Positions 1 to 45,951 of a stretch of DNA of 45,951 nt are shown here, piece by piece. The notes beneath the pieces are model-generated. The model was not told where the DNA came from. It did not search any database and saw nothing but the letters and a program-made list of their open reading frames with translations. How positions within the stretch are numbered: the first letter of the stretch is position 1; each line of letters begins with the position of its first letter. The DNA is from Basidiobolus meristosporus CBS 931.73 (lineage: Eukaryota > Fungi > Basidiobolomycota). A program made the position numbers and the translations under genes. The DNA is taken from assembly GCA_002104905.1 (NCBI GenBank), contig MCFE01000684.1, forward strand, positions 1-45,951, written 5' to 3'.

Positions 1-262
1 TGTTTAACGTAAGCATGATTGACATCTGAAATGGTGCCCACCTCCAAGCCCCAATGGTGGAATCTCCATGAATCAACAGGAAATTATGTCATACGGCTAC
101 GTAATTTACCACCCTGCCAAATCTCAAATAGTATTCGTAATCTCTTCATCAGATCCACGCCAGGTTCACTTTTTTTGAAATTCAGAAAAGCATACGTCCG
201 GCCACTACTTATTCTCTTGTTATCTTCTCTTCTTGTGTTATTTTATTCGACTTCTTCACAAA

Positions 263-3200
263 ATGGTAAACCCAACTATGCAACTCGGAAAAGTGATCCC
301 CTCCCCACATGGCTGACTGGTTTGTTTGCTTTGCTAGAGTAATATGGATGTTGATAAGTCCGAGACCACCATCGACGAAGGACTATACTCCAGACAATTG
401 TACTTTCTTCTTATCATCTATTCTCTCTTGTAGCATAATCTAACTTTTCTGACGTAGGTATGTCTTGGGACATGAAGCCATGGCTAAGATGAGCAGCGCT
501 AATGTGCTTCTTGTTGGTCTCAAGGGCCTGGGTGTTGAAATAGGTACGCAGGTGCTTTAAACAAGCCTTGTCCCTGTTTACGTTTCCGCTAACCTATTGT
601 GTCACATTTCCAGCTAAAAACGTTGTATTGGCCGGTGTCAAGAGTGTGACCCTATATGACCCTGAACCAGTCGAGATCTCCGACCTGTCTGCACAATTTT
701 TCCTCACCGAGGAAGATATTGGTAAAGGTAGAGCTGAAGCTTGCGTTCAGCGCCTTGCTGAGCTCAACCAATATGTCCCTGTCAGTGTTCTTGACGGTGA
801 ACTCACCACCGACAAATTAAGCCAGTTCAAGGTATGGTGTTCTTGGTTTTCGACAGTTCGTTCACTGTTGGCTGACATCAATTGTTCTAGGTTGTCGTTC
901 TTACTGAAGTTCCCTTGGAGCGTCAGCTTGAGATCAATGACTTCACTCACAAAAATGGAATCTACTCTATTGTTGCCGATGTTCGCGGTTTATTCGGGTA
1001 GGTTGTTGTCGCGCGAGCTTAATGTCTTCTGTGCCAACTGACCATTCCGATTGTTTATCTAGTATGGCCTTCTGTGACTTCGGAGAGGGCTTCGTCGTCA
1101 ATGATGCTACCGGCGAGAACCCACACACCTCAATGATTGCCGCCGTTTCAAAGGATGCTGAGGGTGTTGTGACTTGTCTTGACGAATCCAGACACGGCCT
1201 TGAGGATGGAGATTACGTTACATTCACTGAAATCAAGGGAATGGAGGAGCTCAATGGCTGCGAGCCTCAAAAGGTCAAGGTATTGGGGCCCTATACCTTC
1301 AGCATCGGAGACACCTCTGGATTCAGCGACTACGTCAGCGGCGGTGTCTTCACTCAAGTTAAAATGCCCAAGATCTTGAACTTCGTAAGTATTGCTAAGC
1401 GTTGTTATGCCCTGGGCGCTCTCTAACCTCATTGCTGGTAGAAATCGCTACGCGAGTCTCTTAAGGGATCTGAATTCTTGATCACTGACTTCGCCAAGTT
1501 TGACAAGCCTGCTCAGCTCCACGTTGGTTTCCAAGCCCTTAACGCCTTCCAGACCAAGCATTCGCAGCTTCCAAAGCCCAGGGATGAGGCCGATGCTAAC
1601 GAGGTCTTGCAGCTTGCTAATGAGATCAACAGCAAAGCTGAGGAAAAGACCGAGCTTTCCGACGAGTACATAAAGGAGGTTGCATACCAAGCCAAGGGCT
1701 ACCTGTCCCCCATGTGCGCCTTTTTGGGTGGTGTGGTTGCCCAAGAGGTGTTGAAAGCCTGCAGTGGAAAGTTCCACCCTATTTATCAATACCTCTATTT
1801 CGATTCGTTGGAGTCTCTCCCAACAAGCACCAAGTTGAACGCCGAAGAGTGCAAGCCTATTGGCTCTCGTTATGATGGACAAATCGCCGTATTTGGCCGT
1901 GAGTTCCAAGAGAAGATCGCCAACGTCAAGCAGTTCCTCGTTGGTGCCGGCGCCATTGGTTGCGAGATGCTCAAGAACTGGGGCATGATGGGTTTGGCCA
2001 CTGGCCACAATGGTGTTATCCATCTCACCGACATGGATACCATTGAGAAGAGTAATTTGAACAGACAGTTCTTATTCCGCTCTTCTGATGTAGGCCAGCT
2101 CAAGTCTGAAACTGCCACCAGAGCCATCGTCAAGATGAACCCCGACATCGCTGGAAAGATCGTCTCCCACCAAGACCGTATTGGTGTCGAGACCGAGAAC
2201 ATCTACAACGATAGCTTCTTCGAGTCGTTGGATGGTGTTACCAACGCTCTTGATAACGTGGAGACTCGTAAATACATGGACAGACGTTGCGTGTTGTTCA
2301 GAAAACCCCTCCTGGAATCTGGTACTCTTGGCACCAAGGGCAACACCCAGGTTGTCATTCCCTTCTTGACCGAGTCGTACTCTTCTTCCCAAGATCCTCC
2401 AGAGAAGTCGATCCCCATCTGTACATTGAAAAATTTCCCCAATGCCATTGAGCATACCATTCAATGGGCCCGTGATCTGTTTGAGGGTCTCTTCAAGCAA
2501 CAACCTGAGAACACCAACCTGTATCTTTCCCAATCCAACTACATTGAGCAATTGTTGAAGCAAGGAGGCAGCCAAAAGGATGTTCTTGATGGTATCACTA
2601 GCTGTCTAGTGACCGCCAAGCCAAGCTCTTTCCAAGATTGCGTTGCTTGGGCCAGATTGCAATTTGAGGAGCTTTATCACAACAACATCATGCAATTGCT
2701 CTTCAACTTCCCCAAGGACTCCGTCACCTCTACTGGTACCCTCTTCTGGTCTGGACCTAAGCGCGCCCCTACCGTCCTCAACTTTGACACCGAGGACAAA
2801 TTGCACATGGATTTCGTCATCGCCGGAGCCAACCTTCGTGCTTTCATTTTCGGCATCCCCGCTGAGACCGACGCCCGAAAGATTCGCGAGATGGTTGCCA
2901 ATGTCATGGTTCCCGAGTTCTCCCCACGTCAAGGAGTCAAGATCCAGGTCAATGAAAACGAGAACGACAGCTCAGCACAAAACACCGACGAGGCCGAGCT
3001 TGAGCAAACCATCAAATCCTTCCCCAAGCCAGAGAGCTTGGGTGGCTTGAGACTGAACCCAGTAGACTTCGAGAAGGACGATGATACCAACTTCCACATA
3101 GATTTCATTACCGCCGCCTCCAACCTCAGAGCCACTAATTATAATATCAATCTTGCTGACCGTCACAAGACCAAGTTCATCGCTGGCAAGATCATCCCCG

Positions 3201-3685
3201 CCATTGCGACCACCACCGCTCTGATCACAGGTCTGGTGTGTCTGGAATTGTACAAGATCATCGATGGCAAGACCAAGCTTGAAGACTACAAGAACGGCTT
3301 CGTGAATCTGGCCCTTCCATTCTTTGGGTTCTCCGAGCCCATCGCCGCCCCCAAATTCAAGTACCACGAGACCGAGTTCACCCTATGGGACCGGTTCGAC
3401 ATCAAGGGCGATATCACACTCCAAGAGTTCATCGATTACTTCCAGAAGACCCACGGGCTTGAGGTGACCATGGTCTCCTGCGGTGTGTCTATGCTCTACA
3501 GCTTCTTCATGCCCAAGAAGAAGCTTGACGAGCGCAAGAACATGAAGTTCTCCAAGCTGGTGGAAACCGTCTCCAGAAAGGAAATCCCAAGCCACGTTCA
3601 AGCATTGATTGTCGAGATCTGCGTGAACGACCGCGATGGAGAAGATGTTGAAGTGCCATATGTTCGTATCCAAATCCGCGATTAG
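263..3685 (+). CDS. UBA1: Ubiquitin-activating enzyme E1, multi-exon
   Basis: Spliced reading M|[21 protein letters not shown]|YVLGHEAM...LKGLGVEI|[14 protein letters not shown] 1478-3685 carries [31 protein letters not shown], the catalytic PICTLKNFP and a C-terminal UFD (EVPYVRIQI). The ATG-only first exon at 263-265 is inferred from GT..AG. Confidence 0.96.
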
Positions 3686-3795
3686 TTCTCATCTCAACAG
3701 ATCCCTAGAGAGCCCGGTGGGGAGGGGGAGGGGGTCAGCCTCTCACCTAGCCACACTAATTTTCTTCCGAATGAAATTGGAATATCTCTTGTCCA

Positions 3796-3815
3796 AGTCG
3801 AGTCGAGTCGAGTCG
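3796..3815. repeat. (AGTCG)4 microsatellite downstream of UBA1
   Basis: Four exact pentamer copies read directly. Confidence 0.9.
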
Positions 3816-4906
3816 CCAAATCCTTCGTATTAAATTAAAAGCCATAATAGCAATTGTGATCACTAGTCTTCTAACCAGATATGGTTCGCACCTTGGGTGC
3901 AAGGTTGTATGTGTCGTGGGCGCAGGGGTTTCGATCCGACGAAAGCGCGGCCCAGAGGTAACGTAGAATACGGGATGCACAGTGCAGCATAGAGGTTTCC
4001 ATCTTGGATGATCCCTGCTGGCTGAAGAGGTCAGGGGTGGAGCAAGAATGTAGGCCCAGGATGTTGATTCTGGCAGTCATGTACGGCCTACGACCAGCCA
4101 TTTTCTCCTTGATCACGATAATAACCAGTGATATGCAACAGCTCTCGGAGGGAATATGACCATGCGATCTTTTATTTCTCATACGTTGGATTGACAGCAG
4201 CTCTATTGCATCATATGAGCAACACAAATCTATCCTGTATGGTAGTTATCTGAACAGCCAAATCTAGCTAGTTTGCCAGACGCAGGTTCATGCATCTTCC
4301 ACTTCATATAAGCCCAAGGTCCATGCAAGTAATTAAGAAGGAAATTCCCGTTTTAAGAAAGTAACACACTTCGGCCTTGCGAGTTCTCTAATCCTGGCCT
4401 GAGGGCAGTCGCAGCCTTTGAACGCGAGAAGGCGAGCACCCAGCTACACGGGATACGGAGGGATTCCCGTGCTGCTGCTAAGCCTCTTCCCCTCCCCATT
4501 GTTACGCTGAGTTTGTTGGTGCTGCTTGGCCCGCATCGTTGATTAGAAAGGATCAGGTAATCGAATCCTCCCGGAGGAATAAGGAAGGCAGGCTATTTTC
4601 CCGATTGTATCACAAAATAGCTCAAGCATAGCGGGGAGCAGGTTGCAGCAATAGTTCAGGCGTGGTAGGCAATTTGTTTGTGTATAAACTAGCTGTAAGC
4701 TGATGTGCGAGTTTACATCCCCGGTTTCCTGTTTCAAGGTATCGGATTTCCTGAACCTTTATAAAGGAAAATACCTCGATGCCATTCAATCTGTTATCCG
4801 TATCCACACAGTTCCCAGCTGATTGCAGACAACTCACAGGACTAATAGGCTGTCCGTTCATTTGATATCGTATCAACAACGTTGCCCAGTAGCATCAGTG
4901 GGCAGT

Positions 4907-5461
4907 ATGGATCCATCCAACACTGCTTCGGTATCCCGCAATATATACACCTGGACCAGAGGACACTACTTCATCAGTACGGACCCTAGAGAGCTTGACC
5001 TGGACTTCGTGTACAAATACATCACCTCCTTGAACGAGAGCAATGAGCCCTTGTGCAGGACAAACTTCAAGCGGATTCTCAATTTTTCTTTGTGCTTTGG
5101 CCTGTTCGTCACACTGCCCCAGGAGTACGGCAGTCAAGGGATGCCGGCTGTCTTCCAGATCGGGTTCGCACGAGTTGCCACCGATTATATTCGCCTAGCG
5201 TATCTTTGCAATATCCATGTCTCGCAAGCCTACGAAGGATACTCTCTTCAGGAGTGGCTGATGGAGATCGTGTTGAGCTATCCAGAGCTTCAGTCTATCC
5301 ACTGGGTGGTTCGCACAAGTGATATAATGGAAGGTCGAATGCGACCCTCCCAGAAACGAGATACAAGCTCAATTGGTGAGCAGCTCCTGTATCTGATAGA
5401 GAATACCCGGAAAAGACCAAAGCTGGCGCATGACATGGCTAGCATTGTCACAGATGGATGA
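4907..5461 (+). CDS. GNAT-family N-acetyltransferase-like protein, intronless
   Basis: ISTDPRELDLDFV...SLCFGLF...QIGFARVATDY...AYLCNIHV...WLMEIVLSYPEL matches a widespread bacterial/fungal GNAT subfamily pattern. The start is taken at the first ATG. Confidence 0.75.
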   Translation: MDPSNTASVSRNIYTWTRGHYFISTDPRELDLDFVYKYITSLNESNEPLCRTNFKRILNFSLCFGLFVTLPQEYGSQGMPAVFQIGFARVATDYIRLAYLCNIHVSQAYEGYSLQEWLMEIVLSYPELQSIHWVVRTSDIMEGRMRPSQKRDTSSIGEQLLYLIENTRKRPKLAHDMASIVTDG

Positions 5462-7469
5462 CCATCTCTATAGTTCGGTGGCAAGCACTAGCAAGGTCGA
5501 GATATGCTGCCAATCCTGTGGCTACGAATGCGCAGGGTGTGAAATGTGATCATTGTACTCATTCTGTGCGCTGGTTGGACGCTCAATGGAAGTGTAATAA
5601 TGTGACTCAAGTTTGTTGGCATTTCCCATGGTCCAGAGTGGCGGGGGCGGGAATTTAATCGGGTGATATTTATATATATCGGGTCTTAGCACACATGCAC
5701 TTGTAGAGCATACCGGCCAAAATTTCGAGAATAAACGGAACGTTGTAGCCGTAGGAGCAAAATGTGCTGTCCATCTGAGCCATTGACTGTGATAGGGAGC
5801 TCGGCATTTTGCATCCAGCATGCACACACCGTAGCGATATTGATGTCACGGAACACCAGGCTCGCCAATGGCTGGCCACAGTCCGCGGGCTAGATTGTAG
5901 AATTCCTCGATTCCTGCACGGTGTTCTAATCCCGATGACATGGTAGTGCTCAACAATGGCCAAAGGGCTCGGCGAATGATAGCCAGCCTCGACTCTGAAA
6001 TGTATCTGGTCCTTCTCCAGCACAACTGTGGACACATCCCATTTGCACAGAGCAATGGTGCATTGCTGGCTAATTATAGCGTGCTTCTGATCACTCGGAG
6101 GAAAACCAAGCGAATAAACAGCATTGCTGACCAGTGTGGAAATACCGCGCTGTCGGCAGCCAACCCAAACCTGATTTGCTCATGATCTGCGAATTGGCAC
6201 CAGAGCAGAGGCTCAACTGTCACCAGCTGATCAGAGATTACAGCCATGATAGCCTGATCTCTGCCGCTCCTCAATCTCTGCGCATCCCCATCGTGATGGA
6301 CAAGCCAGCGGGCGAATGGCGGTGCCCCATCGAATATTAGCCTCAAGGGCAGAAACACCGCTCATCTGGCCTCCAGTCAACTCCTGTTCAAAGGTGGAAT
6401 CCTGCGATCCAGTGATTGGAATGATCAGCATTGAAAACACCTGCATCATGTGAATGAACCTTACGGCACATGCATGGTATCATCCCCACCGATGTATGCG
6501 TATCCCATGGTGAAACACCGTCGTTTACAAATCATTCTCCCAGCAGAGGATATGTGTAACCCACCTACCTTTGCAACACCAGGACTCGGCCTCTACGCTT
6601 GGAGCCCATCTAAACAAGTTTCTAAAGCACATAATTTCCTGATCGCAACAGCACCAATACACAACCAATACTGCCTGCTCCGTACTGGTTTTCATCAACA
6701 ACCAACTGGCTCAGCGGCAAGCAATCTGTCCAATGGGACCACACGCACAGAGTACATATCCATGTTGTATCGGTTGCATTCAATCCTGAATGCTGCTTCT
6801 ATCGCGCAGTATCCTATTTGTTGGCGGCCCGCTGAGAACACTCAAACGAGGTACTGACACATAAGCAGTGCGCTCTTCGCGCCGGGGGTGGTGTGGGTTG
6901 ATTTAATGAATCGATTGCAATCTTCAGCATGATGCCACCCAAACCAAACCTTATGTGCGTGCAATCGTACAAATGTAACCAGAAACAATCACTTTGCACG
7001 GAATCATTATTCATCCCGCCTAATTACAAATCACTCTGCTCCTTTCCTCTGCACCTGCCTTATTTTTTTCTCTTTTTCCCAATTTTTTTCTCAACTGGAA
7101 TCATCTCGATATTATCACCGCACAATCAAATCACCTGACCCTCATTCGATCTGGTGATTTCGACGCATTGTATCAGCCAACTATCAACTACTTGACATTC
7201 ATCTCCGTATCTATTATCCTCTCTTCATCGTATTTCCTGCCCACCCATCACCACTTCCTCCTAAATAAGCTTCGCCACTCTCGCCCTTCCGTCACGAAAC
7301 CCAAGCCTCATCCCACACTGCAGAGAGTCAACGTAAAGGCCAGCACTTTTAGTACAGCTTGCCTCCCCCAAACCATCCACTCTTCGTATTGCTGGTACCA
7401 GTTGAAGCACGCTTCCTGACCTTTTGCTAGTTGGCTGTGACCCAAGTTCCCCCTCCTCCTCTGCACACC

Positions 7470-8831
7470 ATGAGAGAGTCCAACTTTTCTTTCCCCAACC
7501 AAAACAGAGCCTGTGTTACGATAACCTCGGCTCTTTACGACCGGCGTGCCCTTGATTGTACCGCCGTCCTGCCGCTGATCAACTCGCTGTCTCATCTGAT
7601 ATACCTAACCAGCACTTCCCCGAGGATAAGAGAGATCATGACCAAAGATGGCGGCCTAGAGCGCTTGATTCGTATTTTAAAAACGACCAGGATTGATGAC
7701 AAACGGATGGCCTGGATATGGTCGATGGCCATCCAATGCGTGGTGAATGTCGGTGTCAGGGGAACCGAGACCATCCGTTGTCGTGTGGTGGATGCCGGTA
7801 TGGTTGAAGTCGTCATTCATATACTGAAGCATTTCCTCAAAGCACTTGAGAAAGTGAAGACCGAGAAGGACAAGGAGATTTACACTTTAACCGGCTCCCG
7901 AGTGAGTGAAGGGGCCTACGAGACTAGTGCATCCGCCCCCTCCATAGACACTAATACATCGCCCCAAATCGAAGACCCATCCCAACAAGCCGCCGCTCAA
8001 CACCCGGATCTGATGAGAAGAGGCGAGTCCAATAACCTGTCCATGGTCAGTCGTAGCCTGCCGTCATTACGCCGCACCCTGGGTTCTCAACAGCTTCAAA
8101 ATGGTGAGGACGTTACTGCTGGTTTCCCCTCACTTTTGATACAGCCTACTAATATATCTGCGACGGGTATTCCAGATATGGAGACGATTCCAAACAATGG
8201 TAATTCCCAGCCATCCTCACCTGCACCCGCAACCTACCAACGCCAAGCCAACAACGGCGCCGCAGATCTGACCCTTCCGCTGGAACACACCGCGTCTGAA
8301 GGGGTCACCATCCCCTCCAACTCGATCAGCCATTCCTCAGACGCCACGGAGGAGGTGCTGTACAGAGAGGAAGACATCCTTCTCTCGCTCCAACTGCTGG
8401 CATATGTATCCAAATACCCACATCTTCGCCAGCGACTTCACACCGAATTCGAGTGCAATCTTTTCGGCCTGGTGGAGAGGTTTACCAGCCGAGGACACAC
8501 CGCAGAGATCCAGTGCTGGGCGTCGATCATCATGCGAAACGCATGCCGTAAGGATGAGTCCCGTGGAGGAATCCGACAGTGTGCCAACATGGCCTGCGGC
8601 AAGTGGGAGAAATACCCCAGAGAGTTCTCGAAGTGCAGAAGATGCCGAAAGGCCAAGTATTGTTCCAAGGCTTGCCAGTCCAAGGCGTGGTCGGACGGAC
8701 ATCGTTACTGGTGCGTCGAGAGGCACTCTGAGCCGGGTACCAGCACAAGCACGGCCCCTCAACCTCAGCCCCAGGAGCTTTCCATACTCCAGCAAAACGT
8801 CGGACCCACCCCCACCCCCATGATTCCGTGA
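7470..8831 (+). CDS. MUB1: MYND-type zinc finger protein samB/Mub1
   Basis: N-terminus MRESNFSFPNQNRACVTITSALYDRRALDCT and C-terminal MYND finger CANMACGKWE...KCRRCRKAKYCSKACQSKAW...HRYWC. Confidence 0.9.
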   Translation: MRESNFSFPNQNRACVTITSALYDRRALDCTAVLPLINSLSHLIYLTSTSPRIREIMTKDGGLERLIRILKTTRIDDKRMAWIWSMAIQCVVNVGVRGTETIRCRVVDAGMVEVVIHILKHFLKALEKVKTEKDKEIYTLTGSRVSEGAYETSASAPSIDTNTSPQIEDPSQQAAAQHPDLMRRGESNNLSMVSRSLPSLRRTLGSQQLQNGEDVTAGFPSLLIQPTNISATGIPDMETIPNNGNSQPSSPAPATYQRQANNGAADLTLPLEHTASEGVTIPSNSISHSSDATEEVLYREEDILLSLQLLAYVSKYPHLRQRLHTEFECNLFGLVERFTSRGHTAEIQCWASIIMRNACRKDESRGGIRQCANMACGKWEKYPREFSKCRRCRKAKYCSKACQSKAWSDGHRYWCVERHSEPGTSTSTAPQPQPQELSILQQNVGPTPTPMIP

Positions 8832-10237
8832 GCCGGCCATTTCCAAGTATACATGGAGACAGTTTCGCTGAATGTGAGAGCACCTATAGTTTATTTCTTC
8901 TTATTGTAAACAACCATGTACAACATTGATTTTCTTCAAGTCCCAACGTCACCTTAGTCTTCTTTCGTATAGAAACCTCCCGGTTTAATTTAAGCTTTTC
9001 TGGCATTTGAATTGGTTCGCCTTGAACTACCTTTAGTCACCTCCCACTCTCTCCCCTCCCACTCCATCATCATCATCACCACCCTTGTCTGATTGACCAC
9101 CAAATCATGGTCCTTGTGATTTTCGCTTCTGAAGCAGTCGAATTGAACCCTAGTCACTTGTTGATACTTCACATACCACACTTCCATCTAAACTCTGCTC
9201 CCCCTTTCCCCTCATTATTTATCCAACCGAGCCATTTCCATGACTTGAGTGCAACCGGGGTGACGTTGATTTGTTGAATCCACTCAGTGGGGTGTACTAC
9301 AAAGCAGGTGGTGTAGAGCGGAAGTCATACCCCTCCTGCCGAACGCAATTATTGTTACCTATTAATTTCTCCCCTCGTAACCCTGAGATTCACCCCTCAT
9401 GCGATAAACCCCTCATGATCTAATAATTCAACAAGGTTACCATTTACTGGACACCGGGGGACAGGTTTCGTTCCCACCAGATATATTGCTCTCTACTCTA
9501 GTTGGGATCAGGGGGGCCGGAGGAGTCGAGTCCACCTCTTGCAATCAGCGCGGGGCATCCACGCTGAAAGTGGGTCTAAGGGAGTTTCTCCGGGCAACGC
9601 GTCCCAAATGCATGGAATACGCACACCGGCATTCAACGTGGATGCTTGGCCATGGGGAGTTGGCCTTGGATTCGTATGCAAGGGCTGTAGCAAGCCATCA
9701 CCACTCACCCAGAGGTGGGGTCTCCATGGAGATACCGTAGGTATTTGTAGCGTTCAAGCGACCATTGCAAATCCGAGGGAGTCCGGTCCATGGCCAGTGC
9801 TTTTCGAAGGCGGGCCATGAGCGAAGATTGGCGCTTGGGTTGGATCGTAGGCGATTTTTCATTAGGCGCGCACCGATGCACCGTCCCTCACATGCTACAA
9901 GAAGGTCGGTGGTTGCTGCATGCAAGAGGCCGGCCGTTTTTGTCAAGATAACAATGTGCTTGATGGGCAGGAATGGGATCGTTTATTCGTAACAGAGTTT
10001 GCTGAATCACCATGCGATGAAGGTAACGGTGGCCTACAAATTACCTCCACTGCATATTGATCGATAATCATTGTATCACGGAAGACCTACATCCCCGTTG
10101 GGGAACTGGAGTCGACGAGCTGGACACGTGCGGGGGAGTAGAGGGGAATGGAAGTGAAGTGAACTGGTTCAAATGAAGATGGTGCTTTATCTATATTTCA
10201 ATTTGGCATGCATGGATGGGCCGAGCGGAAGCAGACG

Positions 10238-11703
<1,466 letters not shown>

Positions 11704-12628
11704 CTTAAAGGCAGCGCTTCCAAGCAACGGGCGGTAGTCGAGTGTAGAAAAGGTAGGGAGAAGGATTAATCAACAAGGCCAATCACTTCAAAGGCACACA
11801 AACTGGAGGCGCAAAATGAGTATCCATGGACAAAACCCATCGCCTTTTATACGGGCTGTGGAATCACCTGAGTTGGTGTGCCTACCCCAAACGTAGTAAT
11901 ATCTTCCCACCTGCATATTCCAAGGTGGCAGTCACTCCATAGATCGCATCCAAAATGGGCCTTCACTGTTGAGTAAATGCCATTGAAATCCGGAGAATCG
12001 CCATGATTACTTCTGGAATGATTCCATACGAGCCGTCGGTAGATCCAATCGAATGCGTCCTCGACAAAAATCGGAAATGAGGGTTTTGCGTGGTATTGCT
12101 CATCGTGAGACACGACTTTGGATGTATTGGTCTGATTGGCATTCAGCATGACTAAGGATGAGCAAACCATGGTAATCTCCGATCCCAATCACGGAAATTA
12201 ATCCAAGCACACCAGGTGGTAAGCACCGACGACTATGTTTGTATCTGTTAGGGATCGATCCTGGATGCCGCATACTTTGGCCGCCCTTGAAAATGGAGAT
12301 CCTCTTGTGCGCCTGTTCTGGCGCCCAGACGTTGGACCCCATGAGTGCCAGCAAAGGCTCCCCTTATAGAAAGCTCTCACGAGCGACCTGCTTGTACTCA
12401 GATTTGCCTGTTGCCATGATGAATGTAGCCAATGTAGGAGCTTGACATGGGACGGCTTGCTCCCACGACTCTTTATTTTCATTGTTGCCCCTTCCCGGCC
12501 AGCAGGAAGGTGAGCGAGAAAACGAAACAAAAACGTGTAAGATTTGTTCGGAACAGATAGCAAAGATCAGTCAATGATCGCTTTTCAAGTCAACGATATG
12601 TCTCTGGACAGCGTAGGAGGGACAACAC

Positions 12629-13393
12629 CTAATTGTCGCCGTCCCCGGAGTCGTCCTTTTTCTTGCTCTTCTTCTTCTCTTTTTTCCCATCCGAGCCGTT
12701 CTTTTTTTTGTCTTTCTTGCCCTTGTCTTTACCGGAGGAATCGCTATCGTTGCTGCCACTGGTCAGGTCGGAGGTTTCCTTGGATGTACCGCCGCTTGCT
12801 GCGCCAGTAGCCGTGGGTGGATCGAGGGTTACATCCAACGGAAACCCTGATGAAGTGGCACTGGGTGCAGGGTTTCCGGATGGCTGAGGCTGAGGCTGAG
12901 GCTGAGCTTGAGGTGGGTAATATGGTGGATATTGTGGATTGTAGGGTGGGTAGTACGGTGCCTGTGGTGGGTAATTTGTACTGGGCGGCATGGATGGCTG
13001 AGGCGGGTAGTATCCGTATGGAGGCATCTGAGGCATAGACTGTGGTGGGTAACTTCCACCAGAGGGCATGGGCGGTTGAGGTCCGGCGTTGGGAATCTGC
13101 GTAGGATAACTGGGCTGAGCAGTAACGGGCGCTTGTTGACCACCCGTGGTGGCCATCGGGCCAGGAGGGCCCCCAGGCTTGGTGAAAAGCCAGCCTAGAT
13201 TATCCCCACTGTCACTACTGCCCTTGTCATCGCTACTACCACCGTCGCTGGAGTCCTTCTTGGATTTCTCCTTTTTCAGATTCATCACTGGGCCACTCGA
13301 TAGAGAGCCAGTCGAATCGACGGGATAACTCGAGCTCCTCTCCAGGAATACCAAGGAGAGCAGGGCTAGGAGGATACATAAGAGTCGGTGCAT
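12629..13393 (-). CDS. Putative secreted low-complexity Pro/Tyr/Gln-rich protein
   Basis: 254-aa ORF with a hydrophobic signal-like start (MHRLLCILLALLSLVFLERSSS), YYPPQ/PQPQPQ repeats and Lys/Asp/Ser-rich ends. Confidence 0.7.
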   Translation of the reverse strand: MHRLLCILLALLSLVFLERSSSYPVDSTGSLSSGPVMNLKKEKSKKDSSDGGSSDDKGSSDSGDNLGWLFTKPGGPPGPMATTGGQQAPVTAQPSYPTQIPNAGPQPPMPSGGSYPPQSMPQMPPYGYYPPQPSMPPSTNYPPQAPYYPPYNPQYPPYYPPQAQPQPQPQPSGNPAPSATSSGFPLDVTLDPPTATGAASGGTSKETSDLTSGSNDSDSSGKDKGKKDKKKNGSDGKKEKKKSKKKDDSGDGDN

Positions 13394-14462
13394 TTGTGGG
13401 TCTGTTACTGCTGAATGAATGCCCTCTCGTCTCCATCCACGCCGGGCTTATATACATGCTGCATTCCCAGCTCAGGCATAGCTAGACTAGTCAAGATCCC
13501 ATGAGACAATGATTGGGACGTTGGTCGTTTACGAGCGTCGCTAATTTCTCGAAATTTTCGTCTCGCCAATCCGAGCCGGCGTCCCATTAAATTCCAATTG
13601 ATTCCAGGCCCGCTCGAAACCAATAGGTTTGATTTTCTCATTTCGTCTGGCTCGTCGAGCAGCTCCAATTTGCCCATTCCACCCTCGCAAACTATTGCCC
13701 TCCGTGAAAATATCGATTGGCAACCACCGAAGGCAGTCCAGGAGTATAACATTTATTTCAGATCAAATGCGGATCTGCTCCCACACATGGCTATTGGATG
13801 AACTACGCCCCAGGGCATGATTGGTCACTGGCGAGTGGGAGTTGGTGATGATGCTTGCCACCCACCCACCCACTTATCCCACAACAAGCTTGATGGAGGC
13901 TCCGCTGCGCTACATGAGTGCCACCCTGGTGTTGACACCCCCGGGCGTGCCTCAATCGTCAAACAGCACTCGGTGCAGCGATGTACCCGCCAAACAACAA
14001 AACGCTCGCTGCTCTACGTAGCCGGTACGACCAACCCTCATTGGTGGTTGACCGTGGTTGGGTGGAGCCTTCAATATCTCCTGAGTGGAAAATTCAATTT
14101 CGGAGCTAAAACTTTGTTTACCACCCGCCCACCAAGAGTGCAATGTGTATATCTGACGATTGGCCGATTTATTCAACGAGGTTTGAAATCCCAACGCCTT
14201 GGGCCAATGACCGCGAGATGAAGAATCTACATCGGCCCTGGGACCTATCGCCCAAACATAACAATCCCCAAAATTAGCTAGAGACAAGGTTCCAAAATCA
14301 AGAAAAGCAACAAAGTATTTGCATAGCCAACACCACCAAACTGACACTCGTGTACCTACATCAACAAACATCTATCGGGTCTCATGACAGCAAGAAAATC
14401 CTATTCTATGATACAACTATTCGCACTAGCGCGAACCGGCGGGGACGTTGGTTGATCAGCCC

Positions 14463-15899
14463 TCATCGCATCTCGCCATACAGCTCCTGGAACTGGACTA
14501 GTTTTCTGGTCAGGCCTTCGACCATCTCCATCGTTGTGGGCTCTTCCATGCTGCCGGTTGCCGCAAAGGTCGTCGTGCTCTGGTTCTTCGCTTTCTCAGA
14601 GATGGCTATCTGTATGCGGGTAATGCAATCGAAAATATACTTCGTGCGTCGACTCATTTCCTGGAAAGTCATTCGGTTGCTGACATTCTTCACGCGGATA
14701 GGGGGGGAGCCTGGCAGAAGTGAGGTTAGAGGTTGCGAATGGGGATGGGGATGAAGCCATGTAGACTTACGTCTATCGGGGGTAGCTGAGCCATGCTCTT
14801 TGGCGCGAGTAGTATTTCGGGCCTGTTCGAGTGGAGCCTTTTTGGATTTCTTGCGCTTTCCGCTGGAAGGGACATCGTCGCTGGATGGGGTTGCTTTCGA
14901 GGACAATCCCAATTCCTGACTGCTGTTGCTATCTTTGTGGTGCTCTGAAGGATCGGCCAGGTTGGTTTAGTATTGACCGAGTTGGCGCCAAGTGATAGAA
15001 ACCAGGGTACCTTTCCTATCCTTCCTGGTTGATTTCCGGCTTTGTGTTTCTTCGTGGGCCTTGTAGGATTCGTCGTCAAGACTATTTTTCGTATCACGCT
15101 TTCGGCCCCTAGAGGTAGTAAGAGTGAATTCTCCATCTTCCGACTTGGAGCTGACTTTCTTTTTCTTGCGGTCCGCACGGACCAGGTATTCCTCGTCGCT
15201 TTCGGATTCTTTGGTTTTTTGGTTAGAGGCAACGGGGCTGGGCGAGCGGGTTCTCAATGCTTTCGCCCGCTTTGCCCTACTCTGCCGCTTCAAGTTGTCG
15301 AATAGGTCCCCTTCGGAAGAGGCTAGGGTTTTCCTGATGTCCGACTCATTCGGGCTTCGAAGCCTCATTTCTTCGTCCAAAGAAGCATCATTGGGCAGAG
15401 GTATGTTCTCCTCGTACTTCTTGGAGCTTGGTGAACAGCTAAAGCAAAACGTCAGCACAGGAGCAGACAGCAAGAAGAAAGGATAGATGAGCATACCTGG
15501 TGTCAGACTTACTATTGTAATACTGCAAGTACGAATGGTTTTCTGGTTTACATTGCTCACAAAAGTATTGCTCAGGGCAATCCTTTTCGTCCAGTATATT
15601 AACACATGCACAATGTTGCCATACTCTGCATAGCTCGCACTGAATCATCAGCCCCTCGTGATCCAGAGCTGTTTTGGCAGTGATGAGGCGTTACAACTTT
15701 CTGAAGGAGTGACTGATTGAGACGAGGAACTTACGTTGTTGGCCACAAACACAGCGCGTTTCTTCCTCCGACTGGGTCCGTTTACTCGTCCCGCGGTGGC
15801 CTTTACGGTTGGTAGGGTTTGGGGCTCTTCCTGCTTTTTCAAGAGTAAGTCATTACCAAACAACAAAACCTCGGCTCTTTCAAAAAAGGGCGTACCCAT
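14463..15899 (-). CDS. CTI6: PHD-finger protein, Cti6-like (Rpd3L-associated), multi-exon
   Basis: Spliced [11 protein letters not shown]|..[21 protein letters not shown]...YFCEQCKP (PHD) and C-terminal [22 protein letters not shown], which resembles the Cti6 C-terminal motif. Confidence 0.72.
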
Positions 15900-16840
15900 A
15901 TTGGTGGAGTAGGTGAAGTACAAGGTTAACCAGGAAGTGAAGTTAGGCAAAACGCTTGTAGAAGACAATCTATCGAAGTCGGCAGTTGATTCTTCAGGTT
16001 GGTTGTCTAGTAGAGTGCGTCGAATCGTTACAATAATAACCGGGAGAATATCCCGTGCCCTTTGGTAAAAAAGTATCCAGCAGCCATATATTCAAAATGG
16101 ATTGGCTTCGGAAAAAAATCAAGCTGAAATATCAAGTCAAACAGTTGATCAATGCACCTTATTTGGTCTCTACGCATACCCAAAGATATATCATTTGTGA
16201 GCCACCAGAAATCGACATGGCTTCCCTCCCTTCTGCACCTGTTATAGAAACGTAGCTTTTAGCTAGACCATATTGAAAAGCTGTTCTGATCAAGTAGAGC
16301 GCCTGATCGTGTACCTCGCACCGAGCTGCGATCTTAGAGATAAATCGCTCTTAATGTGCGCGTACGGGTGCAGTGTATGTCCAAACCCTTCGTTCTAGAT
16401 TTCACGATTCCCGAATAGTCAATTCACAAGAGTAAAGGAAGTGTTTATGGATACGCCGGTTCTGTCATACCATTGAATTAGCCAAATACTGGAGCAAGAT
16501 CGTGGCATAGATTCACATAGATGCTGGTGAGCAGGACTTGTGATGCCGATCATTGTGTCACTCCGACTATTAGTACAGATATATATACAGATATACAACT
16601 CTCCATCATATATTACCAGCCTTTGTTAGAAACTGCATGATCATGAACATGGTGTCGTGAATGGTTGTGTTTTGTTTATCGAATGGATATGTAAAGCTGT
16701 GAATAGGAAAGAGATTACACCAGGCATTGATATCAAACTGGCTGCCACCAAGCTGTTGCCGATGATGCCACTCAGGGCGAGTTCCGCCATACGATGTTCA
16801 CACCAACCAACACTTAAAACGTCCCAACCGTGTGTAGAAT

Positions 16841-17539
16841 CTAAAACAAAGAACTAGCATTCTGGACCAAATGGGCAAGGGGGATGAAGATTGGTGCATA
16901 CAGCGTATCGGAACGAGTGATATCCTCCAACGACACCCATTTCCAGCATTCGCACTTGTTCGGCTCCATAACCTATTGAAGTAGTCAATACCATTTCAGG
17001 GAAAGCCCAATAATTACATCAACCCCTACCTTCGCCTCGGGGTAAGATTCTTCAAGATTGGCTCTGACAAAAACTGTTACATAATGCCTGTTCTCTTCCA
17101 GCATGGGGTCGTTGGTAGCATAGAAATAGCTGAATTTTTCGGCTGGGATGACTAGCCCAGTTTCTTCCTCGGTTTCGCCTGCAACGTATGTGTACATTAA
17201 TACCGCAACAGGGCTGAACCGACAAATAGTAGCTTACGAGAGGCACAGACTTCAAAGTCCTCACCAAACTCCAGGTGGCCTATTAATCATCAAGTAGATG
17301 GTGTACAGTTTAATATTATTGTGCGGAAGCTATATTTGCATATTGTGAAATGAAGCGTACCCCCTGGTAGAGCCCATGTTCCTAAAGTGGACGTCAAATT
17401 AGAACTAGAATATCAGCCATTTACAGAGCGCTGCGTGTATACCTTCTCCATGGCTGCCCTTCCGTTTGCCAATGAGAAACTTTCCGTCCGGACGAAAGAT
17501 TAAGGCACCACAGCCAACGCGCACTTGGTTCCCGGGCAT
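16841..17539 (-). CDS. Nudix hydrolase, NUDT15/MutT-like, multi-exon
   Basis: MPGNQVRVGCGALIF...LIGKRKGSHGEG; Nudix box pieces GHLEFGEDFEVCASR|ETEEETGL; HYVTVFV; MEPNKCECWKW. Confidence 0.88.
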
Positions 17540-18167
17540 GATGTATCCAAGAAATAGTATTCAACAATAGTATTTGTCTCCCCGCGAGCATTTTATACAC
17601 AATCGATATCCGGCCAATCAGAGAAGACCAATCAAGCGCACGATGTGTATTTGCCATTTATAATCCACTGCATTCATGTATTCACTATGAGACGGCAATG
17701 CTGAAGCAAAATGAGTGACAGCAGACACAACACTCATTTAGGAATCAGTGTCTCTGGCTTGAGCAGAGAAAACATATGGCCTGTAGCACGTTGTTTAAAG
17801 AATGAAATGGCATTAGGTAGACTCTGGGTGATCGTGATCGAACTGATAATGATGCAGCTCGCTGCTAGCGATAAATGTTTCATGGTGAAATAGTCGAGTG
17901 TTCTAAAGATGCGCAACCATGAAAATATTGCATTTCTGATTTAATTCGGATTTGATGGTGATTCTCCACTAATAATAGCTCTGTTGATGTTTGTGGGATT
18001 ATTCGCACATGATATTTGTATCCTATCGGTCATGTTACAATAAGTGTAAATTCAAAACAAACATTTTTTTCTGAAGTTGTCAAATATCCGCATCTTCTAT
18101 TGCCTGAAGGTGTCTTGTTCTCGTGGTATGATACTTGAGCTATAGAAATATAGCTAGATACCTGGAA

Positions 18168-21100
18168 ATGAAAGTATTATGCGTCGCTGAAAAGCCATCC
18201 ATAGCCAAAAGTATTGCCCAAATTTTATCCAACGGATCCGTGCGCACCGTAAGTTGCTTCAATTCTTTTCGTTACCGCTTTGCACCTTCTGCTGAATCTG
18301 CTCACTCGTAGAGGAGTGTACCCGATCTCCCCTCTCCACTCAACTTTCTTTAGCTAGTGGTTTATGGACTTATATACATATATTCATATATGTATTTACT
18401 TCGCTAAAACACCTTCAGATATAGTTATTGACTGCATATTTGCATTGATTCTCATCACGATCTAGAGGAATGGTAGAAACAAATATTGCAAAAACTTTGA
18501 TTTCCAATACAAGTACAACGGGCAACTTTGCCAGTTCACCATGACCTCGTTGCTTGGCCATTTAATGACGTTGGATTTTGGACCAAGCCATAAAAAGTGG
18601 TACTCTTGCCAACCTTTGTCGTTATTTGAAGCTCCAGTGTATAAGACCGTAAACCCGGTATATATCAATCGAAGCCAAGAAGAATATGCTTTTCTTTCTG
18701 AACCTTTCTAAATTCTGGGAACATCAATTTCATAGGATTTCAAGGATATAGTCGCTAATCTAGAACAGGAGGTACGCGGTGCTTCTATGCTTATGATCTG
18801 GACAGATTGCGATAGAGAGGGAGAGAATATTGGTAGTGAGATCGTAGAAGTTTGTCGCAGAGTTAATAGTAGGGTGCGTGTGTTAAGAGCCAAGTTCTCA
18901 GTAGTAATGGCAAGGTAAGCTATAGCCCAAGGACTTCGTGAGGGTGCGGCGCAGGGTCGGTCAGTTCAACAATTGGTTAATCAGTTTGCCACCATAGAGA
19001 AATTCACGTAGCGTGCCAGAATCCGATGACTTTGGATATCAGGCAGGTGGATGCTGTCGATGCACGTACCGAGCTAGATCTGAGAATTGGAGCAGCCTTT
19101 ACGCGATTTCAGACACTCCAGCTCACCCCTAAATTCCACGAACTCGACCAAAAACTAATCAGCTACGGTGAGTAGAACCGCCAAGCGTGTTTACTTGGGT
19201 GGAGGTTGTCAGTGAAGCTAACATGCGCTCCTAAACCTAGGGCCGTGCCAGTTTCCAACGCTAGGGTTTATCGTCGATCAGTTTTTGAGGGTGGAGAATT
19301 TCGTACCAGAGGATTTCTGGAAGATCGAAGTGTCGGTCAATCGGGAGGATGGGATTGCCAAGTTCAACTGGAAGAGATCCTGCCTGTACGACCAACTGAT
19401 TTGTCTTGTGTTGTATGAGAGATGCGTTGAGAACTCGATGGCTACTGTCACTTCAGTGAAGTCGAAGCCCACTAGCAAATGGTTAGTTCTTTGCTGGAAA
19501 TGGGTGCTCTCCTCCGCATAGATCTCGCGGACTTATCATCACCTTATCATAGGAAGCCACTGCCTCTGACCACAGTCGAACTCCAAAAGTCCGGTGCCCG
19601 TTTTCTTAAAATGTCATCTGATCGAATCATGACGGTACGGTTGGGATATCATTTGAACGTATGTAGCACAGGTGCTAGACATGAACTGTTGCTTAGGTTG
19701 CCGAAAGCCTTTACAATCGAGGTTTCATTAGTTATCCAAGAACAGAAACGGATCAGTTTGAAAGCAATTTTCAACTGATGCCGCTGATTGAGAAGCAGAC
19801 CAGTGACCCGCAATGGGGTGCATATGCCAGAAGGTATTAAGCCATACTCTTTGGTGGTGCCGGCTGCTGTTTCTAACTTGAGCACATGGAAATAGGCTTG
19901 TGGCTGGGGAGTTCAGTTTCCCTCGAAAAGGCAAAAACAACGATAAAGCGCATCCCCCCATTCATCCAACCGCATGGGCAGGCAATCTATCTGGAGATGA
20001 CAGGAAGGTCTATGAATTCATTGTTCGACGATTTCTTGCTTGCTGTTCCGAAAATGCCAAAGGGCATGAAACCATTGTTGAAATTAATATCGCCGATGAG
20101 ATTTTTACTACCAAAGGTACGATGTGATGCTTAGTGGTTATTTCTGTGCCTCGAACTAACATTGTCTAGGCTTAATGATTATCGCTAGAAACTACTTGGA
20201 GATATACCCGTACGACCGTTGGAATGGTAATACCATCCCAGTGTTCACTGAAGGTGAACAATTTATGCCTGACAGTCTGGAAATGACGGAAGGGAAAACC
20301 AGTCCTCCTTCTCTTCTGACAGAGGCTGATCTGATTGCTGTCATGGATAAAAACGGCATAGGTACGTTACCCCGCTACCATATTGGTGAATGGATTTAGC
20401 ATCGAGCTTAACGAATTGCTTAGGCACTGATGCCACCATCCACGAGCATATCAAGAAAGTTTTGGATCGTGGATATGCCTTCAAAGAGGACAACTATTTT
20501 GTTCCTTCAACGCTGGGGATTGCACTCGTTGAAGGATATGATATGATTGACTTCGAGATGTCGCTCTCCAAGCCATTTCTTCGTAGAGAGGTAAGTCTAG
20601 ACGCCGATGGATCTTCAAGAGTGGTTACTGAAGCGAACTCTCCTACAGATGGAAATCAACATGAAAAAAATATGCGAAGGATCACAAACCAAGGACCTTG
20701 TGATAAGGCAGGGAGTCGGCATGTATCGTGAAGTCTTTATCAAGAGCAATGATCAATGTTTCAAGCTAGAAGAGGTGCCTGATTGATATACTGCGTTAAG
20801 AATTGCAAACCTTGACTAACTGTTGAATAGGCGTTGGCTAAGCATTTCGGTCATCTCCCAGAAGACCCAGATCCATCATCAAGGGTATTGGCCATTTATG
20901 TTTTGGTTATGCAACTGGCACTAACTGCTCTCTTATAGAATAACGGCAGTGGAGGAGGTGGTGGTGGGGGTGGTGATGGAGGAAATGACGATGGTTATGG
21001 CAGTGGAAGAGGAGGGAATTCACAATATAATTACTCGCCACTTCCGGACGGGACTGTAATCCCTTCCTGCCATTGTGGACTGCCAAGTGTGCATAGAACC

Positions 21101-22267
21101 GTTAAAAAGGAAGGAGCCAATCAAGGGAAACAGTTTTTCTGCTGCTCCAAGGCACAGGATGATGGTAGATGTGACTTCTTTCAATGGGTTGATCCAAATT
21201 CAGCACCGGTATGCTTGATTTCTCGATATACGATGCTAGACGAGTTGCTGACCATTCGAAAAAGACAACAACTTCTAGCAGGCCGGCTTCCTTCAGCGAG
21301 TCCGCGAATACTTATGGGTTTCCCCAGCACTCTGCCTACCATGGAAGTAGTCGGGATACGGGAACTAGTACCCCATTTCGTAGTAGTTTTGGCAATGCTT
21401 GCGATGCTCCTGAGTGCTCATGCGGCGAGCCTTCGGCTCTAAGAACTGTTCGTAAAGAAGGCCCAAATACAGGTAGACAATTTTACGGTTGTTCAAAGCC
21501 TCAAGGGCAGGGGTGCGATTTTTTCCAATGGAGTGATGAGTTATCGTCAGCTACAGCACCTCTGGATAACCCAGAGCGAGCTGATGCTTTCAGCCGTGGG
21601 ACAGACAATGGATTTTGGTCCATGCTGACTAACGTAAGTTACACTGTATGTTACATAATCGATTCAGTCTTTTGACGTAGATTTCAGCAATTCGATAATG
21701 ATACATCAAGTGATGCTCCGAATCCCAGTAAACCAAAGTGCGGTTGTAGTCTGACTGCGGTCATGAAGACAGTTTCCAAAGACGGGCCCAACAAAGGCAA
21801 AAAGTTCTTCACATGCACTAAATCCATTCGAAGATGCTCTTTCTTTCAATGGGTTGAAGATGACATAAGCGCCAATCAGGGCAGCACAAACCATTCCTCG
21901 CCCGGGGCTTCAAGTATCTGCTACAAATGTAATCAGGTAATGGGAAGAACACAGAACGGCGATGCATATCAAAACTGTACTCATGAGAAGTTTCTAGCCT
22001 GGTCATTTTGGAAGGGATTGCCCTCAGCCGAACGCAACTCGGAAAAAGGCATCCAGTAGTAGTAGTAATAGCTGCTACAATTGTAACAAGGTAATATAGC
22101 ATACTTTTCTGGTGAGCAACCCGAATTTACTCAATTAGGATATTTAGAAGGGGCATTTTGCGAGTGACTGTCCAATGAAAGTTGGTGGAGGACAAGCAAA
22201 AAGCACGATGACCAAGAGCAAGCGCTCATCAACAGGAAAATCCAGTCGTGGGAAGAGGCGGAAATAA
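18168..22267 (+). CDS. TOP3: DNA topoisomerase III alpha with C-terminal GRF zinc fingers and CCHC knuckles, multi-exon
   Basis: MKVLCVAEKPSIAK, TOPRIM IWTDCDREGENIG, active-site GFISYPRTETD, AHPPIHPT, GTDATIHEHI, three GRF fingers and two CX2CX4HX4C knuckles. Confidence 0.93.
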
Positions 22268-23212
22268 CCTTCAAGTGGGCTTTAAATGGACTCCTTGAGA
22301 ATGTAAATTAGTCATGTTCTTCGGCATATATTCACAAATACAAGTTCTGTTTTGTTGTAAATGATTTTGAGCCAATAAATAATAAATTATACACTTCGGG
22401 TTTAGACCAGGAAAACGGATGAATCAGAAGCCGCTGACCGATGAGATTTGCTCATTTCCCGAGCAGTATCCAGCTGTGTGCCCTCCTATGAATATGGCTG
22501 TGACTAAATAGCACATACTGCTGGCAAGACATTTTCTGTCGCAAGGAGTCTTTATTAATCCGACCATTCCCACATTTAATATAATGTTAGTATTCTCGCA
22601 AAGTGAGACATGTTGCATTTATCAATGGGTGTAGGATGTGCCTATATAAGTGTAACCTCTACCTGTGAAGGTCTAGAGATCTCGTGAAAATTCGATTTCC
22701 GTGGAACAAATTCAAACCTGCTTGTAAGTATATGCAGTGAAAATATCATCTCAACTTCACCAGAATTTGGAGATCGCGTGAGGTAAGGTGAGATTAAATT
22801 GCCATAGACAAAGGCTCATTGGTGTGGCACCAGTACTCCACTCTGGGAAAGTTTGGTAATGACTGCTATTATAGTATAGCCGCTAACTGTAGTGCTCACC
22901 ACATCCTCGTTCTGTTGTTTGATTTTCCTGAATTTGCTCTTATATAGGGCACAAATTCATCTTAATTGTATTACCAGGCATCGCACAGTACACGAAGTTG
23001 TGAAATTTAGGGATGGTAGTAATGAGCTGCGTAGGTGTAACTTGCGAACTCAATTGTCTATAGCCGAAGTCTTCACCTGATCGACCTCTCTCCAATGTTG
23101 CACCATTGACGTCTTGCTCTGTTTCGTTGCTTTAAAAGGGTAGCCCAAGTCCTTTGGAGCCTCATTCTGATCGTGATCTTTTATACTTTTCCTTGTTGTG
23201 CCTGTTACGAAG

Positions 23213-25817
23213 ATGCTGTGGACCAAAGTGTTGGGATCTTTGAGCTTAGCCAGCATGGCTTTCGCTGCAGACTACTTGGTAAGATGATAGAAATGTCTCA
23301 TGTACATAGTGGCTTTACTCATCTTTTCGGTTCACCTTTTCTTCAATTGAAGATTGGTGCGGGCATTGCTGACATCACTGGGTATGCATTCGTTCATCAA
23401 CAATATGGCATGCTTAAACTCTGTTAACTGTTCTCTATTGTTATCCGATCTTAATTCCAAACATCAACAGCCCAGCTGGTATGTTGGTTTATCCATTTGA
23501 ACATATTCAACTTGACTAAGTATTTGTTTCATGTAGCCGAGGTCAATATGATGGTAGGTCATATCACAGGCGATGCGTGGGCTGCTCTGACTTTTCTCTT
23601 CTCGTAGGGATATGCGAAATCTAGCCAAAAATCCGCGGGCATTCATTTCAGGCTCCGTTCTAGAGGTAAGTATCAGTTGCCACTTGAGCATTTTGCGAGA
23701 TATTATCTTGACAGTTTCGTTGATTTCAAGCCTTTATCATTGGTGACCAAAATGCTAGTGACAAGCGTGTAGTCTATGTCTCGGCAGACATCGGGATGAT
23801 TTCGCAAGTTATTCGCCGTCGTGTCGTCGCAAAATTGAAAACCCTCTACGGGAATCTCTATAATGATGACAACGTTGCTCTTACAGGCACACATACTCAC
23901 AGCGGCCCTGGTGGTTGGCATCAGTATGTCCTTTACCAGTTTACTAATCTTGGATTCATTGAGGAAGCAACCCGCCCCGTTGTTGATGGCATAGTTAATT
24001 CGATTAAAAAAGCACACGAGAGCATGGTCCCTGGCTCTATCACCACCTCCTCCGGAGATGTGGAGAATGGGAACATCAACCGATCCCCTTGGGCGTATGA
24101 ACAAAATCCCGAGTCAGAAAGGGCTCGCTACAAGCACAACACTGATACAAATATGAGATTGATCAAATTCACGGATGAGTCAGGAAAGCCTATCGGTATA
24201 CTAAATTGGTACGCAGTGCACTGTACTTCTATGAACTCCGACAATCTCTTGATCAGTGGGGACAATAAGGGATATGCTTCCTACTTGTTTGAGAAGGAAA
24301 TGAACGAGAACACCTTACCCGGCACTGGGAAGTTTGTTGCGGGCTTCGCTCAGTCAAACATGGGCGATGTCTCTCCAAATACCCAAGGCCCTCGTTGCCT
24401 GGATACGGGATTACCCTGCGACTATAAAACGAGCACGTGTGATGGCAAGAATGCTCTGTGTGTGGCCAGGTAACCAACCCGAACGGATGTACCTTCTTCT
24501 GCTCAAAGTACTCACATCAAATTTAGAGGACCTGGCTACGAAACTGGCGGAGATGTGGAATCTACTCGCATCATTGGATCCTATCAGTATCAAACGGCTA
24601 GGAAGTTAATGAACGAGGCCACCAATGCAATCAAAGGATCCATCGATTTCAGACATCAGTTCGTCGATATGACTGGAGTTCAAGTCAAGCTAAACGCTAC
24701 CACCACCGTAAACCTATGCAAGCCGGCCATGGGGTATTCCTTTGCTGCGGGCACCACAGATGGTAAGGGTCACATCCAATATAATCCGACTCTCCCCACT
24801 CATCGAACCCCTATGACCAGGACCTGGTGAGTTTGACTTCAAGCAGGGTGACTCCGATAAAAAACACCCATTCTGGGATGTAGTCAGGGCATTTATTACT
24901 ACTCCCAGCAAGGAGCTTGAGGCGTGCCATTCACCGAAGCCCATTCTCTTGGCAACCGGCGAGATTAAATTGCCTTACATGTGGCAACCTAAAGTGGTAG
25001 ATATTCAGATTCTGCGCATTGGCCAGTTGGTGATTGCAGTTGTTCCTGGTGAATTTACAACCATGAGTGGCCGTCGTTTGCGCGAAGCCATAGCCAAAGT
25101 GTTCCTCGAGACTAGCGATATAAAGGACCCCATCGTGGTCTTGGCAGGGCCGTCCAATACTTATTCTAGTTACATCGCTACACCAGAAGAATATTCAGTT
25201 CAGCGATATGAGGGTGGGTCTACAATCTACGGGCCAAACACATTACCCGGATATATACAGCTTTACAGCGAGATGGCCGCTGCCATGATTCAAAACAAGC
25301 CTACCGTATCGCTTACCCAGCCACCAGATCTTACTCCAGGTGCTATCAATCTTCAAACTGGTGTTGTATTGGATACAGCCCCAATTGGAAAGAAGTTTGG
25401 TAATGTATTGAAGGATGCTAACGATTCCTATAAGCCCGGAAACACCGTTTCGGTAACCTTCGTAGGCGGACATCCAAAAAACAAGATCACCCTGGAGGAT
25501 ACTTTCCTGACTGTAGAAATGCAGTCCTCAGATGGGTGGAAGACAGTTAAAAACGACGGGGACTGGAGCACCAAGTTCCAATGGGCGAGACAGGGAGTTT
25601 CCGAGAGCTTGGTTACTATCGAATGGCAGATCGAACCAGACACCAAGCGTAAGTATTGCTAGCAAAGCTGGTTGATATGGGCAATCTAAACTAACTTGTT
25701 ATGGAAACTCCTATTCTAGCTGGTTCTTATCGTATTGGTTATTTCGGCGCTAATAAGGCATTTGGAAAAATCACCCCTCACTCCGGCTATACTAAAGAGT
25801 TCAAAATTCAAAATTAA
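23213..25817 (+). CDS. Neutral/alkaline non-lysosomal ceramidase, secreted, multi-exon
   Basis: Signal peptide MLWTKVLGSLSLASMAFA; IADITGPAAEVNMMGYA, GTHTHSGPG, HCTSM, GDVSPN, PGEFTTMSGRRLR and YIATPEEYSVQRYEGGST. Confidence 0.93.
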
Positions 25818-26835
25818 CAGGAATGCTTCAGTCTATTCTGCACAGCTCTTTTCGGTTTTACCTGGCATGTGCAGTTGCATCAGGGTAGTGAATTAATCAT
25901 CGGCTCAGGTTAATCTTAGTCTACGTAATAAATTGGGTCATATCAATTCAACAAGTCAGATGTTACTCGTACTTTGGGAACAAGTTCAGGAATTTCGGAT
26001 CTTGGGACATTGATTTGATTTGCACCATACATAAATCAATAAACATCCAATTGTCTAAAAAATTTCCCGCCTCAACGTTCAAAAAATCAGGGTCAAGGGC
26101 TATATAAGAGCATAATGCTACATGAAGCATGTGGACCCAAAGTTACACTCATCATTTTTAGATTCTAGGTATGTGGGAGGCATATCGGGACTCATAGGTC
26201 TATGGTATTATCAAACTACAATCCAAAGCTAGCTTGTTGCCACTACCCTAGATATCTGAAAATTTGCCACATTTAATACTAAGCAAATCATTTGCTACAC
26301 ATGTAGTGTCTAGGATTATAGGAATTTATGAGCTACAAAACTGATTAGTTTTGTGTGAACCATATGTACAATCTGGAGCCCTTGGGTATACATTTGAGGG
26401 CAAACAACCCCTATGCCGCTCCCGACGAAACTATCAAGAATGTAGCTGGGTCTCATCATGCCGAAGTCCCCAAATAACCCCATCTGCAGAACAACACTAA
26501 TGTCACATGTAGCGTCAGAAAATGTAGGACCACCGCCTCGGCCACGCTATAAAGCAGGATACGATAGAATACAAGGCGTAATTTGTGTATGTATCACACA
26601 TTTACTTTGCCTGGTCACCGTTGAAATTGGATTTATCTGAAAGCCGGTGCTTGTCAGCAATCCCATGAAGACAAACAGAAGGAGTTCAGCGTAGTGGAAT
26701 TTATTAAAATTACATGGCCTATGTACAGGATATTCTCCAATGATACGCTGACAATATTTACACTGATTACATGAGTAGTCGATACAATCGAACTGCTGGC
26801 GGATTGATAGAGTGTGCGGATGTACCGAAAAAACG

Positions 26836-27916
26836 TTAGTGGCCATTCTCCCGCTCAGAAGGTCCGGGGTAACAAGGCGGCTCGTCATCCGCTTTGTACG
26901 AAGGCAATATTTCCAATAGCTCCGATTGCTCTCGGGATCTTAACACGATGCCTAGGTTGAGATAGAGTTCACTTCCGCCAAAGAAATGGTCACAGAAAAT
27001 GATTTTCCCGATGATCCTGTGACGCACTCGGATGTACTTGGTGGTTGAGTCATAGATAGCTGTCTGTGGAATTGCCACAGTCGCTAGAGCTTTGCAAGTG
27101 AGGTTTGGCTTGAATACGAAGGAGAACCTATCAGTCTTTACGATGCTGCTAGAGTTCTGAAGGAGTGTGCCGTCAAATGTCGGATACGATATAATTTCTT
27201 CCAGCGTCATCTCTATCTTCTTGATTTTCAGAATCCTTTCAAGGAAGCGAATCTTCATCTCGACTAGAATCTGCTCATGATGATCGTATACTGGCATTTC
27301 TGTACTCATGCTGCAGAAAACCTGCTCTTTCAGCCATGAAATCGAGGTCACCGAAGGAGTAAGGTAAGCTTCACTAATCGGATGAGGAGCACGCTTGAGT
27401 TGTAGCGTCTTTCCAACTTGGATATTAAAATGAAAGCCGACTTTCTCGACTTCGGCGAACAAGGTGTACTCAATAACCCCGCCAGGAACCTGAACTGATT
27501 CAGGAAGTCTGCCGCTGACGGGTATCTCGAATTCAAAATGGTATTTGTTCGGAGGTAGATAGCACTTGTCTTTGTTGGGGCGGACGAGCGGCCAGCTTCG
27601 GTCCACCAGGAGGTATGTTTGTTTTGGATTCTCTATAGAGGTTCAAAGTAGGGCTGGTTAGAACTGTTCGGAGTGGTAAATAGCGACGAGCGTCGCACTT
27701 ACTGTAGCTAGCAAAGATCTCAGTTTTACCAACAAATCTCAAGTTAATGCCTCTGGTGATCAAAAGGTTGCTCAGGTTCAGGTCCACATAACCGCGCAGA
27801 ACACAGCCAGAAGAATCTTCCGGCGTCCCATACATAACCAAGGAGTCTTCAAAAACATTTATACTGAGATCCTCTTGGTTCCGAAAAATAAGTGGATTCT
27901 TTATGAAGTGAGCCAT
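26836..27916 (-). CDS. Alpha-arrestin (ART/Rod1-like adaptor), one intron
   Basis: SGCVLRGYVDLNL...INLRFVGKT, YHFEFEIPVSGRLPESV...IEYTLFAEV, and C-terminal LPSY and PPCY (PY motifs). Confidence 0.82.
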
Positions 27917-29035
27917 TCGTTAAACTTAAAAGGTACCGCGGAAAGAGTAAACTCACCTTCTGATGCGAGATACATATATATATAATGTAGGACGAAAAAT
28001 TCAAGATCACCCTGATCAAAGAGAGGGAGAGTTCTGCTCTCTTGCGCTATCTTGATTCCTCGAGTCCAATCAATTTGTTGAGCCCACGTAGCGCCTATGT
28101 GTGAAATGCCGAATATGGAATGTATGTTTGATCAAAGAGGATACCTATGTATCAAACTAAGGCGATTCTCAGCCGATAATATCAGGTACGCAATAAGCAT
28201 ACAAGTAATAGAAATAAAATACATGCGTCTTGCTGTATTGTAACCTGTTTTAGCACCATAGCATCTCAAATTTCATCATTGATCCCGAAATCCAATCATC
28301 TCTCGCCTAGTAATTCTGCTTCCTTAATATAGGCCAACTTGCCTATTACGATTCATGAAAATGGAAGCATTGTTTACTTTGATTTGACCGATAGCGGACA
28401 AATATGGTGGCATTCGGAGCAGAGCTTTTCAAGATGGCAGTTGGCTCCGAAGTTTTAAGGCGCTTGGTGTAGAAACTGGATGTTACACTCAGTGAGCTGG
28501 ATGCTATCCATACTGCGGTGGGGTGCATGGGTGTGAAAAAATGGATTCCATTTTCCATTCTATATATGGGGATATTGTCCAGGACGTAAAGAGTAATTTG
28601 GAGCGTCCAAGGTGTGAATAGACTACGAGCGCTATGTAACCTATTCTCCAAAAGGCACCATTCAAATTCTCGAATCGGCCTTCTGTGTGACATGGCCCTG
28701 GTAATGCCATCATATCATAGGTAAACCCTAATATACACTGCATGAACGTAATTTGTCAACACGAACTTTTTTCTAGCGGTGGCTCCCAATAGCTTGGTGG
28801 ATGATTCTCTTAAATGGCAAAAAGTCATGTAAGACAGCCCACTCCAGGTTCGATCGCCGAAGTCCAGATTCTTGGATGTGCTAAGAGAGGAAACATTCAG
28901 ATGCGGCTGCAATATGCCACTTACTGTGTTGTGGAGAATTTGGGGCTTTAGTGCGACTCAGCGCAGTATTTGGTGATTAATTAATAGTTGGGCCAGCTGG
29001 TTTAGAATAGCTCGAAACCCTAACTTCACCAGCCA

Positions 29036-30995
29036 ATGAGCACCCTTGCTACCTCAGACGAAGCCAGAGAGCAAACAGATAAATACGGGCAGTCGAGCTT
29101 CGTGAAGGTACCATTCACATATTACTTTAGACTGTTTGAACAGCAAATGGAAATCGTATCCGAGAAGCCTCCTACCAATGAACACAAGGATTTGGAAAAA
29201 TCGCTCGGAAGTCCGGACAACGAAGTCATTAGAACCGAGATATCCTATCGCAAACTGTTGGCCTTGTTTACTGGGTTAGTAGCTGCCATTTGGATTATGC
29301 AGAAATATCTTAAGCCTTACGCTTCTTCACCAGACTCGCGTTGACCTTCTTTCTCGGAGCCATTGATGATACAATCATCGCTACCAGTCTCTCGCATATT
29401 GCCAGCGATTTCAACGCCCTAGACTCTATTTCCTGGGTCGGTACTAGTTACCTCCTGAGTATGACCATCCTACATCCCCTATATGGAAAGTTGGCAACGC
29501 TTTTCGGTAGAAAAAGGGTTCTCATGGGTGCAATCTGCATCTTCATTGTGGGCACCGTTCTCTGTGGTGTCTCGCAAAATATGCCAATGCTAATTATATC
29601 CAGGGCTATAACTGGTATTGGAGGAGGCGGTACATACTCCCTGTCTTTCATCATCATTTCAGGTAAGAATACCTAGTTGCCGATTCCTGGCCAGCAACAG
29701 AGTGCTAATTATTGGGTTTGCCTTAGATACATTCCCCATCCGTGATAGAGGAAAGTACATGGCCATTTTAGCAGGCGTTTTCGCCCTGGCATCCATTTCA
29801 GGCCCCCTGGTTGGAGGATCCCTCTCTGATCACTTGGTATGGAGATGGGCTTTCTATATCAAACTCCCACTGGCCGCGATCGCTCTTTTGGTTGTAGCTT
29901 ATTGCCTAGACGCAGATCACACTCCGGGAAGTATCCTTGGCAAACTCAAGCGTGTTGACTGGATTGGCGCGATGCTACTGGCTGCCAGTGTAGTCTGCAT
30001 TCTAATTCCAACCAACTGGGGTGGCTCTAAACATCCATGGACAAGCCCAACAATCATCAGTCTTTACGTTGTTGGGGTTGTTCTATTGAGCGGCTTCATG
30101 GTTTATGAGCACCGCTTTGCCGCAGAGCCTATCATGCCATTCCGTTTCTTTAAAATCAGGAACACATGCATTTGCTTCCTTGGAGATATTGTGTTTGGAG
30201 CAGTGTACTTTGGGGGGGTGTTTTACATTCCTCTACTATTCCAAGCTGTGCACGGCGACTCTGCCACTGCATCAGGAATCAAACTCCTTCCAGCCTTGCT
30301 GTGGAATTTCGCTGCATCAGTGGCAGCAGGCTGGATTGTTAGTTTGACCGGAAAGGTTCGACCCTGGATTATCCTCGGTGCATCAATCCTCGTTGCTGGT
30401 ACCGTCCTCATCACCACATTAGGCCCCAACTCATCCAGAGGCCAGGAGATTGGATATCTCTCTATATATGGAGTTGGATGTGGTCTTTGCTTCGGGCTCT
30501 ATATTATCGGCATTCAGGCATCCGTGAATGAAGAAGGTACATCCCAACAACATTGCCAACCGTTGAGACGTTCTTCCTAACCTTTCATTCCAGATCAACC
30601 GGTCATTACTGGAATCCACGCCTTTGCACAGAACATTGGTGGTGCGATTGCATTGCCGATTCAAAACACCATCATGAACATTGTTTTGGCTAAAAATCTT
30701 CAAGACAAAGTGCCGGCCTTAGGGGTAAGTCCACCAACCCTCCAAGAACCCCAAATTCGATGAAGCTAACTGATTTCGAATTTAGATCACGTCCATTGAT
30801 CCAACCGATGTGGGCAGGGTCGATCCTCAGTTCCATCAGCAGGTCGTAGAGGCCTATACCGGAGCTCTTCAATATGCATTAATACCTCTCTGTGCATTGG
30901 CCGGTTGCACTTTCTTAGCATCCTTGTTCTTGAAGCCTGTAATACTCAGCGATCGTTCAAAAAAATCGGCACCCGAAACCATCTCTAACGAGTGA
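29036..30995 (+). CDS. MFS drug:H+ antiporter (DHA2, 14-TM type), multi-exon
   Basis: FLGAIDDTIIATSL, WVGTSYLL, YGKLATLFGRK, RAITGIGGGG, GPLVGGSL...WRWAFYI, RVDWIG and many hydrophobic segments. Confidence 0.9.
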
Positions 30996-33321
30996 AAGCT
31001 CACGAGACTGCTATAATTGGCTGTAAATAAATCCACGAGTTGACCTTAAGCACTTCTTGGAACGGATGTCCCTGCCATACTACAACCTATATCTCGCCAT
31101 ATTAGCCAATCATAGACTTAATCTGGATTGCTGGATATGCCCCAAGATGGATATCAAGAAATTCTGAGTGCATTAGCGCCTATTCAGATGGATTAGTCCA
31201 GCTTAGATCGGCGTTCATAATCTGGATCACCAGGGTGTGTAAATCACTCGTAGAAATTGATCCTTGCCCAGAGTGGACAATTTTGCAGCCAGGATTGGAA
31301 TCCTTAATGGTTTGCTACTCTCACATGGTAAATGATAGTGCCACGTTGCCGGCCTCGGTAAAGAACCCGGCATTCTTTTCAAGATAAGCAAACGTATCAT
31401 TGGGAAGCTATTCTACAACAATGGGAAGTGCATATCGGGTTGCATCGTGGCACCTTTGCTTTTTATTGGACATCCACGTTCAGATGGGGTTTATTTAAGG
31501 GTTCGGGCCAATAAAATAAAGAGCACGAATGAGTCTTCCTCACGACGCGGGCCAGTGGTTGAACCATAAATCAATCCGACTATTTGCCAAGACTGACGTA
31601 GGCGGCCCATGAAGGAATTTTTGAAACCATCCTCTCGAGGTAACAGTGAGAATCATTGAAATGGCCGAGATGGTGTTGAGGTTGGACTGGAGTATTCATA
31701 GATCAAGGCCTGCTGGTGACTGACTACAAATCCGGTGCACATGGCACCAAGAGCTTCAAGCCACATTGGATCCAGCTACTGATCAGATGGGGCGCTAGAT
31801 TTGGAAATTGATCATCTTTCGATTGTCGGTGTTCCCAAACATCATGAATCTCTGCACCTAGTACGCATTGTTTGATGCCATTTTTAGAAAACCAACGCTC
31901 GCCTCGGTCCCTAGAGCCTGTGGGGCTGGATTTTTGGGGGGAGTCATGAGGATGGCCATGAGTCGCACGCACTCCAACAGGATTCCTTGAAACACTCTGC
32001 ATACACAACAAAACGGATCCTTGTCATACATGATTTACAAGCCTCGTTGCTGTTGAATTTCCCATTGGCACATCGCAACTGATTCTAAGGAACCAACCAG
32101 GTAATGTGCGTTCAACACTTCCCAGACAGGTAAGACAATTCTTGATTGATCTGTTGATCCAATAGACATCGTTCAGGCATTTGGCTTCAATGGAGATGTG
32201 TTTAGTGTAACGTTCCACCCAATCTTTCCCATTAAGCACTTGGTTTGTTCCCCAGATGAGTAGTCTAGCTGTACGCTGGTGTTGTTGCGAACCATGGAGT
32301 GCCAAGACCAGTATGATTGTCCTTCTGGATACAACGCGGATTCCAATAATAACTGGCGGAAATGAACAATATTGACAACTTGGGATTGATGCTTTTCTAG
32401 AAGTAGCTCCATCCCGTTATAGTAGCACTGACGTGATTGTGGCCTTTACGAATATTTGCCGAGTCACTTCCGTATTTCTGTGGTAGCGATGATATGAAGT
32501 TTACAAATCGGCATCCGTTGAATAACCTTGGGTTCGAGTAAGACGTGTGCTTTCGCATGAGAAACATACTTCCAAAAACTCTTTCATCTGATGGGAGAGT
32601 AGTAGGATAAACACGAGAATTTCATCGAACGATTCCATATCTTTCGACCCATAACTCACCTATTCCGGGGAATGGGTTTTCAATTACAAAACGTGTTCCA
32701 GCGTAGTGGCGGGGTGGGGTCTTTTATAAATCTTCTAGAAATATCGTCTTTTCCCATTCCAACAGGGACCGAATACACTAGTTGCGAAAGCCATCAATGT
32801 TAGTCTCTTCACGAAGGGCTGCTCGCCGAAATATGATGCCATTCTTGGGGACTTCAACGGTTATATCGATGGGATCAGCGTTGTTCATCGCCTGATCCAT
32901 CGTTGTTCATATAGATTGGCTTTTACTGCCTCAACAAGGTCCGCCGCAGTAATTGGCGCCTAGGCGTCGTCGAGGCTAAAACCGTTGAGGCCTTACCAAA
33001 GCCTGGCCCCTATTTAAGGAGTACTTCATCACATTGAGCGTAAGCAGATTACATAATTGAGACGAAAGCGGGATCTTGATTGGGTGGTGCCTGTCACTGA
33101 AGTCAATCATAAGCGTAGATTTTATGTGACACTACCATCAATTTGTTTGTGGATCAAAATATTGGCAAGCACATGCTATGCATCGAGCCTAAAAGCGTCT
33201 CACCAGGCGAAATCCAATTGTTGACGAGTAGTCAAAATGATTGATGTGAGCAATAATGCAGTCAGCTAAGACAATATTATTTAAAGAATATGTATGACTG
33301 CTATGGCTAGTGTTGGAATTC

Positions 33322-33343
33322 TTAGGGTTGGGGTTAAGGGTTT
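33322..33343 (+). repeat. Degenerate telomere-like repeats TTAGGG TTGGGG TTAAGGG
   Basis: Read directly; coincides with the start of the CpG-depleted, transposon-only region. Confidence 0.6.
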
Positions 33344-33862
33344 AAATTCTTTTATTGAATCTGATAAAGTATAGTAATACCACTTCCATTTGATTCAAGT
33401 TGAATAGTGCAAATTGTACAATGTAGTCATATCTATGATAAAGTGAAAGTAAAAATACAACTAAAAATGAGTTGAGTTCTGAAAAGGAATTTATCAACAA
33501 AATCAGGCTAGAATATGAAGTAGAGTTGGGAGTTACTTGAAAGCAGAGCACCAAGGGAAAGTGTAAAGGTATACTACCACTTCTTGGAAGCCAGTGACAT
33601 CTCAGGAAGGCAGAAGCTCTGGACTAATTGCAGATATGATAGCAGAAAGCCTCTGGATGAGCTCCCTTTGTTTGCAGAACTGGAATGAAGATTGGGCATC
33701 CTTAAACCCAAAGCAGCTCTCTACATGAGAGAAGTAAGAATAACTGATATAGAAGGGGCATTTAGAGCACAAGCAAAGTGTGTTCATTCTCAACCTTATG
33801 GCCTAGAAAGCAAATAAGGAACTCCTGATGCTAAGGGATATGTATGCTCCACTATGTGAGTC
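33344..33862 (-). pseudogene. Possible decayed 3' fragment of a related non-LTR retrotransposon
   Basis: Weak similarity of KCPF...SCFGF (33602-33793) to ECPY...GAFGF in the intact LINE C-terminus. It is CpG-free and lies between telomere-like junctions. Confidence 0.3.
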
Positions 33863-34053
33863 TTAGGGGGGTTAGGGGGAGACTGTCACCAACAGGTGAA
33901 ATCTTTGTTTCAGCTGAAACAACAAAGCCAGCACTACTGTTGTAGCTTTCAAACATGAGTGTGTAGGTGAGGGGAATTTGTAGGTAAGTTAGTCAGGAGA
34001 GATGATAGTTCTTCAGTGCTTATGACACTGTTCAGTGGGAAGGGGGTTAGGGG
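33863..34053 (-). mobile_element. LINE copy E: ~175-bp old, extremely 5'-truncated 3' end flanked by TTAGGG(G)n on both sides
   Basis: 33881-34046 aligns with the 3' end of copies A-C with many substitutions. It is preceded by TTAGGGGGGTTAGGGGG and followed by TTAGGGG. Confidence 0.85.
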
Positions 34054-34402
34054 TGTTGTAAGAGTCTTGGAGATATTGGAAGTGAATGGGAGAACAAGTA
34101 GATTATGTGGTTCTCACTTAATGATCTATTGAATGTAAAAGTAGTATTTATACTTTTACATGATCTTGGCATAGCAAACACGTAGAATAGGCTAAGGAAG
34201 GTCCCAAGAACATGTGTGCAAAGTTTGGGGCTGTTTGGACAACTTTGAGAATTTTCAAGTTCTGGGTACCTGGTATTTTGGTGAAAATATTCTAAGTAAA
34301 TCCCGACAAGGAATTTGGTCAGTATTCTCTAGGATTTGAAGGCAATAATCCAAGTGACCAAGTTAGGTGAATATTTAGGTGGAATTACAAATTTTTACAA
34401 CA
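34054..34402. mobile_element. Solo LTR (349 bp) with 5-bp target-site duplication AGGGG
   Basis: Termini TGTTGTA...TACAACA; AGGGG at 34049-34053 and again at 34403-34407. Confidence 0.85.
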
Positions 34403-36009
34403 AGGGGGGGGGAGAAAGTCACCAACAGGTGAGATCTTTATTTCAGTTGAAACAAAGAAGCCAGTGCTACTGTTGTTGCTTTGATACAAGAGTGTGTAGC
34501 TGAGGGGAATTTGTAGGTAAGCTAATAACAAGTGATGATAGTTCTTCAGTGCTCAAGACACTGTTCAGGGGGAAGGGTGGTAGCAAGAGGGGTAAGAATG
34601 ATTTGCAAGCAACATTAATGAGGGGAATATGATAAGGATTGATATTCAACATAAAGGGAGTGTCCTGCTTCAAATATTTTTGCCAAAGGTCTGTCAAGTA
34701 CTTTAGGTAGGCCAGTTTGGAATTTTCCAACTGCAGAATATAGTGAGCAAGCTTTTTGACTTCAGGATCTCCAAGTATAGTTCTCCAGCAGGAGCCAGGT
34801 GTAGTGTGGTGTGTTCTCTTCCAGGCATTGATCAGCAGGTTGTGCAGTGGTAAAGTCTGAGATATAATCTGGTTCTAAGGTAGAGAAGTCTGATCTTATA
34901 GGGCATAAACCCAAAACACCAAGAAAAGCATGTCTGTAAGGGCTTCCAGGCAGATGAGGCACCAAGGAGGCAATACACCAGACTGCAAGTGTATCAAGCT
35001 TAGTGCAGTCTCTAGAAGTAAGAGAGAGAAGTGGTAAACCAAATTTCATGACAGGGAAGACAAGCAGCTTGAGTAGAAGGAGGCAGCTGGGAGCTGAGGT
35101 TGTAGGAGAAGTAACAGCCAGTAGCTTGTGGAGTGCCAGTCTTGCAAGGATAATTCTCTTCTTCAAGTGTGCTCCAAAGTCAAGTCTAGTGGGAAAGATA
35201 GGAAAGCCAAGATATGTTGCAGAAACCTGAGCTGGTAGAGTGCAGTTCTCCAAGTTGATAGGACAACCCAAAGGTAATAGACTTGTTCCATCATTCCAGC
35301 TGATCATAGTGCCCAATAGTGCCATAGCATGCCAGATAGTGCCTGATCATGCCACAGAGTGCCAGATGGTGCCATACAGTGCCAATTTGGGATCAAAATT
35401 GACATGCATATGGCCCTAAAATATCAAATTAATAATAAAAAATACAGCACTCTCTGGCACTATGATCAGTGGCACAATGGAACAAGTCTACTGTCTTTGC
35501 AATGGAAAGCTGGATATTATTCTTCTGCAGATACTAGTGGATGGTCTGGGAGTCTTGTTGCACATTATAGGAGGATATTCTGATGTCATCAGCAAACAGA
35601 GTAACCAGGCAGTCAGCTGACAGTCTTAGGAAATCATTCAGGAAGATTGCAAACAGTATAGGGTCAAGAACAGAGCCTTGAACCACTCCATTAGGAACTG
35701 ATAACACAGCTGCTTGCTCACTTGGGTGCAGAATTCTTGCTTGTGGATCCAGAAACAGAGACCTGACAAGGAGAGTGAGGGAGGTACTGGAGAAGCATTG
35801 CAACTTGGACCAAAGCAGATTTTTGTCAACTGAATCAAAGGCCTTAGTAATATCAAGCAGAACAGAGGGATACTTGCACTGGAGAGAGTGATCTCAGCTA
35901 AGTATGACTGCATATTCCAAGGAGAGGCCAGGAACAATGCCAAACTGTGCAGGGTGAGACTTAAGGGAGTTAGAGTAGAGCTCCTGAGCAATCAGAAGCT
36001 CAAACACCT
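34403..36009 (-). mobile_element. LINE copy D: older, diverged RT/3' fragment interrupted by a MITE and ending at an LTR
   Basis: Colinear with copies A/B from the G-run to AAACACCT. The RT remnant NGVVQGSVLDPILFAIFLND...FADDI carries stops and frameshifts. Confidence 0.9.
35278..35490. mobile_element. MITE-like insertion (~213 bp) with ~35-bp imperfect terminal inverted repeats
   Basis: Absent from copies A/B at AAAGGTA|CTGTC. The ends are TAGACTTGTTCCAT...ATGGAACAAGTCTA, with inner arms CTGATCATAGTGCC / GGCACTATGATCAG. Confidence 0.88.
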
Positions 36010-36623
36010 TGTTGTATCCAAGAGAAAAGTGTAATAAAACTCTTGAATGAGTTAACTGAACCTAAGTGACAACTAAGTGCAGAACCTTAGAATTATCAAG
36101 AGTGTCAGAAATATTAGCAGAGAGGTTCTGATCTAATATTAGTCTTATATATAGCTGAGTTGGGCTATAAAGGTAACAGAGTAGGTTTGCTATGCAGGCT
36201 AGGCTTGGTGTTCTTGAGAGTGCTAAATATCCTAAGCTTGGGTAGAAACTAGAATGGATTTGTTGAATTCTTAATTTTGTTGAGACACAGACTAAACCAA
36301 AAGGTTCAGTAAACTTTATTTATACTTTTCTGATTGAGTTGCATTAGTAAGCACCAAGAGACTGGACTAATTGAAATCTGTTGGGGTGTTGATAGGTGCA
36401 TAAGATAAATGAAAAATTGCATCATTAATCAGCTGATGTCTTGGCAACTGCTAAGTGGTTGGATAAATCTCAGATGACTAATCACTTGGAAAGGCTTAGC
36501 AGATCAGTTGAGTATGTAATGACCACATGATAATTAATCAGGTGTGACAGCTAAAAATAGATTCTGAGAAGTGATAAAATAAATCATAACAGGGATTAGT
36601 TATGTTTGTGTTGTGCATCAACA
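36010..36623 (-). mobile_element. LTR (614 bp), inverted relative to the homologous LTR at 36685-37303
   Basis: Termini TGTTG...CAACA; its reverse complement aligns along its length with 36685-37303. No TSD is seen. Confidence 0.75.
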
Positions 36624-36684
36624 TTTAAAACTTAGCCAATTTTACTCCATTTGAAATTCTAGTACCCTAACTGACTTTCCCTAA

Positions 36685-37303
36685 CCCAAACATAACAAAT
36701 CCCAGTTACAGTTTATTTTATCCCACCTCAGAATCTATTTTTAGCTATCACACCTGATCTATTTTCAAATGGTCATTACGTTATCCACATATCTGCCAAG
36801 CCTTCCCAGGTGACTAGTCATCTGAGATCTATCCAACCACTGTGCAGTTGCCAAGACATCAGTTGATTGATGATGTAGTTTTCATTTATCTTATGCACCT
36901 ATGAACACCCAAGTTGATTTCTATCAATCCAGTCCCTTGGCGCTTACTAATTCAACTTGATCAGAAAAGTATAAATAAAGTTTACTGAACCTTTTGGTTT
37001 AGTGTGTGTCTCAACAAAATTAAGATTCTGTCTCAGCAAAAATAAGAATCCAACAATTCCGTTCTAGTTTCTATCCAAGCCTAGTATATCTAGCACTCCA
37101 AAGAACACCAAGCCTAGCCTGCCTAGCAAACAAATATCATTGTCTTTATAGCCAACCCAGCTATATCCAAGACCAATATTAGATCAGAATCTTTCTGCTA
37201 ATATTTCCGCCACTCTGACAATTCTAAGATTCTGCACTTAATTGTCCCTTTGGTTCAGTTAAACCATTCAAGAGTTTTATTACACTTTCTCTTGGATACA
37301 ACA
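36685..37303 (+). mobile_element. LTR of the same family, probably the 5' LTR of a decayed element
   Basis: Ends in GATACAACA; has a TATA-like GTATAAATA at ~36969; a gag-like ORF follows. The 5' TG terminus is not clear. Confidence 0.7.
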
Positions 37304-37344
37304 TTTTTTTTCGTTGAATTCCATTACATTCAGCCAATTAGAAG

Positions 37345-37692
37345 ATGTCCTCAGCAGCAAGCAATCCAAACCTTTCCATGTTGGAAGAAGCCAGGAGAAA
37401 TCAGGAAGAACTTACTAAACAGCTTGAAAGCATCATGCTTGAAAGAGATACCATGATGCTTGAGCACTCAAAGCTTGCCAAAACAAGATCTGATAATCAC
37501 CGTAGAGATGAACTCCCTGAAGTTATATCCGGTTACCAAGATGAAATTGGAATAATTAAGGAAGCACTGGAGAATATTGCCATAGTAATTGACAGCATTG
37601 AAAATCCGCCAAGCCTTGCTCTGCACCAGCCACCTAGAAGTCATGCCTTTGAATCCTCCAGATCTACATCTGTTGTGTTGTATTATGATTAG
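37345..37692 (+). pseudogene. Putative gag N-terminal remnant (coiled-coil)
   Basis: 115-aa ATG ORF starting 42 bp after the LTR end, with a helical EEARRNQEELTKQLE segment. No diagnostic gag motif is seen. Confidence 0.4.
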
Positions 37693-37991
37693 TTTGGGGC
37701 TTGTTCTACAATGTAGAGGCTAATCAACAATATACAACAACTTCCAGTATGCTAATACTGAAATAGTTTATTGGGAGTTTGATATACCAATAGAAGATAT
37801 AACTTTCACTAATTTCCTCAATCTTAGGCTCAAAATATACTGTAGGCAGTGTTTATCACTTCTACAGCAGTGTTCTGACCTTCTGTTGACTAATGGGCTT
37901 ATTTACTTTTATAGTAACTTTTCCTTATTTGGAAGTCACTTTCCTTTCTGAGAAAATATTTCCTAATATGGAAATTCTGAGCTCCCCTTTA

Positions 37992-38236
37992 ACCTAAAGG
38001 GGTGTGTTGTAGAAGTCTCTAAAGGGGTCTTTAGACCTAAAGGGGTGTCTAAAGGGGTGTCTTTAGAGTAAAGGGGCTTCTTGTAGTGGTCTCTAAAGTG
38101 GACTTTACACTAAAGGGGTGCCTAAAGGGGCTTCTTTAGAGTAAAGGGGTTTCTTAAAGGGGTCTCTAAAGGGGTCTTTAGACTAAAGGGGTGTCTAAAG
38201 GGGTGTCTTTAGAGTAAAGGGGTTTCTTAGAGGGGA
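37992..38236 (+). repeat. TAAAGGGG-core minisatellite with 73-bp higher-order period
   Basis: CTTTAGAGTAAAGGGG recurs at 38061, 38134 and 38207. Sub-units are 17/12/13/19/12 bp. Confidence 0.9.
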
Positions 38237-38394
38237 CTTTTCCAACAGAAAAGTGGTAGTTTCTTGTAGAACTTAGATTGGATTCTTGTGAGCTTTGCAG
38301 TCTCTTTACTGATGTAGTACCGATCAAAGTCAGAATACTCAACAGTGCAAGTGATGCAGGGGAAGTCTTATAACCTTTAAACTTGTAATTGTAG

Positions 38395-38913
38395 TGTGGA
38401 GATTCTGGAAAGAGAGGCTCTCTCTTTATTTTTCAGCTGGGGAAGTCATATATATGAAAATTTTGAAGGATCAAAGTTTTTGGGCGATTGCGCAAGCAAT
38501 ACACGTGATACAAAGCTGAAATTTTGCAGTGGCGCAGATCGGACATAGGCGCAGCACCTGTGAAAATTTCACGTGATTTGATTGGCTGGTTCAAAAGTTA
38601 CACACGATCAAAGTCACCATAGTAATCCTAGCAATAAGGCATAGTATATATAATAGTTGGACTCTTTTGGTCATAACTCCTTAAGTACTGCTTCAAATGA
38701 GCTGTAATTTGAAACATGTGTTGGCTACTACGTGTTCTGTATGACATAATATTCTTGGATGGATTGCTTGTCAGGGTCTGGGGCATTTGCTCTTCAAAGT
38801 TGGAAATTCTTGATCTTTCTGTTGTGTGTTACGATAGCAAAAAGCAAAATAAAGAAATGAGTGCAATATTGGTTTAGAGATATTGTAGTAATGGAATACT
38901 TTCCATTACCACA
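38395..38913 (-). mobile_element. 3' LTR of a Ty3/Gypsy element (519 bp), preceded by a polypurine tract
   Basis: Termini TGTGG...CCACA; the minus strand reads TAGGGGGGACT immediately before TGTGG, right after the integrase stop. Confidence 0.78.
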
Positions 38914-38921
38914 AGTCCCCC

Positions 38922-39971
38922 CTAACTTTGAGAAATAATGCCCTCATTATTACTTCTGATATGGAACTTCTTCAATCTGTTACCAGGTTGTGTCAGTGCA
39001 AGTGGTGTACCGTCAAGTTCTGCTAGTTTGTAAGATCCATTTTTGTTTGCATGTATGATCTTGTAGGGACCTTGCCATCGCATATCCAGCTTGGATGCCT
39101 TGTTTCTTTGGCTTTTTGTGTTGTGAAGTAGTATCAACTCACCTACTTCTAACAATGTTTTTCTTAGGCATTTTTGAGCGTCAAAGTACTCCTTGCCAGC
39201 CATTCTGGATTTCTTCAGGTTTTCTATTGCATTCTGTTGCAGAGTGTGTGCTTGTTGAATCTGTTGTACTCTTGCTAGCAATAGCTCTGATGTTGTTGTT
39301 GTTGGTTTCCATGGGAGGGTAAGCCAATTCTCAAAAGATATGTCTATCGGCAAAACAGCATCATGTCCATATATTAAAAAAAATGGTGTATACCCTGTAC
39401 TTCTTTTAACCGTGACTCTATCAGACCAAATTGCTGCATGAAAGTTATTTGCCCATTTGTTGGGTTCTTCATAGCTAAGCTTTGCTAATGTGTTTGCAAA
39501 AGCAGAATGTCCATGTTCAACTGGTGAGTTTGCTTGTGGGTGATATGGCATAGTATGTATAAGCTTGGTTCCATGCTTTGTTGCTAGTGCTTGTATTTCA
39601 TAAGATCCACATTCTCCATTGTCTGCAATAAGGGTGCCAACTGAACCATGTCTGAGATATACATCTTCTTTGAGAAATCTTGCTACTGCTTTTGCATTGG
39701 CTTGTTTTAGCATTCTAGCCTCTATCCAACCAGTAAAGTTATCACGACAGTCCACCACATACTTATACCCAGCTGTTGCCCTTGGTAAATGTATAATATC
39801 TACATGTGCAATTTGCCAAGCATAAGATGTGTATATACTGTGAAGTGGTTCATGCATCTTTTGGTTGTCTCTTCTTTGACATGGAATACATGATTTCACA
39901 TATTCTTTTGTGTTGGTGTAAAGTGTTGGCCAAAAATACCGTAAGGAGATTTTTGCATATGTTGATGTAAT
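38922..39971 (-). pseudogene. Ty3/Gypsy integrase, 5'-truncated inside the HHCC zinc finger
   Basis: YFWPTLY...VKSCIPCQRR, AHVDII, RDNFTGWIEA, IADNGE, YHPQANSPVE and WQGPYKI (GPY/F motif). The upstream pol is missing. Confidence 0.92.
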
Positions 39972-39988
39972 TAGGGTAGGGGGGGGGG
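39971..39988 (+). repeat. Telomere-like junction TTAGGG TAGGGGGGGGGG
   Basis: Read directly between the integrase and the 3' end of LINE copy A. Confidence 0.85.
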
Positions 39989-41876
39989 AGACAGTCACCA
40001 ACAGGTGAAATCTTTATTTCAGTTGAAACAAAGAAGCCAGCGCTACTGTTGTAGCTTTGATACAAGAGTGTGTAGCTGAGGGGAATTTGTAGGTAAGTTA
40101 ATAAGAAGTGATGATAGTTCTTCAGTGCTCAAGACACTGTTCAGTGGGAAGGGGGGTAGCAAGAGAGGTAAGAATGACTTGTGAACAACATTAATGAGGG
40201 GAATGTGATAAGGATTGATATTCATCATAAAGGGAGTGTGCTGCTGCAGATATTGCTGCCAAAGGTCTGTCAAGTACTTCAGGTAGGCCAGCTTGGGTTT
40301 TTCTGACTGCAGAATATAGTGAGCAAACTTCTTGACTTCAGGATCTCCAAGTATAGTTCTCCAGCAGGAGTCAGGTGTTGTGTGGTGTGTTCTCTTCCAG
40401 GCCTTAATCAGTGGGTTGTTGCAGTTGTGAAGTCTGAGGTATAATCTGGTTCTAAGGTAGAGAAGTCTGATCTTATAGGGCATAAACCCAAAAGCACCAA
40501 GAATAGCATGTCTGTAGGGGCATTGAGGCAAATGAGGCACCAAGGAGGTAATGCACCATACTGCAAACTTGTCAAGCTTAGTGCAGTCTCTAGAAGTAAG
40601 AGAGAGAAGTGGTAAGCCAAATTCCAGGACAGGGAAGACAAACTGCTTGAGTAGAAGGAGGCAGCTGGGAGCTGAAGTTGTAGGAGGAGTAACAGCCAGT
40701 AGCTTGTGGAGTGCCTGTCTTGCCAGGATAATTTGCTTCTTCAGGTGTGCTCCAGAGTCTAGTCCAGTAGGAAGGAAAGGAAAGCCAAGATATGTAGCAG
40801 AAACCTGAGCAGGTAGAGTGGAGTTCTCCAAGTTGATGGGAGAGCCCAAAGGTACTGTCTTTGCAATGGAAAGCTGGAGATTATTCTTCTGCAGATACTG
40901 GTGGATGGTCTGGGAGTCTTGTTGCACATTGGAGGAGGATATTCTGATGTCATCAGCAAAGAGAGTAACCAGGCAGTCAGCTGAGAGTCTTGGGAAATCA
41001 TTCAGGAAGATGGCAAACAGTATAGGACCAAGCACAGACCTTGAACCACTCCATTAGGAACTGAGAACACAGCTGATTGCTCACTTGGGTGCAGAATTCT
41101 TGCTTGTGGATCCAGAAACAGAGACCTGACAAGGAGGGTGAGAGAGGTACTGGAGAAGCATTGCAACTTGGACCAAAGCAGATTTCTGTCAACTGAATCA
41201 AAGGCCTTAGTAATATCAAACAGAACAGAGGGATACTTGCACTGGAGAGAGTGATCTTGGCTAAGTATGACTGCATATTCCAAGGAGAGGCCAGGAACAA
41301 AGCCAAACTGTGCAGGATGAAACTTGAGGGAGTCAGAGTAGAGCTCCTGAGCAAGCAGAAGCTCAAACACCTTTCTGCAGGTGGGCAGCAGAGATATTGG
41401 CCTGTAGGAGCTAGGATCCAGGTGCTTTCCTTTACCCTTGTACAGTGGCAGAACATTTGCAAAGGACCATTCCTCAGGAGTAGAAAGCTGGGCTGAGCAT
41501 TGCTGAAACAGTGGAAGCAGAAGTGCAGACATGGCCTTGGTACTAGTCTTCAGAAGCTCATAGGAGATTGTGTCCACACCTGGAGCAGTAGAGTTGGGAA
41601 GCCTCTTGAGCACATTATGGATTCTCTTTGATCAAGTGCAAGTGGGATGGGCAGAGTCTTGAAGTCAGGATGAAAGCCAGGAGTTGAGTACTGCTTTGTA
41701 GAGAAGAAGATGTTAGCCAGCTGTTCTGTTGAAGGTAACTTCCTGGAAGAGGGCTCATTGCCTGTAGAGTCTTGATACTGTTCTTGTTATAGAGTTGAAG
41801 ATTGCAGAGCAAGATCATAATGATCAGAGTGAGTATGCAGAGTGTGTGAATGCTGGAGTGTGTATGCTGTCAGAGG
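39979..41876 (-). mobile_element. LINE copy A: young, 5'-truncated (~1.9 kb), RT plus 3' end
   Basis: Nearly identical to 41880-43790. RT motifs YRPISLL, QFGF, FDITKAFDSV and FADDI are present, with single-base frameshifts at ~41038 and ~41626. Confidence 0.95.
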
Positions 41877-41939
41877 TTAGGGGGGAGACAGTCACCAACA
41901 GGTGAAATCTTTATTTCAGTTGAAACAAAGAAGCCAGCG

Positions 41940-44708
41940 CTACTGTTGTAGCTTTGATACAAGAGTGTGTAGCTGAGGGGAATTTGTAGGTAAGTTAATA
42001 AGAAGTGATGATAGTTCTTCAGTGCTCAAGACACTGTTCAGTGGGAAGGGGGGTAGCAAGAGAGGTAAGAATGACTTGTGAACAACATTAATGAGGGGAA
42101 TGTGATAAGGATTGATATTCATCATAAAGGGAGTGTGCTGCTGCAGATATTGCTGCCAAAGGTCTGTCAAGTACTTCAGGTAGGCCAGCTTGGGTTTTTC
42201 TGACTGCAGAATATAGTGAGCAAACTTCTTGACTTCAGGATCTCCAAGTATAGTTCTCCAGCAGGAGCCAGGTGTTGTGTGGTGTGTTCTCTTCCAGGCC
42301 TTAATCAGTGGGTTGTTGCAGTTGTGAAGTCTGAGGTATAATCTGGTTCTAAGGTAGAGAAGTCTGATCTTATAGGGCATAAACCCAAAAGCACCAAGAA
42401 TAGCATGTCTGTAGGGGCATTCAGGCAAATGAGGCACCAAGGAGGTAATGCACCATACTGCAAACTTGTCAAGCTTAGTGCAGTCTCTAGAAGTAAGAGA
42501 GAGAAGTGGTAAGCCAAATTCCAGGACAGGGAAGACAAACTGCTTGAGTAGAAGGAGGCAGCTGGGAGCTGAAGTTGTAGGAGGAGTAACAGCCAGTAGC
42601 TTGTGGAGTGCCTGTCTTGCCAGGATAATTCTCTTCTTCAGGTGTGCTCCAGAGTCTAGTCCAGTAGGAAGGAAAGGAAAGCCAAGATATGTAGCAGAAA
42701 CCTGAGCAGGTAGAGTGGAGTTCTCCAAGGTTGATGGGAGAGCCCAAAGGTACTGTCTTTGCAATGGAAAGCTGGAGATTATTCTTCTGCAGATACTGGT
42801 GGATGGTCTGGGAGTCTTGTTGCACATTGGAGGAGGATATTCTGATGTCATCAGCAAAGAGAGTAACCAGGCAGTCAGCTGAGAGTCTTGGGAAATCATT
42901 CAGGAAGATGGCAAACAGTATAGGACCAAGCACAGAGCCTTGAACCACTCCATTAGGAACTGAGAACACAGCTGATTGCTCACTTGGGTGCAGAATTCTT
43001 GCTTGTGGATCCAGAAACAGAGACCTGACAAGGAGGGTGAGAGAGGTACTGGAGAAGCATTGCAACTTGGACCAAAGCAGATTTCTGTCAACTGAATCAA
43101 AGGCCTTAGTAATATCAAACAGAACAGAGGGATACTTGCACTGGAGAGAGTGATCTTGGCTAAGTATGACTGCATATTCCAAGGAGAGGCCAGGAACAAA
43201 GCCAAACTGTGCAGGATGAAACTTGAGGGAGTCAGAGTAGAGCTCCTGAGCAAGCAGAAGCTCAAACACCTTTCTGCAGGTGGGCAGCAGAGATATTGGC
43301 CTGTAGGAGCTAGGATCCAGGTGCTTTCCTTTACCCTTGTACAGTGGCAGAACATTTGCAAAGGACCATTCCTCAGGAGTAGAAAGCTGGGCTGAGCATT
43401 GCTGAAACAGTGGAAGCAGAAGTGCAGACATGGCCTTGGTACTAGTCTTCAGAAGCTCATAGGAGATTGTGTCCACACCTGGAGCAGTAGAGTTGGGAAG
43501 CCTCTTGAGCACATTATGGATTCTCCTTTGATCAAGTGCAAGTGGGATGGGCAGAGTCTTGAAGTCAGGATGAAAGCCAGGAGTTGAGTACTGCTTTGTA
43601 GAGAAGAAGATGTTAGCCAGCTGTTCTGTTGAAGGTAACTTCCTGGAAGAGGGCCTCATTGCCCTGTAGAGTCTTGATACTGTTCTTGTTATAGAGTTGG
43701 AAGATTGCAGAGGCAAGAACTCATAATATGATCCCAGAGCTGAGTATGCAGAGTGTGGTGAATTGCCTTGGAGTGGTGTATTGCTGTCAGGAGGAGTTTC
43801 TCTGTTTTTGGGTTAGGGAAACTCAGGTAGCTTTGTTGCAGGGCTGAAACAATGGATTCCCATTTTCTTGAGGTAACAGCAGTAGTCTTGCATGGCAGTG
43901 AGAGGGAGGCAGACACCAGAATCAGATGCTTCACAAAGAGCCAGGCATAGTTGAGATCATCTGGCAGAGAAAGTAGCAAACTGGCAAGCTTCAAGTAGTT
44001 CCCAAAGTCTTTCTTCTGATTCTTGGTAGCTTTGTGGGTGAGCACAGTAAGTTTTGGCAGCTTCTTCTTCACAACTGGTTGCATAGAAAGGGACCAGGCT
44101 GGGTGGTCAGAGGCTCTCAAGGATCCTAGCTCAGCTCCAGAGAATTGCTTAACTTCATTCACAAAGTAGAGGGCAGCAGCAGAAGGGCAGATCCAGTCAA
44201 CACATCTTTTCTCAGATTGAGCACCTAGTGCTAGCAGATGGCTTTCTCTCAGGAAGTTCAGTAGGAATGTAGACCTTGGCTTCATTCTTGCAGTCAGAGT
44301 AGTCTTGTTCTCAGGATGGGGAATGTTGAGATCTCCAAGCAAGATAATAGGTGTTGATATAGATTGCTGGTATTGCTGAACTTTCTGGCATATAACTTGC
44401 ACTTCCTGAAGGGCAAGACTTGGAGGCAGATAGCAGAGCACCAGACTGATAGTTGGCAACTGGAGAGCAGCACAGTAAGGGGAGTAAAGAGGAACACAGA
44501 GCTGAGGAGTATTGATGGTAGAAGAGATGAAGCAGATAGAGGAGGTATTCTTTGTTCTAGGAGTAGAAAAGCAATATAGATTAGTCAAAAGTATAGAGGG
44601 TAGCTGGACATCAATCAAACACAGGAGGGAAAATCTTGAAAGAAGTCTCTCTAGAGTTGGTCTTGATGGCTGTATGCTGTTGCAGTTAAGCAACAGAACT
44701 TCAGGTAG
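41940..44708 (-). CDS. LINE ORF2 (APE endonuclease-reverse transcriptase), ~920 codons when frameshifts are repaired from sister copies
   Basis: Joined from ORFs 43689-44693, 42487-43716 and 41940-42899. The extra G at ~42730 is absent in copies A and D, and there is an indel cluster at 43640-43795. Confidence 0.85.
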
Positions 44709-45116
44709 TCAGGCAGAGGTTGTAGCTTCTTCAGAGGCAGCATTGACAATGTGACCTGCAGAGTCCCAGAGCTCTTCAAATGGTGCATCACTTAAGTCAG
44801 CAAGGAGGGAAATGGCATGATTCTTGAGGAAGTATGCCACATCATAGGAGGGGGCTTGTCTCTTGATGGCAGCAAAGAAAGACAGAATGGCAACATGGGC
44901 TGGAGGCTTGTTGAACAGTAGAGAGTCAGAGGATTCAGATTCTTCAGGCACTATCTTGAAGTCAGTTTTCAGCCAGTTAAGGTTCTTCTCCACAAAGGCA
45001 ACAAATGGGTCAGCAATGTTTTGGTCTAGGATAACCTCCAGAATCTTCCCTTTTCTCCAGGCCAGGTTGACAATTCTTGAGAGCTGAATATTGCATGCTT
45101 GAGTGCTTCTGATGTT
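44709..45116 (-). CDS. LINE ORF1, C-terminal part (no ATG; probably 5'-truncated)
   Basis: Open frame RIVNLAWRKGKILEVILDQNIADPFVAFVEKNL...EEATTSA*, in the same frame as ORF2. Confidence 0.6.
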   Translation of the reverse strand, partial: NIRSTQACNIQLSRIVNLAWRKGKILEVILDQNIADPFVAFVEKNLNWLKTDFKIVPEESESSDSLLFNKPPAHVAILSFFAAIKRQAPSYDVAYFLKNHAISLLADLSDAPFEELWDSAGHIVNAASEEATTSA

Positions 45117-45150
45117 GAATGGGAGTCAGGGAATGCTTCAGTACACACAG

Positions 45151-45169
45151 TAGGTAGGGTTAGGGGGGG
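45151..45169 (+). repeat. Telomere-like junction TAGG TAGGG TTAGGGGGGG
   Basis: Read directly between the 5' end of copy B and the 3' end of copy C. Confidence 0.85.
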
Positions 45170-45951
45170 AGACAGTCACCAACAGGTGAAATCTTTATTT
45201 CAGTTGAAACAAAGAAGCCAGCGCTACTGTTGTAGCTTTGATACAAGAGTGTGTAGCTGAGGGGAATTTGTAGGTAAGTTAATAAGAAGTGATGATAGTT
45301 CTTCAGTGCTCAAGACACTGTTCAGTGGGAAGGGGGGTAGCAAGAGAGGTAAGAATGACTTGTGAACAACATTAATGAGGGGAATGTGATAAGGATTGAT
45401 ATTCATCATAAAGGGAGTGTGCTGCTGCAGATATTGCTGCCAAAGGTCTGTCAAGTACTTCAGGTAGGCCAGCTTGGGTTTTTCTGACTGCAGAATATAT
45501 TGAGCAAACTTCTTGACTTCAGGATCTCCAAGTATAGTTCTCCAGCAGGAGCCAGGTGTTGTGTGGTGTGTTCTCTTCCAGGCCTTAATCAGTGGGTTGT
45601 TGCAGTTGTGAAGTCTGAGATATAATCTGGTTCTAAGGTAGAGAAGTCTGATCTTATAGGGCATAAACCCAAAAGCACCAAGAATAGCATGTCTGTAGGG
45701 GCATTCAGGCAAATGAGGCACCAAGGAGGTAATGCACCATACTGCAAACTTGTCAAGCTTAGTGCAGTCTCTAGAAGTAAGAGAGAGAAGTGGTAAGCCA
45801 AATTCCAGTACAGGGAAGACAAACTGCTTGAGTAGAAGAAGGCAGCTGGGAGCTGAAGTTGTAGGAGGAGTAACAGCCAGTAGCTTGTGGAGTGCCTGTC
45901 TTGCCAGGATAATTCTCTTCTTCAGGTGTGCTCCAGAGTCTAGTCCAGTAG
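45163..45951 (-). mobile_element. LINE copy C: young copy running off the window end
   Basis: Nearly identical to the 3' 0.8 kb of A and B, with a few private SNPs (e.g. ATATATTGAG, CCAGTACAGG). Confidence 0.95.

Follow-up and report, generated by a model that had tools for sequence, protein, structure and literature searches.

The right end of a Basidiobolus meristosporus CBS 931.73 contig (GCA_002104905.1, MCFE01000684.1) is a one-way stack of 5'-truncated copies of an APE-type LINE that ends in the telomeric repeat instead of poly(A), and the same kind of stack lies directly under the TTAGGG cap at true chromosome termini elsewhere in this genome. The window analysed here is the whole contig, 45,951 nucleotides long. 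We found no paper describing this enzyme type at fungal chromosome ends: searches for Basidiobolus telomere retrotransposons and for fungal APE-type telomere LINEs returned nothing relevant, and the papers searched describe fungal telomere LINEs only of the REL/CRE type. The features of the stack are as follows.

33863-33879 (+): base of the stack, TTAGGGGGGTTAGGGGG, joining unique DNA to the 3' end of copy E; nothing left of 33869 matches any of about 55 subtelomeric loci.
33880-34050 (-): copy E, the 3'-terminal 171 nt of the LINE and the oldest copy.
34047-34053 (+): TTAGGGG tract on the truncated 5' end of E.
34054-34403 (no strand assigned): 350-bp repeat with inverted ends (TGTTGTAA...TTACAACA) between the cap tract of E and the G-run of D, found in both orientations in other subtelomeres.
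34404-34412 (+): G9 run, the complement of the C-tail of copy D, with no TTA beside it.
34413-36010 (-): copy D, the 3'-terminal ~1.39 kb (full-length coordinates 3160-4546), interrupted at 35277-35488.
35277-35488 (no strand assigned): 212-bp MITE-like insertion in D with 14-bp terminal inverted repeats (TAGACTTGTTCCAT / ATGGAACAAGTCTA).
36010-37303 (no strand assigned): another subtelomeric repeat, present as an inverted pair (36010-36612 reversed, 36609-37303 forward), abutting the 5' end of D with no telomeric tract; the same D-type junction is seen on another contig (L028).
38922-39970 (-): Ty3/gypsy-type integrase fragment (Integrase_H2C2, rve, SH3_Tf2-1), cut off at 39970 and joined there to the tail tract of A.
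39971-39988 (+): junction tract TTAGGGTAGGGGGGGGGG before copy A.
39989-41876 (-): copy A, 1.89 kb, 5'-truncated at full-length coordinate 2638, with a frameshift near 41000-41035.
41875-41885 (+): junction GGTTAGGGGGG between the 5' end of A and the 3' end of B; the GG is shared with A.
41886-45157 (-): copy B, 3.27 kb, 5'-truncated inside ORF1 at full-length coordinate 1275, holding the 3' UTR module (41886-41939), ORF2 (41940-44708), the RT domain (about 42751-43314), the APE domain (43980-44693) and the ORF1 C-terminal fragment with its UGA (44709-45125), with two frameshifts, near 42700 and 43715 (other copies show indels at 43714/43716).
45151-45169 (+): junction TAGGTAGGGTTAGGGGGGG between the 5' end of B and the 3' end of C.
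45170-45951 (-): copy C, the 3'-terminal 782 nt, running off the end of the contig.

The original prediction placed five 3' ends of one APE+RT family, all in one orientation, at 33880, 34413, 39989, 41886 and 45170, and this observation is confirmed exactly. A blastn search of the window with copy B recovered five minus-strand copies: E (33870-34050, 90% identity), D (34407-35276 plus 35489-36010, 92-95%, split by the 212-bp insert), A (39983-41876, 98.7%), B itself (41880-45157) and C (45158-45951, 99.4%, cut by the contig end). No junction carries poly(A), and each copy is joined through a G-run that is usually preceded by TTA or TA. On the plus strand the junctions read TTAGGGGGGTTAGGGGG then AGACTG for E, G9 then AGAAAG for D, TTAGGGTAG10 then AGACAG for A, GGTTAG6 then AGACAG for B, and TAGGGTTAG7 then AGACAG for C. 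D alone lacks TTA; as the 350-bp element sits between a TTAGGGG and the G9 of D, we infer that it may have split an original TTAG(n) junction. Copies A, B and C abut directly, and A and B have different 5' ends. There are no target-site duplications, because the flanks of each copy are the ends of other copies. The predicted fall in divergence from left to right also holds, with median identities to 55-70 other genomic copies of 89.7% for E (55 copies), 91-95% for D and 98.3-99.0% for A, B and C, giving an age order of E, then D, then A/B/C. This gradient was seen only in this window, however, and the arrays on contigs C1, C2 and C22 are uniformly young. Chance is excluded, since TAA follows the C-run at 37 of 54 distinct genomic junctions against 2.8% expected (P about 1e-44), although the remaining 17 junctions lack a full TAA.

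To ask whether this architecture is a general feature of chromosome ends, we mapped the 3' ends across the genome. The 3'-end pattern occurs 73 times forward and 758 times reverse (about 831 ends), while (CCCTAA)4 occurs 81 times forward and 7604 times reverse, so that both show the same strand bias. Of 41 sense-on-plus 3' ends, 36 lie within 8.6 kb of a contig start, where 13% would be expected (P about 7e-27); distances to ends rest on this left-end statistic and on the contigs of known length. The host telomere repeat is TTAGGG. Four contigs (C1, C2, C21 and C22) were chosen by their telomere repeat alone, and three of them carry this LINE within about 8 kb of the cap, while the fourth, C21, has a tRNA-headed SINE directly under its cap. 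At C1, C2, C22, C835 and C1071 the outermost 5' end, of this LINE or of a short unassigned stretch beyond it, is capped by about 30-40 TTAGGG repeats, and in C2, C1071 and C835 the long array directly abuts a 5'-truncated or full-length 5' end. The window's own contig stops inside copy C without reaching a cap. Arrays also occur at an internal site (C613, about 98 kb into a 218-kb contig) and head-to-head (C781).

The junctions show successive additions. The 45 distinct 5' junctions have truncation points spread over coordinates 1 to 4376; about 31 abut another tailed 3' end and 3 abut long caps. Short-read unitigs show at least 46 different joints between a truncated copy and a tail, although these are too short to confirm the specific A/B and B/C joints. 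Nested insertion was rejected, as neighbouring copies do not continue each other. Across the 54 distinct 3' junctions the telomeric extension is 0-19 nt, whereas terminal caps measure 185-240 bp.

The full element is about 4.55 kb, with a 5' UTR of about 225 nt, an ORF1 of 502 aa, a UGA stop, an ORF2 of about 925 aa in the same frame, and a 3' UTR of about 55 nt with two hairpins, followed by ...GUCU, a C-run and usually UAACCC. It has no LTRs. ORF1, intact in the copy at locus L053, contains a zinc-finger-like motif, a coiled coil and a conserved C-terminal domain. A Pfam search of ORF1 gave only coiled-coil noise, and a search of the Atlas pointed to unnamed clusters from Mucoromycota and Zoopagomycota. 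The predicted ORF1 C-terminal fold is an RRM-like beta-alpha-beta-beta-alpha unit plus helices, with no significant PDB match (best E = 0.04). The reverse transcriptase of ORF2 matches RVT_1 (E = 4e-25 and 1.9e-24), has its YxDD box as FADD at residue 598, and has L1 ORF2p as its best solved-structure match; the nearest proteins outside the family are unnamed and 32% identical or less.

The N-terminal APE domain was less easily recognized from sequence. Pfam hits fall below the curated cut-off (23 bits against 27.4), and the domain on its own gave no sequence match to solved structures. Nevertheless, the alignment keeps N, Y, GDLN, D and SDH, with only a conserved E-to-D change, and an AF2 model (pLDDT 65) matches ExoIII, APE1, R1Bm EN and TRAS1 EN at probability 1.0. 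The domain looks catalytically competent and is as conserved as the linker and C-terminal regions (43-55% identity), so it is probably used, as judged from sequence and predicted structure alone. No RHD/N, R/KPD or CCHC pattern of a REL endonuclease was found in ORF2.

The 3' tail is conserved. A relative at 58% protein identity and another at 63%, from six other public samples in all, keep the hairpins and the CCCCC-TAACCC tail, whereas more distant LINEs end in (ATT)n or an A-run. The 3' UTR folds with a z-score of -3.5. A consensus fold of five sequences gave two hairpins, but their conserved base pairs never vary, and there is therefore no covariation support; Rfam gave no match. A search for RNA runs found none, so the tail of the transcript is inferred from the DNA copies.

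The interpretation offered in the original prediction is partly supported. Its fungal host holds (the window's E1 gene is 100% identical to the B. meristosporus CBS 931.73 protein), as do the APE-type LINE, the TTAGGG repeat, the polarity of the arrays relative to the contig end, their position at chromosome termini and the statement that MoTeR and Cnl1 are REL-type (PMC12857005). The proposed mechanism, in which an RNA tail anneals to the natural G-strand end and is copied without endonuclease, is favored by the short junction tracts but is not shown. Two details required correction: copy B is not full-length, as it lacks about 1.27 kb (5' UTR and most of ORF1), and APE-bearing telomere LINEs are known outside fungi (TART/TAHRE, TRAS/SART, Tx1-1_ACar).

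We consider this to be a subtelomeric stack built by a telomere-specialized non-LTR retrotransposon. What the data establish directly is that copies are added one after another in a single orientation, with 3' ends toward the chromosome body and 5' ends outward; that most are 5'-truncated at scattered points; that the outermost 5' end of a stack is capped by about 200 bp of TTAGGG at the termini described above; and that inner junctions keep only 0-19 nt of telomeric sequence. The remainder is our inference, namely that the C-rich/CCCUAA RNA tail pairs with the G-strand 3' end of a chromosome tip that has lost nearly all of its cap, that the RT copies the RNA onto that end, and that telomerase, itself inferred only from the perfect caps added to unrelated 5' ends, then re-caps it. 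The short tracts argue for addition onto such nearly uncapped ends, most simply by end-priming, and we hold this explanation with moderate confidence.

The main alternative is a TRAS/SART-like or repeat-specific APE LINE, in which the APE would nick duplex TTAGGG at a defined bond, the RNA tail would pair with the nicked G-strand, and the element would insert into the cap or into the short tracts between stacked copies. The intact, conserved APE domain means that APE-made nicks are not excluded, and the orientation relative to the repeat is fixed, as in TRAS. APE LINEs that target simple repeats carry the target repeat, not poly(A), at their 3' end, and Tx1-1_ACar and TRAS/SART show that APE LINEs can target telomeric repeats (PMC10088271). 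Insertion into the short inner tracts would also give short tracts on both sides. However, random nicking in the cap would leave long proximal remainders, and none of the 54 junctions keeps more than 19 nt; the junction at the base of the window's stack is also short (17 nt). No copy was seen at the (CCCTAA)2 motif in the element's own 5' UTR or at the CCCTAACCC motif inside the SINE, albeit in small samples, and, the internal array on C613 aside, copies are confined to contig ends although single TTAGGG hexamers are common elsewhere. We favor the natural chromosome end as primer, though not decisively, and regard an APE-made nick as the less likely, but still possible, route.

Subtelomeric recombination of a few old insertions, by unequal exchange, break-induced replication or segmental duplication, seems improbable as the main source of the arrays. 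Some blocks are duplicated between ends, as shown by the recurrence of the 5' flank junction of D on L028 and the shared, inverted 36010-37303 repeat, and together with the head-to-head and internal arrays this indicates that recombination also shapes them. Yet there are 45 different 5' and 54 different 3' junctions in about 55 loci, in addition to the joints in the unitigs, and many copies are 99-100% identical with ORF2 open over 900 aa or more; recombination cannot create new truncation points that are each sealed by a tail. An assembly artefact is less likely still. The contig does stop inside a copy, and the assembly holds many short contigs with a strong orientation bias, but the same architecture appears on dozens of contigs, including contigs of 264 kb and 345 kb that end in caps, in unitigs of separate runs from the same sample, and in contigs from other samples.

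Among known systems, the endonuclease-deficient Penelope-like elements Athena (bdelloid rotifers) and Coprina (basidiomycetes) are terminally located (PMC8557442), and embedded telomeric repeats are mentioned for Athena (PMC10088271). Their 3' ends reportedly carry short reverse-complement telomeric repeats instead of poly(A), as seen here, with 5'-truncated copies stacked at chromosome ends in telomerase-positive hosts and pairing with the G-overhang as the proposed mechanism (Gladyshev and Arkhipova 2007). The element described here differs in having a LINE-type RT, an N-terminal APE domain and an ORF1, and no hammerhead or other Rfam family was found. Drosophila HeT-A/TART/TAHRE (Jockey clade) share the one-way head-to-tail arrays with 3' ends toward the centromere and variable 5' truncation, and TART and TAHRE keep an APE-type domain although they attach to chromosome ends; there, however, the junctions are poly(A) and the host has no telomerase, whereas here the junctions are C-run plus TAACCC and TTAGGG caps are present. 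Bombyx TRAS/SART (R1 clade), Tx1-1_ACar and other repeat-specific APE LINEs share APE plus RT, a fixed orientation relative to the telomeric repeat and a telomerase-positive host, but insert into long repeat tracts, with repeats on both sides, and TRAS/SART end in poly(A), neither of which is seen at our 54 junctions. The CRE-clade elements MoTeR, FoTeR and Cnl1 share fungal hosts, subtelomeric arrays and a link to telomere repeats, but carry a C-terminal restriction-enzyme-like endonuclease (CCHC ... RHD/N ... E ... R/KPD ... D/E; PMC12857005) in place of the N-terminal APE domain. Copies of Zepp (Chlorella, L1-like) also accumulate at a chromosome end, with telomere repeats reportedly added to a truncated 5' end (Higashiyama 1997, cited in PMC10088271), but Zepp has poly(A) tails and no telomere-complementary tail.

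A broader reading, which we put forward only tentatively and at somewhat less than even likelihood, is that this LINE lineage and its dependents (the tRNA-headed SINE and a second LINE lineage) have evolved a telomere-complementary RNA tail that lets them be copied, without endonuclease cutting, onto chromosome ends that have lost their cap. They would then act as a second, retrotransposon-based end-healing system working beside telomerase in a fungus, an intermediate between ordinary telomerase telomeres and the all-retrotransposon telomere of Drosophila, and a convergence with Penelope-like elements.

Retrotransposons specialized for telomeres are few, and each has shaped ideas about how telomerase and mobile RTs relate. 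With about 830 3' ends of one family, the system is abundant enough to study, and offers a testable case of whether a LINE can use a natural chromosome end as primer while keeping its endonuclease, and of whether such elements rescue critically short telomeres. This fungus combines features so far seen only apart: an APE-bearing LINE, as in TART or TRAS; a telomere-complementary tail instead of poly(A), as in endonuclease-less Penelope-like elements; a working telomerase cap, as inferred from the terminal repeats; and non-autonomous passengers that share the same tail.

The stretch is a complete contig of 45,951 bp, from an 89.5-Mb genome assembled in 1,366 contigs. Its left part encodes an E1 ubiquitin-activating enzyme that is 100% identical to the protein of Basidiobolus meristosporus CBS 931.73. 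The host is therefore an early-diverging fungus, as the original prediction had assumed. The underlying observation, five poly(A)-less 3' ends of one family in a single orientation, was confirmed: from 33,863 to the right end, a blastn comparison placed five copies of one retroelement (E, D, A, B and C) on the minus strand, among several other features.

33880-34050, minus strand: copy E
34047-34053: TTAGGGG tract
34054-34403: 350-bp repeat with inverted ends (TGTTGTAA...TTACAACA)
34413-35276 plus 35489-36010, minus strand: copy D
35277-35488: 212-bp MITE-like insertion with 14-bp terminal inverted repeats, inside old copy D
36010-37303: ~700-bp subtelomeric repeat, present as an inverted pair meeting at about 36610
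38922-39970: Ty3/gypsy-type integrase ORF, cut off at 39970
39989-41876, minus strand: copy A
41886-45157, minus strand: copy B
45170-45951, minus strand: copy C, cut by the contig end

None of these copies has poly(A). On the plus strand each body is preceded by a G-run of 5 to 10 bases, and in four of the five this run follows TTA or TA. Copy D is the exception, with only G9, and the 350-bp repeat separates that G9 from the TTAGGGG tract. We infer that this repeat may have been inserted into an original TTAG(n) junction. Copies of it occur in both orientations in other subtelomeres, and one of these (on L035; L numbers denote loci that we retrieved) is truncated and healed by TTAGGGTTAGGG. 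The integrase ORF is joined at its cut end to TTAGGGTAG10 plus copy A, and looks like a broken or eroded end that was healed and then extended.

Copies A, B and C abut directly. Median identity to 55-70 other genomic copies rises from E (89.7%) through D (91-95%) to A, B and C (98.3-99.0%). Nothing to the left of 33,869 matches any of about 55 subtelomeric loci examined, and the tail of E therefore marks the base of the stack.

The ORFs in B and A match RVT_1 (E = 4e-25) and, weakly, the endonuclease families PF14529 and PF03372. Copy B differs by one base from most other copies at 43714-43716 and at about 42700, and these differences break ORF2, while A has its own frameshift near 41000-41035; these could be real decay or homopolymer errors of the long-read assembly. 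Other genomic copies (L031 and L032) carry an uninterrupted APE+RT reading frame of at least 902 codons, in which the RT has the FADD box and no REL-endonuclease motif was found. The APE assignment rests on three lines of evidence. The N, Y, GDLN, D and SDH positions are conserved, with D in place of the usual E, a substitution shared by both relatives whose sequence reaches that position (P0001 and P0003). The predicted fold (pLDDT 65) matches ExoIII, APE1, R1Bm EN and TRAS1 EN at probability 1.0. Finally, the domain is as conserved as the linker and C-terminal regions, at 43-55% identity, against 59-72% for the RT.

Longer copies elsewhere show that B is truncated, beginning at coordinate 1275, inside ORF1. 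The full element is about 4.55 kb and starts at CTCTTTAAATTAGTC. Its 5' UTR is about 225 nt, and in full-length copies (L049, L048, L050 and L053) it holds two telomere repeats (CAACCCTAACCCTAAT) about 145 nt from the start, together with a ~100-bp unit that is single in some copies and doubled in others. ORF1 has 502 codons and is intact in L053. It ends in UGA, and ORF2 follows in the same frame without an AUG (…TSA* LPEVLLLNCNS; L053:1453-2958, minus strand, and 44706-44711 in the window), so that ORF2 may be made by stop-codon readthrough or non-AUG reinitiation. The relative on L041 instead has an ATG 3 nt after the ORF1 stop.

The last 60-70 nt are predicted to fold into two hairpins followed by a pyrimidine tail (z = -3.5), although the conserved stem pairs never vary in our five sequences and covariation gives no support for the structure. 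The same module closes at least four other families in this genome, including a tRNA-headed SINE and a second LINE lineage that is 67% identical to the sequence P0005. The SINE, seen on L051 (for example minus strand, sense positions 128-660), L033 and L035, is a ~520-nt element with a tRNA-like head (box-B-like GGTTCAAATCC) and the LINE-type two-hairpin tail, and is stacked between telomeric tracts.

Such arrays sit at real chromosome ends. The host telomere repeat is TTAGGG. The pattern (CCCTAA)4 occurs 81 times forward and 7,604 times reverse, and the 3'-end pattern of the family shows the same bias, occurring 73 times forward and 758 times reverse. The TTAGGG arrays thus lie almost only at right contig ends and are numerous enough to imply a few hundred capped contig ends, many on contigs of ~20 kb; very many chromosome ends, unresolved haplotypes or an assembler habit may be the cause. 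Of four contigs selected only for their telomere repeat (C1, 345 kb; C2, 264 kb; C21 and C22), three carry this LINE in the window's orientation within about 8 kb of a terminal (TTAGGG)30-40 array, while the fourth, C21, has the SINE directly under its cap. In C2 and two further contigs, C1071 and C835, the cap abuts a truncated or full-length 5' end directly. For copies in the opposite orientation, 36 of 41 lie within 8.6 kb of a contig start, against 13% expected (P about 7e-27). There are exceptions: a stack of tailed elements lies about 98 kb into the 218-kb contig C613 (L036, C613:91000-100900), and two arrays face each other 3' end to 3' end on C781 (L035, C781:52000-61900). A fossil end, a fold-back, a fusion or a misassembly are possible causes.

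Among 45 distinct 5' junctions, truncation points range from coordinate 1 to 4376; about 31 abut the tail of another tailed element and 3 abut long caps. Neighbouring copies never continue each other, so these are successive additions and not nested insertions. Short-read unitigs from runs of the assembly's own sample show at least 46 different joints of truncated copies to the tail, and the junction diversity is therefore not a product of the long-read assembly. Among 54 distinct 3' junctions, the C-run is 2-10 bases long (mode 6) and is followed by TAA in 37 (P about 1e-44 against chance). The telomeric extension is 0-19 nt and stops in any phase. Terminal caps, in contrast, measure 185-240 bp.

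The one-way polarity is what target-primed reverse transcription from the G-strand 3' end predicts, but the contrast between short inner tracts and long caps is the most informative result. If the element were primed from normal telomeres, inner tracts of up to about 200 bp should be common, and the same holds if it were inserted at random positions in the cap after an APE nick, as TRAS and SART are. None of the 54 junctions exceeds 19 nt, and the junction at the base of the window's stack is also short. While the polarity, the successive additions and the tract lengths are direct observations, what follows from them here is inference: that copies are added to ends that have lost nearly all of their cap, that the C-run/CCCUAA tail pairs with what remains, and that telomerase re-caps the new end afterwards. 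The caps sit on unrelated 5' ends, which is the mark of de novo addition, and the variable C-run length fits a GGG-ended primer annealing anywhere within the C-run of the RNA.

The original prediction is partly supported, but its mechanism, in which the RNA tail anneals to the telomere end and is reverse-transcribed onto it, is favoured by the short tracts without being shown, since on present evidence the 3'-OH may be supplied either by the chromosome end itself or by the endonuclease. The APE is conserved and looks functional from its sequence and predicted fold, and a repeat-specific APE that nicks the short inner tracts or the innermost repeats of the cap would give much the same picture. 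Weak counter-evidence, from small samples, is that no insertions were seen at the (CCCTAA)2 motif of the element's own 5' UTR, and none at the CCCTAACCC motif inside the SINE. On balance we consider end-priming slightly more likely than not and APE-nicked telomeric targets possible but unlikely. Recombination or artefact seems very unlikely as the main explanation, although recombination clearly contributes, because D and its flank recur on another contig (L028), where the ~700-bp subtelomeric repeat again flanks a D-like LINE fragment.

The fungal telomere LINEs in the papers we found (MoTeR, FoTeR and Cnl1) group in the CRE clade and carry a REL endonuclease (PMC12857005), whereas the element described here carries a predicted APE domain. 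A 2023 catalogue lists SART/TRAS, GilM/T, Zepp, MoTeR, Tx1-1_ACar, Athena and the Drosophila elements, and has no fungal APE-type entry (PMC10088271). Literature searches for Basidiobolus together with telomeres and retrotransposons found nothing relevant. The system works most like the endonuclease-less Penelope-like elements, in its telomeric tail, and like TART/TAHRE, in its terminal arrays and retained APE, but it fails defining features of each of those families.

To gain insight into the age of the trait, we searched for relatives among 5.8 billion proteins. The only close ones are five proteins at 48-80% identity; everything else is 32% identical or less, and only over the RT. The contigs of four of the five relatives, from eight other public samples, show the same ORF1-plus-ORF2 layout. 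Where a contig reaches the 3' end, in six of the samples, it shows the same hairpins and a CCCCC-TAACCC(TAA) tail; one is followed by another tailed element and one by a 5' UTR-like start. Two more distant LINEs end in (ATT)n or an A-run. The telomere tail is therefore a trait of this lineage, kept across 58-63% protein identity.

Follow-up and report, generated by a model that had tools for sequence, protein, structure and literature searches.

The contig MCFE01000684.1 of Basidiobolus meristosporus CBS 931.73 (GCA_002104905.1), analysed here over positions 1 to 45,951 (the window), carries host genes followed by a block of repeats, and the two parts differ strongly in CpG content. The host sequence (1-32900) has a CpG observed/expected ratio (o/e) of 0.77, and seven host open reading frames (ORFs) with Pfam support have 0.78, i.e. 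the genes, which a preliminary description of this DNA had called CpG-rich, are near normal, although the contrast to the LINE that it had drawn is real. Everything distal to ~33225, the last position of dense CpG, is CpG-poor, with o/e values of 0-0.03 for the copies of a LINE retrotransposon and of 0.10-0.25 for other repeats. The border is sharp and lies near the first telomere-like junction (33322..33333, plus strand), located ~100 nt distal to it. At a second chromosome end 33 CG are found over 9.7 kb, where 404 are expected, followed by CpG-normal genes.

A LINE stacked at a chromosome end

The window contains copies A to E of the LINE, all on the minus strand. Copy B (41880..45163; 3284 nt) is 5'-truncated and contains one CpG. 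It is flanked by copy A (39983..41879), which spans the 3'-terminal 1.9 kb of the LINE and differs from B by four substitutions and by 1-nt deletions of its own, and by copy C (45164..45951), which runs off the window end and is 99.5% identical to B; both have one CpG, at the same site as B. Copy D (34407..36010; 92-95% identical to B) is older, copy E (33874..34050) is an old 3' fragment, and neither contains a CpG. The copies measure 177, 788+, 1604, 1897 and 3284 nt and have one common 3' end.

All copies have the same orientation, and every copy border is a TTAGGG-like junction whose G-strand points distally. The junction between A and B (41877..41885, plus strand) reads TTAG followed by a G-run, and similar telomere-like junctions are found at 45155-45169, 39971-39988, 33863-33879 and 34047-34053. 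The same head-to-tail arrangement with telomere junctions is present in L003 (B. meristosporus MCFE01000090.1, another chromosome end with three LINE copies) and in L001, a relative of the element. Moreover, in contigs from a sequencing run of the same organism (X1) many different 5' truncation points are joined to 41880 via telomere-like letters. The LINE copies form a head-to-tail stack at a chromosome end, with telomere-like repeats between them; the window does not include the terminal telomere tract.

Several features of a LINE are present, i.e. a reverse transcriptase (RT) domain, a shared 3' end, variable 5' truncation and no LTRs. The RT domain (42751..43314, minus strand) matches Pfam RVT_1 with 89 bits (cut-off 29.6) and also the RT of human L1 ORF2p (E 2.6e-11). 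A putative partial apurinic-type endonuclease domain (44100..44447, minus strand) weakly matches Exo_endo_phos_2 (23 bits, cut-off 27.4), and its counterpart in L001 matches Exo_endo_phos at profile positions 3-225 with 23.1 bits (cut-off 24.5). The matches to these two families cover the full profile at scores below the cut-offs, and a search of PDB sequences with the domain gave no match. The truncated ORF1 ends with the stop codon at 44709..44711 (minus strand) and ORF2 follows in the same frame, a layout identical to that of L001 (called ORFs of 434, 251 and 664 aa), with positions 1028-4280 of which copy B aligns at 76.7% nucleotide identity.

At its 5' end copy B is missing 0.99 kb or more, including about two thirds of ORF1, and its ORF2 contains two frameshifts. 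The first (43712..43718, minus strand) is a 1-nt deletion near 43714 relative to L001, and the extra base is found at this position in X1 contigs (9 and 2) and in one contig of X5, which, like X6 and X7, contributes contigs that cover short pieces only. The second (42728..42730, minus strand) is a 1-nt insertion, an extra C near 42729, relative to copy A, and this base is absent in thirty X1 contigs and in one X5 contig. Both frameshifts are absent from many other genomic copies. Copy B had been described as young and nearly intact; it is young, but the loss of ~1 kb at the 5' end and the two ORF2 frameshifts do not allow it to be called nearly intact. Probably it is a recent, dead-on-arrival copy of an APE-type LINE family.

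The closest RT relatives outside Basidiobolus are ~35% identical, scans of metagenome contigs found no close relatives but two loci at 33% identity, and one protein match to the element is annotated from B. meristosporus. The RT protein has the highest Leu and Pro content among 96 relatives. Identity with Cnl1 of Cryptococcus, suggested by the TTAG-plus-G-run junctions, was rejected, as a near-identical copy (L003) and the annotated protein match are both from B. meristosporus and Cnl1 belongs to the clade with REL endonuclease.

Absence of CpG throughout the LINE lineage

The analysed part of copy B (41880-45150; 3271 nt, GC content 46%) contains 185 GC dinucleotides and a single CG, at 41938-41939, whereas base composition predicts 163.2 (o/e 0.006). 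The recount agrees with the one CG in ~3.27 kb reported earlier. The Poisson probability of finding at most one CG is ~2e-69 with this expectation and still ~3e-53 if the o/e of host genes (0.77) is taken as reference. As originally noted, the lone CpG follows the ORF2 stop codon: it lies in the 3' UTR, immediately 3' of the minus-strand codon 41940-41942, in the context GCGC. On the LINE sense strand TpG has an o/e of 1.64 and CpA of 1.13.

The eight assembled copies, i.e. A-E and the three in L003, are CpG-free save for the lone site and three private new CpGs, and L001 contains no CpG in ~4.28 kb, where 193 are expected. Pooling gives an upper 95% bound of 0.013 for the o/e. Copy B and L001 differ with a dS of 1.39 and a dN/dS of 0.105; judged by this ratio, the LINE proteins are under purifying selection. 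At the codon level, all 39 Arg codons among 1058 codons are AGA or AGG and none is CGN, which makes up 62% of the Arg codons in the host ORFs, no NCG codon is used, and C|G codon borders are missing, whereas ~56 are expected and synonymous shuffles contain 55 +/- 5. The third codon base is T in 58% of the codons that precede a codon starting with G, as compared to 32% overall. With host codon usage the LINE protein would be encoded with 142 +/- 9 CpGs. The absence of CpG is a property of the lineage and not the result of decay of single copies, and the earlier proposal that the active lineage as a whole had lost CpG while keeping its reading frames is borne out. We found no published report on a CpG-free state of this LINE family.

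Origin of the CpG-free state

In inserted copies CpG sites are hotspots of mutation. The four young copies retain the lone CpG, but all four older ones have lost it, by both transitions. At the homologous site the plus strand reads TG in copy D (34465-34466) and CA in copy E (33932-33933), exactly as first described, the polarity of these changes being deduced by parsimony only. Among X1 contigs C>T is found in 68 and G>A in 71. Three of the older copies have the same state at the lone site and share some markers, so that the losses in assembled copies may represent as few as two independent events. New CpGs are scarce as well: none of the 21 other common X1 variants creates a CpG, and the 207 differences between older copies and B, which should include ~22 new CpGs, include a single one. 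The mutation rate estimated from such figures draws on small counts, and some of the differences arose at the level of the lineage rather than after insertion. Adjacent CA<->TG double differences, as a passage through CpG would leave them, are about as frequent as the control AC<->GT (5 vs 4 among close copies, 8 vs 6 relative to L001).

The depletion is confined to repeats (o/e 0-0.25 vs 0.77 in genes) and accompanied by TpG and CpA o/e values of 1.1-1.6. Non-LINE repeats of the block, including an LTR-retrotransposon fragment, show a symmetric excess (TpG 1.45, CpA 1.55). Between 33.2 and 40 kb 31 CpGs remain. Sparing of CCG/CGG was not seen in the window, as 12 of the 29 distinct CpGs that survive distal to 33226 are in this context and ~41% are expected by chance.

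We consider it probable that the CpG-free LINE is the product of CpG-specific hypermutation, acting on repeats, together with purifying selection on the encoded proteins. The LINE family would add head-to-tail onto the telomere repeats at B. meristosporus chromosome ends, with an RNA that may terminate in a C-run plus the telomere complement rather than in poly(A). Repeats of this genome would be the target of a hypermutation that strips CpGs at a rate tens to hundreds of times that of change at other sites, and purifying selection would leave those lineages in which each CpG had been replaced by a tolerated substitute (AGR for Arg, NNT|G codon borders, no NCG). The end state would be an element without any CpG to methylate or mutate. 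Such a state may also lower silencing of the element.

At equilibrium an o/e of at most 0.013 requires a CpG loss rate at least ~75 times the rate of gain. In mammals this ratio is roughly 10-15, i.e. far lower, and spontaneous deamination alone may therefore not suffice. Among possible agents the likeliest is the deamination of 5-methylcytosine (5mC) produced by DNMT1/UHRF1 and/or Dim-2-like enzymes, as suggested by the published gene inventory, which lists DNMT1 (ORX99839), UHRF1 (ORX90637), two Dim-2-like proteins (ORX98566, ORX84408) and HELLS for B. meristosporus (PMC10538959 supplement). The 5mC column is blank for this species in the same inventory, and a recent review describes 5mC as near-undetectable in early-diverging fungi (PMC13297926), which counts against 5mC as the agent.

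Alternatively, the CpG-free element might be maintained by selection rather than by mutation pressure, be it as an escape from silencing or as "mutation-proofing" against a burst-like CpG mutator, so that CpG-free copies would keep their activity for a longer time and give rise to the copies of the next generation; we regard this as a possible, although clearly less likely, explanation. It would account for the finding that the depletion of the LINE exceeds that of neighbouring dead repeats more than tenfold (o/e of at most 0.013 vs 0.10-0.25) and has held through saturated synonymous divergence, and for the location of the sole surviving CpG in non-coding sequence, just past the stop codon. 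Moreover, of the 13 substitutions in the young dead copy L003:639-1613 two have created a CpG, about as many as the 2.0 expected under neutrality, which implies that CpGs are newly formed and then filtered out later or at the level of the lineage. However, the non-coding and dead repeats of the block are strongly depleted, too, and older dead copies are without new CpGs, so that a mutator at the DNA level has to exist, with or without selection. As almost the entire element is coding, avoidance specific to coding sequence and avoidance throughout the element look alike.

It is improbable that CpG is lost at the level of RNA or cDNA, i.e. that an RNA-directed restriction factor recognizes CpG or that a deaminase edits the RNA or the first-strand cDNA. 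The higher excess of TpG than of CpA on the sense strand could suggest strand-specific C>U changes, but 59% of the CpGs in host genes are located at codon borders, where sense-strand C>T is the only synonymous transition, and the asymmetry is thus explained by selection. In addition, the lone CpG decays in inserted DNA, where CG>TG and CG>CA appear to occur at equal rates, as the numbers of X1 contigs given above already suggest, and the CpG-poor non-LINE repeats show no strand asymmetry. Horizontal transfer from a CpG-poor donor, e.g. an animal host, with the composition simply retained, is even less probable. Basidiobolus inhabits the guts of amphibians and reptiles and the RT has only distant relatives outside the genus, but at a dS of 1.39 a composition that was merely inherited should by now have drifted back without active maintenance, the lone CpG decays in place, and unrelated repeats of the same genome are depleted as well. 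Canonical RIP of the Neurospora type, with which the restriction to repeats and the sharp border would agree, is close to refuted, since the GC content is unchanged (46% vs 47% in the gene region), the TpA o/e equals that of host coding sequence (0.62 vs 0.63; TpA/ApT 0.87), the (CpA+TpG)/(ApC+GpT) index, which RIP lowers, is high (1.62), the frames are preserved under purifying selection, and no DNMT4/RID is listed for B. meristosporus (PMC10538959 supplement).

Related systems and implications

Suppression of CpG is known from RNA viruses and retroviruses, whose genomes thereby avoid host factors that sense CpG. Like these, the LINE is a replicating parasite that was recoded without CpG while its proteins were kept; the pressure on viruses, however, acts on RNA, whereas the decay of the lone CpG on both strands after insertion points to DNA. 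In vertebrates, methylated CpGs of L1 and Alu decay via deamination of 5mC until the o/e settles near 0.2, while CpG-rich promoters are kept. The Basidiobolus LINE resembles these elements in that CpG loss is limited to transposons, yields TpG and CpA and involves both transitions at one site, and B. meristosporus, like vertebrates, encodes DNMT1 and UHRF1 according to the published inventory. It differs in that its o/e of at most 0.013 extends along the whole element, the 5' region of L001 included, and in that it resides in an early-diverging fungus; 5mC maps of B. meristosporus were looked for and none was found. The concept of transposon CpG decay by 5mC deamination is also found in PMC12582260.

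Among fungi, transposons of Pucciniomycotina are subject to a RIP-like hypermutation of TpCpG (Horns et al. 2012, PMC3318451). Both processes are fungal, restricted to repeats, long stable and direct C>T changes to CpG. The Pucciniomycotina process, however, prefers TCG and was described from decayed copies, whereas in the Basidiobolus LINE every context is empty and the lineage, with no target sites left, is still under purifying selection; the phylum is a different one, and RID is not listed for B. meristosporus (PMC10538959 supplement). In Zymoseptoria tritici Dim2-dependent 5mC raises mitotic C>T mutation in transposons (10.1101/2020.03.27.012203). Although the target is CpA there and CpG in Basidiobolus, a methyltransferase of the Dim-2 class acts in the former, and by analogy the two Dim-2-like genes of B. 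meristosporus may be involved.

In its arrangement, with one-way head-to-tail stacks of 5'-truncated copies and telomere repeats in between, the LINE is similar to other telomere-targeted non-LTR retrotransposons, i.e. MoTeR, FoTeR and Cnl1 of fungi (PMC12857005), TRAS/SART of Bombyx and HeT-A/TART of Drosophila (PMC7265360, PMC5537684). In the known fungal families, which are members of the CRE clade, the endonuclease is restriction-enzyme-like (PMC12857005), whereas the Basidiobolus LINE has an N-terminal candidate APE-type domain, matched below cut-off, and an RT most similar to that of L1 ORF2p. To our knowledge, a CpG-free body has not been reported for other telomere-targeted families. 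The term CpG is absent from the FoTeR paper (PMC12857005).

That methylated transposons lose their CpGs by decay is textbook knowledge. Unusual is a protein-coding retrotransposon lineage that, while still evolving under purifying selection, stands at almost zero CpG and has been held there through saturated synonymous change. We tentatively suggest that a CpG-specific repeat mutator, acting at tens to hundreds of times the background rate, may operate in an early-diverging fungus that is supposedly poor in 5mC, and that LINEs at chromosome ends may have evolved wholly CpG-free genes that are kept by selection among copies, the end state of an arms race in which the element is "target-free", i.e. 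mutation-proof. If 5mC is the agent, this would imply that CpGs in transposons are strongly methylated and mutated in B. meristosporus, a member of a fungal group generally described as rich in 6mA and poor in 5mC; if selection is involved, it would be a clear case of a transposon that deletes the substrate of a host defence. As B. meristosporus can be cultured, the contributions of mutation and selection are experimentally separable. Finally, since these elements build chromosome ends, their resistance to CpG decay may be relevant to telomere maintenance.

CpG content of copy B and its lineage

The stretch 41880-45163 (minus strand) is copy B of a non-LTR retrotransposon (LINE) that occurs in five copies in the window. 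In 41880-45150 (3271 nt, 46% G+C) we counted a single CG, at 41938-41939, versus 163 predicted by base composition and versus 185 occurrences of the reverse dinucleotide GC. The chance probability of such a count is about 1e-69 with base composition as expectation and still about 1e-53 with the CpG level of host genes, i.e. an observed/expected ratio (o/e) of 0.77 in the gene-bearing part (1-32900) and 0.78 in seven Pfam-supported ORFs. The lone CG lies directly past the stop codon of ORF2 (41940-41942, minus strand), and the homologous site reads TG in copy D (34465-34466) and CA in copy E (33932-33933); the preliminary description, which had read the sequence by eye, was thus correct in the count, the position and both decayed states. 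Three hairpins form in the 3' UTR around this site (41876-41960, minus strand; -23.5 kcal/mol, z -3.6), and the C of the lone CpG is base-paired in the first stem.

The avoidance is visible at the level of codons. All 39 arginines among the 1058 codons of copy B are encoded by AGA or AGG, as compared to 62% CGN in host ORFs, NCG codons are absent, and the same protein written in host codon usage would contain 142 ± 9 CpGs. Moreover, a codon ending in C never precedes one starting with G (0 versus 55 ± 5 in synonymous shuffles), and the third base before G-starting codons is T in 58% of cases versus 32% overall, indicating that the avoidance targets the dinucleotide and is not a codon preference. 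CTG is 2.8-fold over-represented in copy B.

The CpG-free state is common to copies A, C, D and E and to three copies at a second chromosome end of the same organism (contig MCFE01000090.1; locus L003). The strongest evidence that it is a property of the lineage is provided by L001. This 4.6-kb contig, which occurs both in an ENA metagenome assembly and in a Logan assembly, shares the 3' tail of copy B and 76.7% nucleotide identity over 3.28 kb and has 0 CpG in about 4.28 kb versus 193 expected. The depletion is therefore shared by a diverged relative instead of being private to each dead copy, as a dS of 1.39 and a dN/dS of 0.105 (988 codons) separate the two. By these values, synonymous sites are near saturation and purifying selection has acted on the proteins through most of this divergence, yet neither holds a CpG there, and the upper 95% bound of the pooled o/e is 0.013. 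Whether inherited or reached twice, the CpG-free state is thus upheld in functional lineages instead of arising by decay of single dead copies, and the idea of the preliminary description withstands the refuting condition that it had set on this point.

The called ORFs of L001 comprise 434, 251 and 664 amino acids. ORF1, the endonuclease part and the reverse transcriptase part all lie in one frame and are divided by a TGA and a TAG in that frame (L001:1449-1466 and 2217-2219); copy B has TGG at the position of the TAG, and its ORF1 and ORF2 are in frame across the TGA at 44709-44711. These stops may reflect stop-codon readthrough or, in L001, a plain nonsense mutation. Among 96 relatives, the reverse transcriptase protein of L001 (P0001, L001:2226-4220) ranks first in leucine (17.5%) and in proline content (7.8%), whereas its content of Asn, Lys, Ile and Glu is low.

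Integrity of copy B and its telomeric setting

Copy B is young, as had been proposed, since copies A and C differ from it by only 4 substitutions each (0.2% and 0.5%, respectively), but it is not the nearly intact element it had been taken for. It starts at a position matching about nt 992 of L001 and thus lacks at least 0.99 kb and approximately the first 280 codons of ORF1. ORF1 ends with a TGA at 44709-44711 (minus strand), ORF2 following in the same frame, and ORF2 is broken twice on the minus strand, by one base missing relative to L001 near 43714 and by one extra C relative to copy A near 42729. In X1, a sequencing run of the same organism read as contigs, 30 contigs are without the extra base near 42729 and 11 have an added base near 43714, and both sites are unbroken in the small number of contigs from a second sample, X5; hence open-frame copies exist, although these depths are contig-derived and should not be taken as copy numbers or precise proportions. 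The single-base indels may be due in part to assembly errors. The 5' end of copy A (41740-41876) has 18 single-base deletions relative to copy B in ~140 nt and almost no substitutions, which could reflect error-prone synthesis as reverse transcription came to its end, or an assembly error.

The five copies are arranged head-to-tail in the order E, D, A, B, C, with a shared 3' end and differing 5' truncations. At every copy border there is a TTAGGG-like unit together with a long run of G, so that the sense-strand RNA ends in a C-run and the telomere complement, not in poly(A). X1 contigs join many more truncation points to 41880 via telomere-like letters. The DNA comes from Basidiobolus meristosporus: contig MCFE01000090.1 of assembly GCA_002104905.1 has a 98.6% identical copy at its end, and a weaker protein match carries the name of the same strain. 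The reverse transcriptase of copy B is recognized by Pfam (RVT_1, 89 bits), with L1 ORF2p as closest solved structure by sequence match. In contrast to the fungal telomere retrotransposons MoTeR, FoTeR and Cnl1, which have a restriction-enzyme-like endonuclease (PMC12857005), the Basidiobolus LINE matches the apurinic (APE)-type fold, weakly though over full length (23 bits, slightly below Pfam cut-offs), and would thus be of a different kind.

A broken LTR-retrotransposon integrase ORF (38922-40001; Pfam rve, Integrase_H2C2) is capped at its end by the telomere-like junction at 39971-39988 and the 3' end of copy A, a configuration that looks as if a chromosome had broken inside another transposon, been healed and then been extended by the LINE. 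The interval between copies D and A contains a set of nested inverted repeats that spans 1.26 kb as a long hairpin (36026-37288) and a 73-nt tandem repeat (37963-38255), both CpG-poor. At the second chromosome end, other elements terminate in a different, though related, 3' tail that precedes CCCCTAA (L003:454-638, 1962-2158, 6150-6185).

Fate of CpGs in inserted copies

The lone CpG is kept in all four young assembled copies and gone from all four older ones, which read CA (three) or TG (one) on the sense strand. As the three CA copies have a few other markers in common, at least two independent losses are required, one per strand; by parsimony, we favour CG as the ancestral state. The X1 contigs show 68 C>T and 71 G>A at this CpG, and a listed variant reaches at least 10% of word depth at 21 other positions of 3284, none of which makes a CpG. 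The older copies differ from copy B at 207 positions and have gained 1 new CpG versus about 22 from random same-type substitutions; a young dead copy (L003:639-1613) has 2 among 13 changes, with an expectation of 2.0. If CpGs arise evenly over the age of a copy, their loss would exceed the ordinary rate by a factor of tens to hundreds; this rough calculation puts the lower bound at about 75-fold for each dinucleotide. In the young dead copy, 9 of 12 private alignment-listed changes are transversions, two of them CpG-making A>C, an unusual spectrum that may stem from long-read assembly errors.

CpG loss extends to the surroundings. Non-LINE repeats around the copies have an o/e of 0.10-0.25, and the CpG-poor integrase fragment shows a symmetric excess of TpG and CpA. 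CpG density falls at 33225, ~100 nt ahead of the first telomere-like junction (33322-33333), a border that seems to mark an old chromosome end; at the second chromosome end, 33 CG versus 404 expected over 9.7 kb are followed by CpG-normal genes.

Causes of CpG loss

Mutation pressure and selection each fit these data. Since dead and non-coding repeats are depleted as well and dead copies fail to gain new CpGs, we consider hypermutation combined with ordinary purifying selection the probable main cause. Selection for escape or mutation-proofing could have acted in addition, as the depletion of the LINE is more than tenfold deeper than that of neighbouring repeats and its sole surviving CpG is non-coding; we regard such a contribution as rather unlikely to be needed.

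Only CpG is affected in this way, as the G+C content is unchanged and CWG trinucleotides are in excess. On the sense strand TpG (1.64) exceeds CpA (1.13), which can be ascribed to selection, because the majority of CpGs in host genes span a codon boundary, a position at which C>T is synonymous on the sense strand only. That the lone non-coding CpG decays symmetrically in the X1 contigs argues against editing of RNA or cDNA. The indices for canonical RIP point away from it (TpA/ApT 0.87; substrate index 1.62).

Deamination of 5-methylcytosine would be the simplest agent, and CpGs at this locus would then be methylated in B. meristosporus. The organism is listed as having DNMT1 (ORX99839), two Dim-2-like proteins, UHRF1, HELLS and a CDCA7-like protein, DNMT5 and DNMT4/RID being undetected and the entry for measured 5mC blank (PMC10538959 supplement). 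According to a recent review, early-diverging fungi have almost no 5mC (PMC13297926). In Zymoseptoria tritici Dim2-dependent methylation raises C>T mutation of transposons in mitosis (10.1101/2020.03.27.012203), and Pucciniomycotina exhibit a CpG-directed, RIP-like hypermutation (PMC3318451).

CpG decay of transposons is already known, and our literature search found no paper on a CpG-free lineage under purifying selection in an early-diverging fungus. What is new is thus the lineage itself, i.e. one that is kept by purifying selection and has essentially zero CpG in such a fungus.
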